Assembly: GCF_003991155.1 (NCBI RefSeq)
Contig: NZ_CP031293.1
Origin: Escherichia coli
GTDB taxonomy: Bacteria > Pseudomonadota > Gammaproteobacteria > Enterobacterales > Enterobacteriaceae
Strand: one strand, 5' to 3'
Length of the DNA stretch: 64,000 nt
Shown here: positions 1-64,000 of the stretch, one piece after another
Numbering within the stretch: the stretch's first letter is position 1
Layout of the letters: every line of letters begins with the position of its first letter
Notes under the pieces: model-generated
Seen by the model: the letters and a program-made list of their open reading frames with translations, nothing else
What the model was told of the DNA's origin: nothing
The model's database searches: none
Made by a program: the position numbers and the translations under genes

Positions 1-20
1 ATTCGGCTCGCCGCCGGGGG

Positions 21-47
21 TTGAAACCCTCAAAATCCCCCCCATCT
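21..47 (+). promoter_or_regulatory. sigma-32 heat-shock promoter of hslVU (-35 TTGAAA, ~13 nt spacer, -10 CCCCATCTA), followed by a 5' UTR stem-loop (ccccgtac-tttt-gtacgggg, ~62-82)
   Basis: Sequence matches the sigma-32 consensus (CTTGAAA / CCCCATnT) upstream of hslV; positions read by eye. Confidence 0.5.
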
Positions 48-116
48 ATAATTGCATTATGCCCCGTACTTTTGTACGGGGTTTGTACTCTGTATTCGTA
101 ACCAAGGGGTCAGCTC

Positions 117-647
117 GTGACAACTATAGTAAGCGTACGCCGTAACGGCCATGTGGTCATCGCTGGTGATGGTCAGGCCACGTTGGGCAATACCGTAATG
201 AAAGGCAACGTGAAAAAGGTCCGCCGTCTGTACAACGACAAAGTCATCGCGGGCTTTGCGGGCGGTACTGCGGATGCTTTTACGCTGTTCGAACTGTTTG
301 AACGTAAACTGGAAATGCATCAGGGCCATCTGGTCAAAGCCGCCGTTGAGCTGGCGAAAGACTGGCGTACCGATCGCATGCTGCGCAAACTTGAAGCACT
401 GCTGGCAGTCGCGGATGAAACTGCATCGCTTATCATCACCGGTAACGGTGACGTGGTGCAGCCAGAAAACGATCTTATTGCTATCGGCTCCGGCGGCCCT
501 TACGCCCAGGCTGCGGCGCGCGCGCTGTTAGAAAACACTGAACTTAGCGCCCGTGAAATTGCTGAAAAGGCGTTGGATATTGCAGGCGACATTTGCATCT
601 ATACCAACCATTTCCACACCATCGAAGAATTAAGCTACAAAGCGTAA
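117..647 (+). CDS. hslV: ATP-dependent protease subunit HslV
   Basis: 176-aa [27 protein letters not shown]..., N-terminal Thr protease; ORF track. Confidence 0.95.
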
Positions 648-656
648 GGATCTCCC

Positions 657-1988
657 ATGTCTGAAATGACCCCACGCGAAATCGTCAGCGAACTGGATAA
701 GCACATCATCGGCCAGGACAACGCCAAGCGTTCCGTGGCGATTGCTCTGCGTAACCGCTGGCGTCGCATGCAGCTCAACGAAGAGCTGCGCCATGAAGTG
801 ACCCCGAAAAATATCCTGATGATCGGCCCGACCGGTGTCGGTAAAACTGAAATCGCCCGTCGTCTGGCTAAGCTGGCGAATGCGCCGTTCATCAAAGTTG
901 AAGCAACCAAATTCACCGAAGTGGGCTATGTCGGTAAGGAAGTGGATTCTATTATTCGCGATCTGACCGATGCCGCCGTGAAAATGGTACGCGTCCAGGC
1001 TATCGAGAAAAACCGTTATCGCGCTGAAGAACTGGCAGAAGAACGTATTCTCGACGTACTGATCCCACCGGCTAAAAACAACTGGGGACAGACCGAACAG
1101 CAGCAGGAACCGTCCGCTGCTCGTCAGGCATTCCGCAAAAAACTGCGTGAAGGCCAGCTTGATGACAAAGAAATCGAGATCGATCTTGCCGCAGCACCGA
1201 TGGGCGTTGAAATTATGGCTCCTCCGGGCATGGAAGAGATGACCAGCCAGCTGCAGTCCATGTTCCAGAACCTGGGCGGTCAGAAGCAAAAAGCGCGTAA
1301 GCTGAAAATCAAAGACGCCATGAAGCTGCTGATTGAAGAAGAAGCGGCGAAACTGGTGAACCCGGAAGAGCTGAAGCAAGATGCTATCGACGCTGTTGAG
1401 CAGCACGGGATCGTGTTTATCGACGAAATCGACAAAATCTGTAAGCGCGGCGAGTCTTCCGGTCCGGATGTTTCTCGTGAAGGCGTTCAGCGTGACCTGC
1501 TGCCGCTGGTAGAAGGTTGCACTGTTTCCACCAAACACGGGATGGTCAAAACTGACCACATTCTGTTTATCGCTTCTGGCGCGTTCCAGATTGCGAAACC
1601 GTCTGACCTGATCCCGGAACTGCAAGGTCGCCTGCCAATCCGCGTTGAGCTGCAGGCACTGACCACCAGCGACTTTGAGCGTATACTGACCGAGCCGAAT
1701 GCCTCTATCACCGTGCAGTACAAAGCACTGATGGCAACTGAGGGCGTAAATATCGAGTTTACCGACTCCGGTATTAAGCGCATCGCGGAAGCGGCATGGC
1801 AGGTGAACGAATCTACCGAAAACATCGGTGCTCGTCGTTTACATACCGTTCTGGAGCGTTTAATGGAAGATATTTCCTACGACGCCAGCGATTTAAGCGG
1901 TCAAACTATCACTATTGACGCAGATTATGTGAGCAAACATCTGGATGCGTTGGTGGCAGATGAAGATCTGAGCCGTTTTATCCTATAA
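657..1988 (+). CDS. hslU: ATP-dependent protease ATPase subunit HslU
   Basis: 443-aa ORF with Walker A GPTGVGKT, 10 nt downstream of hslV. Confidence 0.95.
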
Positions 1989-2017
1989 TCGCGTTCAATC
2001 ATTTTCATCATTGTTTG

Positions 2018-2044
2018 ATGGGGCTGAAAGGCCCCATTTTTATT
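2018..2044 (+). terminator. Rho-independent terminator of hslVU (atggggc-tgaaag-gccccat + T-run)
   Basis: GC hairpin followed by TTTTTATT directly after the hslU stop. Confidence 0.6.
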
Positions 2045-2054
2045 GGCGCGTATT

Positions 2055-2981
2055 ATGACTGAACAACAAATTAGCCGAACTCAGGCGTGGCTGGAAAGTT
2101 TACGACCTAAAACCCTCCCCCTCGCCTTTGCTGCAATTATCGTCGGGACGGCGCTGGCATGGTGGCAAGGTCACTTCGATCCACTGGTCGCCCTGCTGGC
2201 ATTGATTACCGCCGGGCTATTACAGATCCTTTCTAACCTCGCCAATGATTACGGCGATGCGGTAAAAGGCAGCGATAAACCTGACCGCATTGGGCCGCTA
2301 CGCGGCATGCAAAAAGGGGTCATTACCCAGCAAGAGATGAAACGGGCGCTCATTATTACCGTTGTGCTCATCTGTCTTTCCGGGCTGGCACTGGTTGCAG
2401 TGGCGTGCCATACGCTGGCCGATTTTGTCGGTTTCCTGATTCTTGGCGGGTTGTCGATCATTGCCGCTATCACCTACACCGTGGGCAATCGTCCTTATGG
2501 TTATATCGGTTTGGGTGATATTTCCGTACTGGTTTTCTTTGGCTGGTTGAGCGTCATGGGGAGCTGGTATTTACAAGCTCATACATTGATTCCGGCACTG
2601 ATCCTTCCGGCAACCGCATGCGGCCTGCTGGCAACGGCAGTACTGAACATTAATAACCTGCGTGATATCAATAGCGACCGCGAAAACGGCAAAAACACGC
2701 TGGTGGTGCGCTTAGGTGAAGTGAACGCGCGTCGTTATCATGCCTGCCTGCTGATGGGCTCTCTGGTGTGTCTGGCGCTGTTTAATCTCTTTTCGCTGCA
2801 TAGCCTGTGGGGCTGGCTGTTCCTGCTGGCGGCACCGCTGCTGGTGAAGCAAGCTCGTTATGTGATGCGCGAAATGGACCCGGTGGCGATGCGACCAATG
2901 CTGGAACGCACTGTCAAAGGAGCGTTACTGACTAACCTGCTGTTTGTTTTAGGGATATTCCTAAGCCAGTGGGCAGCATAA
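2055..2981 (+). CDS. menA: 1,4-dihydroxy-2-naphthoate octaprenyltransferase
   Basis: ORF track 2043..2981 trimmed to conserved start MTEQQISRTQAWLESLRPKTLPLAF (308 aa); polytopic membrane protein. Confidence 0.9.
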   Translation: MTEQQISRTQAWLESLRPKTLPLAFAAIIVGTALAWWQGHFDPLVALLALITAGLLQILSNLANDYGDAVKGSDKPDRIGPLRGMQKGVITQQEMKRALIITVVLICLSGLALVAVACHTLADFVGFLILGGLSIIAAITYTVGNRPYGYIGLGDISVLVFFGWLSVMGSWYLQAHTLIPALILPATACGLLATAVLNINNLRDINSDRENGKNTLVVRLGEVNARRYHACLLMGSLVCLALFNLFSLHSLWGWLFLLAAPLLVKQARYVMREMDPVAMRPMLERTVKGALLTNLLFVLGIFLSQWAA

Positions 2982-3073
2982 CTGACAAATATCAATTAAC
3001 AATTGATGATTTTGCCAACAGCCTACATAGCGCGATATACTGAAAATTCTCGCAGCAACTGAATGTTAAGCCT

Positions 3074-3559
3074 ATGAAATACGATACTTCCGAGCTTTGT
3101 GACATCTATCAAGAAGATGTTAACGTCGTGGAACCGCTGTTCTCCAACTTTGGCGGACGGGCGTCGTTTGGCGGACAAATAATCACGGTAAAATGTTTCG
3201 AGGACAACGGGTTGCTGTACGATCTGCTCGAACAGAATGGCCGTGGTCGTGTTCTTGTCGTCGATGGCGGTGGTTCTGTTCGTCGCGCACTGGTCGATGC
3301 TGAACTGGCGCGTCTGGCAGTACAAAATGAATGGGAAGGTCTGGTCATTTACGGCGCGGTGCGTCAGGTAGATGACCTGGAAGAGCTGGATATCGGCATC
3401 CAGGCGATGGCGGCAATTCCGGTTGGTGCCGCTGGCGAAGGCATTGGCGAAAGCGATGTCCGCGTCAATTTTGGCGGTGTCACCTTCTTCTCCGGCGACC
3501 ATCTTTATGCCGACAATACCGGGATTATTCTTTCAGAAGATCCGCTGGATATTGAATAA
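3074..3559 (+). CDS. rraA: RNase E inhibitor RraA
   Basis: 161-aa [32 protein letters not shown]... Confidence 0.93.
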
Positions 3560-3576
3560 GTACCTGCCATGCGTTA

Positions 3577-3602
3577 AAAGGGGAATTAAATTCCCCTTTT
3601 TT
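3577..3602 (+). terminator. Rho-independent terminator of rraA (ggggaatt-aaattcccc + T-run)
   Basis: Perfect hairpin followed by TTTTTT immediately after the rraA stop. Confidence 0.6.
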
Positions 3603-3606
3603 ATAC

Positions 3607-4293
3607 ATGGACGTATTCATGCAGAATATTATTCTTTTATTTATATATTTATTACTTATAGTCGTTAACCATTTCCGCTACAAATTCCTTTTGTCTGGCA
3701 ACACGGGTGAAATGATTTTATATTTTGCTAACGTATTTTTTAACCCACTTGCCTTATCATTTATTATCGCCGCAATCATCTGTATAACGATAAAAAAAAG
3801 AAGCAGCCACAGCTTTATTCGCGGCACTTGTTGGTTAATGGGATTATTTCTTATCTATAGCAGCTATACAGTGTGGGAACGACACAGCACATGGGATTAT
3901 ACTTTCCCGGGGCCAGGTATCACCGTCACAGTTCCGAGCAAACAGTGGGTTGCCAATATAGTAAAACAAGGACCAATCCTGGTGACTCGGGATGCCCATG
4001 CTATTTTAGTTATTGTTGCCTTCTCACAAAATGAACTCGGTGTGCATTCAATCGAGGAACTTACCGCGACTCAAAACGGAACTGCACAAATGCATGTTTG
4101 TGATGTTAAGGGATTTGCCTGCGCTTATCAGGAAGGAATTCAAACAATGAGTGATGGCAAAATAAGACATGCTATTTTCATGACTCTACTGGATAACACT
4201 AATTTGATACGACTGGTCGCAGCTATCGACCCAGATTATTTGGACGAATATCAAGAAGAAGTAATGAAAATGATACTTTCTGCCCATCAATAA
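3607..4293 (+). CDS. Hypothetical membrane protein (paralog A, ~3 N-terminal TM helices); strain-specific
   Basis: 228-aa ORF, AT-rich, no recognisable SD; shares motifs with the next ORF (LLSG, F-x-RG-x-CW, WxYTF, ITVT-x-P, C-terminal E-x-M-x-LSA). Start codon uncertain (alternative ATG at 3619). Confidence 0.5.
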   Translation: MDVFMQNIILLFIYLLLIVVNHFRYKFLLSGNTGEMILYFANVFFNPLALSFIIAAIICITIKKRSSHSFIRGTCWLMGLFLIYSSYTVWERHSTWDYTFPGPGITVTVPSKQWVANIVKQGPILVTRDAHAILVIVAFSQNELGVHSIEELTATQNGTAQMHVCDVKGFACAYQEGIQTMSDGKIRHAIFMTLLDNTNLIRLVAAIDPDYLDEYQEEVMKMILSAHQ

Positions 4294-4325
4294 TCTGATG
4301 TGCATGTTAATAATAAGGGATTGAT

Positions 4326-5042
4326 ATGAGATACGTTATCTTATTAATACTATGGATAATAACTACTTTTCTTAGTCATCTTCAGCACAGCAACCTACTG
4401 TCTGGAGATCCTGGCATGGTTGGCGAGTATATCGGTTCAGTATTTCTGGGGCCGTTGTTACTTCCCGTGCTTGTGTCAGGTATTCTGTGCGCATTTATTA
4501 AAAAAACACGTAACTTCGCCAGTTTTACTCGCGGGTGCTGTTGGGTATTGGGAATCCTGCTTTTATCCAAAGTCGGCAATACGTTTCGTATGTTTACCCC
4601 GTGGCAATATACCTTTGAGAATGCTGCGATAACCGTGACTATCCCGAACCGACACTGGAATACGGTTTCCATTAGTACTAATGAAACCATTGATATAAGA
4701 AGTGAGGATAATAGCGTCTTCATTTCTGCTTTCCGCCTGCCCGCAGGACGTAGCGCCGATGACCCGCTGGAAGCGTTAAAGAAGAAGCAGCGAGACAATC
4801 TCAAGGATCAATACAATGAGGAAGCCTTCCAGTTTCATGATTGTAATGCCAAACATTTCACCTGTAAGTATCAGGATGTGTTGATAAATTTTGATGGTCA
4901 GCAGAAAAGAACCATCAGTGTTTATCTTGAAGACACCCCCAGGGCTGTGGGGATCATTGCATTAATGGCGCCAGATACGGCAGATAAATATCGCCAACAG
5001 GCGATGGAGATTATGCTTTCCGCTAAAAATGCAGTGAAGTAA
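4326..5042 (+). CDS. Hypothetical membrane protein (paralog B); strain-specific
   Basis: 238-aa ORF with SD AAGGGA 5 nt upstream of the ATG; paralogous to 3607..4293. Confidence 0.6.
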   Translation: MRYVILLILWIITTFLSHLQHSNLLSGDPGMVGEYIGSVFLGPLLLPVLVSGILCAFIKKTRNFASFTRGCCWVLGILLLSKVGNTFRMFTPWQYTFENAAITVTIPNRHWNTVSISTNETIDIRSEDNSVFISAFRLPAGRSADDPLEALKKKQRDNLKDQYNEEAFQFHDCNAKHFTCKYQDVLINFDGQQKRTISVYLEDTPRAVGIIALMAPDTADKYRQQAMEIMLSAKNAVK

Positions 5043-5047
5043 AAAAT

Positions 5048-5066
5048 AAGGCGCCTTGCGGCGCCT
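5048..5066 (-). terminator. Terminator hairpin between convergent ORF B and zapB (ggcgcc-ttgc-ggcgcc); T-run on the minus strand
   Basis: Perfect GC stem flanked by an A-run on the plus strand, which is a T-run for the zapB transcript. Confidence 0.55.
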
Positions 5067-5080
5067 CTACATGGAAGAGA

Positions 5081-5374
<294 letters not shown>

Positions 5375-5559
5375 TTACCGGTGACGCCTTAATAAATACG
5401 AGCGCACTTTAGTTAGCTCCGATTGTATGAAGCCGCGCTATCGCTGTCCAGCGGCACGCCTTGCAGATTACGGTTTGCCACACTTTTCATCCTTCTCCTG
5501 GTGACATAATCCACATCAATCGAAAATGTTAATAAATTTGTTGCGCGAATGATCTAACA

Positions 5560-5700
5560 AACATGCATCATGTACAATCAGATGGAATAAATGGCGCGAT
5601 AACGCTCATTTTATGACGAAGCACACACATTTTAAGTTCGATATTTCTCGTTTTTGCTCGTTAACGATAAGTTTACAGCATGCCTACAAGCATCGTGGAG
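5560..5700 (+). promoter_or_regulatory. glpFKX promoter/operator region (expected GlpR operators and CRP site)
   Basis: Intergenic region upstream of glpF containing repeated TTCG/CGAA half-site-like elements (aagttcgatatttctcg, tgctcgttaacgat); exact sites not resolved. Confidence 0.35.
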
Positions 5701-5750
5701 GTCCGTGACTTTCACGCATACAACAAACATTAACTCTTCAGGATCCGATT

Positions 5751-8127
<2,377 letters not shown>

Positions 8128-8135
8128 TAATGATT

Positions 8136-8171
8136 GCCTGATGCGACGCTTGCGCGTCTTATCAGGCCTAC
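8136..8171. repeat. REP element (gcctgatgcgacgc...cgtcttatcaggcctac)
   Basis: Canonical REP palindrome in the glpK-glpX spacer. Confidence 0.7.
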
Positions 8172-8297
8172 GAGTCGGATACACATCCGGCATCACGCAG
8201 ACTCTGAAACCGTGCGGGGGCAACCCCGCACACATCAATAATCCAGCCCTTCCCCTGTGCTACACTTCGCGCCATTCCTTACTGCTTAGAGTTTGCT

Positions 8298-9308
8298 ATG
8301 AGACGAGAACTTGCCATCGAATTTTCCCGCGTCACCGAATCAGCGGCGCTGGCTGGCTACAAATGGTTAGGACGCGGCGATAAAAACACCGCGGACGGCG
8401 CGGCGGTAAACGCCATGCGTATTATGCTCAACCAGGTCAACATTGACGGCACTATCGTCATTGGTGAAGGTGAAATCGACGAAGCACCGATGCTCTACAT
8501 TGGTGAAAAAGTCGGTACTGGTCGCGGCGACGCGGTAGATATTGCTGTTGATCCGATTGAAGGCACGCGCATGACGGCGATGGGCCAGGCTAACGCGCTG
8601 GCGGTGCTGGCAGTAGGCGATAAAGGCTGTTTCCTCAACGCGCCAGATATGTATATGGAGAAGCTGATCGTCGGACCGGGAGCCAAAGGCACCATTGATC
8701 TGAACCTGCCGCTGGCGGATAACCTGCGCAATGTTGCGGCGGCGCTCGGCAAACCGTTGAGCGAACTGACGGTAACGATTCTGGCTAAACCACGCCACGA
8801 TGCCGTTATCGCTGAAATGCAGCAACTCGGCGTACGCGTATTTGCTATTCCGGATGGCGACGTTGCGGCCTCAATTCTCACCTGTATGCCAGACAGCGAA
8901 GTCGATGTGCTGTACGGCATTGGCGGCGCGCCGGAAGGCGTGGTTTCTGCGGCGGTGATCCGCGCATTAGATGGCGACATGAATGGTCGTCTGCTGGCAC
9001 GTCATGACGTCAAAGGCGACAACGAAGAGAATCGTCGCATTGGCGAGCAGGAGCTGGCGCGCTGCAAAGCGATGGGCATCGAAGCTGGTAAAGTTTTACG
9101 TCTGGGCGATATGGCGCGCAGCGACAACGTCATCTTTTCTGCCACCGGTATTACCAAAGGCGATCTGCTGGAAGGTATTAGCCGCAAAGGCAATATCGCC
9201 ACCACCGAAACGCTGCTGATCCGTGGTAAATCACGCACCATTCGCCGCATTCAGTCCATCCACTATCTGGATCGCAAAGACCCGGAAATGCAGGTGCACA
9301 TTCTCTGA
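8298..9308 (+). CDS. glpX: Fructose-1,6-bisphosphatase class II
   Basis: 336-aa ORF MRRELAIEFSRVTESAALAGYKWLGRGDKN... Confidence 0.93.
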   Translation: MRRELAIEFSRVTESAALAGYKWLGRGDKNTADGAAVNAMRIMLNQVNIDGTIVIGEGEIDEAPMLYIGEKVGTGRGDAVDIAVDPIEGTRMTAMGQANALAVLAVGDKGCFLNAPDMYMEKLIVGPGAKGTIDLNLPLADNLRNVAAALGKPLSELTVTILAKPRHDAVIAEMQQLGVRVFAIPDGDVAASILTCMPDSEVDVLYGIGGAPEGVVSAAVIRALDGDMNGRLLARHDVKGDNEENRRIGEQELARCKAMGIEAGKVLRLGDMARSDNVIFSATGITKGDLLEGISRKGNIATTETLLIRGKSRTIRRIQSIHYLDRKDPEMQVHIL

Positions 9309-9330
9309 GTGATTTGATCGATTGAGCCTT

Positions 9331-9357
9331 CCAGTCCTTCGGGACTGGAATTTTTTT
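9331..9357 (+). terminator. Rho-independent terminator of the glp operon (ccagtcc-ttcg-ggactgg + T7)
   Basis: Hairpin plus T-run 23 nt after the glpX stop. Confidence 0.65.
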
Positions 9358-9404
9358 GTTCGGAGAACGAAGATAAGGCAAGTCAATCAAAACAGGAGAA
9401 AAAC

Positions 9405-10151
9405 ATGGCTGATTGGGTAACAGGCAAAGTCACTAAAGTGCAGAACTGGACCGACGCCCTGTTTAGTCTCACCGTTCACGCCCCCGTGCTTCCGTTTACC
9501 GCCGGGCAATTCACCAAACTTGGCCTTGAAATTGACGGCGAACGCGTCCAGCGCGCCTACTCCTATGTTAACTCGCCCGATAATCCCGATCTGGAGTTTT
9601 ACCTGGTCACCGTCCCCGATGGCAAATTAAGCCCACTACTGGCGGCACTGAAACCGGGCGATGAAGTGCAGGTGGTTAGCGAAGCAGCTGGCTTCTTTGT
9701 GCTGGATGAAGTACCAGATTGCGAAACGCTATGGATGCTGGCAACCGGTACAGCGATTGGCCCTTATCTATCGATTCTGCAACTGGGTAAAGATTTAGAT
9801 CGCTTCAAAAATCTGGTCCTGGTTCACGCCGCACGTTATGCCGCCGACTTAAGCTATTTGCCACTGATGCAAGAACTGGAAAAACGCTACGAAGGCAAAC
9901 TGCGCATTCAGACGGTGGTCAGTCGGGAAACGGCTGCGGGTTCGCTCACTGGGCGGATACCGGCGTTAATTGAAAGTGGTGAACTGGAAAGCGCGGTTGG
10001 CCTGCCGATGAATAAAGAAACCAGCCATGTGATGCTGTGCGGCAATCCACAGATGGTGCGCGATACACAACAGTTGCTGAAGGAGACCCGGCAGATGACG
10101 AAACATTTACGTCGTCGACCGGGCCATATGACAGCGGAGCATTACTGGTAA
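9405..10151 (+). CDS. fpr: Ferredoxin/flavodoxin-NADP+ reductase
   Basis: 248-aa ORF MADWVTGKVTKVQNWTDALFSLTVHAPV... Confidence 0.93.
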   Translation: MADWVTGKVTKVQNWTDALFSLTVHAPVLPFTAGQFTKLGLEIDGERVQRAYSYVNSPDNPDLEFYLVTVPDGKLSPLLAALKPGDEVQVVSEAAGFFVLDEVPDCETLWMLATGTAIGPYLSILQLGKDLDRFKNLVLVHAARYAADLSYLPLMQELEKRYEGKLRIQTVVSRETAAGSLTGRIPALIESGELESAVGLPMNKETSHVMLCGNPQMVRDTQQLLKETRQMTKHLRRRPGHMTAEHYW

Positions 10152-10155
10152 GCGG

Positions 10156-10584
10156 TTACTTATCGATAAACGGCACGATGAGCAAATCCGCACTCAACTT
10201 ATTGATCATCCCGCGATATGCCGGCATCAAACGGTTGATAAATGAGTGGTGATGACCACAGACAAGGAGGTCGCACTGCTCTTTTTGCATAATTTCCAGC
10301 AGTGTTTCCGGCATTTCTCCGCGTTCAATACGCAGTTTTGTCTTCGGCCATTGAATATTTTTCGTCAGTTTATACAGCTTGTTATCCGACTTATTCTTCA
10401 ACAATTGAAGAATATCTTCTGTTGCAGGGAAGTAGATACCCGGATACAACTCGCTTAAGCCATCATCAATATGAATTAACGTCAGGTGAGCGTCATTATG
10501 TCTGGCGAGCTCCAGGGCTTTATTCACCAGTAAGGCATCTTCTTCATTCCCGGAAATTGCCACGCCAATGTGTTTATAAGCCAT
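10156..10584 (-). CDS. uspD: Universal stress protein D
   Basis: 142-aa [45 protein letters not shown]. Confidence 0.9.
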
Positions 10585-10610
10585 GTTTAACTCCTTCTAA
10601 AGCAACTCCA

Positions 10611-10910
10611 TCAAGCTAACGAACGCAGTGATAACTCAAAAATAATCATCTCGGCCTGGCATGAGAAGGTGAAGGCCGCATCAAGCTCAACTTGCCCTTC
10701 CAGATCCTTAATCTTATAGGCTACGCTGGCCCCTTCATCTGCAGAGGATGCAGCGGCGGCAAGCTCTTTCAGTTTGGTCATAAAGGACTCTGCTTCTTCG
10801 CGGGTGGCAAAAAAGCGCGAAAACTTACTGGTACAGTTGTCGTTATCAATCACCGTACCGATATCAATCGCACATCCTTTAGTACTGCATTTATCTACGA
10901 CATCTTTCAT
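10611..10910 (-). CDS. yiiS: UPF0381/DUF1287-type small protein YiiS
   Basis: 99-aa ORF at the K-12 yiiS position. Confidence 0.8.
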
Positions 10911-11121
10911 AGGGCACCTCTGTATATTCGCCTCTCTGTCGATTACGACTTAAGAATAATGCGCCGTTAAAGGAAGAACAAACAAGTAATGATCTTATGG
11001 ATTACCATTTTTTTTGATATTGCTTAAGGTGAAGAGTTCAGAAGGATTTTCCGGGCATTGTCATTTGCATCGTGGAAATAACAATCCCGGAAAAAAATAG
11101 CAGTAAGAGATATATTAAAGG

Positions 11122-11562
11122 TTAATTACTTGATTTATTGTCGGCTTTATACTTCACATCCTGGGTATCTTTACCATATTTATTTTCGCCTTGTGTGCCA
11201 ACAAACGCACCAAGATCGATAAGCATCATCACCAGAATCAATGTCGGGACAAAACGCCCCACCGCCCATTGCCAGACACCCGGTAAAATCGCCCAGTTAC
11301 CCGCCAGCAGCATCCACGCCACAATCATCAGAAATGCCCATGCGCCGGAACGCCCGCGATCATGCAAGCGCTTAACGGTTACTGCCGCTGTTGGCCAAAG
11401 CAAGCACACAAGGCAAAACGCCGCGGTCTGAATATCGAGTAAATTTTTACCCGCCAGTGAGAAAAGCACCAGCATGCCTGCGAACCACAGGCCTATCCAA
11501 ATCCAGAAATCACGGCGTCCAATACGCCCTTTAAATGAGAATAACCATTGCTGTATGGTCAT
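11122..11562 (-). CDS. yiiR: DUF805 inner membrane protein YiiR
   Basis: 146-aa ORF with 4 predicted TM helices. Confidence 0.8.
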   Translation of the reverse strand: MTIQQWLFSFKGRIGRRDFWIWIGLWFAGMLVLFSLAGKNLLDIQTAAFCLVCLLWPTAAVTVKRLHDRGRSGAWAFLMIVAWMLLAGNWAILPGVWQWAVGRFVPTLILVMMLIDLGAFVGTQGENKYGKDTQDVKYKADNKSSN

Positions 11563-11662
11563 GTAAGTTCCTTGATGGTTGTCTTTTCCAGGATTCTACC
11601 CTTTTGACAAGGGCGACAGATATCGTTTTAATCGGAGCCAGTCATAACAAAAGGTACTGTCA

Positions 11663-12262
11663 ATGAAGCCAGGGTGTACGCTGTTTTTTCTCTTATATTC
11701 TGCATTAACCGTTACAACAACGGCGTATGCACAAACACCAGATACGGCAACGACCGCGCCTTATCTGCTGGCTGGAGCCCCTACTTTCGATCTCTCCATC
11801 AGCCAGTTTCGAGAAGACTTTAACAGCCAGAATCCCAGCCTGCCACTGAACGAATTTCGTGCCATCGACAGCAGTCCCGACAAAGCCAATCTCACTCGTG
11901 CTGCCAGTAAAATTAACGAGAACTTGTATGCTTCTACAGCGCTGGAGCGCGGTACCTTAAAAATCAAAAGCATTCAAATGACCTGGCTACCCATCCAGGG
12001 GCCAGAGCAAAAAGCCGCGAAAGCGAAAGCTCAGGAATACATGGCAGCGGTGATCCGCACACTCACCCCATTAATGACCAAAACACAAAGCCAGAAAAAA
12101 CTGCAGTCGCTACTAACGGCGGGGAAAAACAAACGTTATTACACCGAGACAGAAGGTGCACTGCGTTATGTTGTCGCGGACAACGGCGAAAAGGGGCTGA
12201 CCTTCGCTGTTGAACCGATTAAGCTGGCGCTATCTGAATCGCTTGAAGGTTTGAATAAATGA
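11663..12262 (+). CDS. yiiQ: DUF1454 periplasmic protein YiiQ
   Basis: 199-aa ORF with signal peptide. Confidence 0.8.
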   Translation: MKPGCTLFFLLYSALTVTTTAYAQTPDTATTAPYLLAGAPTFDLSISQFREDFNSQNPSLPLNEFRAIDSSPDKANLTRAASKINENLYASTALERGTLKIKSIQMTWLPIQGPEQKAAKAKAQEYMAAVIRTLTPLMTKTQSQKKLQSLLTAGKNKRYYTETEGALRYVVADNGEKGLTFAVEPIKLALSESLEGLNK

Positions 12263-12369
12263 CAAAAAGCAAAGCCTTTGTGCCGATGAATCTCTATACT
12301 GTTTCACAGACCTGCTGCCCTGCGGGGCGGCCATCTTCCTTTATTCGCTTATAAGCGTGGAGAATTAAA

Positions 12370-13137
12370 ATGCGACATCCTTTAGTGATGGGTAACTGGA
12401 AACTGAACGGCAGCCGCCACATGGTTCACGAGCTGGTTTCTAACCTGCGTAAAGAGCTGGCAGGTGTTGCTGGCTGTGCGGTTGCAATCGCACCACCGGA
12501 AATGTACATCGATATGGCGAAGCGCGAAGCTGAAGGCAGCCACATCATGCTGGGTGCGCAAAACGTGGACCTGAACCTGTCCGGCGCATTCACCGGTGAA
12601 ACCTCTGCTGCTATGCTGAAAGACATCGGCGCACAGTACATCATCATCGGCCACTCTGAACGTCGTACTTACCACAAAGAGTCTGACGAACTGATCGCGA
12701 AAAAATTCGCGGTGCTGAAAGAGCAGGGACTGACTCCGGTTCTGTGCATCGGTGAAACCGAAGCGGAAAACGAAGCGGGCAAAACTGAAGAAGTTTGTGC
12801 ACGTCAGATCGACGCGGTACTGAAAACTCAGGGGGCTGCGGCATTCGAAGGTGCGGTTATCGCTTACGAACCTGTATGGGCAATCGGTACTGGCAAATCT
12901 GCAACTCCGGCTCAGGCACAGGCTGTTCACAAATTCATCCGTGACCACATCGCTAAAGTTGACGCTAACATCGCTGAACAAGTGATCATCCAGTACGGCG
13001 GCTCTGTAAACGCGTCTAACGCTGCAGAACTGTTTGCTCAGCCAGACATCGACGGCGCGCTGGTTGGCGGTGCTTCTCTGAAAGCTGACGCTTTCGCAGT
13101 GATCGTTAAAGCTGCAGAAGCGGCTAAACAGGCTTAA
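12370..13137 (+). CDS. tpiA: Triosephosphate isomerase
   Basis: 255-aa [26 protein letters not shown]..., catalytic motifs ([19 protein letters not shown]). Confidence 0.96.
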
Positions 13138-13146
13138 GTCTGACAG

Positions 13147-13169
13147 GTGCCGGATTTCATATCCGGCAC
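13147..13169. terminator. Terminator hairpin between convergent tpiA and cdh (gtgccggat-ttcat-atccggcac)
   Basis: Perfect 9-bp stem in the 54-nt convergent spacer. Confidence 0.5.
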
Positions 13170-13191
13170 TTACTTTCCTTAACTCCTCGCC

Positions 13192-13947
13192 TTAACGCAA
13201 AATCTCACACTGATGATCCTGGATTTCCTCGGCTGAAGCACGGTTCAGCGTCAGTAGATTTCGTTGTGTCGCCAGCAATACAAATGAGTTATCACTCTGC
13301 CGTACCATTGCCAGCCCGTAGCTTCCCATATGTTCCCGCGCCTCAGGCACTTCTTCTGCAAGCATCATAAATGGGCTGCGTTGTACCAGTTCGCTTTCCG
13401 TTACCCGACGCGCCAGGTACTCATGCCCACGCAAACCACCTGGCAGTGGCAACCAGCGGCTACTGATGTTCGCCAGATTGTTATCCAGCTGTTCGCGCAC
13501 ATCAGGACGAATACAAGAAATATGAATATGAAAATGGTTTTGCGTACGCCCGGTGCGAGAGTTGATCGCCAAAGAAACCGCGCGATCGGGAACCGGCTGG
13601 CCGTATTTTTTGCTCATAAAATCACGCGCCTGCCAGGCCAACCAAAAGAAGTTCGGCGTTGAAGGATCGGTCAACAAAGGACTTTCAGTACCGTTAATAC
13701 GATACGTTGGCATCAACAGATATTGCAGTGGGCCATTAAGATCTTTTAAAACCACGTATCCGGCGTTGGGTTTGACTTCCGCACATGGCGAAGGATTTTG
13801 ATTTTGCTGCTGATTGGGCAAACATTCCTCAAGGACAATCTTACGTAATGTATCCGACTCTTCACCGGTTAATTTCCAGTAACCAATACCGGCAGCCACA
13901 ACGGCGATAACTATCATCACCAAAAAAAGAAGACCCGCTTTTTTCAT
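13192..13947 (-). CDS. cdh: CDP-diacylglycerol pyrophosphatase
   Basis: ORF track 13192..14139 trimmed to [20 protein letters not shown]... (251 aa). Confidence 0.9.
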
Positions 13948-14053
13948 CTTTTTTTCCCTGTACCTCAAAGAGATGCAAGGGTAACGCAAAATCGTGACAA
14001 ATAAAAAACCCGGTCGCGAGAAACCACCGGGTTTGATAATTATCCTGGAGAAA

Positions 14054-15043
14054 TCAGCGTTTGCTGATCTGATCGAACGTACCGCCGTTAGCAAAATGCT
14101 CTTTTTGCGCTTTCGTCCAGCCGCCGAACTCTTCATCAATGGTGAATAACTTCAGCTTTGGAAACGCATTTTCGTACTTTTTCGCCACCTCAGCATCGCG
14201 CGGACGGTAGTAGTTTTTCGCGGCAATTTCCTGACCTTCTGGCGAGTAGAGATATTTCAGGTAGGCTTCCGCCACCTCTTTGGTGCCTTTTTTCTCGACC
14301 ACTTTATCGACCACCGACACGGTTGGCTCTGCGAGGATAGACTCACTCGGCGTGACGATTTCGAATTTATCTTTCCCCAGTTCATTCGCTGCCAGCAGAG
14401 CTTCGTTTTCCCAGGCGATCAGTACATCGCCAATTCCGCGCTCGACAAAAGTGTTAGTGGAGCCGCGCGCGCCAGAATCCAGAACTTCGACGTTTTTATA
14501 CAGTGCCCGAACAAAATCCTGTGCTTTTGCCTGATCGTTGTTGTTGTGATGCAGCGCGTAGCCCCAGGCAGCCAGGTAGTTCCAGCGCGCGCCACCAGAG
14601 CTTTTCGGATTAGGCGTGATCACCGAAACACCCGGTTTAATCAGATCGTTCCAGTCATGGATCTGCTTCGGATTGCCCTTACGCACCAGGAAAACAATGG
14701 TGGAAGTGTACGGTGCGGAGTTATCCGGCAGACGTTTGATCCACTCTTTATCAATCCGCCCGCGTTCCGCAATCGCGTCCACGTCATAGGCCAGAGCCAG
14801 CGTGACAACATCAGCTTCAATACCATTGATTACCGACGTCGCTTGTTTGCCTGAACCACCGTGTGACTGACGAATCACCACGTTATCGCCAATTTGCTGT
14901 TTCCAGTGGGCGCTGAATGCCTTGTTGTACTGTTCGTACAATTCGCGCGTTGGATCATATGAAACGTTAAGAAGCTGAATATCCTTTGCCATAACGCTGG
15001 TTGCCGCCAGCAAAAATGTTAACCCTACGCCCCACTTGTTCAT
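14054..15043 (-). CDS. sbp: Sulfate-binding periplasmic protein
   Basis: 329-aa [38 protein letters not shown]... Confidence 0.93.
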
Positions 15044-15208
15044 CGCCCGACTCTCTTATGTTGTGTTGTGATGAGCAAAGCGTGCCAGAAGGTTAACCAA
15101 ACATTAAAGAATAAAAAAAGATTGGCTATAACTTGCGGGTATATGTTGAGGGATTAAAAAGGCGGAAGAAATCCGCCTCATATTGCTGACAAAGTGCGCT
15201 TTGTCCAT

Positions 15209-15307
15209 GCCGGATGCGGCGCGAACGCCTTATCCGGCCTACAAAAGTTTGCAAATTCAATAAATTGCAGAATTCATGTAGGCCTGATAAGCGAAGCGCA
15301 TCAGGCA
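15209..15307. repeat. BIME: two inverted REP elements (gccggatgcggcg...ccggcctac / gtaggcctgataag...catcaggca)
   Basis: Canonical REP palindromes in the pfkA-sbp spacer. Confidence 0.7.
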
Positions 15308-15362
15308 TTTTTGCTTCTGTCATCGGTTTCAGGCTAAAGGAATCTGCCTTTTTCCGAAATCA

Positions 15363-16325
15363 TTAATACAGTTTTTTCGCGCAGTCCAGCCAGTCGCCTT
15401 TGAACGGACGCTTCATGTTTTCGATAGCGTCGATGATGTCGTGGTGAACCAGCTGTTCGTTCTGGATACCTACGCAACGACCGCCGTAGCCTGCCAGCAG
15501 CAGATCGATAGCGTAAGCGCCCATACGGGAAGCCAGAATACGGTCGTAAGGCACCGGAGAACCACCGCGCTGGATGTGGCCCAGCACAGTTGCGCGGGTT
15601 TCACGACCGGTTTCTTTCTCGATGAAATGCGCCAGTTCGTCAACATCACACATATGTTCGGTAATCGCCACGATCGCGTGTTTTTTACCTTTCGCGATAC
15701 CCGCTTTGATTTCGTTTACCAGGTCTTCACGGCTGAATTCAACTTCCGGAACTACAACGAATTCACAGCCACCGGCAATGGCCGCAGCCAGGGTCAGATC
15801 GCCACAATAACGACCCATCACTTCCACCACGGAAATACGCTGGTGAGAAGAAGAGGTGTCACGCAGACGGTCGATCGCTTCTACAACGGTGCTCAGCGCA
15901 GTGAAGAAACCGATAGTGTAGTCAGTGCCTTTGATGTCGTTGTCGATAGTGCCCGGCAGGCCGATGCACGGGAAGCCCATTTCGGTCAGACGCATTGCAC
16001 CCATGTAGGAACCGTCACCGCCGATAACCACCAGCGCGTCGATACCACGTTTTTTCAGGTTTTCGATAGCCACGGCGCGGATGTTCTCGTCGCGGAATTC
16101 CGGGAAACGCGCAGAACCGAGGAACGTACCGCCACGGTTGATCATGTCAGAAACGCTGTAACGGTCTAGCTGTACCATACGGTCTTCATACAGACCCAGA
16201 TAGCCGTCATAAATGCCCATTACTTCCAGACCTTCTGTCAGCGCAGAACGAACAACCCCGCGAATTGCGGCGTTCATGCCTGGCGCATCACCGCCGCTTG
16301 TCAACACACCGATTTTCTTAATCAT
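15363..16325 (-). CDS. pfkA: 6-phosphofructokinase I
   Basis: ORF track 15363..16421 trimmed to [25 protein letters not shown] (320 aa). Confidence 0.96.
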
Positions 16326-16505
16326 GACTACCTCTGAACTTTGGAATGCAAAATGAAATCTGTTGCCGGAAGTCTTCTTGCACATCGAAGTGATCCAACG
16401 AATGTGCAAATAGTATAACAATCACTTCCTGCTGAATTGATTCAGGTCAGGCCAAATGGCGGTATTTTATACACAAAATGCGGGTCTGGCTCTCTTTTAT
16501 ACTGA

Positions 16506-17408
16506 TTATGAAAGCATAGACCGTTTACCCTCCCTGGGTACGACGGAACAGGGGTCCTGATGGATAATCACATCCGATCCCGGAAAACGCCGTAAAATAG
16601 CCTGCTCTACCTGATCCGCCACCATATGTGCCTGAACCAAAGGCAGAGAGTCTTCCATTTCCAAATGAATCTGAATAAAGCGGGTCGGCCCTGACTGCCG
16701 CGTGCGAAGATCGTGAGCGCCGCTAACACCCGGCCAGGAAGTCACGATATCAATAATTTCTTGCCGTTCCTCATCAGGTAATGCGCGATCCAGTAATGAC
16801 TGTACCGCCTCATATCCCATGCGTAACGCGCTATATAAAATATAGATGCCGATTCCCAATGCAAACAGAGCATCGGCGCGATGCCAGCCGTACCAGGACA
16901 ACCCCAGCGCCAGCAGAATTGCGCCGTTCATCATAACATCAGACTGGTAATGTAGCATATCAGCCCGCACCGCCTGGCTTTGCGTCCGGCGCACCACCCA
17001 ACGCTGAAACGAGACAAGGATAATCGTACAAATTAGCGCCACAATTGTCACGATAACCCCGACGCCTGGATCTGTCATCGGCGTTGGAGATACCAGATGT
17101 TGAATACCTGTCAAAAACAGGAATAGTGCCGAACCGGAGATAAACATACTTTGCGCCAGCGCCGCGAGGGACTCAGCTTTACCGTGACCAAACGAGTGAT
17201 TATCGTCGGCAGGTTGCAGGGAATATCGCACCACCAATAAATTCGTCAACGACGCGCCGATATCCACCAGCGAATCCACCAGCGCGGCGAGAATACTCAC
17301 CGACCCGGTATACCACCATGCAAAAATTTTAATCAGCAATAGCAGCGAAGCCATCGCCGTCGCAGCAATCGCCGCCCGACTGACCAGCCGTCCATAAGAT
17401 TGATTCAT
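16506..17408 (-). CDS. fieF: Cation diffusion facilitator (Zn/Fe efflux) FieF/YiiP
   Basis: ORF track 16506..17450 trimmed to [32 protein letters not shown] (300 aa). Confidence 0.92.
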
Positions 17409-17492
17409 AAATACTCCCGCTATCAACTGACGGTAGTATAACGGAAGCAAATCATCTGCAATGCATTAAGCAGCAGGCAAATTGAGGATAAA

Positions 17493-17556
17493 AAAAACCC
17501 CCACATCATGTGGGGGAAGACAGGGATGGTGTCTATGGCAAGGAAAACAGGGTTTA
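17493..17556 (-). ncRNA. cpxQ: CpxQ-type sRNA derived from the cpxP 3' UTR, including the terminator hairpin (cccccacat-gatg-tggggg + U-run on the minus strand)
   Basis: Region directly downstream of the cpxP stop with a strong intrinsic terminator; assignment as CpxQ is from recalled K-12 knowledge. Confidence 0.5.
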
Positions 17557-18057
17557 CTACTGGGAACGTGAGTTGCTACTACTCAATAGCTTCAACGATG
17601 AACTTTTTTGCCATTGCGTCACGTCACGCAACTGCTCCATTCGTTGTTGATGTTTCTCATTTAAAACCGCTTGCTGCTCCGGCGTTAACAGGCGATACAT
17701 TTGGTTGCGGACTTTTGCCATCTCAACCTGACGAGCAATTTGCTCATTCGCCATTTTTTCTGCCTGTGCGCGCACAGCGTTTTCATCAAAATTTTCTGCG
17801 GTGACAAGGCGATGCATTGTCTCCAGTTCGCTAACATTAACAGGAGGCTGTTCGTGCCGGGCCTGTTGCATAAGATCTCGCATCTGCTGACGCTGATGTT
17901 CGGTTAAACTTATGCCGTCGAACATATGGCTCTGCGTACTGCGCTGCGTAAGTTCTTCACCCGGATGCCAGTTATCGCCTGAACCGACTTCAGCAGCGTG
18001 GCTTAATGAACTGACTGCCAGCGTTGAGGCCATGACGGCAGCGGTAACTATGCGCAT
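17557..18057 (-). CDS. cpxP: Periplasmic Cpx pathway inhibitor/adaptor CpxP
   Basis: 166-aa [27 protein letters not shown]... with LTxxQ motifs. Confidence 0.93.
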
Positions 18058-18136
18058 CATTTGCTCCCAAAATCTTTCTGTCGCGATTCAACGATAGAGA
18101 GTTTACGATTCAGGCTGCAAACATGCGTCAGGGGGT

Positions 18137-18151
18137 GTAAAACAACGTAAA
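18137..18151. promoter_or_regulatory. CpxR-P box (GTAAA-N5-GTAAA) in the divergent cpxP/cpxRA promoter region
   Basis: Exact tandem GTAAAacaacGTAAA in the intergenic region. Confidence 0.55.
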
Positions 18152-18206
18152 GTCATGGATTAGCGACGTCTGATGACGTAATTTCTGCCTCGGAGGTATT
18201 TAAACA

Positions 18207-18905
18207 ATGAATAAAATCCTGTTAGTTGATGATGACCGAGAGCTGACTTCCCTATTAAAGGAGCTGCTCGAGATGGAAGGCTTCAACGTGATTGTTGCCC
18301 ACGATGGGGAACAGGCGCTTGATCTTCTGGACGACAGCATTGATTTACTTTTGCTTGATGTAATGATGCCGAAGAAAAATGGTATCGACACATTAAAAGC
18401 ACTTCGCCAGACACACCAGACGCCTGTCATTATGTTGACGGCGCGCGGCAGTGAACTTGATCGCGTTCTCGGCCTTGAGCTGGGCGCAGATGACTATCTC
18501 CCGAAACCGTTTAATGATCGTGAGCTGGTGGCACGTATTCGCGCGATCCTGCGCCGTTCGCACTGGAGCGAGCAACAGCAAAACAACGACAACGGTTCAC
18601 CAACGCTTGAAGTTGATGCCTTAGTGCTGAATCCAGGCCGTCAGGAAGCCAGCTTCGACGGGCAAACGCTGGAGTTAACCGGTACTGAGTTTACCCTGCT
18701 CTACTTACTGGCACAGCATCTGGGTCAAGTGGTTTCCCGTGAGCATTTAAGCCAGGAAGTGCTGGGCAAGCGCCTGACGCCTTTCGACCGCGCTATTGAT
18801 ATGCACATTTCCAACCTGCGTCGTAAACTGCCGGATCGTAAAGATGGTCATCCGTGGTTTAAAACCTTGCGTGGTCGCGGCTATTTGATGGTTTCTGCTT
18901 CATGA
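18207..18905 (+). CDS. cpxR: Envelope stress response regulator CpxR (OmpR family)
   Basis: 232-aa ORF MNKILLVDDDRELTSLLKELLEMEGF... Confidence 0.96.
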   Translation: MNKILLVDDDRELTSLLKELLEMEGFNVIVAHDGEQALDLLDDSIDLLLLDVMMPKKNGIDTLKALRQTHQTPVIMLTARGSELDRVLGLELGADDYLPKPFNDRELVARIRAILRRSHWSEQQQNNDNGSPTLEVDALVLNPGRQEASFDGQTLELTGTEFTLLYLLAQHLGQVVSREHLSQEVLGKRLTPFDRAIDMHISNLRRKLPDRKDGHPWFKTLRGRGYLMVSAS

Positions 18906-20275
18906 TAGGCAGCTTAACCGCGCGCATCTTCGCCATATTCTGGCTGACGCTGGCGCTGGTGTTGATGTTGGTTTTGATGTTACCCAAGCTCGATTCACGC
19001 CAGATGACCGAGCTTCTGGATAGCGAACAGCGTCAGGGTCTGATGATTGAGCAGCATGTCGAAGCGGAGCTGGCGAACGATCCGCCCAATGATTTAATGT
19101 GGTGGCGGCGTCTGTTCCGGGCGATTGATAAGTGGGCACCGCCAGGACAGCGTTTGTTATTGGTGACCACCGAAGGCCGCGTGATCGGCGCTGAACGCAG
19201 CGAAATGCAGATCATTCGTAACTTTATTGGTCAGGCCGATAACGCCGATCATCCGCAGAAGAAAAAGTATGGCCGCGTGGAACTGGTCGGTCCGTTCTCC
19301 GTGCGTGATGGCGAAGATAATTACCAACTTTATCTGATTCGTCCGGCCAGCAGTTCTCAATCCGATTTCATTAACTTACTGTTTGACCGCCCGCTATTAC
19401 TGCTGATTGTCACCATGTTGGTCAGTACGCCGCTGCTGTTGTGGTTGGCCTGGAGTCTGGCAAAACCGGCGCGTAAGCTGAAAAACGCTGCCGATGAAGT
19501 TGCCCAGGGAAACTTACGCCAGCACCCGGAACTGGAAGCGGGGCCACAGGAATTCCTTGCCGCAGGTGCCAGTTTTAACCAGATGGTCACCGCGCTGGAG
19601 CGCATGATGACCTCTCAGCAGCGTCTGCTTTCTGATATCTCTCACGAGCTGCGCACCCCGCTGACGCGTCTACAACTGGGTACGGCGTTACTGCGCCGTC
19701 GTAGCGGTGAAAGCAAGGAACTGGAGCGTATTGAAACCGAAGCGCAACGTCTGGACAGCATGATTAACGACCTGTTGGTGATGTCACGTAATCAGCAAAA
19801 AAACGCGCTGGTTAGCGAGACCATCAAAGCCAATCAGTTGTGGAGTGAAGTGCTGGATAACGCGGCGTTCGAAGCCGAGCAGATGGGCAAGTCGTTGACG
19901 GTTAACTTCCCGCCTGGGCCGTGGCCGCTGTACGGCAATCCGAACGCCCTGGAAAGTGCGCTGGAAAACATTGTTCGAAATGCTCTGCGTTATTCCCATA
20001 CGAAGATTGAAGTGGGCTTTGCGGTAGATAAAGACGGTATCACCATTACGGTGGACGACGATGGTCCTGGCGTTAGCCCGGAAGATCGCGAACAGATTTT
20101 CCGTCCGTTCTATCGTACCGATGAAGCACGCGATCGTGAATCTGGCGGTACAGGTTTGGGGCTGGCGATTGTTGAAACCGCCATTCAGCAGCATCGTGGC
20201 TGGGTTAAAGCAGAAGACAGCCCGCTGGGTGGTTTACGGCTGGTGATTTGGTTGCCGCTGTATAAGCGGAGTTAA
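18902..20275 (+). CDS. cpxA: Envelope stress sensor histidine kinase CpxA
   Basis: 457-aa ORF with H-box SHELRTPLT; overlaps the cpxR stop. Confidence 0.96.
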   Translation: MIGSLTARIFAIFWLTLALVLMLVLMLPKLDSRQMTELLDSEQRQGLMIEQHVEAELANDPPNDLMWWRRLFRAIDKWAPPGQRLLLVTTEGRVIGAERSEMQIIRNFIGQADNADHPQKKKYGRVELVGPFSVRDGEDNYQLYLIRPASSSQSDFINLLFDRPLLLLIVTMLVSTPLLLWLAWSLAKPARKLKNAADEVAQGNLRQHPELEAGPQEFLAAGASFNQMVTALERMMTSQQRLLSDISHELRTPLTRLQLGTALLRRRSGESKELERIETEAQRLDSMINDLLVMSRNQQKNALVSETIKANQLWSEVLDNAAFEAEQMGKSLTVNFPPGPWPLYGNPNALESALENIVRNALRYSHTKIEVGFAVDKDGITITVDDDGPGVSPEDREQIFRPFYRTDEARDRESGGTGLGLAIVETAIQQHRGWVKAEDSPLGGLRLVIWLPLYKRS

Positions 20276-20291
20276 ACTCCGCATTGTAGGC

Positions 20292-21560
<1,269 letters not shown>

Positions 21561-21589
21561 CAACAGCGCCTGACGGCGCTGTGTCTGGC

Positions 21590-21650
<61 letters not shown>

Positions 21651-21658
21651 TCCGGGGG

Positions 21659-22333
21659 TTATTTTCCCCACAACCGGCGGGAAAAATCTTCGATCTTGCC
21701 GCTCAGTCGGCGCTTTTGCATCGTCCGCGTCCAGCTTTTCGATAACCCGGCGGCGGAGAGTAAACGGTGATACTGATCGTCATCAAACGGCATATGCCAT
21801 GCGATGGCGGCAGCCTCCTGCACGGTCACATCACTGACACGGGAAACCAACTCCAGTGGCGCATCAGCAGATACCAACCCTGGTGCAATTACGCTATACA
21901 ACCACCCCACTTTACCCGTGTTTTGCATCAACTGCGCTATGTCGCTGATATCAAAATGGTAATTGAGTTTATAGCAAGGCGAGCGCGGCTGGCTGACCTG
22001 AATTAATGCCTCTCCCCAGCGGAAAATATCGCCCATATAAACATTACTTTCCGTCAGACCGTCGGTTGAGAGATTTTCACCAAACGCAGGCGCAACAAAC
22101 AACTCCGCCTGTTCCGGAAATTCCCGCGCCCAGTAGAGATAGTGCTCACGAGGATAATGACACAGCGCTCTGTCTGGCCCGCCGTGAACCATTTTCTCCG
22201 CCTGCTCGTCACCTTCCAGCCCCAGCTCCGTCAGCATCAACTCACCATCAACCTGGATTTTGGCAATTGCGCTGGGTTTGCCTTCGGGATAAGCCTGAAT
22301 CTTGCCTGTGTATACATCAACCGGATATCGCAT
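21659..22333 (-). CDS. yiiM: MOSC-domain protein YiiM
   Basis: ORF track 21659..22363 trimmed to MRYPVDVYTGKIQAYPEGKPSAIAK (224 aa). Confidence 0.88.
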   Translation of the reverse strand: MRYPVDVYTGKIQAYPEGKPSAIAKIQVDGELMLTELGLEGDEQAEKMVHGGPDRALCHYPREHYLYWAREFPEQAELFVAPAFGENLSTDGLTESNVYMGDIFRWGEALIQVSQPRSPCYKLNYHFDISDIAQLMQNTGKVGWLYSVIAPGLVSADAPLELVSRVSDVTVQEAAAIAWHMPFDDDQYHRLLSAAGLSKSWTRTMQKRRLSGKIEDFSRRLWGK

Positions 22334-22481
22334 CTGTTCCCTCTCCACGAGAAATTTCCCCATTAGACCATATTTATTTTATGTCAGGCGTGCTGTTTTC
22401 GCGGTATGTATCCAGGCAGGAGCTCAATAGCAAACCGGACGAACGTTAGTTCATCCGGCTGTGGGGATTAAGGAAGCAGGT

Positions 22482-23465
22482 TTATTTCACCGTACCTAAA
22501 ATTTCGATTTTCGCCGCTCTGGCTTTGACTTTACGTGACCAGATAGAGGTAAGAATTGGCACCAGAATCGAAGTCACAATGACCGCCGTCGCGACCAGCG
22601 AAGTTGCTGCCGGAGCCATCGGTTTAAACGCAGGCACCATTTCTGCAATCAGCACAGGTGTCGCTACCGCGGCCCCTGCGGAACTGGAAGCGGCAATTCC
22701 GGCAGTGCCATCGCCACCGCCAATCAATTTATCAGCGATAATCAACGGAATACCGGTCACGATAATTACTGCCACACCCAACAGGATCCCCAGCAAACCT
22801 GTCTGGGCAATTACAGTCAAATCAATGGTATTGCCCAGCGCGAAGGCAAAGAATGGAATCAGCGTCTGCACCGCTTTGCTGAAAAATTCTCGTAATTCAG
22901 GGTCAAGGTTCCCAAGGGCAAAGCCCACCAGGAACGGTAATACTGCGCCGACGAAAACATGCGGTTCAAACGAGGCAATCCCGGCAGTGCCCAGAATAAT
23001 CATCGTCATGAGCGGCCCGGACTCCAATGACATCAACACAAATGCCCCAGCTTCTTCTTTTGTGCCGTACTGCTGCATGATGGAAGCGTAAAGTCCGCCG
23101 TTGGTCATATCCATCGCCGCCACCAGCGCCAGCGTTGAAAGTCCGGCAAAGAATCCAACTTCAACACCATGTTCCGGAATAATGCGCGAGGCAATTGCCG
23201 CAACCACCCACGCGACGGCAATTTTTGTTACCACCAGCGTACCGGATTTACGCAATACCGTTCCCGTCGCGCTTAATTTTATTGACGCCCCCATGCAAAA
23301 AAACCACACCGCCAGAATGGGCACCGTACCGGTAATCATCCCGTTGGTGAATGATCCAAAATATTTCCCCGCCCCCGGCGAGAAGGTGTGGCACAGTGCG
23401 CCAAGGAATAGCGGGACGAGCATCATCCCCCCCGGGATTTTCTCAATCGAGCGTTTTATCTGCAT
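22482..23465 (-). CDS. kdgT: 2-keto-3-deoxygluconate permease
   Basis: ORF track 22482..23507 trimmed to [28 protein letters not shown] (327 aa). Confidence 0.9.
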
Positions 23466-23724
23466 TTCCATCACCTGTCGGCATATTTTTAAGGGCTGAT
23501 GCGTCATTCCTCAATGGAGCATCAGTGTTGATGGAAACGAAGATAGACATTCATTTGATCAATAAAAGTGATCAAAACCACATCAATTGAAACACTGTTT
23601 TATTTTTATCGGATCATTGTTTTTATTTTGAAATTGATCACAAAAAAACCACCGCCGTTGGCGATGGTTCATTTTTTAAGCTGCAATGCGACGTAAACGC
23701 CTCATTGCAGCAGGCGGCAAATGA

Positions 23725-24345
23725 TTATTTTTTCGCCGCGAAACGTGCCGCTGCTTCGTCCCAGTTCACCACGTTCCAGAACTCTTTGATGTAGTCCGGA
23801 CGGCGGTTCTGGAATTTCAGGTAGTAAGCATGTTCCCACACATCCAGGCCCACAATCGGGAAGCCGGAAGCGCCAGAAATAGCTTCACCCATCAGCGGGG
23901 AGTCCTGGTTAGCAGTAGAAACCACCGCCAGTTTATCGCCTTTCAGCACCAGCCATGCCCAGCCGGAACCAAAGCGGGAAGCTGCCGCTTTCTCAAATTC
24001 TGCTTTGAAGTTATCAACGGAGCCGAAGTCACGTTCGATAGCCGCTTTCAGGTCACCCTGCAGGGTGGTGCCTTTTTTCAGACCTTTCCAGAACAGGCTG
24101 TGGTTAGCGTGACCGCCAGCGTTGTTGCGCAGTACGGTTTTCTTGTCTGCTGGCAGCTGGTCCAGTTTGGTGATCAGCTCTTCAACCGGCAGGTTAGCGA
24201 ATTCTGGCAGGCTTTCCAGCGCCGCGTTGGCGTTGTTGACGTAGGTCTGATGGTGTTTGGTGTGGTGGATTTCCATGGTCTGCTTATCGAAGTGCGGTTC
24301 CAGGGCATCGTAAGCATACGGCAGGGATGGCAGGGTATAGCTCAT
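23725..24345 (-). CDS. sodA: Manganese superoxide dismutase
   Basis: ORF track trimmed to [36 protein letters not shown] (206 aa). Confidence 0.96.
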
Positions 24346-24629
24346 ATTCATCTCCAGTATTGTCGGGCGGCCGATTGTTAATGCCGCGTAAGCAGTTGGT
24401 TCATTATAGTTAATTAAATGATATTGAAAATGATTATCAATGCCGTACTTTTCGTAAGGGTATGGTTTTGCAGGAAAATGCCCAAGATGTGAAGCAAATC
24501 ACCCACTTAATGCCGTGATTGCCAGTAAATCGGCAGCGGCGGCAACAGGCGAAAGGTTAATCGACAGCACGATTTTTACACTCATCTCGTCGGAGATGTG
24601 ACGCGACGAAAAATGATGAGGATAAGAAG

Positions 24630-25664
24630 ATGAGTAACGCGATTACGATGGGGATATTTTGGCATTTGATCGGCGCGGCCAGTGCAGCCTGTTTTTACGC
24701 TCCGTTCAAAAAAGTAAAAAAATGGTCATGGGAAACCATGTGGTCAGTTGGTGGGATTGTTTCGTGGATTATTCTGCCGTGGGCCATCAGCGCCCTGTTA
24801 CTGCCGAATTTCTGGGCGTATTACAGCTCGTTTAGTCTCTCTACGCTGCTGCCTGTTTTTCTGTTCGGCGCTATGTGGGGGATCGGTAATATCAACTACG
24901 GCCTGACCATGCGTTATCTCGGCATGTCGATGGGAATTGGCATCGCCATTGGCATTACGTTGATTGTCGGTACGCTGATGACGCCAATTATCAACGGCAA
25001 TTTCGATGTTCTGATTAATACCGAAGGCGGACGCATGACGTTGCTCGGCGTTCTGGTGGCGCTGATTGGCGTAGGGATTGTGACTCGCGCCGGGCAGTTG
25101 AAAGAGCGCAAGATGGGCATTAAAGCCGAAGAGTTCAACCTGAAAAAAGGGCTGGTGCTGGCGGTGATGTGCGGCATTTTCTCTGCCGGGATGTCCTTTG
25201 CGATGAACGCCGCAAAACCGATGCATGAAGCAGCTGCCGCACTGGGCGTCGATCCACTGTATGTCGCTCTGCCAAGCTATGTTGTCATCATGGGCGGCGG
25301 CGCGATCATTAACCTCGGTTTCTGCTTCATTCGTCTGGCAAAAGTGAAGGATTTGTCGCTAAAAGCCGACTTCTCGCTGGCAAAACCGCTGATCATTCAC
25401 AATGTGTTACTCTCAGCACTGGGCGGGTTGATGTGGTATCTGCAATTCTTTTTCTATGCCTGGGGCCACGCGCGTATTCCGGCGCAGTATGACTACATCA
25501 GCTGGATGCTGCATATGAGCTTCTATGTATTGTGCGGCGGTATCGTCGGGCTGGTGCTGAAAGAGTGGAACAATGCAGGTCGCCGTCCGGTAACGGTGTT
25601 GAGCCTCGGTTGTGTGGTGATTATTGTCGCCGCCAACATCGTCGGCATGGGCATGGCGAATTAA
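24630..25664 (+). CDS. rhaT: L-rhamnose-proton symporter
   Basis: 344-aa ORF with 10 TM segments. Confidence 0.93.
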
Positions 25665-26509
25665 TCTTTCTGCGAATTGAGATGACGCCACTGGCTGGGC
25701 GTCATCCCGGTTTCCCGGGTAAACACCACCGAAAAATAGTTACTATCTTCAAAGCCACATTCGGTTGAAATATCACTGATTAACAGGCGGCTATGCTGGA
25801 GAAGATATTGCGCATGACACACTCTGACCTGCCGCAGATATTGATTGATGGTCATGCCAGTCTGCTGGCGAAATTGCTGACGCAAAACGCGCTCACTGCA
25901 CGATGCCTCATCACAAAAGTTATCCAGCGCAAAGGGACTTTTCAGGCTGGCCGCCAGCCGGGTAATCAGCTTATCCAGCAACGTTTCGCTGGATGTTGGC
26001 GGCAACGAATCACTGGTGTAACGATGGCGATTCAGCAACATCACCAACTGCCCGAACAGCAACTCAGCCATTTCGTTAGCAAACGGCACATGCTGACTAC
26101 TTTCATGTTCAAGCTGACCGATAATCTGCCGCGCCTGTGCCATCCCCATGCTACCTAAGCGCCAGTGTGGTTGCCCTGCGCTGGCGCTAAATCCCGGAAT
26201 CGCCCCCTGCCAGTCAAGATTCAGCTTCAGCCGCTCCGGGCAATAAATAATATTCTGCAAAACCAGATCGTTAACGGAAGCGTAGGAGTGTTTATCGTCA
26301 GCATGAATGTAAAAGAGATCGCCACGGGTAATGCGATAAGGGCGATCGTTGAGTACATGCAGACCATTACCGCGCCAGACAATCACCAGCTCACAAAAAT
26401 CATGTGTATGTTCGGCAAAGACATCTTGCGGATAACGGTCAGCCACAGCGACTGCCTGCTGGTCGCTGGCAAAAAAATCATCTTTGAGAAGTTTTAACTG
26501 ATGCGCCAC
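25661..26509 (-). CDS. rhaR: AraC-family transcriptional activator RhaR
   Basis: ORF track 25661..26620 (319 aa); start placed at the GTG giving the 282-aa form ([14 protein letters not shown]...); the upstream in-frame start at 26620 is an alternative. Confidence 0.85.
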
Positions 26510-26582
26510 CGTGGCTACCTCGGCCAGAGAACGAAGTTGATTATTCGCAATATGGCGTACAAATACGTTGAGAAGATTCGCG

Positions 26583-27419
26583 TTATTGCAGAAAACCATC
26601 CCGTCCCTGACGAATATCACGCGGTGACCAGTTAAACTCTCGGCGAAAAAGCGTCGAAAAGTGGTTACTGTCGCTGAATCCGCAGCGATAGGCGATGTCA
26701 GTAACGCTGGCCTCGCTGTGGCGTAGCAGATGTCGGGCTTTCATCAGTCGCAGGCGGTTCAGGTAACGCTGAGGCGTCAGTCCCGTTTGCTGCTTAAGCT
26801 GCCGATGTAGCGTACGCAGTGAAAGAGAAAATTGATCCGCCACGGCATCCCAATTCACCTCATCGGCAAAATGGTCCTCCAGCCAGGCCAGAAGCAAGTT
26901 GAGACGTGATGCGCTGTTTTCCAGGTTCTCCTGCAAACTGCTTTTACGCAGCAAGAGCAGTAATTGCATAAACAAGATCTCGCGACTGGCGGTCGAGGGT
27001 AAATCATTTTCCCCTTCCTGCTGTTCCATCTGTGCAACCAGCTGTCGCACCTGCTGCAATACGCTGTGGTTAACGCGCCAGTGAGACGGATACTGCCCAT
27101 CCTGCTCTTGTGGCAGCAACTGATTCAGCCCGGCGAGAAACTGAAATCGATCCGGCGAGCGATACAGCACATTGGTCAGACACAGATTATCGGTATGTTC
27201 ATACAGATGCCGATCATGATCGCGTACGAAACAGACCGTTCCACCGGTGATGGTATAGGGCTGCCCATTAAACACATGAATACCCGTGCCATGTTCGACA
27301 ATCACAATTTCATGAAAATCATGATGATGTTCAGGAAAATCCGCCTGCGGGAGCCGGGGTTCTATCGCCACGGACGCGTTACCAGACGGAAAAAAATCCA
27401 CACTATGTAATACGGTCAT
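26583..27419 (-). CDS. rhaS: AraC-family transcriptional activator RhaS
   Basis: 278-aa [52 protein letters not shown]. Confidence 0.93.
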
Positions 27420-27559
27420 ACTGGCCTCCTGATGTCGTCAACACGGCGAAATAGTAATCACGAGGTCAGGTTCTTACCTTAAATTTTCGACGGAAAACCA
27501 CGTAAAAAACGTCGATTTTTCAAGATACAGCGTGAATTTTCAGGAAATGCGGTAAGCAT

Positions 27560-30432
<2,873 letters not shown>

Positions 30433-30437
30433 ACACT

Positions 30438-30655
30438 GCCGGATGCGGCACAAGTGCCTTATCCGGCCTACGGGTCGGCAATAGTTGTAGGCCTGATAAG
30501 ACGCGACAGCGTCGCATCAGGCATTGATTGCCGGATGCGGCACGAGCGCCATATCCGGCCTACGGGTCGGCAATAGTTGTAGGCCTGATAAGACGCGACA
30601 GCGTCGCATCAGGCATTGATTGCCGGATGCGGCACGAGTGCCTTATCCGGCCTAC
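30438..30655. repeat. Tandem REP/BIME array, ~2.4 copies of a 92-bp unit each containing two inverted REP palindromes
   Basis: gccggatgcggcac...ccggcctacgggtcggcaatagttgtaggcctgataagacgcgacagcgtcgcatcaggcattgatt repeated with period 92 nt (copies start 30438, 30530, 30622). Confidence 0.8.
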
Positions 30656-30708
30656 AGATCGTACATCCGGCAACAGGCACGGACGTCCAATTAACAGGAA
30701 CACAGAAC

Positions 30709-31533
30709 ATGCAAAACATTACCCAGTCCTGGTTTGTCCAGGGAATGATCAAAGCCACCACCGACGCCTGGCTGAAAGGCTGGGACGAGCGCAATGGTGG
30801 TAACCTGACGCTGCGCCTGGATGACGCCGATATCGCGCCTTATCACGGCAACTTTCATGCACAACCGCGCTATATCCCGCTCAGCCAGCCCATGCCTTTA
30901 CTGGCAAATACACCGTTTATTGTCACCGGCTCCGGCAAATTCTTCCGTAACGTCCAGCTTGATCCTGCGGCTAACTTAGGCGTCGTAAAAGTCGACAGCG
31001 ACGGCGCGGGCTACCATATTCTCTGGGGGTTAACCAACGAAGCCGTCCCGACATCCGAACTTCCGGCTCACTTTCTCTCTCATTGCGAGCGCATTAAAGC
31101 CACCAACGGTAAAGATCGGGTGATCATGCACTGCCATGCCACCAACCTGATCGCCCTTACCTACGTACTGGAAAACGACACCGCGGTCTTCACTCGCCAA
31201 CTGTGGGAAGGCAGCACCGAATGTCTGGTAGTGTTCCCGGATGGCGTCGGCATTTTGCCGTGGATGGTGCCCGGCACGGACGAAATCGGCCAGGCGACCG
31301 CACAGGAAATGCAAAAACATTCGCTGGTGTTGTGGCCCTTCCACGGCGTCTTCGGCAGCGGTCCGACACTGGATGAAACATTCGGTTTAATCGACACCGC
31401 AGAAAAATCAGCACAAGTATTAGTGAAGGTTTATTCGATGGGCGGCATGAAACAGACCATCAGTCGTGAAGAGCTGATAGCACTCGGCCAGCGTTTCGGC
31501 GTTACACCACTTGCCAGTGCGCTGGCGCTGTAA
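30709..31533 (+). CDS. rhaD: Rhamnulose-1-phosphate aldolase
   Basis: ORF track 30616..31533 trimmed to [39 protein letters not shown] (274 aa); the upstream extension lies inside the REP array. Confidence 0.95.
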
Positions 31534-31542
31534 GGAGCAAAT

Positions 31543-31857
31543 ATGATCCGCAAAGCCTTTGTCATGCAGGTTAACCCCGACGCCCACGAAGAGTATCAGC
31601 GTCGGCATAATCCCATCTGGCCGGAACTGGAAGCAGTGTTGAAATCTCACGGTGCACATAACTACGCCATTTACCTCGACAAAGCGCGTAATCTGCTGTT
31701 TGCCACGGTAGAGATTGAATCTGAAGAACGGTGGAATGCGGTAGCCAGTACTGATGTTTGCCAACGTTGGTGGAAATATATGACCGACGTTATGCCAGCT
31801 AACCCGGATAACAGCCCAGTCAGTAGCGAGCTGCATGAAGTGTTTTACCTGCCTTAA
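31543..31857 (+). CDS. rhaM: L-rhamnose mutarotase
   Basis: 104-aa [49 protein letters not shown]. Confidence 0.93.
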
Positions 31858-31897
31858 TGAGTTGCGGTGCCGGAAAATATCCAGCACCGCGCCTTCA

Positions 31898-33292
31898 TCA
31901 GAAGAAGTATTTAAAGCGAACGCGTGCGCCGTAACGGTCATCAGTATCATCACCGTGTTTTTTATCACCGTCGCTATCCAGAATGGAGTAATACGTCCCG
32001 AGGTAAATATTAAAGTTCTCCATATCCATCACATTAGCGAACTGATAAGACGCATGAATGGTGTGAATGGTGTACGTCCCTTCATCATCAATCCAGCAGT
32101 CGTTATCACAAACTACACCGCTGAATTCATCAATCTTATTGTGCGCGTAGATATAACCCAGCTCGAAACGTTTCCACAGCGCGTTAATCCCGGCAGTGAA
32201 ATCTTTCTCATTATTAGCATCTAAATAGGCGGTATTAAGATTAACCACGACGCCATTTTCCGGATCCGTTTTCAGGCCATTCCAGGTCATGCTCATACCA
32301 TAGCCGGTACGATCGGACTGATCGACAAAATTACCCTTGCTATCGGTATAACCATAAGCATTATTTACCACGTTCGCTTCCATCGCTGCGGAAACGGTGA
32401 ATTCTTCTGTCGGCGACCAGGCAATTACCGGACGCAGATAAGCAACATTTTTCTGCTGCTCCATATCGCGTCCATGATAATTACCGTCATTATATAAAGA
32501 TGTTCCGTCTTCAAGTAACGTGTTTAATTCAAAATACCAGTTATCAAGTTGTTTGCTGACGAGGAAATTACCGCCAGCGTTAGAACGCCCGCGGCCCTCT
32601 TTCATCATATAGATATAACCGCTGCCATCGTCATAAAGATCGTTCGCAGTATTACCGGAATGTTCAACAAAGGTATCCTGATTCAGCGGGAACATATCGT
32701 AGGCTTCAAAACGGCCTACTTTGACCTTCCAGTCGTTTTCTTTGCCAAAGAAGAAAACCGCATCATCGATATTTACTGAACCGTGCATATCCCCCAGCGG
32801 TTGTGCGGAGAACCCGGCGAAATAGCCATTATCCAGTTTTCGCATACCATCAAAACCTAACAAAATACGACCATTGAGATTCCACTGTTCATTAGTGGGA
32901 TCGCTATTCACATCAGCGTTGGTCATTGCCAGCAGGCCATGATTACTTTCCGCATCCATATTAAATTCTACGTCGCCGTAGATTTTTAAATCGCCATAAC
33001 CTGAGAGCAAAAGATTAGGTGAGGTGGAATTTTTCTTTGCAGATTCCGCCGTTGCCTGTCCATTTACCGGCGTATTGCCCTGGGCAGCCTTAATTTCGCG
33101 GATCTCAGCGGCTTGTTGTGTCTGCAGCTGTTTAACCTGGCTCTCTGCTTTTGCTGCCCGCATTTCTGCCGCTTCCAGGCGTTCTTCCAGCAATGCCATG
33201 CGTTGTTCCAGCGTTAAATGCTGTGTTTTTGCCATTCCGGTACTACATGCCAATAATAAACCGATGGCTAAAGATAATGTCGATTTTTTCAT
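31898..33292 (-). CDS. Putative outer-membrane carbohydrate-selective porin (LamB/ScrY-like) with signal peptide, N-terminal coiled coil and C-terminal aromatic residue; strain-specific
   Basis: 464-aa ORF MKKSTLSLAIGLLLACSTGMA..., coiled-coil LEQRMALLEERLEAAEMRAAKAESQVKQLQ, beta-rich body rich in Y/G/N/D, ends ...RFKYFF; family assignment by resemblance only. Confidence 0.5.
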   Translation of the reverse strand: MKKSTLSLAIGLLLACSTGMAKTQHLTLEQRMALLEERLEAAEMRAAKAESQVKQLQTQQAAEIREIKAAQGNTPVNGQATAESAKKNSTSPNLLLSGYGDLKIYGDVEFNMDAESNHGLLAMTNADVNSDPTNEQWNLNGRILLGFDGMRKLDNGYFAGFSAQPLGDMHGSVNIDDAVFFFGKENDWKVKVGRFEAYDMFPLNQDTFVEHSGNTANDLYDDGSGYIYMMKEGRGRSNAGGNFLVSKQLDNWYFELNTLLEDGTSLYNDGNYHGRDMEQQKNVAYLRPVIAWSPTEEFTVSAAMEANVVNNAYGYTDSKGNFVDQSDRTGYGMSMTWNGLKTDPENGVVVNLNTAYLDANNEKDFTAGINALWKRFELGYIYAHNKIDEFSGVVCDNDCWIDDEGTYTIHTIHASYQFANVMDMENFNIYLGTYYSILDSDGDKKHGDDTDDRYGARVRFKYFF

Positions 33293-33768
33293 TATTTACG
33301 TTCCCTGAAATAAAAGAGACCCTACGCTTTCCAAAAGGAATACGTATATAGAGAAATATAAGGTGTGCACTTTCGAATTTTTAATCCAACTTCAGCAGGC
33401 CGATGGATAGTATCCTGCTGCATAATATGAGTAAATCCGCTGATTTCCTGGAACGTGAGGAATATAACAATAGTGCCGTTTTTAACCAAATATCGTAAAA
33501 AATATTAGATATAATTCACGCTGACTCATAAGCCACAAATATAAATAACCTTGCTGCAAAACATGTGCGGCAGTTAAACATTCACAACATCATTAAATAA
33601 TGATTTTTTATTCACGGCATTTATTTTTCCCATCAATATGTGCCTTACACTGCAAAATTTATCCTTCACTCTGCCTTATATTGTCACGACTTCACGACAT
33701 ATCCGCGCTCATCACAAAACCGCCCCGCCGTTACAATTAACTATAATATTTTTTCATGGAATCCAATA

Positions 33769-34215
33769 ATGGCAGCACTTACTGCAAGCTGTATTGACCT
33801 GAATATTCAGGGCAATGGCGCTTATTCCGTTCTGAAGCAGTTGGCGACAATGGCGTTACAAAACGGTTTTATCACCGACTCACACCAGTTCCTGCAAACC
33901 CTGCTGCTGCGCGAAAAAATGCACTCCACGGGATTTGGTTCCGGTGTCGCCGTGCCGCACGGTAAAAGCGCCTGCGTTAAACAACCGTTCGTGTTATTCG
34001 CCCGCAAAACGCAGGCCATTGACTGGCAGGCCAGCGATGGCGAAGACGTCAATTGCTGGATCTGCCTCGGCGTGCCACAAAGTGGCGAAGAGGAACAGGT
34101 CAAAATCATCGGCACGCTGTGCCGCAAAATTATCCACCAGGATTTTATCGACCAACTGCGACAGGGCGACGCCGACCAGGTGCTTGCTTTGTTAAATCAA
34201 ACCCTCAGCTCATAA
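33769..34215 (+). CDS. frvA: PTS fructose-like EIIA component FrvA
   Basis: ORF track 33640..34215 trimmed to MAALTASCIDLNIQGNGAYSVLKQLAT (148 aa). Confidence 0.88.
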   Translation: MAALTASCIDLNIQGNGAYSVLKQLATMALQNGFITDSHQFLQTLLLREKMHSTGFGSGVAVPHGKSACVKQPFVLFARKTQAIDWQASDGEDVNCWICLGVPQSGEEEQVKIIGTLCRKIIHQDFIDQLRQGDADQVLALLNQTLSS

Positions 34216-34219
34216 GGAC

Positions 34220-35677
34220 GTGGCGATGGAGTCATCCTTACGTATTGTCGCGATCACCAACTGCCCCGCCGGGATCGCTCACACCTACATGGTGGCGGAA
34301 GCCCTGGAACAGAAAGCCCGTTCTCTCGGTCATACCATTAAAGTTGAAACTCAAGGATCCAACGGCGTCGAAAACCGCTTATCCAGCGAAGAGATTGCCG
34401 CTGCCGATTACGTGATTCTCGCTACCGGGCGTGGCCTGAGCGGTGATGATCGCGCGCGATTTGCCGGGAAAAAGGTTTATGAGATTGCCATCTCCCAGGC
34501 GCTGAAAAATATCGACCAGATTTTCAGTGAATTACCGACAAACTCACAACTTTTTGCCGCAGATAGCGGCGTGAAGCTCGGCAAGCAGGAAGTGCAAAGT
34601 GGCAGCGTAATGAGCCATCTGATGGCGGGTGTTTCTGCGGCGCTGCCGTTTGTCATCGGTGGCGGTATCCTGGTGGCGCTTGCCAACATGCTGGTGCAGT
34701 TCGGTTTGCCGTATACCGATATGTCGAAAGGTGCGCCGTCGTTTACCTGGGTGGTTGAATCCATCGGTTATCTCGGCTTCACCTTTATGATCCCCATCAT
34801 GGGCGCTTATATTGCCTCGTCGATTGCCGATAAACCCGCTTTCGCTCCGGCGTTTCTGGTTTGCTATCTGGCGAATGACAAAGCCCTGCTCGGCACCCAG
34901 TCTGGCGCGGGCTTCCTCGGCGCGGTGGTGCTGGGGCTGGCGATTGGCTATTTCGTCTTCTGGTTCCGTAAAGTGCGCCTTGGCAAAGCATTACAACCGC
35001 TGCTCGGTTCCATGCTGATCCCGTTCGTCACTCTGCTGGTTTTCGGCGTACTGACTTACTACGTTATCGGACCGGTGATGTCCGACCTCATGGGCGGGTT
35101 GCTGCACTTCCTGAACACCATTCCTCCGTCAATGAAGTTTGCGGCAGCGTTTTTGGTCGGTGCGATGCTGGCGTTCGATATGGGCGGCCCTATCAATAAA
35201 ACCGCCTGGTTCTTCTGCTTCTCACTGCTGGAAAAACACATTTACGACTGGTACGCCATCGTCGGCGTTGTCGCGCTGATGCCGCCCGTCGCGGCGGGTC
35301 TTGCGACGTTCATTGCGCCCAAACTGTTTACCCGACAGGAAAAAGAGGCTGCCAGTAGTGCCATTGTGGTCGGTGCCACGGTCGCGACCGAACCGGCTAT
35401 TCCTTACGCTCTGGCGGCACCACTGCCAATGATCACCGCCAATACGCTGGCGGGCGGCATTACCGGCGTGCTGGTGATCGCTTTCGGAATCAAACGACTG
35501 GCACCTGGTTTGGGTATCTTTGACCCGCTGATCGGCCTGATGTCACCGGTAGGTTCGTTTTATCTGGTGCTGGCGATTGGCCTCGCGCTGAACATTTCAT
35601 TCATTATCGTCCTGAAAGGATTATGGTTACGCCGCAAAGCCAAAGCTGCGCAACAGGAGCTTGTCCATGAACATTGA
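34220..35677 (+). CDS. frvB: PTS fructose-like EIIBC component FrvB
   Basis: 485-aa ORF; N-terminal EIIB Cys motif (ITNCPAGIAHTYM) and polytopic EIIC domain. Confidence 0.9.
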   Translation: MAMESSLRIVAITNCPAGIAHTYMVAEALEQKARSLGHTIKVETQGSNGVENRLSSEEIAAADYVILATGRGLSGDDRARFAGKKVYEIAISQALKNIDQIFSELPTNSQLFAADSGVKLGKQEVQSGSVMSHLMAGVSAALPFVIGGGILVALANMLVQFGLPYTDMSKGAPSFTWVVESIGYLGFTFMIPIMGAYIASSIADKPAFAPAFLVCYLANDKALLGTQSGAGFLGAVVLGLAIGYFVFWFRKVRLGKALQPLLGSMLIPFVTLLVFGVLTYYVIGPVMSDLMGGLLHFLNTIPPSMKFAAAFLVGAMLAFDMGGPINKTAWFFCFSLLEKHIYDWYAIVGVVALMPPVAAGLATFIAPKLFTRQEKEAASSAIVVGATVATEPAIPYALAAPLPMITANTLAGGITGVLVIAFGIKRLAPGLGIFDPLIGLMSPVGSFYLVLAIGLALNISFIIVLKGLWLRRKAKAAQQELVHEH

Positions 35678-36737
35678 GTTACTGCAACAGTTGTGCGAAG
35701 CCAGCGCCGTCAGCGGCGATGAACAGGAAGTTCGCGACATTCTGATAAACACGCTGGAACCCTGCGTGAATGAGATCACCTTCGATGGTCTGGGCAGCTT
35801 TGTTACCCGTAAGGGGAATAAAGGGCCGAAAGTTGCCGTTGTCGGGCATATGGATGAAGTCGGCTTTATGGTCACCCACATCGACGAGAGCGGTTTTCTG
35901 CGTTTTACCACCATTGGCGGCTGGTGGAATCAGTCGATGCTCAATCACCGGGTAACCATACGCACACACAAGGGAGTGAAAATCCCTGGTGTAATTGGCT
36001 CCGTCGCCCCACATGCGTTAACCGAAAAGCAAAAGCAACAACCGCTGTCATTTGATGAAATGTTCATTGATATTGGCGCGAACAGTCGCGAAGAGGTGGA
36101 AAAACGCGGCGTGGAAATTGGCGATTTTATTAGCCCGGAAGCCAATTTTGCCTGCTGGGGCGAAGATAAAGTGGTCGGCAAGGCGCTGGATAACCGCATC
36201 GGCTGCGCAATGATGGTCGAGCTACTACAGACAGTAAATAACCCCGAAATTACGCTTTATGGCGTTGGCAGTGTGGAAGAAGAAGTTGGGCTACGCGGGG
36301 CACAAACCTCGGCTGAACACATTAAACCGGATGTGGTGATCGTGCTGGATACCGCTGTCGCGGGCGATGTTCCAGGCATTGATAACATTAAATATCCGCT
36401 GAAACTGGGCCAGGGGCCGGGGCTGATGCTGTTTGACAAGCGCTACTTCCCCAACCAGAAACTGGTAGCTGCGTTAAAAAACTGTGCCGCACATAACGAT
36501 TTACCGCTGCAATGTTCCACCATGAAAACCGGAGCGACGGATGGCGGGCGCTACAACGTGATGGGCGGCGGGCGTCCAGTTGTCGCGCTGTGTCTGCCAA
36601 CGCGTTATCTGCACGCCAATAGCGGTATGATTTCAAAAGCCGATTACGATGCTCTGCTCACGTTGATAAGGGATTTTCTGACCACCTTAACCGCGGAGAA
36701 AGTCAACGCGTTTAGCCAGTTCCGTCAGGTGAGCTAA
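35667..36737 (+). CDS. frvX: M42-family aminopeptidase/endoglucanase-like protein FrvX
   Basis: ORF track 35661..36737; MNIELLQQLCEASAVSGDEQEVRDIL (356 aa from the second ATG). Confidence 0.88.
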   Translation: MNIELLQQLCEASAVSGDEQEVRDILINTLEPCVNEITFDGLGSFVTRKGNKGPKVAVVGHMDEVGFMVTHIDESGFLRFTTIGGWWNQSMLNHRVTIRTHKGVKIPGVIGSVAPHALTEKQKQQPLSFDEMFIDIGANSREEVEKRGVEIGDFISPEANFACWGEDKVVGKALDNRIGCAMMVELLQTVNNPEITLYGVGSVEEEVGLRGAQTSAEHIKPDVVIVLDTAVAGDVPGIDNIKYPLKLGQGPGLMLFDKRYFPNQKLVAALKNCAAHNDLPLQCSTMKTGATDGGRYNVMGGGRPVVALCLPTRYLHANSGMISKADYDALLTLIRDFLTTLTAEKVNAFSQFRQVS

Positions 36738-38485
36738 TGCTAAACGAACGCCAGTTAAAGATTGTCGATCTGCTGGAGCAACAGCCGCGCACGCCTGGCG
36801 AGCTGGCGCAACAGACTGGCGTTTCCGGCAGGACCATCCTGCGTGATATTGACTATCTCAACTTTACCCTCAACGGCAAAGCCCGCATCACTACCAGCGG
36901 CAGCGCGGGCTACCAACTGGAAATTTTTGAGCGTCGCAGCTTTTTTCAGTTGCTGCAAAAGCACGATAACGACGATCGGCTGCTGGCGCTGTTATTACTG
37001 AATACTTTCACTCCCCGTGCGCAACTCGCCTCGACGCTTAATTTGCCAGAAACGTGGGTAGCAGAGCGCCTGCCCCGCCTGAAACAGCGCTATGAACGCG
37101 GTTTTTGTCTCGCTAGTCGCCCTGGTTTGGGCCATTTCATTGATGAGACAGAAGAGAAACGCATTATTTTGCTGGCGAATCTTTTACGCAAAGATCCGTT
37201 TTTAATTCCGCTGTCGGGCGTAACACGAGACAATTTTCAACAATTAACCACCGCCTGCGAAAAGCAACGTCGCTGGCCGCTGATGCAAAGCGACTATCTC
37301 TCAAGCCTGATTCTGGCTATTTACGCGTTGCGTAATCAGCTTACTGACACATGGCCTGAATATCCCGGTGACGAGATAAAACAAATCGTTGAACAAAGCG
37401 GCATGTTTCTTGGTGATAACGCTGTAAGAACCCTGACAGGTTTGATAGAGAAACAGCATCAGCAAGCACAGGTAATTTCTGCCGATAATGTGCAGGGGTT
37501 GCTGCAAAGGGTGCCGGGCATCGCGTCATTGAATATTATTGATACGCAGCTGGTTGAGAATATTACCGGGCATTTATTACGTTGCCTTGCCGCACCAGTA
37601 TGGATTGCTGAGCACCGCCAAAGCAGCATGAATAACCTGAAAGTCGCCTGGCCTGCGGCCTTTGATATGAGTCTGCACTTTATTACGCTACTGCGTGAAC
37701 AGCTCGATATTCCCCTTTTCGACAGCGATCTGATCGGCTTGTATTTTGCCTGTGCGCTGGAGCGGCATCAAAACGAACGCCAGCCGATCATTTTGCTCTC
37801 TGATCAGAACGCGATTGCTACTATTAATCAGCTCGCCATTGAGCGCGATGTCCTGAATTGTCGGGTGATTATTGCCCGCAGCGTAAGCGAACTGGTTGCC
37901 ATTCGCGAAGAGATTGAGCCGTTATTGATCATTAATAACAGCCATTATTTACTGGATGACGCGGTCAATAATTGCATCATCGTAAAAAATATCATTACGG
38001 CTGCCGGTATCGAACAAATAAAACATTTTCTGGCGACGGCATTTATTCGCCAGCAACCGGAGCGTTTTTTCTCTGCCCCCGGAAGTTTTCATTATTCGAA
38101 TGTACGCGGTGAAAGCTGGCAACATATTACCCGGCAAATTTGTGCTCAATTAGTCGCACAACACCATATTACCGTCGATGAAGCGCAACGGATCATCGCC
38201 CGCGAAGGCGAAGGTGAAAACCTGATTGTTAATCGCCTCGCCATCCCACATTGCTGGAGCGAACAGGAGCGACGTTTTCGTGGATTTTTTATTACCCTCG
38301 CCCAATCAGTTGAGGTGAATAACGAAGTCATTAACCATGTTTTGATCGCCTGCGCCGCCGCCGATGCGCGTCATGAGCTAAAAATATTTAGCTATCTTGC
38401 CAGCGTATTGTGTCAGCATCCGGCAGAGGTTATTGCCGGGTTAACAGGATATGAGGCATTTATGGAGTTACTTCACAAGGGGTGA
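36737..38485 (+). CDS. frvR: Transcriptional regulator FrvR (HTH + PRD/EIIA-like domains)
   Basis: 582-aa ORF MLNERQLKIVDLLEQQPRTPGELAQQTGVSGRTILRDIDYLN. Confidence 0.88.
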   Translation: MLNERQLKIVDLLEQQPRTPGELAQQTGVSGRTILRDIDYLNFTLNGKARITTSGSAGYQLEIFERRSFFQLLQKHDNDDRLLALLLLNTFTPRAQLASTLNLPETWVAERLPRLKQRYERGFCLASRPGLGHFIDETEEKRIILLANLLRKDPFLIPLSGVTRDNFQQLTTACEKQRRWPLMQSDYLSSLILAIYALRNQLTDTWPEYPGDEIKQIVEQSGMFLGDNAVRTLTGLIEKQHQQAQVISADNVQGLLQRVPGIASLNIIDTQLVENITGHLLRCLAAPVWIAEHRQSSMNNLKVAWPAAFDMSLHFITLLREQLDIPLFDSDLIGLYFACALERHQNERQPIILLSDQNAIATINQLAIERDVLNCRVIIARSVSELVAIREEIEPLLIINNSHYLLDDAVNNCIIVKNIITAAGIEQIKHFLATAFIRQQPERFFSAPGSFHYSNVRGESWQHITRQICAQLVAQHHITVDEAQRIIAREGEGENLIVNRLAIPHCWSEQERRFRGFFITLAQSVEVNNEVINHVLIACAAADARHELKIFSYLASVLCQHPAEVIAGLTGYEAFMELLHKG

Positions 38486-38534
38486 ACTGTGTCGGATGCG
38501 CCGCATCCGACACTGCATTTATCATCAAAAACGT

Positions 38535-39590
38535 TTAACGCAGGCGATTATAATCATCGACCATTTCGTTGTACTCGCGTAATGCTCTCGGGAAAGAGTC
38601 TTCGACCATCCAGCTTGAGTTTGCGTCCTGAAGTTGCTCTTTATCCCAGTCAGAGTACGGGACTTTATCTCTGATGCGGCGAACGTATTTTTTAGCCTCG
38701 AGTTGATACTGGCCTGCCGAATTAATAAACGAGAAATTCATGCCGCCTTTATCCGCTTCTTTGGCCTGCGCCACCAGCGTTTCCAGTTCAGAGACTTTCT
38801 TCATTGCCGCATCAACATCAAACTTCTCTTGCGAAATCAGGTTATTAATTTGTTTCGCTGAAATCATGACTGCCAGAGAGTAGTAGTGGAATGTTTTCCC
38901 TTCTCTTTCTTCAATATTTTTCAATTCCGCAAGCTGACGCTTATCATTAATTTCCTGGATCGCCGCATGATAAGATTCGGCTACAGGTTCAAAGGCTTCC
39001 AGATTTTTTAAGAATGTCTGGTGCAGCGTTTTCCCTTTCGCAAAAGCATCGTCTTTATAATTTTCCTGGGTGTAATATTTATCCATTTCGTTAATGGTAT
39101 TACCCAACGCCACGGCAGCATCGATATAACTCACCGCTACGCCATCAATAGGTTGCAGCGCAGGCGTTAACGCCACAGCACTTTTTACGCCTTTTTCACA
39201 CTCAGCGAGGCTGGATTCACTAATGCCGTAGATGCCATAAACAGTACTCTCTTTACCGGTAGGCCCCTGTTTAAAATCTTTCAGCCAGTCAGCATAACGC
39301 GCCAGACTGCGCTGTACCGGGATCTGTAACTTGTTGTAGCACTTGATATAGACATCCATTTTTTCGTCGAAAACCGCTTGTTCATCGACCACCGGTTGGG
39401 CAGGCGTTTCAGGTTTAACTTCTGCTTTTGCAACGGGAGCTTCAGCAGGTTTCGCTTCAGGAGCTGGTGCGGCAGGTTGACTATTGGCAGGCGGGGGCGT
39501 TTCTGTTTCGGCTTTTTTATCATCACAACCCGTGAGACCGAGGGCCATGATGGCGACTATAATAGCGGAAGATAATAAATTCCTTTTCAT
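38535..39590 (-). CDS. yiiG: Lipoprotein YiiG (DUF3829)
   Basis: 351-aa ORF with lipobox LTGC and Pro/Ala-rich linker. Confidence 0.85.
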   Translation of the reverse strand: MKRNLLSSAIIVAIMALGLTGCDDKKAETETPPPANSQPAAPAPEAKPAEAPVAKAEVKPETPAQPVVDEQAVFDEKMDVYIKCYNKLQIPVQRSLARYADWLKDFKQGPTGKESTVYGIYGISESSLAECEKGVKSAVALTPALQPIDGVAVSYIDAAVALGNTINEMDKYYTQENYKDDAFAKGKTLHQTFLKNLEAFEPVAESYHAAIQEINDKRQLAELKNIEEREGKTFHYYSLAVMISAKQINNLISQEKFDVDAAMKKVSELETLVAQAKEADKGGMNFSFINSAGQYQLEAKKYVRRIRDKVPYSDWDKEQLQDANSSWMVEDSFPRALREYNEMVDDYNRLR

Positions 39591-39784
39591 TTAATTGCCT
39601 TATAAATATTTAGATAAGAGAGATAATATTTTAAATGAAAAAATGATCCGTCACTATACACATTTTGCTTATAAACAAACCGAAATCATTCACACTCCGA
39701 ATAATTCCTGCGACTTAAAATATAAATCGCAGGAAGCGATTTTAATTACCCGCTCTACCACTGGCGCAGGATATAAACTCTCAC

Positions 39785-42091
39785 CTACATTCCATAACGT
39801 TCAGAAATAGCAGCATGCTTCTCTTCATTCGCCCCGGCTTCTTTGGCAAGACGCCACCAGCACAACGGATGTTCCCAGTCAGCGGTCAATTCGTGCAAGG
39901 TCTTATCGATATCACCTTTAGAAACTGAACGCGGCGCGCTGATAACAAAGTAGAACGCGGGCAGCGGCTGTGCATCTTCTCCCTGCTGGCTGTCCGTTAA
40001 CGTATAGTCCTCGTTACTGTTGCTCCAGTAGTACCAGTTTCGTTCACGGAGCGCCTCACGGAAGGCATTAAACTGTTCTTCACCAGGCATGACACCTTCG
40101 CAGAACCAGGACTCGCCGTACTCAGTCGGGATAATGGTTTGCAGGCAGGCATAAAGTGGCGTGAAATTCTTCCGTTCTTCCTCATCCTCTGGTTGGGTGT
40201 TCAATATTTCCGCATCGAATACCACAACTTCATCAACATGTTGCGGATAATCGGTCCGGTAAGTTGGCTCAATGATCCTTGCTGTTACCGGCCCAATACG
40301 TTGAGCATAGTAATAGCGGTATTCATAATTTTCCCGGAAGCGAATGTTTAGCAGTCCCCATTTTTCGTCGATAAAACCTTCACCTTCCGTAAGTTCGATT
40401 TCCAGTTCAGCTGCAATAGCACGAACCAATTCCCATTGTTGCAGGATGCTGGCGGTCGCCATGATATCCCACTGGATATTACGAATATCTTCTTCACGGC
40501 TAATCATCAGTTGCTGCAATTGTTGTAAATAATCCAGCTGTCGATCCCAGGCTTCCTGTTTTTGTGCTGCCCAGGAGCACATGCGATAAACGCCGATCCA
40601 CTCACGCCCTTTTTCGTTTTGCAGCAACTGGTGCCCAATCGACTCGAGTTCACTCCAGTCTTCCTGTTGGTTGATCACTCGCGCACGGAACCACAAGGCC
40701 ATATGTAGCAGCCCCGCCTGTTCATACTGCTTCGCCAGGTGCTCAATGGTTTGCAGATCGTCACGGTGGAGCAATAAATCCAACAGATCGAAGCAAAGAC
40801 CATTATCTTCCTGGATGTGGCTTTCGACGTAGCGTTGCAGAAGTTCAATCGACTCATCAATCGCATTACAGGCGTTTAACGCATTGACCAGTTTGCCCAG
40901 CAATTCCGCATCATCTGGCGCGTTCAGGTAAGCGCGGCGGAATGTTTCGACGTCTTTTTCTGGATCTGGCTGCGTTTCTTCATCGCTATTTTCAGGTATT
41001 TCTACAACCGGACGAGCAAGCAACTCTGCTTCTTTGGCGGCGATTTTTTCACTCAGTTCGAGAAACTCACGATCAACCCCCAGTAACACGCGTAATTTTG
41101 GCATGTGTCGCTGGGCCAGTTTCATCGCTATTTTGGCAACCCAGACGGATTCACGCTCCAGCGCCAGGGTAATTTGCAGTTTCGCCAGATCAACCACTTT
41201 GCGGTGCGCTCCGGCCTGCGAGCGGTGCTCCAGTATTTTTTGGATGATGCGCGCCAGTTGCCAGTTGTTTCTTTGTGGATGACGGGGAAGTAACACAGTA
41301 ATGATTTTCAGCCATGACCCCCATGAATGGGGAGTCAGATCTGACCAACGCGGTAATTCCTCCCAGACTTCTTCGTCCTGCCCGCATAACGCCATGATGT
41401 ACAGTTTTTTGAGGTGATTACTAATGCGGTCGCGGCCCCAGTAATCATTGGCTTCTGTCAGCTCATCAATCAGTATGCGTGCTTCATCATAACGCTGAAG
41501 TTCAATCAGAATATCGGCACGAGTATAAAGTAATGCATCAATATCATCTTCCCCGGCTGCTTTAACTGCGTCGATTTGTCGATCCAGATAAGCCAGTGCC
41601 TCCTCTATTCTTTTGGAATCTATCAGTGCACTGGCATATTCAGTGGACAAACACTGAAAACAGCTCCAGGTCGGATCAATCCGCGCGATGGTTTCTTCAC
41701 ATACCGCCATACGTTCATTCGCCCAGCCAGGTGCATCAATATTTTCGTAGCAGGCGGATAAATCCTGGGTAACGCAGATAGATTGTGGGCAATCTTTTGT
41801 CTCTTCCCGGTGCGCTTTTTCAAACAGCGCTACCACGTCTGGCAGCACCTTTTCACCTTCTTCATAGTTAGTCAGGCGATGACGCATTTCCCAGTGACCA
41901 ATAAATATTTCCAGCCACGGATTTTTTGCCACCTGGGTAAGTGCTTTTACTTCAGGTAACAGCGAATCGCACTTTTCCATTTGCAGGTGCATAACGCCTT
42001 CCGAATAATCATCGATAAGTTGCGGAATATACTCCTGCCCGGCATCGCGTAACTCCTTAGTATATTTGTGATACCACTCCCATATATCCAT
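39785..42091 (-). CDS. Hypothetical 768-aa largely helical protein, partner of the Hsp90-like ATPase (translationally coupled); strain-specific
   Basis: ATG at 42089-42091 sits 1 nt from the upstream gene's stop (42093-42095); Trp- and Glu-rich, no catalytic motif I can recognise. Confidence 0.6.
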   Translation of the reverse strand: MDIWEWYHKYTKELRDAGQEYIPQLIDDYSEGVMHLQMEKCDSLLPEVKALTQVAKNPWLEIFIGHWEMRHRLTNYEEGEKVLPDVVALFEKAHREETKDCPQSICVTQDLSACYENIDAPGWANERMAVCEETIARIDPTWSCFQCLSTEYASALIDSKRIEEALAYLDRQIDAVKAAGEDDIDALLYTRADILIELQRYDEARILIDELTEANDYWGRDRISNHLKKLYIMALCGQDEEVWEELPRWSDLTPHSWGSWLKIITVLLPRHPQRNNWQLARIIQKILEHRSQAGAHRKVVDLAKLQITLALERESVWVAKIAMKLAQRHMPKLRVLLGVDREFLELSEKIAAKEAELLARPVVEIPENSDEETQPDPEKDVETFRRAYLNAPDDAELLGKLVNALNACNAIDESIELLQRYVESHIQEDNGLCFDLLDLLLHRDDLQTIEHLAKQYEQAGLLHMALWFRARVINQQEDWSELESIGHQLLQNEKGREWIGVYRMCSWAAQKQEAWDRQLDYLQQLQQLMISREEDIRNIQWDIMATASILQQWELVRAIAAELEIELTEGEGFIDEKWGLLNIRFRENYEYRYYYAQRIGPVTARIIEPTYRTDYPQHVDEVVVFDAEILNTQPEDEEERKNFTPLYACLQTIIPTEYGESWFCEGVMPGEEQFNAFREALRERNWYYWSNSNEDYTLTDSQQGEDAQPLPAFYFVISAPRSVSKGDIDKTLHELTADWEHPLCWWRLAKEAGANEEKHAAISERYGM

Positions 42092-42092
42092 T

Positions 42093-43928
42093 TTATTTTC
42101 CTTGATTAATTAAGACAGGAATAACCTGAGTAAAATCTTCCAGTGCCTGGTGTAAATCCCAATGCTGTTCTTTATTACCGCTGGAGCACAAAATCACTTT
42201 CAGCGATTTTAATAAGCGTAATGCCGCTGCGGGCTGTTGCTGGTGTTGTAATGCCGTCACCAGTTGCATGATGCAAGGGTTATTAAGGTTGATGTATAAA
42301 CTTGAGGTTTTCGTTTTTTGGATTTGTGAAGTAAATTGCCGCGCCAGCATTAACGCTGCGGTGCTGATGCGTTTATCTGCGTCATCCTGTTCGAGAATTT
42401 GTTTTAATTCTGCTTCGCGGTCTGGCGTAACCACTAACGGTAAAACGGCGGGTTCGAAGCGGGAGATAATTAATTGCTCGCCATCGCAGAGATGCTCTTC
42501 CAGATAAGCTACCTGCTCTTCGGGTAATTCCGCCAGGCTGAACAACTGCTCATTACCTGTTTGCGTACCGACTTCGACAATCCGGCAGTGATATAACAGC
42601 GCCCAGCGACGTAAAAATGGCACGACGGCATAGCGATCGCCACGGGCAACGGGCCGTTGCAGAATGTGGAACAACATCTCTTCAAAACCGCCGTCGCGGC
42701 TTAACAGAATATGAATGCTGTTATTAACGCGTAAATCCTTCGCCAGCAACGCCCCTTTTGACGTTGGCACCTGCAAGCGATCTTTGAGCAAATCAAACAG
42801 ACGGTCATCACATAATGCCGCACCGAGCAACGCTTCGTTGTGGCGCATTAATACACGCCGCCAGATTTCTGGCTGATTTTGTGCGAGATCGGACAAACCA
42901 GAAATCAGCGCCTCTTTTAACGCCTCCTGCACCGCAACCCAGGTTTCGTCCCGCTGGAGATCTTCCCGGCTCGCCGTAGGCGTTAGTTTCGATGACTCAA
43001 TCACGCCGCCAATAAATCCGGCCCAGGGAGGTAACAACTCACGCGCTTCATCATCCAGTAACATACCGCGCAAAAACAGCGACAGGTTGCGGTTATCGCT
43101 GGTGCCGTAGGTTGCGCCATCCTGAATCCATAAAATCCCAACCGCGTCGCTCATCCCCACGGGCACCACCGGAATGGTGCAAATCGGTTCGAAGGAGGAT
43201 TCAAACTGGGCGGCAAAGGCGAGATTTTTACGCTGTACCAGCGCGCGGTGCATGGTTACGCCTTCGGGGGCAACTTCACGCCACGGTGGTTGAAGTTTAT
43301 TTACCGGCTCGCTGGCATCGCCGACATAGACCGGTTCGTGCAGCAATATACAGTAGCGGGAAAGAACGCGGTTCAGCAAATTGTTACTCGCCAGATGGCT
43401 GTACTCTTCTTTGAGCGTCAGAATCACCTGCGTACCCGTTTCCGAGGACTGATGCGGCGTAACGGTATATTTTTGCCCGTCGGTAGAGTGGTATTTCCAG
43501 CTCTGATCCGGCGTTTGCCAGGATGTGGTCAACACCGTGACCTCTTTCGCCAACACAAAGGCCGACAAAAAACCGAGGCCGAACATACCAATTAAACCGG
43601 TGTTGTCATCCTGCTGGCGCAACATTCGGGTATAACCCACGCCTACTGTCGCCAGGAAGCCGTGAATTTCACTTTCTGTCAGTCCAGCGCCAGTATCGCT
43701 AATAGTGATAGTGGACTTCGCCACGTCTGCCACCACACGAATCGCGTTATCCTTTGGCGCATCGGGCTGCTCAATCCTGCGGCGAACGATCGCATCATGG
43801 CCGTTCTGCACCAGCTCGCGCACGGCAACCACGGGAGTGGAGTAAAGATGCTTACTGAGCACCTCAATTAAGCCGTTTAAATTAACTTCTGTAGAATATG
43901 AACTACCAGGTAACTGTAATGTACTCAT
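42093..43928 (-). CDS. Hsp90/HtpG-like GHKL ATPase (paralog of htpG, not the housekeeping gene); strain-specific
   Basis: 611-aa ORF with Bergerat-fold motifs in Hsp90 spacing: E38-x3-N42-x2-D45-A (ELVQNGHDA), D78-T-G-A-G-L-T, G114-MFGLGFLSAF. Confidence 0.7.
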   Translation of the reverse strand: MSTLQLPGSSYSTEVNLNGLIEVLSKHLYSTPVVAVRELVQNGHDAIVRRRIEQPDAPKDNAIRVVADVAKSTITISDTGAGLTESEIHGFLATVGVGYTRMLRQQDDNTGLIGMFGLGFLSAFVLAKEVTVLTTSWQTPDQSWKYHSTDGQKYTVTPHQSSETGTQVILTLKEEYSHLASNNLLNRVLSRYCILLHEPVYVGDASEPVNKLQPPWREVAPEGVTMHRALVQRKNLAFAAQFESSFEPICTIPVVPVGMSDAVGILWIQDGATYGTSDNRNLSLFLRGMLLDDEARELLPPWAGFIGGVIESSKLTPTASREDLQRDETWVAVQEALKEALISGLSDLAQNQPEIWRRVLMRHNEALLGAALCDDRLFDLLKDRLQVPTSKGALLAKDLRVNNSIHILLSRDGGFEEMLFHILQRPVARGDRYAVVPFLRRWALLYHCRIVEVGTQTGNEQLFSLAELPEEQVAYLEEHLCDGEQLIISRFEPAVLPLVVTPDREAELKQILEQDDADKRISTAALMLARQFTSQIQKTKTSSLYINLNNPCIMQLVTALQHQQQPAAALRLLKSLKVILCSSGNKEQHWDLHQALEDFTQVIPVLINQGK

Positions 43929-44195
43929 TTTTCAATACTCATAATCCATCACCTACTATTGAAAATACATCGCTGTTTTTACAACCGGTGCAAGGTTTGT
44001 TATTTCATTCACTCATCGGAAACATTTATTTATTGACGCGATGATTAAAACAAAATGTCTTATATAAATAATGATTAATTCTTAAAGGATTAATGCGACT
44101 GGAGTATATCGATATAACCCGGAGTTAACGAGATAATTTCTTGTGGTGAAATTATTATTTGAATGCTGAATAATATATTGAGGATTATTTAATAG

Positions 44196-44231
44196 AAAAA
44201 TAAAACCGCAATCCAGAATCAGAATTGCGGT
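44196..44231 (-). terminator. Rho-independent terminator of fdhD (accgcaat...attgcggt hairpin + T-run on the minus strand)
   Basis: Hairpin and U-run immediately downstream of the fdhD stop. Confidence 0.55.
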
Positions 44232-44237
44232 ATTTCT

Positions 44238-45074
44238 TTAATTATGAATCAATCGCTGCGGATGAGTATAAACCGTTGCCCGACCCGGTTTACAAAAACC
44301 TACCAGTGTCAGATTACAGCGTTCAGCCACTTCTACAGCAAGTGTGGTCGCGGCAGATACCGCAAACAAAATCTCTACGCCACACATCGCTGACTTTTGC
44401 ACCATTTCATAACTGGCACGGCTGGAAACCAGCACCGCACCTTGCTGCCAGCTTTCCCCTTCTTGTGACCGGCGGCCTAACAGTTTGTCCAGCGCCACAT
44501 GGCGACCCACGTCTTCATGCCCGCCGACCAGTTCGCCAGATGGCAACATCCATGCAGCGGCGTGAGTACAACCAGTCAGTTGCCCCACTGGCTGGAAATC
44601 ATTGAGATGACGTAATGCATCATCCAGTTTGTTGAGATCAAACGTCTGGGTGAATGGCAGCGGCTGCACCGGTTTACCGATGTCATTAAGTTGCTCCACG
44701 CCGCATACGCCACAGCCCGTACGCCCCGCCAGCGCCCGGCGACGTTCCTTCAACCCCATAAAGCGGCGGCTGGAAAGCTCAATTTGAACTTCAAGACCAT
44801 TACAGGAAGGAACGACATCCATGCCAAAGATATCGCGCGGACTTTCGATTATCCCCTCGGAAAGCGAAAAACCGAGCGCAAAGTACTCAAGGTCTTTGGG
44901 CGACGCCATCATCACCACATGCGAAATGCCGTTGTAGACCAGCGCAACGGGAACCTCTTCCGCCACCTCATCTAACCGTGGGTGTTGTAAATCATCACGC
45001 CGCCATAACTCAATTTGACGAACACCTGTGATATTTGTCACATTTTCGATTTCTTTTTGCTGTGTTTTTTTCAC
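44238..45074 (-). CDS. fdhD: Formate dehydrogenase sulfurtransferase FdhD
   Basis: 278-aa [37 protein letters not shown]... Confidence 0.93.
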
Positions 45075-45267
45075 TTTCTCTTAACCAGATAAGAACACAC
45101 ACACCAACATTATGGTATTCTGTTACAAACCCTTCCTGGATGGAGGGAAATTGAGCCAATTCTGGACCTTTGCGGCCCCTTCCGCAAAGAAAAATAACTC
45201 CCACTCCCTGCACACGCAGCAAGCGAATGTAAATGGGACGTGACAATGTCGAAACAAGGAGCAATCC

Positions 45268-48200
45268 ATGCAGGTCAGCAGAAGGCAGTTCTTTAAGATC
45301 TGCGCTGGCGGTATGGCAGGCACCACGGCAGCGGCACTGGGTTTTGCACCCAGCGTAGCACTCGCGGAAACCCGGCAGTATAAACTGCTGCGCACCCGCG
45401 AAACCCGTAATACCTGCACCTATTGTTCCGTAGGCTGTGGGCTGTTGATGTACAGCCTCGGTGACGGAGCAAAAAACGCCAAAGCATCTATCTTCCATAT
45501 CGAAGGCGATCCGGATCACCCGGTCAACCGCGGTGCACTTTGTCCGAAAGGCGCTGGCCTGGTGGATTTCATCCACTCCGAAAGCCGCCTGAAGTTTCCG
45601 GAATACCGTGCGCCAGGTTCTGATAAATGGCAACAAATCAGTTGGGAAGAGGCGTTTGATCGCATCGCCAAACTGATGAAAGAAGACCGCGATGCGAACT
45701 ACATTGCGCAAAACGCCGAAGGCGTGACTGTTAACCGCTGGCTCTCCACCGGGATGCTGTGTGCTTCCGCGTCGAGTAACGAAACCGGCTATTTAACGCA
45801 AAAATTCTCCCGCGCGCTGGGGATGCTCGCGGTCGACAACCAGGCGCGTGTCTGACACGGACCAACGGTAGCAAGTCTTGCTCCAACATTTGGTCGCGGT
45901 GCGATGACCAACCACTGGGTCGACATCAAGAACGCCAACCTCGTCGTGGTGATGGGCGGTAACGCCGCTGAAGCTCACCCGGTCGGGTTCCGCTGGGCGA
46001 TGGAAGCCAAAATTCACAACGGCGCGAAGCTGATTGTGATCGATCCTCGCTTTACACGTACGGCGGCGGTGGCTGACTACTATGCCCCTATTCGTTCCGG
46101 TACTGACATTGCTTTCCTGTCAGGCGTATTGCTGTACCTGCTGAACAATGAAAAATTCAACCGCGAATACACCGAAGCCTATACCAACGCCAGCCTGATC
46201 GTGCGTGAGGATTACGGCTTTGAAGATGGCCTGTTCACCGGCTACGACGCGGAAAAACGCAAGTACGATAAATCCAGCTGGACCTACGAGCTGGACGAAA
46301 ACGGCTTCGCCAAACGCGATACCACGCTGCAACATCCGCGCTGCGTGTGGAACTTGCTGAAACAGCACGTTTCCCGTTATACGCCAGATGTGGTTGAAAA
46401 CATCTGCGGTACGCCAAAAGACGCGTTCCTGAAAGTCTGCGAATACATCGCCGAAACCAGTGCTCACGATAAAACTGCCTCGTTCCTTTACGCGCTCGGC
46501 TGGACGCAACACTCCATTGGTGCGCAAAACATTCGTACGATGGCGATGATCCAGCTGCTGCTCGGCAACATGGGGATGGCAGGCGGCGGCGTTAACGCCC
46601 TGCGCGGTCACTCCAATATTCAGGGGCTGACCGACCTGGGGCTACTGTCGCAGAGTCTGCCAGGTTACATGACGTTGCCAAGCGAGAAGCAGACCGATCT
46701 GCAAACTTACCTCGCTGCCAACACGCCAAAACCACTGCTGGAAGGCCAGGTCAACTACTGGGGCAACTACCCGAAATTCTTCGTCTCTATGATGAAGGCC
46801 TTCTTTGGTGATAAAGCGACGGCGGAAAATAGCTGGGGCTTTGACTGGTTGCCGAAGTGGGATAAAGGCTACGACGTCCTGCAATACTTCGAGATGATGA
46901 AAGAGGGCAAGGTCAATGGCTATATCTGCCAGGGCTTTAACCCTGTTGCCTCATTCCCGAACAAAAACAAAGTGATCGGCTGTCTGTCGAAGCTGAAATT
47001 CCTCGTGACTATCGACCCGCTGAACACTGAAACCTCTAACTTCTGGCAGAACCACGGTGAGCTGAACGAAGTTGACTCGTCGAAGATCCAGACCGAAGTG
47101 TTCCGTCTGCCATCGACCTGCTTTGCGGAAGAGAACGGTTCAATCGTCAACTCTGGTCGCTGGTTGCAGTGGCACTGGAAAGGTGCGGACGCCCCGGGGA
47201 TTGCGCTGACTGACGGCGAGATCCTCTCCGGTATCTTCCTGCGCTTGCGCAAGATGTATGCCGAACAGGGTGGCGCGAACCCGGACCAGGTGCTGAACAT
47301 GACCTGGAACTACGCCATTCCGCATGAGCCATCTTCAGAAGAAGTGGCGATGGAGAGCAACGGCAAAGCGCTGGCCGATATTACCGACCCGGCAACCGGT
47401 GCGGTTATCGTCAAGAAAGGCCAACAACTTAGCTCGTTCGCCCAACTGCGCGATGACGGTACAACCTCCTGTGGCTGCTGGATTTTCGCCGGTAGCTGGA
47501 CGCCGGAAGGCAACCAGATGGCGCGTCGTGATAACGCCGATCCGTCTGGCCTCGGTAACACGCTGGGCTGGGCATGGGCATGGCCGCTTAACCGCCGCAT
47601 TCTGTATAACCGCGCCTCCGCAGATCCGCAGGGTAACCCATGGGATCCGAAGCGTCAGTTGCTGAAATGGGACGGCACTAAGTGGACCGGCTGGGATATT
47701 CCGGATTACAGCGCAGCGCCTCCGGGCAGCGGCGTAGGGCCGTTTATCATGCAGCAGGAAGGCATGGGACGTCTGTTTGCCCTCGATAAGATGGCGGAAG
47801 GTCCGTTCCCGGAACACTACGAGCCGTTTGAAACGCCGCTGGGAACTAACCCGCTGCATCCAAACGTTATCTCGAACCCGGCTGCGCGAATCTTTAAAGA
47901 CGACGCCGAAGCATTGGGTAAAGCCGATAAGTTCCCGTATGTCGGAACCACCTATCGTCTGACCGAGCACTTCCACTACTGGACCAAACACGCGCTGTTG
48001 AACGCGATTTTGCAACCAGAGCAGTTTGTGGAAATCGGGGAGTCGCTGGCGAATAAACTTGGCATTGCCCAGGGCGATACTGTGAAAGTCTCCTCCAACC
48101 GTGGCTATATCAAAGCCAAAGCGGTAGTGACCAAACGTATTCGCACGCTGAAAGCAAACGGCAAAGATATCGATACCATCGGTATTCCGATTCACTGGGG

Positions 48201-48318
48201 CTATGAAGGTGTTGCGAAAAAAGGCTTTATTGCCAATACGTTGACGCCATTCGTCGGTGATGCGAACACGCAGACGCCGGAGTTTAAGTCCTTCCTTGTG
48301 AATGTGGAAAAGGTGTAA
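45268..48318 (+). CDS. fdoG: Formate dehydrogenase-O major subunit (selenoprotein; in-frame UGA at 45853-45855 read as selenocysteine 196; Tat signal RRQFFK)
   Basis: Track ORFs 45268..45855 and 45904..48318 are in the same frame, separated only by TGA; downstream stem-loop consistent with a SECIS element. Confidence 0.93.
45853..45900 (+). promoter_or_regulatory. Sec-UGA codon plus downstream SECIS-like stem-loop of fdoG
   Basis: UGA followed by hairpin-forming sequence (ggtagcaagtcttgctcc); recoding element. Confidence 0.6.
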
Positions 48319-48330
48319 CGGAGACGACAT

Positions 48331-49233
48331 ATGGCTTATCAATCGCAAGATATCATTCGTCGTTCCGCGACTAACGGTCTGACCCCCGCGCCTCAGGCGC
48401 GGGACTTCCAGGAAGAAGTGGCGAAACTCATCGACGTCACCACCTGTATCGGCTGTAAAGCCTGTCAGGTGGCGTGTTCAGAGTGGAACGACATTCGCGA
48501 TACCGTCGGCAATAACATTGGGGTGTACGACAACCCCAATGATTTAAGTGCCAAATCGTGGACGGTGATGCGATTCTCGGAAGTGGAGCAGAACGACAAA
48601 CTGGAATGGCTGATCCGCAAAGACGGCTGTATGCACTGTTCCGATCCAGGCTGCCTGAAAGCGTGCCCGGCGGAAGGGGCAATTATTCAGTATGCCAACG
48701 GTATCGTCGACTTCCAGTCCGAGCAGTGCATCGGCTGCGGTTATTGCATTGCGGGCTGTCCGTTCGACATTCCGCGCCTCAACCCGGAAGACAACCGCGT
48801 CTACAAATGTACGTTGTGCGTTGACCGCGTGGTGGTTGGGCAAGAACCGGCCTGCGTGAAGACCTGCCCAACGGGCGCGATTCACTTCGGTACGAAAGAG
48901 TCGATGAAAACGCTGGCGAGCGAGCGCGTGGCGGAGCTGAAAACCCGTGGTTACGACAATGCGGGTTTGTACGACCCGGCAGGCGTCGGTGGTACACATG
49001 TTATGTACGTGCTGCACCATGCTGACAAGCCAAATCTGTATCATGGCTTGCCGGAGAACCCGGAAATCAGCGAAACCGTGAAATTCTGGAAAGGCATCTG
49101 GAAACCGCTCGCAGCTGTTGGCTTTGCGGCTACCTTCGCAGCCAGTATCTTCCACTACGTGGGTGTCGGTCCGAACCGTGCGGATGAGGAAGAGAATAAT
49201 CTGCACGAAGAGAAAGACGAGGAGCGCAAATGA
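48331..49233 (+). CDS. fdoH: Formate dehydrogenase-O iron-sulfur subunit
   Basis: 300-aa ORF with 4 Cys-x2-Cys-x2-Cys-x3-Cys ferredoxin motifs and a C-terminal TM helix. Confidence 0.95.
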
Positions 49234-49865
49234 AACGACGTGACACCATCGTGCGCTACACCGCGCCGGAACGTATCAACCACTGGATCACCGCCTTCTG
49301 CTTCATCCTGGCGGCGGTGAGCGGGCTGGGCTTTTTGTTCCCGTCCTTCAACTGGTTGATGCAAATCATGGGCACACCGCAGCTGGCGCGCATTCTGCAC
49401 CCGTTTGTCGGCGTGGTTATGTTTGCCTCGTTCATCATCATGTTTTTCCGTTACTGGCATCACAACCTAATCAATCGGGATGATATCTTTTGGGCGAAGA
49501 ATATTCGTAAGATCGTCGTCAACGAGGAAGTAGGTGACACCGGGCGTTATAACTTCGGTCAGAAATGCGTTTTCTGGGCGGCGATTATTTTCCTGGTTCT
49601 GCTGCTGGTGAGCGGCGTGATTATCTGGCGTCCTTATTTTGCGCCTGCTTTCTCAATCCCGGTGATCCGATTCGCGTTAATGCTGCATTCATTTGCCGCA
49701 GTGGCGTTAATTGTGGTTATCATGGTGCATATCTACGCCGCCCTTTGGGTAAAAGGCACGATTACCGCCATGGTGGAAGGATGGGTGACCAGCGCCTGGG
49801 CGAAGAAACATCACCCGCGCTGGTACCGTGAGGTCCGCAAGACAACGGAAAAGAAAGCTGAATGA
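49230..49865 (+). CDS. fdoI: Formate dehydrogenase-O cytochrome b556 subunit
   Basis: 211-aa ORF, 4 TM helices. Confidence 0.93.
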
Positions 49866-50791
49866 GTATTCGCATAATCCCGCAAGATGAGCTGGGTTCG
49901 AGCGAGAAACGTACGGCGGATATGATTCCGCCGTTATTGTTCCCTCGGCTCAAGAATTTATACAACCGCCGCGCCGAGCGTCTGCGCGAGCTGGCAGAAA
50001 ATAATCCGCTGGGTGATTACCTGCGCTTTGCTGCGCTTATCGCCCACGCCCAGGAAGTGGTGCTGTACGACCATCCGCTGGAGATGGATCTGACCACGCG
50101 CATTAAAGAAGCCAGCGCACAAGGCAAGCCCCCGCTGGATATTCACGTTCTGCCGCGTGATAAGCACTGGCAAAAGCTGCTGATGGCGCTGATTGCTGAG
50201 CTGAAACCTGAAATGAGCGGCCCGGCGCTGGCAGTGATTGAGAATCTGGAGAAGGCATCGACTCAGGAGCTGGAAGATATGGCCAGCGCACTGTTTGCCT
50301 CTGATTTCTCGTCCGTCAGCAGCGATAAAGCGCCGTTTATCTGGGCTGCGCTGTCGCTCTACTGGGCGCAGATGGCTAATCTGATCCCCGGCAAAGCCCG
50401 CGCTGAATACGGCGAACAACGTCAATATTGCCCGGTATGTGGCTCTATGCCGGTGTCCAGCATGGTGCAAATTGGCACCACTCAGGGGCTGCGTTACCTG
50501 CACTGCAACCTGTGTGAAACCGAATGGCACGTAGTGCGCGTAAAATGCAGCAACTGTGAACAGAGCGGCAAACTGCATTACTGGTCGCTGGATGACGAAC
50601 AGGCCGCGATTAAAGCCGAAAGCTGCGATGACTGCGGCACTTACCTGAAGATTCTTTATCAGGAAAAAGAACCGAAAGTTGAAGCCGTGGCAGATGACCT
50701 CGCCTCTCTGGTACTGGACGCGCGAATGGAGCAAGAAGGCTATGCCCGTAGTTCCATCAACCCGTTCCTGTTCCCGGGTGAAGGGGAGTAA
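49862..50791 (+). CDS. fdhE: Formate dehydrogenase accessory protein FdhE
   Basis: 309-aa ORF with CxxC pairs ([27 protein letters not shown]). Confidence 0.93.
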
Positions 50792-50827
50792 TCTCTGACG
50801 TTTTCCGGGTGGCGCAGGTCGCCCGGA

Positions 50828-51208
50828 TTACAGCTCATAGGGTGTGACGACACCTGCTATTCCCGCAAAATCTCTCGTATTTCGCGTTACCAGTTCAAAG
50901 CCATAAATCTGTGCTGTTGCCAGAATAATGGCATCTGGAAGTTTCATTCTATACTCCTGCCTTAAAGCAACGCTTCGTTCCGCGATATCCTGCGAAATCC
51001 CAATAACGTTAAACGCACTCATTGCAATCCGTGTGCGATGTTCTTGATCATATTTTTTTGCGCCAACCAGCACCTCCATCCATGTGACCAGACTAATCGC
51101 ATTCTGTAGGGGCCATGCCTCCAGAGCCTGTTTTGCCTCAATTCGTCCGCTGAACAAATCGATAAGGATATTGGTATCAAAAAGCGCAGTTCTTTTTGCC
51201 ATTACCAT
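50828..51208 (-). CDS. PIN-domain ribonuclease toxin (VapC-like); start overlaps the stop of yiiF
   Basis: 126-aa ORF with the four PIN acidic residues at D11 (LFDTNILID), E45, D92, D113; ATG-GTA-ATG overlaps the yiiF TAA. Confidence 0.7.

Positions 51209-64000: not shown

Follow-up and report, generated by a model that had tools for sequence, protein, structure and literature searches.

The PsbP fold is functionally promiscuous. It is found in the PsbP, CyanoP and PsbP-like lumenal proteins (PF01789; 2xb3), which are soluble or lipoproteins and whose photosystem or NDH partners enterics lack, and in the cytoplasmic Eag chaperones (DUF1795: PA0094/EagT6, 1tu1, and SciW, 6xrb), which are encoded beside prePAAR/Rhs effectors. 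The same fold occurs in TplEi/Tli4 (5h7y), Tsi3 (4luq) and the PldA-bound Tli4_C-domain protein (7wdk), T6SS periplasmic immunity proteins that are encoded beside their effectors in T6SS, VgrG or Rhs loci and have signal peptides or lipoboxes. In E. coli and Salmonella it is also represented by DcrB (6e8a; DUF1795), an inner-membrane lipoprotein acting with YciB in membrane fluidity (PMC9487459). Two further groups of described proteins invite comparison: the immunity proteins against pore-forming colicins, which are small, have 3-4 transmembrane segments and are encoded beside a plasmid colicin gene, and the superinfection-exclusion proteins, which are encoded by phages and prophages.

The window analyzed here is a 64,000-nucleotide stretch of E. 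coli DNA in which the gene order is hslU-menA-rraA-ORF1-ORF2-zapB(-)-glpF-glpK, and the features around ORF1 and ORF2 are collected in Table 1. We note that both products belong to the PsbP/Mog1 superfold, as an antiparallel sheet with flanking helices is superposable on the structures of PsbP, Mog1 and DUF1795 proteins. The structural matches (scores in brackets) were to the uncharacterized 3lyd (11.7) and BT_1490 (11.3), CyanoP (11.3), PA0094 (10.9), LpqN (10.0), Mog1 (9.4), SciW (9.1), TplEi (9.1), DcrB (8.2) and Tsi3 (7.9); PsbP, Mog1, LpqN and uncharacterized proteins are better fold matches than the T6SS immunity proteins. The AFDB neighbors belong to the PsbP-C-terminal or DUF1795 proteins, and some of them have membrane anchors of another kind; BFVD yielded weak, fold-level matches to phage lipoproteins only.

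Beyond the fold, the pair departs from each of these groups. Identity to the PsbP-type proteins, 3lyd and BT_1490 is 9-13%, and the PsbP-type proteins lack the three-helix anchor and the conserved cysteine pair described below. Unlike the Eag chaperones, the pair is membrane-anchored, its domain is predicted to be periplasmic and no effector is encoded nearby. The T6SS immunity proteins differ from it in that the pair has no adjacent effector, possesses a three-helix anchor, has a fixed place beside rraA and shows no sequence similarity to them, and the colicin immunity proteins in that the pair has no plasmid copies and carries a large periplasmic domain. Whereas superinfection-exclusion proteins come from phages and prophages, the pair is chromosomal and occurs in none of the phage records. 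DcrB shares the fold with the pair, but not profile similarity: when the family profile was aligned with E. coli DcrB, hhalign returned a probability of 0.2%, and DUF1795 (PF08786) gave no match at E<=10 for ORF1, ORF2, 24 full-length members or 22 domain-only members.

Sequence searches place the pair in no described family, in agreement with the sequence-only reading, which could not assign one. Scans of ORF1 and ORF2 against Pfam, NCBIfam, PADLOC and PHROGs returned only noise (BOF/YgiW, DUF7649, NMT1_3), with no colicin-immunity match in Pfam or NCBIfam, no defense family at E<=1 in PADLOC-DB for either protein and no significant match in PHROGs. Pfam PsbP (PF01789) was matched by one of 22 members, with the periplasmic domain alone (E=8.1e-4), and by neither ORF1 nor ORF2, so weak a link being the closest in sequence. 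When PDB sequences were searched with profiles of the full-length family and of its periplasmic domain alone, the matches were likewise noise (Crb2, kinesin, Spy, Nlh1). Among 1.84 billion representative proteins a profile search recovered only 34 relatives, all of about 225-240 residues and with the same layout. This is a small, undescribed and mostly enterobacterial family.

Table 1. Features of the rraA-zapB interval and its borders, in positions of the window
Feature	Position	Strand	Basis or detail
rraA (RNase E regulator; core gene)	3074-3559	+	ORF list, RefSeq annotation
Terminator-like palindromic hairpin A4-G4..C4-T6 after rraA	3576-3600	+	12-nt arms, 100% complementary
Shine-Dalgarno-like GGA before ORF1	3609-3611	+	sequence
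Probable true ORF1 ATG, directly after T-tract	3619-3621	+	sequence, conservation
ORF1, 224 aa (ECs4855 in O157 Sakai)	3619-4293	+	
AAGGGA Shine-Dalgarno of ORF2, 5 nt ahead of ATG	4315-4320	+	sequence
ORF2, 238 aa (ECs4854 in O157 Sakai)	4326-5042	+	
GC-rich hairpin and minus-strand T-run, zapB terminator	5048-5067	-	
zapB, convergent core gene; bounds locus in Escherichia and Enterobacter	5081-5326	-	

The two reading frames are intact, in tandem and co-oriented, with 32 nt between them, and as the sequence-only reading had noted they lie between two terminator-like hairpins, the second of which probably also ends the ORF1-ORF2 transcript. ORF1 appears in the ORF list as 228 codons (3607-4293). 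Its start is almost certainly the second ATG, because this codon aligns with M1 of ORF2, because RefSeq places the O157 start there, and because it is the sole start kept in Enterobacter and in the enteric locus L003. In the latter two the first family gene is preceded by AAGGAT-N7-ATG, i.e., an AGGA Shine-Dalgarno sequence 7 nt upstream; the ORF2 Shine-Dalgarno sequence is kept in E. albertii and reads AATGGA in O157. The earlier remark that the first copy is more AT-rich than the second also holds (GC 38.8% for ORF1 and 43.7% for ORF2, compared with 52% for rraA and 50.4% for the window).

Each protein begins with three helices, at residues 2-26, 29-57 and 63-89 of ORF1 and at residues 2-26, 29-57 (kinked at Pro43) and 64-90 of ORF2, so that the three hydrophobic N-terminal helices first seen by eye are borne out by hydropathy and by both AlphaFold models. 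The ORF2 model (pLDDT 72.6) consists of these helices followed by a beta5-alpha-beta4-alpha domain, and the ORF1 model (pLDDT 85.5) has the same order of elements. In ORF2 the KKTRNFASFTRG loop, predicted to be cytoplasmic, joins helices 2 and 3. Across 24 family members loop 2 carries on average 4.1 Lys+Arg residues as against 0.6 in loop 1, and from this bias an N-in, C-out topology is predicted; the positive-inside rule holds family-wide, the periplasmic location itself being a prediction. The domain that follows, predicted to be alpha/beta and periplasmic in ORF1 (residues 92-224, with Cys161 and Cys168) and PsbP-like and periplasmic in ORF2 (residues 93-238, with Cys173 and Cys180), contains a cysteine pair whose two positions are kept in 23 and 24 of the 24 members and which faces across the strands of a beta-hairpin in the AlphaFold models. 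There is good support for picturing each protein as an N-in, three-helix inner-membrane protein with a PsbP/Mog1/DUF1795-fold domain of about 140 residues in the periplasm, and equally good support for a predicted cross-strand disulfide (C173-C180 in ORF2) that would staple this domain. The VPxxxW motif, the cysteine pair and the topology signals are kept family-wide, and the residues that are invariant throughout the family (W111, C173, C180, P107 and L201) look structural and not catalytic. Three membrane helices joined to a periplasmic domain represent a new architecture for the widespread PsbP/DUF1795 fold.

The two proteins are paralogs. In BLASTP the alignment of ORF1 with ORF2 spans the whole of both, with 29% identity across 234 columns (E=2e-34), which is far beyond chance and in keeping with the old duplication that had been proposed from the shared motifs, all of which fall in aligned, conserved columns. 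In a neighbor-joining tree ORF1 forms one clade with the first L003 gene and family member P0030, and ORF2 a second with the second L003 gene, P0029 and the Atlantibacter gene; since each paralog type spans several genera, the tandem duplication predates these genus splits. Profile searches over genome contigs with an ORF2-type alignment found Escherichia species only.

Within E. coli the pair is variable, as expected of DNA that had been called accessory. Of 5,426 complete genomes, 679 carry it (about 12%, or one in eight), always on the chromosome, at a single place per genome and always at the rraA-zapB site. The 1.5-kb segment is at least 99% identical to that of the window in 109 genomes and about 95.3-95.5% identical in 568, O157:H7 and O145 among them; essentially all sampled O157:H7 genomes carry the pair. 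In K-12, where the sequence-only reading had the two core genes directly adjacent, rraA and zapB are indeed separated only by an 84-bp spacer with a different terminator. E. albertii and a few E. coli genomes retain ORF2 alone, and IS insertions interrupt the locus in strain TCM3e1 and in Shigella dysenteriae.

The sequence-only reading described the pair as inserted, and here the comparative evidence probably points in the opposite direction. Homologs directly follow rraA in at least eight enterobacterial lineages, and wherever an enteric locus reaches far enough, tblastn places RraA upstream of the family gene and in the same orientation. Beyond E. coli, the Escherichia carriers are E. albertii, E. 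whittamii and cryptic Escherichia, and L003 has both paralogs within flanks about 85% identical to those of E. coli. In Enterobacter the order is rraA-X-zapB, where X is a family gene with only about 19% identity to ORF2; in the loci L009, L011, L034 and L035 it is rraA-X-pfkA, and in Kluyvera rraA-X-esterase. In Atlantibacter a lipoprotein gene separates rraA from the family gene. zapB is therefore not a conserved partner, as pfkA or an esterase gene takes its place in other genera, and only a separate non-enteric clade of the family is sited elsewhere than after rraA. At the rraA site the copy number is 0, 1 or 2, and relics of lost copies are seen in E. albertii, in L034 and L009 (in both cases first-copy relics) and in L008.

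We could recognize none of the signs of a mobile element. The flanks hold no direct repeats beyond short, chance-level ones, no integrase and no tRNA; no prophage genes adjoin the pair in E. coli; tblastn of 50,697 phage records did not find the family, and the sole match in PLSDB was a 4.9-Mb record, that is, a chromosome. An origin as an insertion element was accordingly rejected, as was an origin from a phage or plasmid, and the locus does not belong to the class of mobile genomic islets. Synonymous divergence between E. coli and E. albertii is 0.34 for ORF2, and the flanks, at 0.24-0.67, bracket this value. Within E. coli the two allele classes (dS of 0.16 in ORF2) are older than their flanks (0.02-0.08), which suggests either ancient polymorphism or recombination. 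Because of the linkage to rraA, the clades that cross genera and the absence of mobile-element signs, and with support from the relics of lost copies, the simplest reading of these comparisons replaces inserted accessory DNA with an ancestral, rraA-linked locus that has been repeatedly lost, of which the K-12 arrangement would be one loss. The residence of the family downstream of rraA predates the separation of the enterobacterial genera, and about 87% of E. coli have lost it.

Where the genes persist they are under constraint. None of the seven lineages compared has a broken reading frame, to a dS of more than 1.5 (E. coli, O157, E. albertii, E. whittamii, cryptic Escherichia and L003 among them), with dN/dS of 0.16-0.26 for ORF2 and 0.23-0.64 for ORF1, well below 1. 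The flanking rraA, menA, hslU and glpF have values of 0.007-0.045. The periplasmic domain of ORF1 is the most relaxed, with dN/dS of 0.6-0.86 in close pairs, falling to 0.19 in deep ones (0.19-0.26 for deep comparisons of ORF1); in pairwise comparisons at the level of whole domains, no diversifying selection was detected, dN/dS never exceeding 1 in either domain. RraA remains at least 92% identical while family members drop to 19-43%, and the GC content of the family gene (33-44%, against 53-56% for its flanks) is 10-23 points lower in every genus. The pair consists of functional genes that, by these sequence comparisons, evolve about ten times faster than their neighbors, and purifying selection combined with very fast divergence and copy-number turnover is well supported by the same alignments. 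It is unusually clear here that a gene may evolve very fast and be lost again and again, yet stay attached to one core gene, rraA, across genera.

The junction with rraA is itself conserved. Past the stop codon of rraA, every carrier genus has a hairpin of the form A4G4-5/C4-5T6, which is kept in O157, E. albertii, L003, Enterobacter, Kluyvera, L009 and L034; it belongs to the locus and differs from the rraA terminator of K-12. The distance from rraA to the first family gene is 55-60 nt, with the Shine-Dalgarno sequence and ATG directly after the hairpin, so that the ORF1 ATG next to the T-tract leaves no room for a separate promoter. No promoter-like site was found in 3041-3695 and no sigma-70-like promoter between the rraA promoter and ORF1, and for this reason transcription by read-through from rraA would be the simplest inference. 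A lower stem at the rraA terminator that would mask the Shine-Dalgarno sequence appeared in MFE folds and was dropped, RNAalifold on five sequences from three independent lineages having given no compensatory pairs for it; Rfam matches were sub-threshold and attributable to chance.

As to function, we tentatively place first a conditionally useful protective role, possible if rather less than probable, in which the proteins would bind or block an exogenous agent acting in the periplasm or on the membrane. It is ranked first because the evolution of the family resembles that of genes in conflict, because T6SS immunity proteins offer a precedent for the fold, and because one distant member adjoins a DUF4225 toxin/immunity remnant, the only toxin-like neighbor of the family, on the opposite strand and as a single case. 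The DUF4225 domain belongs to T6SS toxins that act in the periplasm, and small transmembrane immunity genes lie downstream of it (PMC9765294). Since the family has no conserved catalytic-type residues, the PsbP-type domain would most likely act through binding, and the site would be the outer face of the inner membrane, where the conserved periplasmic loop 1 and polar helix residues hint at a binding surface. The target could be an interbacterial toxin or an entering phage, met in the periplasm or on the inner membrane; the two diverged paralogs might cover different specificities, and the genes would be expressed as far as transcription reads through the weak hairpin that follows rraA. If the role is indeed protective, the family would add a class of chromosomal immunity or exclusion independent of mobile elements.

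Several observations count against protection. The best structural matches are not immunity proteins, dN/dS never rises above 1 even in the periplasmic domain, PADLOC and PHROGs have no match and there are no copies on mobile elements. Toxin, T6SS, Rhs and phage genes do not adjoin the pair in E. coli or its homologs in most other genera, the neighbors being rraA, zapB, glpFK, pfkA, an esterase-MFS-AraC cluster and a Lipoprotein_9 gene, none of them a T6SS effector. Immunity or defense genes do not usually keep a stable position next to a core gene. The immunity idea of the sequence-only reading may hold; its companion, a toxin acting in abortive infection, finds no support. A more elaborate version, namely a hypervariable protection locus downstream of rraA, formed by a disulfide-stapled, three-helix PsbP-fold class whose paralogs are swapped and lost as threats change, whose members neutralize toxins acting in the periplasm or on the membrane or stop phage entry, and whose expression is coupled to that of rraA by the conserved terminator and Shine-Dalgarno module, is in our estimation a doubtful proposition as a whole.

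Nearly as likely as protection is a housekeeping accessory in the manner of DcrB, which we would also class as possible without regarding it as probable. Here the proteins would be non-essential envelope factors, with their PsbP-fold domain at the periplasmic face of the inner membrane, serving endogenous membrane or lipoprotein homeostasis or a transporter, redundant in most E. coli and hence often lost, and their identification would add a lineage-specific envelope factor to the biology of EHEC. The pace of change fits such a role poorly. Family members retain 19-43% identity where flanking proteins exceed 90%, some 87% of E. coli have lost the locus, paralogs turn over and GC content stays low; turnover and divergence of this kind are atypical of housekeeping envelope factors, and profile similarity to DcrB is lacking.

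Alternatively, the two genes might be decaying leftovers of the ancestral locus that no longer serve any function in this strain, which we consider improbable. The frequent loss and disruption of the locus (ORF2-only genomes, IS insertions, first-copy relics), the high dN/dS of the ORF1 periplasmic domain in close pairs and the lack of a dedicated promoter in the search above would all suit decay. Against it stand the two frames, intact in seven lineages over such long synonymous distances, the low dN/dS of ORF2 and, in deep comparisons, of ORF1, and the cysteine pair, VPxxxW motif and topology signals retained throughout the family.

The persistence of rraA upstream raises the question of whether the proteins are partners of RraA or RNase E, for instance as a membrane tether or as a signal input through the cytoplasmic KK.R..SF.RG loop. 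Adjacency to rraA survives downstream swaps to zapB, pfkA or an esterase gene, the constant spacing and the conserved hairpin and Shine-Dalgarno module imply co-transcription, and loop 2, on the cytoplasmic side, is conserved. RraA nevertheless works without a family gene in K-12 and most E. coli, and it is near-invariant while the family gene diverges very fast, so that the two do not co-evolve; the bulk of the protein is predicted to be periplasmic, the Atlantibacter locus has an intervening gene, and the adjacency may be simply ancestral. We regard such a partnership as very unlikely.

That the two genes form a toxin-antitoxin or abortive-infection module, one paralog being a membrane toxin that the other neutralizes, comes close to the suggestion of the sequence-only reading but is hardly credible. 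Tandem, co-oriented genes for small membrane proteins 32 nt apart would suit such a module, but the proteins are homologous over their full length, unlike toxin and antitoxin pairs, many lineages keep a lone copy of one type or the other, PADLOC has no match and the family keeps off mobile elements.

What has been obtained is a well-described gene family and not a demonstrated new mechanism. The O157 Sakai pair, ECs4855/ECs4854, is not mentioned in the literature searched, and its RefSeq gene model is N-terminally truncated.

In three loci that carry a single family gene (L034 and L009, both rraA-X-pfkA enterics, and L004), the Shine-Dalgarno (SD) sequence and start of the first gene survive as a relic past the conserved post-rraA hairpin, e.g., ATATATGGACGTAGGTATGC, and are followed by non-coding AT-rich DNA. 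The pattern suggests that the first paralog was deleted independently at these loci. Between rraA and an esterase gene, L008 has P0030, an ORF1-type member, followed by a 35-codon leftover of a P0034-like gene, whereas P0034 is the sole family gene at this site in the Kluyvera contigs (L021-L023). The difference suggests paralog turnover in one place.

Coordinates of the features discussed
Feature	Position	Remark
First-gene relics in spacer	L034 6818-7001; L009 346-529; L004 4740-5001	Spacer behind conserved hairpin
rraA-esterase site comparison	L008 846-950 vs L021-L023	P0030 + remnant vs P0034 alone
O157 ORF2 ortholog	Xuzhou21, L002 2427-3143; Sakai ECs_4854, L030 4982-5608	RefSeq annotation vs full frame
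Truncated Y1 transposase ORF, IS200/IS605-type	L003 9761-10123	Second paralog-zapB interval
Post-rraA hairpin with lower stem	window 3557-3624; L003 7938-8006; L032 6943-7006	MFE folds
P0046 neighbourhood	L012 97-2718	Distant family member, DUF4225 ORF, two multi-TM ORFs
13-nt inverted repeat, CATGGAAGAGATT / AACCTCTTCCATG	window 5070-5096	Across zapB stop and last codons

Insertion sequences have also reached the locus: in strain TCM3e1 the segment holding the pair is interrupted by ISKpn26, and in Shigella dysenteriae one protein consists of an ORF2 fragment fused to a transposase. At the zapB end, the stop codon is TAA in the window as compared to TGA in K-12, and the sequence immediately 3' of it differs as well; the K-12-type TGA end is found in L003, a divergent enteric in which both paralogs are present.

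The RefSeq model of the O157 ORF2 ortholog starts at Met31 and yields a 208-aa product that therefore lacks the first transmembrane helix. An upstream ATG opens an unbroken 238-codon frame that is kept across species, and the SD preceding ORF2 reads AAGGGA in the window versus AATGGA in O157. The glpK of O157 Xuzhou21 (L002 4721-5002) carries an annotation as a frameshifted pseudogene.

In MFE folds from three genera the post-rraA hairpin gains a lower stem, in which the segment directly behind the rraA stop codon is predicted to pair with the SD that precedes the first family gene. If formed, this stem could couple translation of that gene to that of rraA, but an RNAalifold consensus of five sequences showed no compensatory changes in its favour.

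The distant member P0046 follows the final 28 codons of rraA, the only part of that gene present in L012. On the other strand, 5' of P0046, lie a DUF4225 ORF (148 aa) and two multi-TM ORFs of 106 aa each. DUF4225 has been described as a T6SS/polymorphic toxin domain that acts in the periplasm and is followed downstream by genes for small TM immunity proteins (PMC9765294).

The sole “plasmid” match to the ORF1/ORF2 family is NZ_CP141089.1, a 4.94-Mb E. coli record kept among plasmids in PLSDB and tagged non-mobilizable; despite this filing it is evidently a chromosome.

Follow-up and report, generated by a model that had tools for sequence, protein, structure and literature searches.

The cpxP-fieF locus

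The 64,000-nt stretch of Escherichia coli DNA analysed here, referred to below as the window, contains the cpxRA-cpxP-fieF-pfkA region of E. coli, and the features of concern are collected in Table 1. The start of cpxP has been taken as in K-12, the list of open reading frames having an ATG 3 nt upstream of this at 18060. The gene ends with the stop codon TAG at 17559-17557, and the next codon in the frame, 17556-17554, is TAA. The 3' end of cpxP is thus marked by tandem stops TAG-TAA here, and Salmonella has TAA and then CAA at the same position. Directly after the cpxP stop the minus strand carries an untranslated tail of 67 nt, from 17556 to 17490, which runs through a hairpin into a U-run as the initial annotation of this DNA had described, and fieF starts further downstream on the same strand with an ATG at 17408, 81 nt past the U-run, close to the ~85 nt that had been estimated. 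The feature itself had been placed at 17493-17556, which is the right region, but these coordinates miss the last three U and take in the 9 upstream nt of the linker. Two open reading frames on the plus strand, 17508-17804 and 17510-17650, were dismissed as they are antisense to cpxP and have no support.

Upstream of cpxP, in the divergent promoter region that it shares with cpxR, the pattern GTAAA-N5-GTAAA has its single match in the 64-kb window, a perfect one at 18137-18151, with 0.11 matches expected by chance. We take this to be a CpxR site, and presumably it is the input that drives the cpxP-CpxQ transcript.

Other parts of the window also have matches to Rfam families. A SECIS_3 selenocysteine insertion element is found at 45850-45908 on the plus strand (84.3 bits), presumably within a formate dehydrogenase gene, and the ClpQY (hslVU) promoter element at 62-119 on the plus strand (63.6 bits). 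The sRNA ES036/CssrF is matched just downstream of pfkA at 15244-15285 on the plus strand (48.2 bits). There are three copies of naRNA4 (nucleoid-associated RNA 4, CssrE), at 20289-20366 on the plus strand and at 30490-30560 and 30582-30652 on the minus strand, all of which resemble REP-type repeats in intergenic regions.

Table 1. Features of the cpxP-CpxQ region and their positions in the window
Feature	Positions	Strand	Basis
Tandem CpxR box GTAAAACAACGTAAA, cpxR-cpxP divergent promoter region	18137..18151	+	pattern match
cpxP CDS, parental mRNA of CpxQ	17557..18057	-	ORF; 99.8% nt identity to K-12 cpxP; annotated in matching genomes
9-nt linker UAAACCCUG, cpxP stop to CpxQ 5' end	17548..17556	-	sequence; 5' end per K-12 annotation
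CpxQ sRNA (probable), 58 nt, UUUUCCUUGCCAUAGACACCAUCCCUGUCUUCCCCCACAUGAUGUGGGGGUUUUUUUU	17490..17547	-	K-12 and Salmonella identity
Single-stranded 5' region, nt 1-13, UUUUCCUUGCCAU, 5' seed	17535..17547	-	unpaired in MFE fold
Small internal hairpin, AGACA / loop CCAUCCC / UGUCU, nt 14-30	17518..17534	-	predicted fold; loop is the second pairing region
Terminator hairpin CCCCCACA-UGA-UGUGGGGG, CpxQ nt 32-50	17516..17498	-	fold and terminator scan
U-tail, eight U, nt 51-58, transcript 3' end, expected Hfq-binding tail	17490..17497	-	sequence; Hfq binding from literature
47-nt attachment core of WPhi-type P2-like phages, CpxQ nt 15-58 plus ATC	17487..17533	-	identical to attP
fieF, downstream neighbour, outside sRNA	16506..17408	-	ORF and matching genomes

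Identity of the cpxP tail

CpxQ is a small RNA of E. coli K-12 and Salmonella Typhimurium that was reportedly described by Chao and Vogel and by Grabowicz and colleagues, both in 2016, and the tail in the window has the same locus, length, 5' end context, small hairpin, terminator and U-tail. The K-12 RefSeq ncRNA cpxQ (b4716, NC_000913.3 4106330-4106387) aligns to window 17547..17490 with 57/58 identities, and in K-12 MG1655 cpxQ is annotated between cpxP and fieF, the order cpxRA-cpxP-CpxQ-fieF being common to the window and K-12. An alignment to K-12 CpxQ had been suggested as a check on the proposal that the cpxP 3' UTR is CpxQ, and with 57 of the 58 bases shared at the same locus the proposal is borne out. 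The sole difference is at 17506 in the terminator loop, where the window has A and K-12 has C, and as the change is within the loop no structural effect is expected. The A allele is also that of Salmonella, of the attP of phage WPhi and of 4192 E. coli genomes. A search with the 58-nt sequence finds a match in 5423/5426 complete E. coli genomes, 4192 of these 5423 being identical to the window and 1223 having one or two differences, from which it follows that the allele in the window is the prevailing one in E. coli and that of K-12 is in the minority.

Poor conservation between Salmonella and E. coli, which had been named as an argument against CpxQ, was not seen. In a comparison that drew on two Salmonella contigs from a phage collection, S. 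enterica Infantis and the window share 58/58 nt of CpxQ, as against 88.2% identity in the cpxP CDS and 66.7% in the spacer to fieF, which reproduces the report that the CpxQ region is better conserved than all other parts of cpxP (PMC9438474). All the defining features of CpxQ that can be tested on the sequence are found in the window. The 58-nt tail 17547..17490 on the minus strand, 3' of E. coli cpxP, is therefore the sRNA CpxQ, which would be processed from the cpxP mRNA, a reading to which we give a probability of about 0.97 and whose functional side is qualified for this strain because it is transferred by sequence identity. What lies after cpxP is an already known and well-studied small regulatory RNA, CpxQ itself and not a relative of it.

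Fold and terminator

The minimum free energy of a 69-nt stretch that holds the RNA is -17.4 kcal/mol (z = -2.32 against shuffled sequences), and in this fold a 5' region is left unpaired, followed by a small hairpin and the terminator. The fold and the terminator scan agree on a terminator stem of 8 bp, six of them G-C, with the 3-nt loop UGA. The GC hairpin and U-run of the initial annotation are thus real, but the 9-bp stem it proposed is not; the 19 nt do form a 9+1+9 palindrome, yet a loop of a single nucleotide is impossible and the stem therefore has 8 bp. With the criteria set strictly (at least 8 perfect pairs, at least 6 G-C and at least 7/8 T) the CpxQ terminator stands alone on both strands of the 64-kb window and 0 such sites occur in 30 simulated sequences, whereas a loose terminator scan is uninformative on its own, with 3 found against 2.2 expected.

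The 5' end and processing

The annotated 5' end of CpxQ is at CCCUG/UUUU (the slash marks the cut), which places the cut between 17548 and 17547, 9 nt past the stop, and the linker contains both the TAA stop and the half of the processing site that precedes the cut. It has been reported that cpxP is induced by CpxR-P and that RNase E, aided by Hfq, gives rise to CpxQ by cleavage of the mRNA close to its stop codon, and that mutation of the cleavage site abolishes CpxQ with little effect on the cpxP mRNA (PMC9438474). An rne-ts strain of E. coli loses CpxQ (10.1101/341578), and the RNA is unusually stable regardless of its 5' phosphorylation state (PMC10250213). A search for an RNase E site upstream of the hairpin had been proposed as a further check, and the context ACCCUG/UUUU provides a probable one. 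G/UUUUCC fits positions +1 to +3 of the motif RN/WUU, including the critical U at +2 (motif: 10.1101/341578), and the -2 position is U, not the purine of the motif. The context is also conserved: among the matches listed in the species comparison described below, the upstream ACCCUG is kept in at least 110/114 loci though it was outside the search pattern, as is CCC at -5..-3 (at least 110/114), with A at -7 in 101/114.

Processing of this kind is shared with a number of other small RNAs. SdhX, NarS, GlnZ, SroC and MicL-S are likewise released by RNase E from an mRNA 3' end, through a cut close to the stop codon, and in common with CpxQ they keep the parental terminator, have 5' monophosphates and link regulation of the parental gene to that of other mRNAs. 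CpxQ differs from them in its parent gene, its seeds and its targets, and its parent mRNA is monocistronic.

Conservation in the Enterobacterales

A DNA-pattern scan of species-representative genomes with 20 specified bases from CpxQ gave at least 120 loci, a sample that cannot reveal lineages with diverged or lost sequence since those bases served as the bait. Four of the loci listed are chance matches, L027, L082 and L122 being without a U-run and L119 having a U-run in unrelated sequence. This leaves at least 116 cpxP-linked copies in species of the Enterobacterales, each with a U-run of at least 6, in genera that include Citrobacter, Klebsiella, Enterobacter, Yersinia, Dickeya, Brenneria, Lonsdalea, Pantoea, Erwinia and Mixta. 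Wherever the upstream flank sufficed cpxP was found directly upstream, with CpxP protein identity ranging from 98% to ~47%. The length of the RNA is 58 nt in 79/117 U-run matches listed, a count that includes the chance match L119.

It is apparent that the two ends of the RNA are conserved in different ways. Nucleotides 1-31 are almost invariant, the bases left free by the pattern included (50 distinct sequences from 116 species among the matches listed), and nt 1-13, the 5' seed, are invariant in the alignment of the 50 sequences. The small hairpin is predicted in all 50 distinct homologues, with the exact form of 5 bp and a 7-nt loop in 95/116 loci listed, and it is without covariation support because its sequence is almost invariant. 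The terminator, by comparison, has 22 distinct pairs of stem arms among the matches listed, such as CCCCCACA/UGUGGGGG, CCCCCUCA/UGAGGGGG, CCCCGCC/GGCGGGG and GCCCUCC/GGAGGGC, all of which fold into 6-9 pairs. When each distinct sequence is folded the stem is seen to vary by paired substitutions only, that is, to covary. Folding of each distinct sequence replaced a column-based covariation analysis on a MAFFT alignment, which was unusable because the loops differ in length and the terminator arms thus fall out of register. Seeds that are constrained in sequence together with a terminator constrained in structure only is the pattern expected of an sRNA.

Targets and proposed mechanism

Two conserved seeds of CpxQ repress nhaB, skp, agp, ydjN and fimA (PMC9438474; 10.1101/271551), and further targets are cfa (10.1101/271551) and fadL (10.1101/2024.10.18.618624). 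By lowering Skp, CpxQ of E. coli prevents the insertion of outer-membrane proteins into the inner membrane (PMC4817254). Binding to and dependence on Hfq have also been reported (PMC9438474; PMC4817254), and the module that would be expected for this, a terminator hairpin with a U-tail, is present in the window. Nucleotides 18-25 (ACCAUCCC) complement GGGAUGGU beside the Shine-Dalgarno sequence of the K-12 target skp, a match equalled in 65/2000 shuffles, and nt 5-13 can pair with K-12 nhaB at +307..+314, with U7 opposite G312, as in PMC10250213. Sliding duplex energies of nt 1-31 against K-12 nhaB and skp were discarded as target evidence as they were no better than shuffles, with shuffled sRNAs equal in 46 and 41 of 100 respectively. 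The checks on seed pairing are no more than consistent with the published targets.

From these observations and the literature the probable course of events in this strain can be outlined. Envelope stress would activate CpxR, which would switch on the cpxP promoter through the CpxR box at 18137-18151, and the transcript would stop at the intrinsic terminator at 17516..17490. RNase E would then cleave at G/UUUU, 9 nt past the stop, to give an RNA with a 5' monophosphate. The freed RNA would have a single-stranded 5' seed, a second seed in the hairpin loop and, for the binding of Hfq, a terminator that ends in a U-tail. Together with Hfq, it would pair with the nhaB, skp, cfa and fadL mRNAs, the resulting repression leading to less load on the inner membrane.

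A phage attachment site within CpxQ

Most of CpxQ is also part of a phage attachment site. All 47 nt of window 17533..17487 are found unchanged in the attP of WPhi and in the attL and attR of the lysogen NZ_CP075627.1, and the same core is common to WPhi, L-413C, fiAA91-ss and ~50 other P2-like phages. Copies were located at L002:20168-20214, L004:3798-3844, L007:1501-1547 and L003:16045-16089, the last of these being a P2-like genome, circular and 32 kb in size, that was deposited as a 'plasmid' and has 45/47 of the core nucleotides. The overlap of CpxQ nt 15-58 with the phage core is shown by these sequences. In the window the core is empty, with no prophage there. Alignments to the cpxP-fieF region break off at 17487, three bases past the U-run, in ~836/5426 E. 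coli genomes, and the site is lysogenic in ~15% of complete E. coli genomes. In NZ_CP075627.1 a P2-like prophage begins with its integrase at the equivalent of 17487 and ends with ogr before fieF, and as the same core is in attP, attL and attR, CpxQ is still complete at the attL of a lysogen, and a second, partial copy comes to lie before fieF. In the paper on the E. coli W genome the site of Wphi1 is given as 'cpxP-fieF' (PMC3032704), and our literature search found no paper that connects this 'cpxP-fieF' phage site with CpxQ.

The arrangement is akin to that of P2, which has a site in the gene of the sRNA cyaR, and to the sites in tRNA and tmRNA genes, where the integrase core likewise extends over the 3' part of a small RNA gene and the phage copy restores the gene on integration, as at CpxQ. 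It differs from these sites in that the RNA here is a 3'-UTR-derived sRNA. It can be imagined that with each integration the CpxQ hairpin, terminator and Hfq tail are remade from the DNA of the phage and a partial copy with no promoter is left before fieF, and that, if crossovers swap the cores, phages spread terminator alleles between genera and might alter the dosage of CpxQ or read-through into fieF; we regard this chain of events as conceivable but rather unlikely.

Some of the distant hosts are of note in this regard. Four loci (L109, L066, L101, L108) have a CpxP that is <70% identical to that of E. coli yet have the exact E. coli-type terminator; three of the four have ATC after the U-run, two of the four are followed by phage-like DNA, and the integrase at L109 is 67% identical to that of WPhi. 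A tblastn search with the WPhi integrase downstream of CpxQ gave 3 matches in the species sample listed. The ATC of the core is seen in 3/4 distant hosts with an E. coli-type stem and in 12/46 of the others, counts that are small, and some lysogens have other types of stem (L018, L052). The four loci hint that a phage may bring in a CpxQ 3' end of its own, the numbers being too small for more than a hint.

Alternative explanations

The simplest alternative is that the tail is the intrinsic terminator of cpxP and nothing more, with no function as an RNA of its own. A strong hairpin and U-run are exactly what a terminator needs, but this leaves unexplained the 31 nt upstream of the stem, which are almost invariant in at least 116 species when the stem, the CDS and the spacer vary. 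Moreover, the K-12 annotation is that of an ncRNA, phenotypes of its deletion have been published (PMC4817254), and a stable Hfq-bound RNA of ~58 nt together with derepression of targets on deletion has already been reported for both K-12 and Salmonella, all of which makes a terminator without further function very hard to credit. Alternatively CpxQ could be transcribed independently from a promoter of its own inside the end of cpxP, as are MicL or DapZ, and some 3'-UTR sRNAs do arise in this way (10.1101/341578). However, a scan of the minus strand for promoter-like sites gave none just upstream of 17547 within cpxP, the RNA begins with U, which is a poor initiating nucleotide, and when CpxQ is expressed from a promoter the transcript begins a few nt further upstream (PMC10250213). 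The loss of CpxQ in the rne-ts strain and on mutation of the cleavage site (10.1101/341578; PMC9438474) is also at odds with a separate promoter, and such an origin is highly improbable.

A different kind of objection concerns the conservation itself, which might come mainly from use of the site by phages, with phage copies overwriting the host sequence and selection on the sRNA being minor. That the 47-nt WPhi-type core spans nt 15-58, that ~15% of E. coli genomes are lysogenic at the site, and that ATC is more frequent in the distant hosts with an E. coli-type terminator (3/4 against 12/46, on few loci) would all fit such a history. Yet invariance or conservation is also seen beyond the core, in nt 1-14 and the upstream ACCCUG, and most of the species listed have GCC and not ATC after the U-run, with fieF directly downstream and stem variants of their own. 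As the main cause of the conservation, phage use has only the slightest chance of being correct; it could add to the explanation by sRNA function but cannot replace it. CpxQ processed from the cpxP mRNA is thus the preferred reading of the tail.

Hrs1 and the annotation of CpxQ

At the gathering threshold Rfam has no CpxQ match on the window. A permissive search of the tail gave a single family, Hrs1 (RF02628, Hfq-regulated sRNA 1), at 44.5 bits against a cut-off of 56.4, and this match is at window 17490-17562 on the plus strand, opposite cpxP. Four Erwinia-type loci (L046, L053, L086, L112) match Hrs1 at 59-69 bits, again always opposite cpxP, and the consensus of the model begins with poly-A and continues into a hairpin, as a terminator does when it is read backwards. 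The hrs1 of Erwinia amylovora was described as a 74-nt Hfq-regulated RNA with a terminator, located between cpxP and fieF and encoded on the same strand as cpxP, and was called Erwinia-specific (PMC4070566). Hrs1 (Zeng & Sundin 2014) is thus like CpxQ in lying between cpxP and fieF, and the Erwinia-type loci have the conserved 5' region of CpxQ, so that the label 'Erwinia-specific' of 2014 is contradicted by the CpxQ alignment. The matches on the opposite strand, the poly-A consensus and the strand given in the source paper together indicate that Hrs1 is probably the CpxQ of Erwinia modelled in reverse; that is, RF02628 appears to be an orthologue of CpxQ modelled as its reverse complement. 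The window falls below the Hrs1 cut-off because the model is reversed and its seed is from Erwinia only, and not through a biological difference.

Among the E. coli genomes shown, CpxQ is annotated in the curated K-12 record only, and in the others (e.g. H16-H39) the RefSeq/PGAP annotation leaves the CpxQ sequence without a feature.

Implications

For the biology of CpxQ there is nothing new in this analysis, which shows that a known 3'-UTR sRNA is recognisable from sequence alone. Automated annotation misses CpxQ, and a corrected and merged Rfam family would annotate it across the Enterobacterales. The site used by prophages of the WPhi, L-413C and fiAA91-ss type is inside an sRNA gene, and this is relevant when Cpx-response phenotypes are compared between lysogens and non-lysogens.

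What the first reader, a model, noticed from the sequence alone, without database searches (positions are those of the whole stretch)
30438..30655. Tandemly amplified 92-bp REP/BIME unit between rhaA and rhaD
Seen in sequence: a 92-nt unit containing two inverted REP palindromes is repeated about 2.4 times with few substitutions (copies begin at 30438, 30530, 30622). The longest ORF for rhaD in the track begins inside this array; the true rhaD start is at 30709. This REP-dense spacer is the same kind of site the IS621-type element targets ~10 kb upstream, so the array is a candidate insertion hotspot.
Basis: seen in the sequence. Interest (0 to 1): 0.3.

Follow-up and report, generated by a model that had tools for sequence, protein, structure and literature searches.

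The report
Variable REP array between rhamnose genes
The repeat between rhaA and rhaD is an ordinary E. coli BIME-2 element (alternating Y and Z2 REP hairpins) whose copy number differs between strains and which is occasionally hit by the REP-seeking insertion sequence IS621; it is real and well explained, but not new.

Summary
Window 30437-30655 holds 2.4 copies of a 92-bp unit (96% match) in the 276-bp spacer between rhaA (stop 30430-30432) and rhaD (ATG 30709). The repeat is a canonical BIME-2: three Y-type REPs alternating with two inverted Z2-type REPs.

Across E. coli complete genomes the locus is a length ladder with 0 to 5 full units (82 to 542 bp). About 18% of sampled genomes share this window's two-unit state. 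K-12 has four units. About 17% carry an unrelated 160-bp palindromic element instead.

Each Z2 REP carries the exact natural IS621 target ATCAGGCCTAC, on the minus strand at 30487-30497 and 30579-30589. A complete IS621 sits 10 kb upstream (20368-21646), and its bridge-RNA guides are identical to the published wild type.

Seven of 5,426 genomes have IS621 inside this spacer, always at ATCAGGCCT|AC, from at least five independent events. One is in an allele identical to this window's. Occupancy is not exceptional: neighbouring REP sites score 0, 110 and 136 genomes.

Everything fits published knowledge of BIME-2 elements and IS621. A role in operon mRNA stability or attenuation is inferred by analogy only.

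The parts
29173..30432 (+). rhaA (L-rhamnose isomerase) CDS; stop codon TAA at 30430-30432
   Evidence: NCBIfam TIGR01748/NF002203 equivalog, E=1.8e-248. RefSeq homologues are annotated as 1260 bp.
30437..30655 (+). BIME-2 array as a whole: (Y - 15 nt - inverted Z2 - 6 nt) x2 + terminal Y; 92-bp period, 2.4 copies
   Evidence: TRF; REP typing; Rfam naRNA4 (REP325-derived) hits above gathering score at 30490-30560 and 30582-30652.
30437..30471 (+). Y-type REP no. 1 (TGCCGGATGCGGCACAAGTGCCTTATCCGGCCTAC); the stem begins 5 nt after the rhaA stop codon
   Evidence: 31/35 identical to the Y consensus; palindrome I3.
30472..30486 (+). 15-nt linker GGGTCGGCAATAGTT between the CTAC and GTAG feet
   Evidence: Identical in both units.
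30487..30522 (-). Z2-type REP no. 1 (inverted)
   Evidence: 35/37 identical to the Z2 consensus; palindrome I5.
30487..30497 (-). Exact natural IS621 target ATCAGGCCTAC (site 1)
   Evidence: IS621 is inserted at exactly this position in L014 (identical allele), L017 and L018.
30529..30563 (+). Y-type REP no. 2, with a chimeric upper stem (CAC..GCG)
   Evidence: 30/35 identical to the Y consensus.
30579..30614 (-). Z2-type REP no. 2 (inverted)
   Evidence: 35/37 identical to the Z2 consensus.
30579..30589 (-). Exact natural IS621 target ATCAGGCCTAC (site 2)
   Evidence: The equivalent second Z2 is occupied by IS621 in L016 and L020.
30621..30655 (+). Y-type REP no. 3 (terminal; the only REP present in zero-unit alleles)
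   Evidence: 30/35 identical to the Y consensus; retained in all 14 alleles read.
30656..30708 (+). Unique 3' part of the spacer with the rhaD ribosome-binding region (AGGA about 10 nt before the ATG). It includes a partial inverted Y arm, CATCCGGCAA, at 30664-30673.
   Evidence: inverted repeat I8. There are two haplotypes differing by a 10-bp indel. The region is unpaired in the MFE fold.
30709..31533 (+). rhaD (rhamnulose-1-phosphate aldolase) CDS; true start at ATG 30709
   Evidence: NF002963 residues 1-273 of 274, E=2.6e-143; RefSeq annotation of an identical allele.
20368..21646 (+). Resident IS621 (1279 bp), inserted in a Z2-type REP downstream of cpxA at ATCAGGCCT|AC. Bridge RNA at 20383-20559; transposase at 20560-21540.
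   Evidence: The bridge RNA is 173/177 identical to the published wild type, with identical guides. The same site is occupied in 136 genomes.

Best explanation
The feature is a BIME-2 element, the well-known E. coli class of repetitive extragenic DNA made of alternating Y and inverted Z2 REP hairpins. It lies inside the rhaBAD(M) transcription unit, between rhaA and rhaD.

Shown here:
- The order is Y-Z2-Y-Z2-Y with a 92-bp period.
- The locus is a copy-number polymorphism in the species, with 0-5 Y-Z2 units in front of an always-present Y REP.
- Each Z2 REP carries the exact 11-nt natural target of IS621.
- IS621 has inserted precisely there several independent times.

Inferred:
- Units are gained and lost by recombination or slippage between the 92-bp direct repeats, or by the REP-associated transposase TnpA(REP), as proposed for BIME-2 elements in general.
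- On the rhaBAD mRNA the array folds into very stable hairpins. By analogy with REP325 in yjdMN and with classic REP studies, these would protect the upstream rhaBA message from 3' exonucleases and partly attenuate read-through into rhaD.
- Because the first hairpin starts 5 nt after the rhaA stop codon, it may also dampen rhaA translation termination (Liang et al. 2015, as cited in PMC12306157).
For: Structure: TRF array, palindromes, Y typing at 30-31/35 and Z2 typing at 35/37, and Rfam naRNA4/REP325 model hits at 74.4 and 70.8 bits against a gathering score of 59.5.

Polymorphism: 14 alleles read base by base form a 92-bp ladder of 82, 92, 174, 266, 276, 358, 365, 450, 460 and 542 bp. Two evenly spaced samples of 60 genomes each give n=0 24%, n=1 18%, n=2 18%, n=3 5%, n=4 20% and an alternative 241-bp allele 15%. 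Unit-specific variants are duplicated in neighbouring units (for example L013 and L010), which fits local tandem duplication.

Known class: Ton-Hoang et al. 2012 (PMC3333891) define BIME-2 as y plus z2 REPs in multiple tandem copies whose number at a given locus varies between strains.

IS621: the target ATCAGGCCTAC is documented in Durrant et al. 2024 and occurs as two exact minus-strand copies in the array. Seven genomes have a 1279-bp IS621 at ATCAGGCCT|AC in this spacer, at three positions and in four array alleles. None is in the 39% of genomes whose alleles lack the motif (P about 0.03 for 7 genomes, 0.08 for 5 events). A natural target in Durrant's Supplementary Data 2 (seq801) is a 50/50 match to both Z2 sites.

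RNA: the spacer folds at -134.7 kcal/mol, z = -8.9, with no intrinsic terminator or sigma-70 promoter pattern. REP325 acts as a partial Rho-dependent attenuator and an upstream stabiliser (bioRxiv 10.64898/2026.03.23.713779).
Against: No expression data were available, so the mRNA-level role is purely by analogy. The same preprint stresses that REP effects are context-dependent and that terminal REPs do not uniformly lengthen half-lives.

Alleles with 0 to 5 units, and an allele with a completely different element, all coexist at appreciable frequency. This argues that the number of units is under weak selection at most.

Nothing shows which mechanism (RecA-dependent unequal exchange, slippage or TnpA(REP)) changes the copy number.

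The hotspot idea in the strong sense is not supported: occupancy is 7 genomes, against 110 and 136 at two single-REP sites nearby.
Confidence: 0.9

Rival explanations
1. The array is a selfish or neutral repeat with no function for the rha operon. It is tolerated in an intercistronic gap, and its copy number drifts by slippage or unequal recombination.
For: All copy numbers from 0 to 5 occur at 5-24% frequency, and about 17% of genomes have replaced the units with an unrelated 160-bp palindromic element. rhaD is intact and the operon is otherwise conserved in all of them. Chimeric hairpins such as Y no. 2 (CAC..GCG with an A.C mismatch) look like recombination products rather than selected structures.
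Against: The first and terminal Y REP, 5 nt after the rhaA stop, is retained in every allele read, including the 241-bp allele. REP-containing tandem gene pairs show an upstream-biased expression ratio genome-wide. This rival concerns function only; it does not dispute what the element is.
Confidence: 0.4
2. The array encodes naRNA4-like small RNAs that act with HU in nucleoid organisation.
For: Rfam RF02564 (naRNA4) matches above the gathering score on the minus strand at 30490-30560 and 30582-30652.
Against: The Rfam model is built from a Y-Z2 REP pair of REP325, so any BIME-2 unit will match it. The hit identifies a sequence family, not a gene. The best hits are antisense to the only known transcript (rhaBAD), and no promoter-like site was found on either strand. 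A 2026 study reports that REP325 and naRNA4 do not measurably compact the chromosome.
Confidence: 0.05
3. The array is a preferred (hot) IS621 insertion site, used more often than expected from its number of targets, because tandem targets or cruciform extrusion attract the recombinase.
For: There were at least five independent insertions at one locus. Insertions fall in alleles roughly in proportion to their number of targets (4 of 7 in four-unit alleles). An intact IS621 with cognate guides lies 10 kb away in this very strain.
Against: Only 7 of 5,426 genomes (0.13%), out of roughly 13,000 IS621 copies in the collection, are at this locus. E. coli has at least 129 exact target sites that IS621 uses experimentally, so a 1-3% share would be expected by target number alone. 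Two single-REP sites nearby are occupied in 110 and 136 genomes. Counts of genomes are not counts of events, so the comparison is imperfect in both directions.
Confidence: 0.12
4. The repeat is an assembly or chance artefact.
For: None.
Against: The identical 276-bp spacer is present in independent complete genomes. The 92-bp ladder is seen in thousands of assemblies. TRF gives 96% match over 219 bp.
Confidence: 0.01

Closest known systems
BIME-2 (bacterial interspersed mosaic element, family 2) of E. coli (Gilson/Bachellier nomenclature; Ton-Hoang et al. 2012, PMC3333891)
   Same: Y and Z2 REPs in alternating orientation, short linkers, several tandem copies, well-conserved copies within a locus, and a copy number that differs between strains. 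All of these features were tested and met here.
   Different: Nothing of substance. This is the K-12 rhaA-rhaD BIME-2 in a two-unit state; K-12 has four units.
REP325 / naRNA4 array in the yjdM-yjdN operon
   Same: It is also a BIME-2 tandem array lying between two co-transcribed genes. The Rfam model built from it matches the rha units above threshold. It is reported to stabilise the upstream mRNA and to attenuate transcription into the downstream gene in a partly Rho-dependent way.
   Different: It is a different locus with different linkers. The best Rfam hits at rha are on the strand antisense to the operon. No expression data exist here for rha.
IS621 natural target sites in REPs (Choi et al. 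2003; Durrant et al. 2024, PMC11208160)
   Same: The exact 11-nt target ATCAGGCCTAC with a CT core lies in Z-type REPs. Natural insertions here have the canonical junctions, and a 50-nt natural target in the published data set matches this array exactly.
   Different: The Y REPs of the array read ATCCGGCCTAC (C at position 4), and no insertion was seen in them. The only Y that was hit is a K-12-type variant that has mutated to ATCAGGCCTAC.
malE-malF intercistronic REPs (Newbury et al. 1987; cited from my own knowledge and from the reference list seen)
   Same: REP hairpins between genes of a sugar-utilisation operon, proposed to protect upstream mRNA and create differential expression within the operon.
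   Different: That effect was measured for mal. For rha it is only inferred.

Membership tests
BIME-2 | Built from Y-type and Z2-type REPs (not Z1) | tested here: met
   REP-A is 30-31/35 identical to the Y consensus. REP-B is 35/37 identical to Z2 in a full-length alignment, whereas the Z1 consensus is 7 nt shorter and aligns only with gaps (alignment score 16 against 33).
BIME-2 | REPs alternate in orientation (REP / inverted REP) with a conserved GTAG/CTAC foot | tested here: met
   The Y REPs end in CTAC on the + strand, and the Z2 REPs start with GTAG on the + strand.
BIME-2 | Short linkers and multiple tandem copies (unlike single-copy BIME-1, which has a long IHF-binding L linker) | tested here: met
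   Linkers of 15 nt and 6 nt; 2.4 tandem copies. For contrast, a BIME-1-like pair with a 34-nt AT-rich linker lies at about 15207-15310.
BIME-2 | The number of tandem copies at a locus varies between strains | tested here: met
   0 to 5 units in 14 sequenced alleles and in 120 sampled genomes.
BIME-2 | Bound and cleaved by DNA gyrase in vivo (Espeli & Boccard 1997) | not testable with these tools
   Requires experiment.
Rfam RF02564 naRNA4 | Covariance-model score at or above the gathering threshold | tested here: met
   74.4 and 70.8 bits against 59.5, on the minus strand. The + strand scores 53.9 and 48.7, below threshold.
Rfam RF02564 naRNA4 | Expressed as a discrete small RNA that binds HU | not testable with these tools
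   No promoter-like site was found. The functional claim for the family itself is disputed.
IS621 target site | 11-nt ATCAGGCCTAC (or ATCGGGCCTAC) with a CT core | tested here: met
   Two exact minus-strand matches, at 30487-30497 and 30579-30589.
IS621 target site | Actually used by the element in nature | tested here: met
   Seven genomes with junctions ...ATCAGGCCT|IS|AC..., one of them in an allele identical to the window's.
IS621 insertion hotspot (used more than other targets) | Occupancy or event rate above that of comparable exact-target sites | tested here: not met
   7 genomes here against 0, 110 and 136 at three other exact-target sites of the window. Event-level rates could not be computed.
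Translation-modulating REPs (Liang, Rudd & Deutscher 2015) | REP hairpin begins within 15 nt of the upstream stop codon | tested here: met
   TAA at 30430-30432 and the stem from 30437/30438, which leaves 4-5 nt between them. The same holds in all alleles. The rule is quoted from PMC12306157.
Translation-modulating REPs (Liang, Rudd & Deutscher 2015) | Ribosome stalling / tmRNA-dependent reduction of the upstream protein | not testable with these tools
   Requires experiment. The original paper was not available to check whether rhaA is listed.

The most novel reading that the evidence does not exclude
The copy number of this BIME-2 array acts as a heritable dial on the rhaBA:rhaD(M) expression ratio. 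Longer alleles both shift that ratio and offer more IS621 targets, so they suffer more operon-splitting insertions. Those insertions recur (at least 5 events) but never spread beyond 1-2 genomes each, because separating rhaD from its promoter is selected against.
Probability: 0.15. Interest if true: 0.4.

Novelty: already known. Interest (0 to 1): 0.15.

Why it matters
It matters little for discovery, because each component is textbook or recently published: BIME-2 structure and polymorphism, REP targeting by IS621, and REP effects on operon mRNA.

It has some practical value:
- It warns annotators that the longest ORF for rhaD is wrong.
- It gives a clean multi-allelic VNTR (0-5 units plus an alternative allele) that could serve for strain typing.
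- It offers a natural allelic series for testing how the number of REP units tunes expression within an operon.
- It shows that a strain carrying an active-looking IS621 has two cognate targets inside a catabolic operon 10 kb away, and that this exact insertion has happened in a strain whose rhaA and spacer are identical to this window's.

Tried and rejected
1. Queries that included the array itself gave unreliable joins for long alleles, because BLAST pieces repeated the same part of the query. I replaced them with flanks-only synthetic queries.

2. Durrant et al. Supplementary Table 3 opened on oligo-library sheets, and the genome insertion list was not reached. Gene-name searches in the supplements only hit protein strings. 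So I could not rank the rha site among the 173 experimental insertion sites. I did find a matching natural target (seq801).

3. Choi 2003, Bachellier 1997, Liang 2015 and Liang & Deutscher 2016 are not held. Their content is cited second-hand or from my own knowledge.

4. A literature search for a paper dealing specifically with the rhaA-rhaD REPs found none.

5. The promoter and terminator scan of 30200-30900 found nothing. I therefore rejected an internal rhaD promoter or an intrinsic terminator in the array.

6. I considered and rejected the small-RNA-gene reading of the Rfam naRNA4 hits (see the rival explanations).

7. The short ORFs inside the array (for example 30454-30576 and 30528-30803) are by-products of the repeat and were not pursued.

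8. I could not list the roughly 9 genomes whose spacer is 0.8-1.8 kb but not due to IS621, nor the 7 or fewer with larger splits. The tool shows only the top or evenly spaced rows.

9. Rfam gave no family for the alternative 160-bp element.

Full report
**Observation**

Tandem Repeats Finder reports a single array at window 30437-30655 with period 92, 2.4 copies, 96% matches and no indels.

The array fills most of the 276-bp gap between rhaA and rhaD. rhaA is an NCBIfam equivalog with its stop TAA at 30430-30432. rhaD is the ORF from ATG 30709, which aligns to residues 1-273 of the 274-residue model. rhaB lies upstream and rhaM downstream.

The longest ORF in the rhaD frame starts at a TTG inside the array (30616). 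RefSeq annotation of a strain with the identical spacer uses the ATG equivalent to 30709.

**Anatomy**

Each 92-bp unit contains two imperfect palindromes in opposite orientation. I aligned them to the three E. coli REP consensus sequences quoted in Durrant et al..
- The plus-strand REPs (30437-30471, 30529-30563, 30621-30655) are Y type, 30-31 of 35 identical.
- The inverted REPs (30487-30522, 30579-30614) are Z2 type, 35 of 37 identical.
- The linkers are 15 nt (GGGTCGGCAATAGTT, between the CTAC and GTAG feet) and 6 nt (ATTGAT).

The order is therefore Y-Z2-Y-Z2-Y. This is the definition of a BIME-2: y and z2 REPs, short linkers and multiple tandem copies (Ton-Hoang et al. 2012).

Rfam's naRNA4 model was built from the BIME-2 array REP325. 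It matches two Y-Z2 pairs above its gathering score (74.4 and 70.8 bits against 59.5). I read this as family recognition of the repeat, not as evidence of a small-RNA gene.

**Polymorphism**

I read 14 alleles of the spacer base by base. They form a ladder of 82/92, 174, 266/276, 358/365, 450/460 and 542 bp. That is 0, 1, 2, 3, 4 and 5 Y-Z2 units in front of a Y REP that is always present. A 10-bp indel in the unique 3' part accounts for the paired lengths.

This window has two units and K-12 has four. Two flanks-only searches each listed 60 genomes taken at even steps through about 5,400 hits. Combined, they give:

| Allele | Share of sampled genomes |
|---|---|
| 0 units | 24% |
| 1 unit | 18% |
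| 2 units | 18% |
| 3 units | 5% |
| 4 units | 20% |
| Alternative 241-bp allele | 15% |

In the 241-bp allele the first Y REP is followed by an unrelated palindromic element of about 160 bp. That element is full-length in 942 of 5,426 genomes and otherwise present only as short fragments.

Neighbouring units often share private variants, for example in L010 and L013. This is what local tandem duplication would produce. The literature already states that the number of BIME-2 copies at a locus varies between strains.

**IS621**

It carries an IS110-family RNA-guided transposase and lies in a Z2-type REP downstream of cpxA, with junctions ...ATCAGGCCT|IS|AC....

Its bridge-RNA region (20383-20559) is 173/177 identical to the published wild type, and the target guides are identical. 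The natural IS621 target is ATCAGGCCTAC (Durrant et al. 2024).

Both Z2 REPs of the array carry this 11-mer exactly, on the minus strand at 30487-30497 and 30579-30589. The three Y REPs read ATCCGGCCTAC.

To test whether the site is used, I searched with a chimeric query: the rhaA 3' end plus both IS621 ends. Seven genomes have IS621 directly downstream of rhaA. All seven were fetched, and in each a 1279-bp IS621 sits exactly at ATCAGGCCT|AC.
- Three are in the first Z2, in a two-unit allele and in two different one-unit alleles.
- Two are in the second Z2 of four-unit alleles.
- Two are in the opposite orientation, in a K-12-type fourth Y REP that has mutated to ATCAGGCCTAC.
- None is at an ATCCGGCCTAC site.

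Position and allele define at least five independent events. Two strains with identical rhaA carry the IS at different sites. In strain WP2-W18-ESBL-08 the rhaA gene and the spacer, once the IS is removed, are identical to this window.

No insertion lies in the 39% of genomes whose alleles lack the motif. The probability of that is about 0.03 for seven genomes and 0.08 for five events.

A 50-nt natural target in Durrant's Supplementary Data 2 (seq801) is an exact match to both Z2 sites. Other BIME-2 loci match this array at only 84-88% identity, so that record very probably comes from this locus.

**Is it a hotspot?**

As a baseline I counted IS621 occupancy, in the orientation the target dictates, at three other exact-target sites in the window.

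| Site | Genomes occupied |
|---|---|
| Z2 REP after glpK (8161) | 0 |
| Z1 REP of a BIME-1-like pair after sbp (15278) | 110 |
| cpxA site occupied in this window | 136 |
| rha array | 7 |

The collection holds roughly 13,000 IS621 copies, and E. coli offers at least 129 exact sites that IS621 uses experimentally. The rha array is thus a genuine, recurrently used target, but nothing shows it is used more than its number of targets predicts.

The rha insertions are all singletons or pairs. This could mean they are recent, or that they are mildly deleterious because they split rhaD from the rhaB promoter. That is inference.

Widening the permitted gap from 800 to about 1,800 bp joins 16 more genomes. 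Seven of these are the IS621 cases, and about nine other insertions remain unidentified.

**How it most likely works**

Shown: the spacer RNA, in the sense of the operon, folds at -134.7 kcal/mol (z = -8.9 against shuffles). There is no intrinsic-terminator or sigma-70 promoter pattern. The rhaD ribosome-binding region is left unpaired. The first hairpin begins 5 nt after the rhaA stop codon in every allele.

Inferred by analogy:
- REP325, a BIME-2 array between co-transcribed yjdM and yjdN, stabilises the upstream mRNA and attenuates transcription into the downstream gene in a partly Rho-dependent way. Genome-wide, REP-separated tandem gene pairs show upstream-biased expression.
- REPs within 15 nt of a stop codon are reported to stall ribosomes and lower expression of the upstream gene (Liang et al. 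2015, as cited).

The array would then raise the rhaBA level relative to rhaD and rhaM, perhaps in a copy-number-dependent manner. Against a strong functional role, all copy numbers and a wholly different element coexist at high frequency. The neutral-repeat view therefore remains a serious rival for function, although not for identity.

**Comparison and novelty**

All defining features of BIME-2 that can be tested in sequence are met. The IS621 target definition is met and natural use is demonstrated. The stronger hotspot criterion was tested and not met.

The K-12 version of this array, BIME-2 polymorphism, REP targeting by IS621 and REP effects on operon mRNA are all already described. I therefore rate the finding as already known and of low interest. 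It is a tidy worked example and a useful annotation caveat.

Noticed in passing
window 20368-21646: A complete IS621 (1279 bp) lies in a Z2-type REP downstream of cpxA. Its bridge-RNA region (20383-20559) is 173/177 identical to the published wild type, with identical target guides. The same site is occupied in 136 of 5,426 E. coli genomes.
   Followed up: yes
L003:2046-2205 (allele of window 30472-30655): About 17% of E. coli genomes (942 of 5,426) have a 241-bp rhaA-rhaD spacer. In it the Y-Z2 units are replaced by a GC-rich palindromic element of about 160 bp (47-nt arms, CCCTCACCCC...GGGGAGAGGGTTAGGGTGAGGGG). Only 55-60-bp fragments of it occur elsewhere (median 3 places per genome). It matches no Rfam family and has no IS621 target. 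It may be related to box C repeats, but I did not establish this.
   Followed up: partly
L002:2979-4127 (between the equivalents of window 31533 and 31543): O111:H8 and related strains carry an extra gene, annotated as fucO (lactaldehyde reductase), inserted between rhaD and rhaM. It would complete the rhamnose pathway (lactaldehyde to propanediol) within the operon.
   Followed up: no
window 31898-33292 (minus strand): The carbohydrate porin gene downstream of rhaM is present in this strain but absent from about half of E. coli genomes. Only 2,642 of 5,425 cover at least 80% of window 28433-32708, and many alignments stop at query position 3426.
   Followed up: no
window 15207-15310: A BIME-1-like pair lies downstream of sbp: a Y REP, a 34-nt AT-rich linker resembling an IHF site, and an inverted Z1 REP. 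The Z1 carries an exact IS621 target (15278-15288, minus strand), and IS621 occupies this site in 110 genomes.
   Followed up: partly
window 8134-8171: A single Z2-type REP lies just after glpK and carries an exact IS621 target (8161-8171, plus strand). No genome of 5,425 has IS621 there in the expected orientation, so exact-target sites differ widely in natural occupancy.
   Followed up: partly
window 30529-30563: The second Y REP has a chimeric upper stem: a CAC left arm with a GCG right arm, giving an A.C mismatch. It combines the two hairpin variants (CACAAGTG and CGCGAGCG) seen in other units and strains. This looks like recombination with a breakpoint in the hairpin loop.
   Followed up: no
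window 30656-30708: The unique 3' part of the spacer exists in two haplotypes that differ by a 10-bp indel and several substitutions. The window's form contains CATCCGGCAA (30664-30673), complementary to the start of the last Y REP (30620-30629). It may be a remnant of a further inverted REP.
   Followed up: no
rhaA-rhaD spacer in other genomes: About 9 genomes have a 0.8-1.8-kb spacer that is not explained by IS621, and up to 7 more have the two genes further apart or rearranged. I could not list or identify them with the available output. BW25113 appears among the partial hits, showing only rhaD and rhaM.
   Followed up: no

Follow-up and report, generated by a model that had tools for sequence, protein, structure and literature searches.

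An orphan RafY-family porin gene adjoining rhaM on the Escherichia coli chromosome

The oligosaccharide porin RafY is known from plasmids that carry the classical raffinose operon, such as a 92-kb F-type plasmid on which the porin gene accompanies genes for a LacI-type repressor, a GH36 α-galactosidase, an MFS permease and a GH32 invertase. Two articles that cite the original work (PMC4809568 and PMC4827864) credit RafY with complementing mutants in lamB and scrY (Ulmke et al., 1997). Relatives have also been recorded. The O157:H7 copy was named rafY2 and is not accompanied by rafRABD homologues (PMC4809568), orphan rafY copies were counted in chicken-associated E. coli (PMC12987596), and a Salmonella homologue (58% identity) is reportedly induced by lactulose (PMC13304739). 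Experiments on the chromosomal protein were not found in the searchable literature, including under guessed O157 locus tags. The gene described here is therefore not new: it is already annotated and named, and finding it is real but ordinary. With annotation in thousands of RefSeq genomes, entries in Pfam and TCDB, and the rafY2 name, it carries little weight as a discovery; the additions made here are modest, namely the ancestral chromosomal status of the gene, its presence in about half of E. coli and its conserved promoter architecture.

The gene lies in a stretch of 64,000 nucleotides of E. coli DNA (the window) that is 100% identical to strain 2016C-3878. The RefSeq annotation of this strain gives the order rhaD, rhaM, porin, frvA, frvB, frvX, frvR, with rhaM ending at 31857 and frvA starting at 33769, and labels the porin ORF WP_000749944.1, 'carbohydrate porin'. 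The porin gene converges on rhaM and diverges from frvA; its GC content is 44.9%, against 54.8% for the rha genes. Neither the ORFs nor the RefSeq annotation of the window place any raf gene next to it. Features of the locus are collected in Table 1.

Table 1. Features of the porin locus in window coordinates
Feature	Positions	Strand	Basis
Porin CDS, 464 aa, RafY family	31898..33292	-	ORF, PF16966 match, RefSeq annotation and identity to RafY
Sec signal peptide (predicted), codons 1-21	33230..33292	-	predicted cleavage after Ala21 (between GMA and KT); sequence features and A-x-A conservation
Periplasmic N-terminal α-helix (predicted), ScrY/DcaP-like coiled-coil extension, codons 28-70	33083..33211	-	AlphaFold2, pLDDT ~85
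16-stranded β-barrel (predicted), codons 100-464	31901..32995	-	DSSP on the AlphaFold2 model, fold matches
Candidate L3-type constriction loop, codons 195-240	32573..32710	-	long and highly conserved; lies after strand 5 and before strand 6
Haplotype-specific segment, 1,775 bp	31859..33633		K-12 rhaM-frvA spacer compared with the window by pairwise BLAST
frvA-proximal promoter region, 135 bp, common to K-12 at just 80% identity	33634..33768	+	pairwise BLAST
CRP-like box TGTTATATTCCTCACG	33454..33469	-	conserved; centred at about -61.5 relative to the predicted start of transcription
σ70 promoter (predicted)	33407..33435	-	-35 TTTACT 33430-33435, 17-bp spacer, -10 TACTAT 33407-33412
Leader hairpin (predicted) ACGTATTCC-TTTT-GGAAAGCGT	33324..33345	-	predicted in the ~108-nt 5' leader
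Ribosome-binding region TTTATTTCAGGGAA	33301..33317	-	Shine-Dalgarno sequence AGGGAA at 33301-33306, 8 nt before the ATG
Stem-loop GCGGTGCCGG-AAAATAT-CCAGCACCGC	31864..31890		in the gap between the stop codons of the converging rhaM and porin genes

The first-pass annotation, made from the letters of the window, had described a 464-aa minus-strand ORF between rhaM and frvA with a signal peptide, an N-terminal coiled-coil segment, a β-barrel-like body, a C-terminal Phe and about 470 bp of AT-rich DNA before frvA. All of these features were recovered: the ORF starts with ATG and ends in ...RFKYFF, its Sec-like N-terminus is readable from the sequence, the helix and barrel are seen in the structural model described below, and the spacer to frvA measures 476 bp with 35.5% GC. 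The statement that rhaM is followed directly by frvA in K-12 was also borne out, the two genes being separated there by a 300-bp spacer without the porin. The interval given in that annotation starts at 31858, which is the first base past the rhaM stop codon; the stop codon of the porin ORF starts at 31898.

The encoded protein is the chromosomal Escherichia orthologue of the plasmid oligosaccharide porin RafY. The two proteins are 79% identical (87% positives) over 450 aa, and residues 104–464 match the full length (positions 1–372 of 372) of the PF16966 profile (Porin_8, 'Porin-like glycoporin RafY') with 513.9 bits, the cut-off being 25 bits. The profile is matched by all 45 aligned homologues, and no other Pfam porin family matched the protein. 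Membership in the RafY family is thus seen in every sequence and fold test. The LamB/ScrY-like identity suggested by the first-pass annotation did not hold: neither the LamB profile (PF02264) nor the OprB profile (PF04966), the two that it had proposed for a search, matched the porin even at E ≤ 1. A PDB sequence search returned no relevant chain, LamB and ScrY included, and gave spurious matches only (E ~0.8); NCBIfam yielded no family for the porin. PF11471 (Sugarporin_N) scored 15.3 bits on residues 27–54, under its cut-off of 25.7, and has matches in 14 of the 45 family members with a best E of 5.9e-7. The RafY family is a small one. Among 1.84 billion representatives it accounts for 233 clusters at 50% identity, and many of its members are ∼360–390 aa long and miss the N-terminal extension. 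Membership in the LamB or OprB families was rejected on the missing Pfam matches and on a fold rank below the 16-stranded porins; the protein does not belong to the LamB/ScrY or OprB families, though its job is probably similar.

The N-terminus, MKKSTLSLAIGLLLACSTGMA followed by KT, resembles a Sec signal peptide. A lipoprotein, for which LLAC at residues 13–16 was considered, was rejected on the lack of conservation of Cys16 in orthologues. Because Cys16 is not conserved across the 45-sequence alignment and the A-x-A-type site before Lys22 is, the porin probably carries an ordinary Sec signal peptide. An AlphaFold2 model built on the same alignment (overall pLDDT 81, pTM 0.71) predicts an N-terminal helix, a disordered linker at residues 72–97 and a barrel, in which DSSP assigns 16 long strands over residues 100–463 with pLDDT mostly above 90. 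The loop at residues 195–240 (GRFEAYDMFPLNQDTF...YIYMMKEGRGRS) follows strand 5 in the model, as L3 does in OmpF-type porins, and contains or adjoins invariant or near-invariant columns at G193, E196, A197, D206, Y228, R234, G235 and R236. This placement suggests an L3-type constriction role for the loop. The best PDB matches in Foldseek were 16-stranded porins (BpsOmp38, VhChiP, OmpU, OprB, Omp32, PorB and OmpF), and neither LamB nor ScrY was among the best 50. The predicted 16 strands differ from the 18 of a LamB-type barrel and agree with a TCDB-based survey that lists the RafY family (TC 1.B.15) as 16-stranded. The structure prediction therefore supports a porin, as the first-pass annotation had supposed, with general trimeric porins as the closest folds.

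The position beside rhaM is kept far beyond E. coli. Orthologues are convergent to rhaM in at least 10 enterobacterial genera; individual locus look-ups gave this arrangement in Citrobacter, C. rodentium, Kluyvera and Klebsiella. Among 80 loci taken from one genome per species, all orthologues at 66% identity or more adjoin rhaM; they belong to Citrobacter, Kluyvera, Klebsiella, Raoultella, Pseudocitrobacter, Superficieibacter, Trabulsiella, several Enterobacter and another Escherichia species. The neighbour on the other side is frvA in Escherichia and Trabulsiella, and an XRE/cupin regulator with azlCD in Citrobacter and Kluyvera. The genes rafR-rafA-rafB lie directly upstream of the porin gene, and in the same direction, in Klebsiella sp. 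B345, K. spallanzanii, K. grimontii, Raoultella terrigena and Enterobacter sp. JUb54. A neighbour-joining tree of the barrel region, made without bootstrap, groups the rhaM-locus genes into one clade apart from the paralogues of ∼60% identity and places plasmid RafY inside this clade as sister to the Escherichia copies. The sister position fits the synonymous divergence from the window gene, since dS is lower for plasmid rafY (0.94) than for Citrobacter (>1.7). Plasmid RafY probably derives from the rhaM-adjacent chromosomal lineage.

The same loci bear on whether the porin is a recently acquired accessory gene that forms a small island between rhaM and frvA. Its presence varies by strain, and the low GC of the coding and upstream sequences, set in flanks of ∼55%, would suit such an origin. 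However, the porin gene occupies the equivalent position in Citrobacter, Kluyvera, Klebsiella, Raoultella, Trabulsiella and others. Its GC deficit relative to the rha genes, 7–9 points, recurs in every genus compared; because the deficit is alike in four genera and intrinsic to the gene, it does not indicate recent transfer. Moreover, no mobility genes or flanking repeats were found at the porin locus, and the K-12 state is not an empty site. The island reading is largely refuted and we regard it as extremely improbable. The porin is ancestral at the rhaM position, and the first-pass description of it as an 'extra' gene is reversed: orthologues adjoin rhaM across genera, and it is K-12 that lost the gene.

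The distribution within the species was surveyed, as the first-pass annotation had proposed, in 5,426 complete E. coli genomes. At a threshold of ≥80% coverage the porin gene is present in 2,557, with O157:H7, BL21, CE10 and Nissle 1917 among the carriers and K-12 negative. About 350 records that match best at 80–90% identity represent plasmid-type rafY, with 200 places on plasmids. Of the genomes, 5,368 (99%) fall into three junction types: the K-12 type without the porin (2,826 genomes), the window type with porin and frvA (1,378), and a type in which the porin is kept, frvABXR is deleted and yiiG is truncated (1,164). In K-12-type genomes the haplotype-specific segment is replaced by ∼164 bp of unrelated sequence, which bears rhaM's own terminator. 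Pairwise BLAST detected no porin remnant in the K-12 spacer, only chance matches of 9–16 bp. Judged from these sequences, the two states are old alternative haplotypes and not the product of a clean recent excision.

These junctions also separate the porin from frv. That the porin works with the Frv PTS (frvABXR) at the outer membrane, with a divergent control region in common, would be in keeping with the divergent arrangement of porin and frvA in Escherichia, Trabulsiella and two Enterobacter species, and frvA lies within ∼2.5 kb of the porin in several Citrobacter and Kluyvera. In the latter two genera, however, the unrelated azlCD-regulator module stands between the two genes. The genomes that have deleted frvABXR keep an intact porin under purifying selection, and those of the K-12 type keep frv with the porin absent. 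We consider the Frv partnership highly improbable.

Substitution patterns indicate that the gene is maintained. By the Nei–Gojobori method, dN/dS between the window gene and a B2 allele is 0.059 (46 synonymous and 12 non-synonymous differences); it is 0.048 against O157:H7, 0 against strain CT265 (12 synonymous, 0 non-synonymous) and 0.04–0.07 against Citrobacter, Kluyvera and Klebsiella. At the protein level, E. coli alleles differ mostly at residues 51–91, in the periplasmic helix and linker, and not in the barrel. The dN/dS of ∼0.05 within E. coli therefore indicates that the orphan gene is kept by selection, even without frv and raf. This speaks against a functionless, decaying relic of a former chromosomal raf operon, a reading to which the missing rafRAB, the loss of the gene by half of E. 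coli strains and the existence of truncated variants (one of 435 aa, and a cluster of 496 members at 342 aa) would otherwise lend themselves. The ratio holds between divergent alleles, the ORF is intact in each full-length genome record sampled, and the promoter and ribosome-binding site are kept across genera that likewise have no rafRAB. A relic is very unlikely.

Conserved regulatory sequences were sought in an upstream alignment of 14 sequences from Escherichia, Citrobacter, Kluyvera and another enterobacterium, which are mostly diverged but contain invariant islands. One island is the block TGTTA..T..CTCAC(G) at 33469..33454, a CRP-like box with two mismatches to the CRP core TGTGA-N6-TCACA, including the G of TGTGA. 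It resembles the PrhaBAD CRP site within the window (TTGTGAACATCATCACG), and 31 of the 35 upstream regions of orthologues contain it, the exceptions being four raf-linked Klebsiella/Raoultella loci. As a bare match the pattern is not significant (28 occurrences in the window, 26.5 expected), and the box was retained because of its conservation and spacing, not on statistics. Downstream, a predicted σ70 promoter has its -35 element beginning 18 nt after the box, and TTTAC and TA.T are invariant and at fixed spacing in Escherichia, Citrobacter and Kluyvera. A different promoter at 33384..33355, proposed by a simple consensus scan, was rejected: it is unconserved and its region is deleted relative to Citrobacter. 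With transcription predicted to start near 33400, the centre of the box would be at -61.5, the classical class I position. The conserved sequence suggests that the box is bound by CRP; another regulator could bind it instead.

The 5' leader holds a predicted hairpin whose position recurs in ∼27 of 33 orthologues folded one by one, with differing sequences. RNAalifold found no consensus structure on the MAFFT leader alignment, in which the register shifts between genera. Taken as a whole, the leader has no unusual stability (z -0.29), and an Rfam scan of 31700–33900 at E ≤ 1 gave no match. In the ribosome-binding region, all 14 upstream sequences share an invariant TTTATTTCA(A/G)GGAA. The stem-loop between the two stop codons folds with -21.5 kcal/mol on the + strand (z -4.0) and -28.1 kcal/mol on the - strand (z -5.1), and is terminator-like on both strands without a U-tract. 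The AT-rich upstream DNA could mean that the porin gene is silenced in the laboratory.

Related genes hint at the kind of pathway such porins serve. Paralogues of ∼60% identity end cassettes that encode an MFS permease and a glycoside hydrolase. GH32 cassettes are found in Klebsiella, Raoultella, Erwinia and Rahnella, GH37-like + MFS_2 + GH3 cassettes in E. cloacae and K. oxytoca, and GH78 α-L-rhamnosidase cassettes in Budvicia and K. spallanzanii. In many pathways for oligosaccharides and glycosides, RafY-type porins thus provide the step at the outer membrane, and the E. coli copy at the rhaM locus is the stand-alone case.

The GH78 cassettes, in which the paralogue comes last after MFS and α-L-rhamnosidase genes (Budvicia L049 and K. 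spallanzanii L042), together with the rhaM adjacency kept in at least 10 genera, raise the question of whether the porin serves the rhamnose system by taking up L-rhamnose or rhamnose-containing glycosides and oligosaccharides. Rhamnose itself is small enough to pass OmpF/OmpC. The GH78-linked porins are paralogues of ∼62% identity, not orthologues, and the convergent orientation makes co-transcription with rhaM impossible. Compared with the rha promoters of the window, no RhaS/RhaR-like sites above shuffles were detected: the promoter is unlike PrhaBAD, PrhaSR and PrhaT, its best 17-mer matching at 13 of 17 positions (shuffles, mean 12.4, maximum 14), and a box at -61.5 leaves a RhaS dimer no room. 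In addition, ∼52% of E. coli, among them K-12, have no porin gene and yet use rhamnose. A rhamnose role is thus unlikely, and the link survives, with low probability, through the deep synteny and the GH78-linked paralogues. The first-pass proposal that the porin supplies uptake for rha or frv substrates finds no support.

We favour a reading in which the gene encodes a RafY orthologue that forms a wide oligosaccharide channel, is expressed from its own CRP-type promoter and occupies an ancestral locus; taken as a whole, we hold this account to be likely. The analysis shows the family, the sequence identity, the predicted fold, the synteny, the distribution, the purifying selection and the conservation of the promoter; how the channel behaves, whether it is a trimer, whether CRP controls the gene and which substrates it serves in the cell are inferred. 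The precursor would be exported by Sec and cut after Ala21. Residues ∼28–70 would extend into the periplasm as a helix, probably within a trimeric coiled coil, and residues 100–464 would make up a 16-stranded barrel with the loop after strand 5 folding inward. By homology to the plasmid RafY, the pore would be a wide, largely non-specific diffusion channel, through which di- to oligosaccharides that pass OmpF/OmpC poorly (raffinose, stachyose, sucrose and maltodextrins) would reach the periplasm. The porin gene is probably monocistronic, and because its own conserved promoter carries a CRP-like box at about -61.5, induction would probably come from cAMP-CRP under carbon limitation and not from rhamnose or an Frv substrate. 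The porin stands just after chromosomal rafR-rafA-rafB in Klebsiella, Raoultella and some Enterobacter; Escherichia, Citrobacter and Kluyvera retain the porin alone, and K-12-type E. coli have lost the porin too. On this analysis, about half of E. coli, among them O157:H7, BL21 and B2 strains such as Nissle 1917, have an extra RafY-type porin, probably a wide channel, that is missing from K-12; this is relevant to gut oligosaccharide use and possibly to outer-membrane permeability to larger solutes.

A bolder version of this account, which we think improbable, makes the porin a cAMP-CRP-controlled scavenger for rhamnose-containing plant glycosides and oligosaccharides, with a post-transcriptional gate and a permeability trade-off. 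If it were true, the cross-genus rha linkage would reflect uptake of these compounds. The leader hairpin and the invariant ribosome-binding region could then be the gate, for example through small-RNA silencing like that of chiP by ChiX, so that the pore would stay shut until required. On this view, the roughly 50:50 division of E. coli into strains with and without the gene would balance access to nutrients against outer-membrane permeability or exposure to phage.

Set against known systems, the RafY orthologue has little sequence in common with the 16-stranded trimeric porins that share its predicted fold. OprP, Omp-Pst1, OmpU/T, Omp32, OmpF and A. baumannii DcaP are just 8–14% identical to it, and its barrel is bigger (∼365 residues) with long extra loops. 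ScrY and LamB (TC 1.B.3; PF02264) are likewise outer-membrane channels for oligosaccharides; ScrY has an N-terminal periplasmic coiled coil (PF11471), to which the predicted helix of the window protein may be compared. The chromosomal RafY proteins of Klebsiella and Raoultella are much closer, with 74–76% identity and the same position convergent to rhaM. The CRP-like box is shared at two of their loci (L009 and L020) and absent at four raf-linked loci; the Klebsiella and Raoultella copies are preceded by rafR-rafA-rafB, whereas the E. coli locus has no raf genes. Plasmid RafY (pRSD2 type; TC 1.B.15) has the same length of 464 aa, the PF16966 domain, an N-terminal helical extension and the C-terminal ...RFKYFF in common with the window protein. 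The plasmid gene is the last of rafR-A-B-D-Y and the window gene is chromosomal and solitary; no CRP-like box was found within 194 bp upstream of plasmid rafY, whereas the window gene has one in a conserved promoter. The plasmid protein also evolves faster, with an ω of 0.14 compared with ∼0.05 for the chromosomal gene.

Two locus types break almost at the same place. In the K-12-type replacement, where unrelated DNA stands in place of the porin gene, the breakpoint on the right lies at window position 33634; in the frvABXR deletion type, which keeps the porin, the breakpoints lie at 33615/33624. Both sets fall within 20 bp of one another in the AT-rich spacer between the porin gene and frvA (window 33615-33634), which suggests a recombination-prone spot. 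Sequence divergence is also seen over window 33634-34300 and the frv operon: identity to K-12 is only 80% in the frvA promoter region and only ∼92–93% in the rhaM-frv flanks, and porin alleles among E. coli differ with a dS of 0.18–0.26. Core DNA of E. coli usually diverges less than this, a hint of old, diverged haplotypes or of recombination at the rhaM-frv locus.

The neighboring rha cluster also varies in content. An iron-dependent alcohol dehydrogenase gene resembling fucO/lactaldehyde reductase is located directly upstream of rhaM in some E. coli (E69 and the hit NZ_CP074998) and in all of the Citrobacter, Kluyvera, and Klebsiella loci, but is absent from the window and from K-12; the gene therefore appears to have been lost from most E. 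coli. The rhaA-rhaD spacer, which in the window harbors three tandem REP/BIME units at 92-bp spacing, is strain-dependent in length, measuring 276 bp in the window, ∼450 bp in K-12, and ∼184 bp in CT265.

Several E. coli porin alleles are shortened. In Nissle 1917, seven residues of the N-terminal coiled coil are deleted in frame. A cluster of 496 sequences is represented by a 342-aa form whose start is Met122, and another form, of 435 aa, contains an internal deletion. Impaired alleles may therefore be present in some lineages. In the porin leader, a hairpin is kept in position across genera while differing in sequence; the ribosome-binding region, which is invariant, lies ∼20 nt downstream of it. 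The hairpin had no match in an Rfam scan of window 31700-33900 (E<=1), and may be an element for mRNA stability or one related to small RNAs/Hfq.

Coordinates of features at the porin locus and related loci
Feature	Location	Strand	Remarks
Leader hairpin of porin gene	window 33324-33345	(-)	equivalent positions in L005-L040
REP/BIME array	window 30419-30661		tandem units carrying GCCGGATGCGGC...TTATCCGGCCTAC
Fe-dependent alcohol dehydrogenase	L011 (E. coli E69) 7750-8895
Nissle 1917 porin allele	L092 1501-2874
Shortened porins (342 aa, 435 aa)	proteins P0057, P0002
rafR-rafA-rafB	L022 (Enterobacter sp. kpr-6), L032 (Enterobacter sp. ENT03) 7538-12146		downstream of porin
MFS sugar transporter, GH78 alpha-L-rhamnosidase, RafY-family porin	L049 (Budvicia diplopodorum) 1875-7371
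Same three genes	L042 (Klebsiella spallanzanii) 1909-7359
Plasmid raf operon and surroundings	L004 (plasmid NZ_OZ547463) 6322-19321

In Budvicia diplopodorum and Klebsiella spallanzanii, the transporter, rhamnosidase, and porin genes are arranged like an operon, making this cassette a candidate unit for rhamnoside uptake and hydrolysis. In the two Enterobacter loci, rafR-rafA-rafB are not upstream of the porin gene; they occupy its downstream side, the place of rhaM in other genera. Depending on the lineage, the raf module has thus been inserted upstream or downstream of the porin gene. The plasmid raf operon is flanked by IS1, IS110, and IS2 elements and an integrase fragment, together with fragments of chromosomal-type genes (iron-containing alcohol dehydrogenase and thiosulfate reductase cytochrome b), consistent with its capture from a chromosome.

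Follow-up and report, generated by a model that had tools for sequence, protein, structure and literature searches.

An Hsp90 paralogue and its co-encoded TPR partner at the fdhD–yiiG locus of Escherichia coli, a candidate two-protein chaperone module

The window analysed here is a stretch of 64,000 nucleotides from Escherichia coli (NCBI RefSeq assembly GCF_003991155.1, contig NZ_CP031293.1), with positions counted from its first letter. Between yiiG and fdhD it carries a pair of minus-strand genes, referred to below as gene 1 and gene 2, and the locus has the following features:

42093..43928, minus strand: gene 1, a 611-aa Hsp90-like GHKL ATPase, paralogue distinct from HtpG
39785..42091, minus strand: gene 2, a 768-aa partner protein
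44205..44231, minus strand: fdhD terminator from the terminator scan (10-bp stem, 5 GC pairs, T tail)
43929..44204, minus strand: AT-rich 5' regulatory region of the operon (GC 0.294)
43925..43942, minus strand: upstream ORF (uORF) of five codons, MSIEK and stop, with AGGTGA ahead of it at 43949–43954
39705..39742, minus strand: hairpin(s) 3' of gene 2, an inverted repeat and a terminator-like site
39741..39748, no strand: left copy of the 8-bp direct repeat TTTAATTA, an indel border (in BLAST against K-12 the two borders share 8 bp)
44237..44244, no strand: right copy of TTTAATTA, an indel border overlapping the fdhD stop codon

A single base separates the stop codon of gene 1 (42093–42095) from the ATG of gene 2 (42089–42091), and the AAGGA Shine–Dalgarno sequence of gene 2 falls within the 3' end of gene 1. 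The tightly coupled operon proposed in the initial annotation thus stands with its coordinates, as do the AT-rich non-coding flanks (GC of 0.29 upstream and 0.33 downstream, 0.50 in the window). On the upstream side the unit is limited by the fdhD terminator, whose hairpin and T-run are kept in all Escherichia alleles, and which separates transcription of the pair from that of fdhD; on the downstream side, the hairpin(s) at 39705..39742, homologous to the K-12 fdhD terminator / intergenic hairpin, likely serve as the operon terminator. The 309-bp region upstream of gene 1 is 98.1% identical between alleles, compared with 89–94% for coding DNA of the same alleles, and is therefore more constrained than synonymous sites; a sigma-70 scan of 43929..44204 yielded no convincing minus-strand promoter. 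The uORF is identical across five Escherichia alleles, its TGA overlaps the ATG of gene 1 (ATGA), and in Superficieibacter an ATG homologous to the uORF start reads in frame with gene 1. Such an overlap might allow coupling by termination and reinitiation.

The pair is carried by 254 of 5,426 complete E. coli genomes (4.7%), in every case on the chromosome. As no match spans less than 96% of the 4.6-kb query, both genes co-occur in all 254 carriers. Hence it is not present in essentially all E. coli, nor in K-12, where yiiG and fdhD are neighbours separated by an empty gap of 152 bp, in agreement with the initial annotation. The DNA that is extra relative to K-12 (about 39749..44236) is bordered by the two copies of TTTAATTA, which are the only ones within 39601–44400; in K-12 the repeat occurs once. 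Strains of the K-12 type look as if they arose by deletion between the two copies. The same fdhD–yiiG slot is occupied by the pair in E. whittamii, two further Escherichia species and Superficieibacter, a Salmonella Infantis strain has it in the same region, and the proteins are also found in E. fergusonii, E. marmotae and E. ruysiae. GC content of the pair is native, and its divergence parallels that of the flanks. These data indicate an ancestral pair, apparently inherited vertically at this locus rather than recently inserted. Accordingly, of the earlier description of an inserted accessory unit, "accessory" holds, whereas "inserted" is misleading, because outgroup synteny makes presence the ancestral state and absence a deletion.

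Within Escherichia, dN/dS is 0.02–0.04 for gene 1 and 0.09–0.12 for gene 2 at dS between alleles of 0.2–0.46, which implies sustained purifying selection; omega of gene 2 is 0.09–0.14 across all regions, every domain is at 0.14 or below, and there is no hypervariable region.

Outside Escherichia, gene 1 lies directly upstream of gene 2, on one strand, in 74 of the 75 species loci that could be judged, which come from at least five phyla, with a spacing from a 4-nt overlap up to about 115 nt. The pair was found in Gamma-, Beta- and Alphaproteobacteria, Holophaga, a Chloroflexi MAG and Streptomyces, and it is present in many species or strains of Xanthomonas, Stenotrophomonas, Kitasatospora and Pseudomonas aeruginosa; no third conserved gene beside it recurs across genera. 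The pair is evidently ancient and widely conserved, and deleted in most E. coli.

The three Bergerat motifs noted initially (ELVQNGHDA, DTGAGLT, GMFGLGFLSAF) were confirmed and align to the N-domain motifs of TRAP1 and HtpG; RELVQNGHDA and the other two are invariant or nearly so across 22 gene 1 orthologues, and Glu38, Asn42, Asp45, Asp78, the G-loop and Arg322 (SRE) are conserved across phyla. The last of these corresponds to the middle-domain Arg, as PTASREDLQ of gene 1 aligns with NVSREILQ of HtpG and NLSRELLQ of TRAP1. Pfam assigns HATPase_c_3 (3.2e-9) and HSP90 (PF00183, 1.1e-7, residues 274–353), and TRAP1/HtpG structures from PDB are matched over residues 10–359 (5e-30). Identity between gene 1 proteins of Actinomycetota and Xanthomonas is 55–59%. 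Gene 1 is thus, on sequence grounds, a genuine Hsp90-family member with intact ATPase motifs.

The NCBIfam family NF010683, "HSP90 family protein" (PRK14083 equivalog), aligns with residues 13–571 at 288.5 bits (E 1e-85), below its curated cut-off of 455 bits; it is the closest curated family, and gene 1 appears to form a distinct subfamily. Toward the C-terminus, where an Hsp90 would have its dimerisation domain, this alignment extends to residue 571 of 611, and phmmer matches to PDB Hsp90s end at about residue 359. Gene 1 was also considered as an HtpG orthologue and rejected, since it scores 197.4 bits on the HtpG equivalog NF003555 (cut-off 371 bits). This score, together with an htpG of its own elsewhere in E. 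coli, bears out the initial description of gene 1 as Hsp90-like and distinct from the housekeeping htpG. Hsp90s of gamma-proteobacteria fall in groups A and C only (Chen et al., 2006; PMC1525184), and gene 1, not being HtpG, would by inference belong to group C.

Three regions can be distinguished in gene 2, for which the AF2 model is confidently folded. Residues 1–160 form a conserved helical domain with invariant His66, Cys101, Cys106, Cys144 and Cys147. The cysteines, in a CPQSxC...CxxC (that is, CX4C...CX2C) arrangement, are invariant in 40 of 40 diverse sequences, and in the model each pair is placed at a loop-to-helix N-terminus. This domain is the best conserved part of the protein (mean pairwise identity 54% versus 31–33% in the TPR regions). 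Residues ~160–562 constitute a TPR solenoid of ~400 residues with a flexible linker at 361–376: the family profile matches consensus TPR proteins (1e-39) and the TPR of OGT (2e-13) at positions ~155–281 and 360–546, Foldseek with the model retrieves TPR scaffolds, and Pfam TPR matches to the single sequence are weak. Taken together, these matches point to a genuine TPR region. Residues ~575–768 form a beta-rich, ferredoxin/ACT-like domain, which is family-specific and occurs in no other architecture; its conserved motifs are TGPVTARI, VVFDA, PEDEEER (a loop) and DGVxPGEE, and searches with it revealed neither an enzyme-like fold nor a Pfam family. The gene 2 family comprises 641 clusters at 50% identity (E<=1e-30), the top matches being essentially all of 750–790 aa.

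PA1068/PA1069 of P. aeruginosa are an apparent orthologous pair, the equation of locus tags resting on context and literature. Gene 2 and the P. aeruginosa protein are 42% identical over the full length, and the latter follows an Hsp90-like gene; the two are flanked by a LysR regulator on one side and by the branched-chain amino-acid ABC transporter and flg genes on the other. In contrast to its accessory status in E. coli, the pair is apparently core in P. aeruginosa, where the cluster has 2,871 members and the outlier strain PA7 also has the pair. PA1069 reportedly shares an operon with a gene of the Hsp90 family and is induced by Ca2+ or during growth as a biofilm (PMC4053335); it decreases about 4-fold at 46 C (PMC4957987) and thus is not a classical heat-shock gene. 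In 2026 it was still listed as "Uncharacterized protein" (PMC13411936).

We put at about an even chance that the pair is a dedicated chaperone module built from an Hsp90 paralogue and an obligate TPR partner. Gene 1 would be a catalytically competent Hsp90 paralogue in a self-contained two-protein module, and gene 2 its obligate partner, with amounts of the two matched via the shared mRNA. The N-terminal Cys4/His helical domain of gene 2 may dock onto the Hsp90 paralogue, the TPR solenoid may offer a peptide- or protein-binding surface, and the C-terminal ferredoxin/ACT-like domain may bind a ligand or a specific client. With these roles gene 2 would act as a co-chaperone/adaptor, or as a permanently chaperoned regulatory subunit, steering the ATPase cycle to particular substrates, possibly under redox, metal or Ca2+/biofilm stress. 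We infer that the two proteins interact physically, which domain contacts Hsp90, that the cysteines bind metal, and what the pair does in the cell.

An unlikely, though not negligible, alternative is that gene 1 exists for a single dedicated client, gene 2, which has the real activity, and only folds, assembles or switches it, while the C-terminal domain and the Cys cluster are regulatory or enzymatic, e.g., in ligand sensing or metal/Fe–S handling. This is near the "single large client" of the initial annotation, minus the conflict. The strict one-to-one pairing with translational coupling, the family-specific C-terminal domain with its well conserved motifs, and the invariant CX4C...CX2C cysteines agree with it, and PA1069 appears, anecdotally, alongside IscS and IscR in a list of proteins enriched by BatR co-IP (PMC13411936). 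However, the C-terminal domain shows no detected enzyme-like fold or Pfam family, a TPR solenoid of ~400 residues would rather be expected in a scaffold or adaptor than in a client, and the AF2 model, weak evidence in this respect, gives no hint of unusual instability of gene 2. Even less credible, and the least probable of all, is a decaying remnant, an old pair functionless in E. coli that chance alone has preserved in a minority of lineages: the pair is missing from about 95% of E. coli genomes and it has no known phenotype, but both ORFs are intact and full-length in 254 of 254 carriers, dN/dS of 0.02–0.12 attests to sustained purifying selection within Escherichia, and the upstream region is conserved beyond the coding DNA.

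The initial annotation had favoured a conflict or anti-phage system at a variable junction. In such a system, recognition of an invader protein would fall to the TPR protein, and the GHKL ATPase would relay the signal or carry out the response itself. We regard this as very improbable. In its favour, presence in E. coli is patchy (4.7%), as apparently in Salmonella, and architectures combining an ATPase with a TPR sensor are known from immune systems, e.g., the Avs/STAND proteins, whose ATPase class differs from that of gene 1. The Cronobacter copy of the pair adjoins hok/gef genes, and gene 1 has weak, GHKL-only matches to TmtA (5.7e-6) and REase_II (0.004) in PADLOC and to BbrUII in NCBIfam (37 bits, cut-off 550). 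Yet the defence HMM search (PADLOC-DB v2.0.0), which had been suggested as a check, gave nothing significant for either gene, in line with the initial remark that this is not a named system: gene 2 has no match at E<=1, and matches of gene 1 are domain-level noise in the N-domain. Searches of both proteins for effector domains (nuclease, protease, TIR, SIR2, pore or other) were negative. As to the neighbourhoods, the expected travelling together of the pair was observed (the 74 of 75 loci above), but not its location in defence islands, as seven annotated contexts contain ordinary metabolic and regulatory genes and no defence or mobility genes. The locus has no integrase, transposase, long flanking repeats or mobile-element repeat scar; only three of 72,556 plasmid records contain the pair, all large or apparently chromosomal, and genuine phage records, none. 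The ancestral syntenic position with native GC, the spread across species of several genera and the very strong purifying selection, with no rapidly evolving sensor region in either gene, also argue against conflict. Thus, a defence role for the pair is unsupported.

Among known systems, GHKL defence and restriction proteins (MORC-like or paraMORC, BbrUII/HgiDII-type, TmtA) share the Bergerat fold, with weak matches at residues ~11–195, but the likeness of gene 1 ends at the ATPase domain, its middle domain being of the Hsp90 type, and the pair differs from them in having neither a nuclease or other effector nor a defensive context. The four invariant cysteines of gene 2, in two close pairs, resemble by analogy the zinc centre (CXC...CXXC) of Hsp33, a redox-regulated chaperone, although sequence and fold similarity to Hsp33 is absent. 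CHORD proteins provide a precedent for Zn-/Cys-rich domains that bind Hsp90.

With HtpG, TRAP1 and Hsp90 groups B and C, gene 1 shares the GHKL N-domain, the middle-domain Arg and a length of about 610 aa. It differs from HtpG and TRAP1 in a shorter lid with a family-specific GYTR motif, from solved Hsp90s in a C-terminal third without phmmer similarity, and from HtpG, which is not known to have one, in being encoded with a dedicated partner gene. The sole functional-genomics study that we found (Press et al., 2013; PMC3708813) explicitly set groups B and C aside, and no description of a pair of an Hsp90 paralogue and a TPR partner was found in the literature searched.

Bacteria are generally said to have neither Hop nor Hsp90 co-chaperones (bioRxiv 10.1101/562637). 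Wickner, Nguyen and Genest (2021) reportedly take the same view. The pair resembles eukaryotic Hsp90 with its TPR co-chaperones (Hop/Sti1, PP5, CHIP, Tah1, Sgt1) in that an Hsp90 ATPase is linked to a TPR protein, the link being functional in eukaryotes and known here from genomic linkage. The eukaryotic MEEVD anchor, the acidic tail that the TPR carboxylate clamp binds, is absent from gene 1, as the C-termini of 22 orthologues vary in length and sequence with no conserved column, and homology of gene 2 to Hop, PP5 and CHIP is restricted to generic TPR repeats. Unlike the eukaryotic co-chaperones, gene 2 is one 768-aa protein that frames its TPR solenoid with unique N- and C-terminal domains.

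Both the ORF list and the sequence bear out the initial annotation of the locus as two minus-strand genes one base apart, the first encoding the three Bergerat motifs, with AT-rich DNA on either side. The features are as follows.

Features of the locus
43925-43954, minus strand: upstream ORF ATGAGTATTGAAAAATGA (MSIEK*, five codons), including its Shine–Dalgarno sequence, overlapping the ATG of gene 1 via ATGA
42093..43928, minus strand: gene 1, Hsp90-like GHKL ATPase, 611 aa (ORF list)
39785..42091, minus strand: gene 2, TPR partner, 768 aa (ORF list)

The single base lies between the gene 1 stop codon (42093-42095) and the gene 2 ATG (42089-42091), and an AAGGA Shine–Dalgarno sequence for gene 2 is contained in the final codons of gene 1. 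The GC content of the flanking non-coding DNA is 0.29 upstream and 0.33 downstream, compared to 0.50 for the whole window, and that of the coding parts is native (0.51 for gene 1, 0.49 for gene 2). The MSIEK upstream ORF has a good Shine–Dalgarno sequence (AGGTGA), none being present before gene 1's own ATG, and is unchanged across five Escherichia alleles; the ATG homologous to its start is in frame with gene 1 in Superficieibacter, resulting in an N-terminal extension. It may provide termination–reinitiation control or represent an Escherichia start remodelled by a frameshift. The AT-rich region upstream of gene 1 (43929-44237, about 300 bp) retains 98% identity between E. coli alleles, with 89-94% in their coding DNA; being tighter than synonymous sites, it suggests dense regulatory binding, e.g., by nucleoid proteins. 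A sigma-70 scan 5' of gene 1 yielded no convincing minus-strand promoter, and a sigma-32 match picked out by eye was too weak to count.

Gene 1 matches the Pfam domains HATPase_c_3 (3e-9) and Hsp90 middle domain (1e-7), and its residues 10-359 match solved TRAP1 and HtpG structures (5e-30). Near full-length NCBIfam alignments score 288 bits for NF010683 “HSP90 family protein” and 197 bits for HtpG NF003555, both under the curated cut-offs (455 and 371 bits, respectively), and hence gene 1 is a member of the Hsp90 family belonging to neither curated equivalog. When E. coli HtpG is aligned with 22 gene 1 orthologues drawn from several phyla, conservation extends to the catalytic glutamate E38, the Mg-binding asparagine N42, D45, the adenine-binding aspartate D78, the G-loop, and the SRE arginine R322 of the middle domain, and thus the ATPase should be active. 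Compared to HtpG, the lid is shorter and carries a family-specific GYTR motif, and the C-terminal third is divergent, yet well conserved within the gene 1 family. The C-termini are variable, and none in the alignment of 22 orthologues has a MEEVD-like tail, which rules out a MEEVD-type anchor on gene 1. Given that gamma-proteobacterial Hsp90s belong to groups A and C only (Chen et al., PMC1525184), gene 1, not being HtpG, is probably a group C paralogue; groups B and C were left out of the functional analysis by Press et al. (PMC3708813). The identity of gene 1 proteins between Actinomycetota and Xanthomonas is 55-59%, and dozens of Kitasatospora species carry the gene, as seen in a homologue list filled by this genus and its close relatives, short of the family boundary. 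In the sources, proteins of the pair are named “hypothetical,” “TPR repeat protein,” “ATP-binding protein,” or “HtpG,” and gene 1 also “Hsp90xo.”

A single-sequence search with gene 2 produced weak TPR matches only, and a profile built from 40 diverse homologues matches consensus TPR proteins at 1e-39 (positions ~155-281 and 360-546). In the confident AlphaFold model (mean pLDDT 91.5), residues 1-562 form a helical solenoid containing a flexible linker at 361-376, and residues ~575-768 form a compact domain rich in beta structure. Mean pairwise identity is 54% in the N-terminal 160 residues, 39% in the C-terminal domain, and 31-33% in the TPR regions. Invariant in the N-terminal domain are H66, C101-P-Q-S-x-C106, D110, Y115, D119, and C144-x-x-C147; in the model, both cysteine pairs sit at a loop-to-helix N-terminus, a placement that could accommodate a Cys4 metal site, provided that the helices are packed in the manner of a TPR array. 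At residues 634-640 (window ~40172-40192), the C-terminal domain has an acidic loop with almost no variation, PEDEEE[RK], which resembles the acidic peptides bound by TPR grooves and could be an intramolecular or partner-binding motif. The family comprises 641 cluster representatives (50% identity, E<=1e-30) and is uniform in length, essentially all of the best 150 matches being full-length (750-790 aa).

The scan of species-representative genomes revealed a gene 2 relative in 201 species of Gamma-, Beta-, and Alphaproteobacteria, Holophaga, a Chloroflexi MAG, and Streptomyces, and AFDB matches add further Actinomycetota and Myxococcota. Eighty loci were retrieved, 75 with upstream sequence sufficient for judgment, and in 74 of these a gene 1 homologue (50-98% identity) lies immediately upstream of gene 2 on the same strand, the spacing ranging from a 4-nt overlap to ~115 nt. 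The exception is Thorsellia anophelis (L074, 2339-7061), where no Hsp90 paralogue adjoins the gene 2 homologue; the upstream ORF is NAMPT-like (nicotinamide phosphoribosyltransferase-like), and an 850-bp gap precedes gene 2. Neighborhoods vary by genus and contain ordinary metabolic, transport, or regulatory genes. Clustering of all flanking ORFs from 28 genera yielded no third recurrent gene, and a conserved third component was rejected; the other recurrent clusters were shadow ORFs within the pair or generic ABC ATPases. In Cronobacter dublinensis (L009-L011, 4894-5596), two hok/gef toxin genes, the sole conflict-type genes in the sampled neighborhoods, are located ~0.5 kb upstream of the pair.

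As the initial annotation stated, yiiG and fdhD are adjacent in K-12 MG1655, being 152 bp apart with nothing in between. The 4.6-kb unit is present in 254 of 5,426 complete E. coli genomes, chromosomal and single-copy in every case, and matches cover at least 96% of the 4.6-kb query in all carriers, so that none has just one gene of the pair; at least 3,821 genomes have the contiguous K-12-type junction. The description of the operon as strain-specific therefore holds, whereas its description as inserted gives way to deletion, based on outgroup synteny and flank-like dS. The gene order fdhD–gene 1–gene 2–yiiG is also observed in E. whittamii, two further Escherichia species, and the separate genus Superficieibacter, and all three inspected E. 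coli carriers have the pair between yiiG and fdhD, with up to 8-11% DNA divergence between their alleles. Proteins sharing 98-100% identity with gene 1 are reported from E. fergusonii, E. marmotae, E. ruysiae, and cryptic Escherichia clades. Synonymous divergence between E. coli alleles of the pair (dS 0.20-0.25 in gene 1, 0.19-0.46 in gene 2) lies in the same range as that of the flanking core genes (0.16-0.18 for fdhD, 0.21-0.58 for frvR).

The DNA extra to K-12 spans ~39749..44236, and the two K-12 homology blocks share an 8-bp overlap: the direct repeat TTTAATTA has only two copies within 39601-44400, one per border (39741-48 and 44237-44), and a single copy in K-12. No flanking inverted repeats, long direct repeats, integrase, or tRNA-type or mobility scars were found at the locus, and insertion of a mobile element was rejected, the 8-bp repeat being the sole border feature. 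By itself, this repeat is compatible with either target-site duplication or microhomology deletion, and outgroup synteny favors deletion. The most economical scenario is long residence in the fdhD–yiiG slot and then a TTTAATTA-to-TTTAATTA deletion in the lineage ancestral to most E. coli.

Alleles of the adjacent frvR–yiiG segment (36737-39590; loci L002, L003, L004) have diverged to an unusual depth in E. coli, with a frvR dS of 0.20-0.58 between strains, yiiG alleles of 1,044 and 1,056 bp, and a yiiG upstream region just 87% identical to K-12, which points to old balanced haplotypes or introgression over the entire frv–fdhD region, beyond the pair. In E. coli 6EVA (L003, 3683-6000), yiiG is split by an IS3-family element right beside the intact pair. 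In Salmonella Infantis SARB27 (L097, 4163-8310), a bacterial chromosomal contig filed in a phage collection, the pair occupies the fdhD...rha region with protein identity of 91% and 76%; LT2 locus tags are noted there for the flanking genes and none for the pair, suggesting presence/absence polymorphism in Salmonella too.

The initial annotation interpreted the locus as a conflict system, such as anti-phage defense. Two observations leave that reading some weight, namely, the patchy distribution in E. coli and the existence of ATPase-plus-TPR logic in immunity; however, none of the testable hallmarks was found, the neighborhoods are ordinary, constraint is strong, and we consider a defense role very improbable. 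No PADLOC model matches gene 2, and gene 1 gave only ATPase-domain noise there; in PHROGs, gene 1 matched just one family, which is unannotated, and gene 2 had no match, so that neither scan identified a known defense system; a 2026 domain-centric study of E. coli defense discovery contains no mention of Hsp90, GHKL, or TPR. With tblastn, gene 2 was detected in three of 72,556 plasmid records (an 847-kb replicon, an 11.8-Mb replicon, and a 29-kb Xanthomonas record) and in no genuine phage, the lone “phage” match being a 156-kb Salmonella chromosomal contig; phage matches to gene 1 are distant HtpG-like genes (22-31% identity). The pair is thus removed from the list of possible new defense systems as a plausible-looking but unsupported candidate. 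Pure decay is unlikely too, because the ORFs are intact and dN/dS is low: between E. coli alleles, gene 1 has values of 0.02-0.04 and gene 2 of 0.09-0.12, with at most 0.14 in all gene 2 regions except the 16-residue linker.

Taken together, these are the traits of an ancient two-gene module that is self-contained, inherited mainly by vertical descent, and strongly constrained, a profile more in keeping with a cellular machine than with immunity, which favors a dedicated chaperone module, in which an active Hsp90 paralogue works with an obligate TPR partner; we give this reading an even chance. As the N-terminal domain is the best-conserved part of gene 2 and gene 1 is highly conserved, contact with the gene 1 protein would be made by this Cys-bearing domain, and the cysteines might function in metal or redox sensing, and the ACT-like C-terminal domain in ligand or client binding. 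The main rival, which we find rather unlikely, is that the gene 2 protein is the sole client and functional end-product. A bolder version of the chaperone module, which we advance tentatively and with considerable doubt, would make the pair the first prokaryotic Hsp90 co-chaperone system. Here, the ancient Hsp90 paralogue would act only with its dedicated TPR adaptor, the Cys4 center of the adaptor would be a metal or redox switch, and its TPR groove would form a Hop-like bridge by recruiting clients or DnaK (the DnaK C-terminus has an EEV-containing tail). Such bridging is not known from bacteria; if true, TPR-assisted Hsp90 function would be older than eukaryotes.

The Pseudomonas aeruginosa locus, flanked by a LysR regulator and by a branched-chain ABC transporter and flg genes, apparently corresponds to PA1068/PA1069 of the literature. 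PA1069, the apparent gene 2 counterpart, has been called “operonic” with a gene of the Hsp90 family, shows induction by Ca2+ and in biofilms (PMC4053335), is ~4-fold lower at 46 C (PMC4957987), and was still “Uncharacterized” in 2026 (PMC13411936). In a BatR pull-down from P. aeruginosa, it was enriched together with IscS and IscR (PMC13411936, co-IP table); with the invariant cysteine cluster, this anecdotal observation makes a link to Fe–S handling conceivable. One literature match for “PA1069” proved to be an isolate name.

Searches on Hsp90xo, HtpG paralogues, Hsp90-like defense, and bacterial Hsp90 co-chaperones did not retrieve a description of the pair, nor was literature found on the pairing, the partner family, or a phenotype, much subscription literature lying outside the search and an earlier description being possible. 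As far as we know, bacterial Hsp90 is usually described as co-chaperone-free with only a handful of known clients, and deep bacterial paralogues have been catalogued and never studied. Here, one deep paralogue and a single large TPR protein are almost always encoded together, in at least five phyla and hundreds of sequence clusters, with the pathogens P. aeruginosa, Stenotrophomonas, and Xanthomonas among the carriers. The pair is therefore a concrete, testable candidate for a prokaryotic Hsp90–partner machine, and E. coli offers a natural genetic resource in its isogenic-like lineages that either carry or lack the module. Compared with known systems, gene 1 passes as Hsp90 in family-level tests and falls below the HtpG and NF010683 equivalog thresholds. 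The pair is alike in concept to eukaryotic Hsp90–TPR co-chaperone systems but lacks their MEEVD anchor; it may work like a co-chaperone system, and we do not class it as one.

Follow-up and report, generated by a model that had tools for sequence, protein, structure and literature searches.

An in-frame UGA codon followed by a bacterial SECIS element in Escherichia coli fdoG: one selenoprotein gene called as two open reading frames

Mechanical gene calling breaks the region between positions 45268 and 48318 of a 64,000-nucleotide stretch of Escherichia coli DNA (hereafter the window) into two open reading frames, which raises the question of whether this locus holds two genes, one damaged gene, or a single intact gene whose internal stop codon is read as an amino acid. 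The program-made ORF list places the two frames at 45268..45855 (195 amino acids) and 45904..48318 (804 amino acids), both on the plus strand. Their starts lie 636 nucleotides apart, which equals 212 codons and puts them in a common frame. When translated as a whole, 45268..48318 (+) is one frame of 1017 codons with a terminal TAA, and its sole internal stop is the TGA at codon 196 (45853-45855). The frame is open onward from 45856, and position 45904 is the first ATG past the TGA, hence the start chosen by the ORF finder. The initial annotation of this region had described two same-frame ORFs split only by this TGA, and the single 1017-codon frame bears out that description. A frame change, or further stops between the two segments, was what it gave as evidence against a single gene; both were looked for by translation and are absent.

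We are highly confident that this region is fdoG, one cistron that encodes the 1016-residue catalytic subunit of formate dehydrogenase-O (FDH-O), and that UGA 196 is read as selenocysteine (Sec) by means of a SECIS element. Direct support for this reading comes from the one frame with its one UGA, the identity of the gene, the match to a SECIS model, covariation in the hairpin, synonymous sites that are frozen, and purifying selection on the part 3′ of the UGA. The gene, which specifies the alpha (catalytic, molybdopterin) subunit, comprises 1016 residues plus a stop at 45268..48318 (+), with Sec at residue 196. It is preceded by a putative Shine-Dalgarno sequence, AAGGAG (45256..45261, +), which can be read 6 nucleotides ahead of the ATG at 45268. 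Residues 1-33 (45268..45366, +) form a predicted Tat (twin-arginine) signal peptide with an SRRQFFK motif in the translation, an assignment that we draw from general knowledge of FdnG and FdoG Tat signals, with presumed cleavage at ...VALA|E.

E. coli carries two paralogous genes of this kind, fdoG and fdnG. The fdn enzyme is nitrate-induced and anaerobic, and expression of the fdo enzyme is aerobic and constitutive. In a codon-level comparison, the window gene and K-12 MG1655 fdoG (b3894) are equal in length at 3051 nucleotides and share 97.8% nucleotide and 99.8% amino acid identity. The K-12 gene is annotated as a single 3051-nucleotide CDS and likewise has TGA at codon 196, so the alignment to K-12 FdoG that the initial annotation had proposed as a check returns the same gene with the same codon in the same place. 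Only two amino acid changes, I417V and A483T, distinguish the window protein from K-12 FdoG. The window protein is also matched by the NCBIfam profile TIGR01553 over residues 2-1015 (1572.7 bits) and by the Pfam families PF04879 (Fe4S4), PF00384 and PF01568 (MGD-binding).

The surrounding genes are those of the fdo locus. Immediately downstream, on the same strand, lie fdoH (48331..49233), for the Fe-S beta subunit (TIGR01582, 478.7 bits, and the RefSeq annotation of an identical strain); fdoI (49230..49865), for the cytochrome b556 gamma subunit; and fdhE (49862..50791), for a formate dehydrogenase accessory protein (NF002925, 603.5 bits). On the minus strand, fdhD (44238..45074), for a sulfurtransferase that serves the molybdenum cofactor, is transcribed divergently (TIGR00129, 339.2 bits; the matching strain and K-12 carry the same annotation). 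This fdoGHI-fdhE operon with divergent fdhD reproduces the layout of the K-12 fdo locus. The window and K-12 share the length of fdoG, the Sec196 codon, the operon and the divergent fdhD, and the SECIS region is without differences. The K-12 locus differs in its flanking accessory genes, which are unlike those of the window, whereas fdoG itself is the same gene with 66 nucleotide differences. Upstream of fdhD, the window carries a two-gene insertion in which PADLOC gave no defence system, just a weak match to a TmtA-like ATPase.

Given that the NCBI annotation pipeline PGAP calls a 100%-identical gene ‘fdnG, formate dehydrogenase-N subunit alpha’, it is fair to ask whether the window gene is instead fdnG, which encodes the nitrate-inducible FDH-N. 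The best NCBIfam model, TIGR01553, also bears the FDH-N name. However, the window protein is 99.8% identical to K-12 FdoG but only 77% identical, over the full length, to its K-12 paralogue FdnG (75% at the nucleotide level), and fdoI scores 453.3 bits with the FDH-O type model NF007924 versus 243.6 bits with the FDH-N gamma model. The neighbouring fdoH, fdoI, fdhE and divergent fdhD are those of fdo, whereas the K-12 fdnGHI genes are flanked by yddG and yddM. Moreover, complete E. coli genomes contain a median of two places that match this region, and the second, separate match is the real fdnG. We consider it very improbable that the window gene is fdnG. The ‘fdnG’ label that RefSeq and PGAP give in many strains is inherited from how TIGR01553, an equivalog model, is named, and is a naming quirk rather than a contradiction. 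By sequence and synteny, the gene at 45268-48318 is best identified as the ortholog of b3894 and not as fdnG; it is E. coli fdoG, the name that the initial annotation had given it.

If the gene is fdoG, the next issue is whether its two ORFs could nonetheless be separate genes, one for a 195-amino-acid Fe4S4 protein that ends at the TGA and another for an 804-amino-acid protein with its own start at ATG 45904. Both ORFs do exist, and the second does open with an ATG. However, the 48-nucleotide gap between them (45856-45903) is in frame and encodes HGPTVASLAPTFGRGA, a highly conserved motif that aligns with FdnG. Furthermore, the TGA severs the Molybdopterin domain PF00384, such that positions 1-67 of the Pfam profile are matched upstream and positions 97-300 downstream. 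The full translation aligns over residues 1-1015 with the crystallised FdnG (PDB 1KQF, chain A), which is one continuous chain in the structure, and the TGA falls opposite the non-standard residue X (Sec) in the 1KQF_A sequence ...DNQARVXHGPTVASLAPTFGRGAMTN.... Further close PDB matches carry the title ‘formate dehydrogenase, alpha subunit, selenocysteine-containing’. Because the gene is also a single CDS in both the K-12 and the RefSeq annotation, we regard the existence of two genes as exceedingly unlikely. K-12 fdnG (b1474), whose product is the protein of 1KQF, shares Sec196 and the order of domains with the window gene, and differs in being a paralogue at another locus.

A single continuous gene could still be a broken one, and the mechanical ORF call that divides it in two is what would be expected if the TGA were a nonsense mutation that had created a pseudogene, or an error of sequencing or assembly. 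The distribution of the codon argues strongly against this explanation. The same TGA occurs in K-12 fdoG, in K-12 fdnG and at 120 or more loci across several phyla, and of 5426 complete E. coli genomes, 5425 contain the region at 80% coverage or more, with several strains 100% identical to it. The pattern of divergence points in the same direction. Codon differences between the window and K-12 fdoG consist of 62 synonymous and 2 non-synonymous changes, and 62 of the 66 nucleotide differences fall 3′ of the TGA, where about 60 are synonymous and 2 non-synonymous. Divergence so dominated by synonymous changes indicates that the part downstream of the UGA is translated and under strong purifying selection. 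In addition, a curated SECIS model is matched directly 3′ of the TGA, as described below. Given these observations, we assign hardly any probability to a pseudogene or an error. The earlier view that this is a known recoding event and not a pseudogene is upheld, since the TGA is conserved and divergence downstream of it is mostly synonymous.

The codon 45853..45855 (+) is therefore to be understood together with the RNA that follows it. It is the only in-frame stop of the gene, occurs as the same codon in K-12 fdoG and fdnG, and stands opposite the X of 1KQF chain A, such that Sec is the probable residue at this position. The Rfam covariance model SECIS_3 (RF01989) matches 45850..45908 (+) over model positions 1-59 with 84.3 bits (E 1.8e-19), over its gathering score of 63, and the hairpin proper occupies 45856-45898. 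The fdhF-type model SECIS_2 (RF01988) reaches only 28.1 bits on the window, under its gathering score of 70, and so the element is grouped with SECIS_3. The proposal that Sec is inserted at FdoG position 196 through UGA and a SECIS element thus gains support from both the K-12 codon and the SECIS_3 score.

The upper stem-loop of the element, GGUAGCAAGUCUUGCUCC, which is the predicted SelB-binding part, spans 18 nucleotides at 45867..45884 (+) and begins 11 nucleotides past the UGA. The 11-nucleotide spacer, CACGGACCAAC, has the same length in K-12 fdnG and fdhF. The determinants of SelB binding have been described as U17, G23 and U24 of a 17-nucleotide minimal SECIS located 11 nucleotides from the UGA (PMC8659212). 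With the U of the UGA taken as position 1, U17 is the bulged base at 45869, and G23 (45875) and U24 (45876) lie in the apical loop.

Comparison with the SECIS elements of fdnG and fdhF, which the initial annotation had called for, reveals that the K-12 fdnG element is the same as that of the window base for base, including the length of the spacer. The fdhF element (FDH-H, Sec140), which is the reference bacterial SECIS, shares the 11-nucleotide spacer, the GGU with its bulged U and the G-U at positions 23-24. However, its upper stem-loop has 17 nucleotides with UGCA/UGCA, whereas that of the window has 18 with AGCA/UGCU. There are also differences from the SECIS_3 consensus, in that two pairs of the upper stem are A-U in E. 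coli but G-C or C-G in the family. In the SECIS_3 register, the lower-stem pairs 8-48 and 12-44 are non-standard in E. coli.

A hairpin directly after the UGA had been anticipated from the sequence, and both ViennaRNA, which folds 45853-45900 into a hairpin with a minimum free energy of -13.8 kcal/mol, and the SECIS_3 match confirm it, though not by energy alone. The folding stability of 45853-45900 is not above background (z = -1.44), and 21 of 200 shuffled sequences fold as well. Thermodynamic stability is no defining feature of SECIS elements, and short hairpins within coding regions often fail such a test. Given that the folding energy is not significant, support for the hairpin rests on the covariance model, on covariation and on frozen synonymous sites.

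Covariation was assessed among homologs gathered by a DNA-pattern scan with GCNCGNGTNTGACAYGGNCCNACNGT, using one genome per species, which is the search that yielded the 120 or more loci with the same TGA. Among the matches listed, 82 distinct homologous 59-mers were aligned, and these span Gamma-, Beta- and Alphaproteobacteria, Acidobacteria, Actinomycetota, Chloroflexi and Desulfovibrio-type genomes. Columns 1-20 of this alignment are partly set by the search pattern, and the free observations are therefore those in columns 21-59. The bulged U is invariant in the alignment because the pattern fixed its column.

When the Rfam structure is imposed on the 82 sequences, the upper helix, formed by columns 18-25 and 29-35, shows pairing in 95.3% of instances, and four of its seven pairs have changed on both sides. 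Pair 24-30 is especially informative, in that it joins two synonymous third positions and occurs as AU in 42 sequences, CG in 32, GC in 3 and other combinations in 5. None of 500 shuffles reached the observed covariation score, and sliding the 3′ partner columns by one to three positions reduced pairing from 88% to between 28 and 50%. Column G26, the equivalent of G23, is at least 90% conserved, and T27, the equivalent of U24, is invariant even though, as the third base of AGU or GGU, it could change synonymously. Pairing is weaker in the lower helix, at 82.5% under either the Rfam or the ViennaRNA register, and the register there is ambiguous.

Frozen synonymous sites provide a further line of evidence. 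In a codon alignment of the window fdoG with K-12 fdnG, the longest identical run is 71 nucleotides (45850-45920) and spans the SECIS element, and the next longest is 36 nucleotides. Within codons 195-215, all 19 of the codons that specify the same amino acid in both genes are identical, whereas in the rest of the gene this holds for 404 of 713 (57%; Fisher p = 2.5e-5). At 21 or more loci, the 59-mer of E. coli recurs without change although the 300-nucleotide flanks are just 70-94% identical to the window. Organism titles cover 19 of these 21 loci, all of them Enterobacterales. The taxa represented include Yersinia, Providencia, Photorhabdus, Citrobacter, Enterobacter, Klebsiella, Moellerella, Superficieibacter and E. 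albertii.

An identical block of this kind could also have arisen by recent gene conversion between the two paralogues rather than by selection on RNA structure, and some of its features fit such an origin. The block ends only at 45920, about 22 nucleotides past the hairpin, and third positions in that extension (columns 51 and 54) vary in distant phyla. However, the retention of the identical 59-mer at these 21 or more loci amid diverged flanks is poorly explained by conversion, and the upper-stem changes seen across phyla are compensatory. Gene conversion as the source of the 71-nucleotide identity is in our judgement unlikely, and although it may add to that identity, the nature of the element would be unaffected. 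Taken together, the covariance model, the covariation and the frozen synonymous sites argue that the hairpin is more than a product of chance, and selection on the RNA remains our preferred explanation for its conservation.

How the element would act can be outlined from established knowledge of related systems. In bacteria, SelB·GTP·Sec-tRNA(Sec) grips the apical stem-loop of the SECIS element through the C-terminal winged-helix domains of SelB and, competing with RF2, brings Sec-tRNA(Sec) to the UGA that occupies the A site, and Sec is the catalytic residue in FDH-N/O-type enzymes (PMC8124441, PMC8659212). In the window gene, the mRNA 3′ of UGA 196 folds into the SECIS structure and presents its apical stem-loop, with the bulged U and the loop G-U, 11 nucleotides on. 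This stem-loop would bind SelB carrying Sec-tRNA(Sec), and the complex would be kept at the ribosome as the UGA enters the A site, where RF2 would compete with the insertion of Sec. Homology with FdnG (1KQF) suggests that the inserted Sec is the protein ligand of molybdenum in the bis-MGD cofactor. We infer each of these four events, namely SelB binding, selenium insertion, RF2 competition and molybdenum ligation, for the gene in the window.

The trans-acting factors are expected to be encoded elsewhere in the genome. None of selA, selB, selC or selD lies within the 64-kb window, which has no tRNA gene, and because these genes are outside it, decoding is not demonstrable from the window alone. 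The K-12 selC (tRNA-Sec) sequence is, however, matched in 5424 of 5426 complete E. coli genomes.

The recoding of fdoG codon 196, its SECIS element and the SelB mechanism are prior knowledge, and Rfam already lists the element. The significance of the present analysis is accordingly confined to annotation and involves no new biology. An ORF caller that ignores recoding cuts fdoG in two or reports a pseudogene, and it is recognition of the UGA together with the SECIS element that keeps this functional respiratory enzyme gene whole.

Two smaller matters concern the regions on either side of the recoding site. In the 5′ UTR of fdoG, the Rfam FdoG1_thermometer model gives a sub-threshold match of 32 bits versus a threshold of 50, and folding of the local sequence does not stand out from that of shuffled sequences (z = -0.41). 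We did not adopt a 5′ UTR thermometer, given its score below the Rfam threshold and its fold z of -0.41. The frozen block of 59-71 nucleotides, which is shared by fdoG and fdnG, is kept among genera of Enterobacterales and runs about 22 nucleotides past the hairpin, might reflect a constraint beyond SelB recruitment, such as tuning of recoding and termination or ribosome pausing, or else recurrent conversion; separately, the FdoG-1 thermometer match might reflect temperature-dependent translation in E. coli. We regard this joint proposal as quite unlikely.

The selenocysteine insertion element of fdoG lies within a longer stretch that its paralogue fdnG shares without change. The two genes are identical over 71 nt (45850-45920, + strand), a block that continues for approximately 22 nt on the 3' side of the SECIS hairpin located immediately downstream of the in-frame UGA codon. 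Furthermore, the 59-nt core of this block is preserved exactly in at least 21 loci, most or all of which belong to other Enterobacterales genera, while the flanking sequences at these loci are 70-94% identical. Judged from sequence, the identity past the hairpin and the preservation of the core point to either an additional constraint on this region or gene conversion between the fdoG and fdnG paralogues.

The fdoG 5' UTR and start region (45099-45297, + strand) matches the Rfam model RF02778, which describes an FdoG-1 5' UTR thermometer, with a score of 32 bits (E = 5e-5), which is sub-threshold given the gathering score of 50 for this model. Good alignment is limited to the 3'-most ~60 nt, which carry the Shine-Dalgarno sequence, the AUG and the first codons. 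In the minimum free energy fold of 45215-45300, the Shine-Dalgarno sequence is paired with 45290-45296, and this fold is not better than those of shuffled sequences (z = -0.41).

Among 5426 complete E. coli genomes, only one lacks an fdoG/fdnG-like match and two lack the tRNA-Sec gene selC. Plasmid-borne copies account for 7 of the 10837 fdoG/fdnG-like matches in the E. coli genome collection. In strains carrying a 100%-identical fdoG, RefSeq/PGAP calls the orthologue 'fdnG, formate dehydrogenase-N subunit alpha', even though the gene so labelled adjoins fdoH and fdoI. This systematic naming quirk stems from the name of the TIGR01553 model.

The K-12 spacer between fdhD and yiiG is 152 bp and holds nothing else, whereas in the window these genes are separated by an inserted pair (39785-43928, - strand). 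One encodes a 611-aa GHKL/Hsp90-like ATPase (PF13589, 38 bits) with a weak PADLOC match to TmtA (22.6 bits), and the other a 768-aa protein for which no match was found apart from TPR. RefSeq labels them 'ATP-binding protein' and 'hypothetical protein'. This insertion is a strain-variable accessory island or, possibly, a defence island.

Directly 3' of fdhE, the annotation of a matching strain (one with an identical fdoG) places a VapC toxin/CopG antitoxin pair (50828-51498, - strand), where K-12 has only the CopG-like yiiF. The window's ORF list also includes a 617-aa ORF (52556-54409, - strand). Between fabY and yiiE, matching-strain annotation shows a transposase and a truncated hypothetical gene (NZ_CP029747.1, 4735825-4737639), and it also records an IS621 copy near cpxA.
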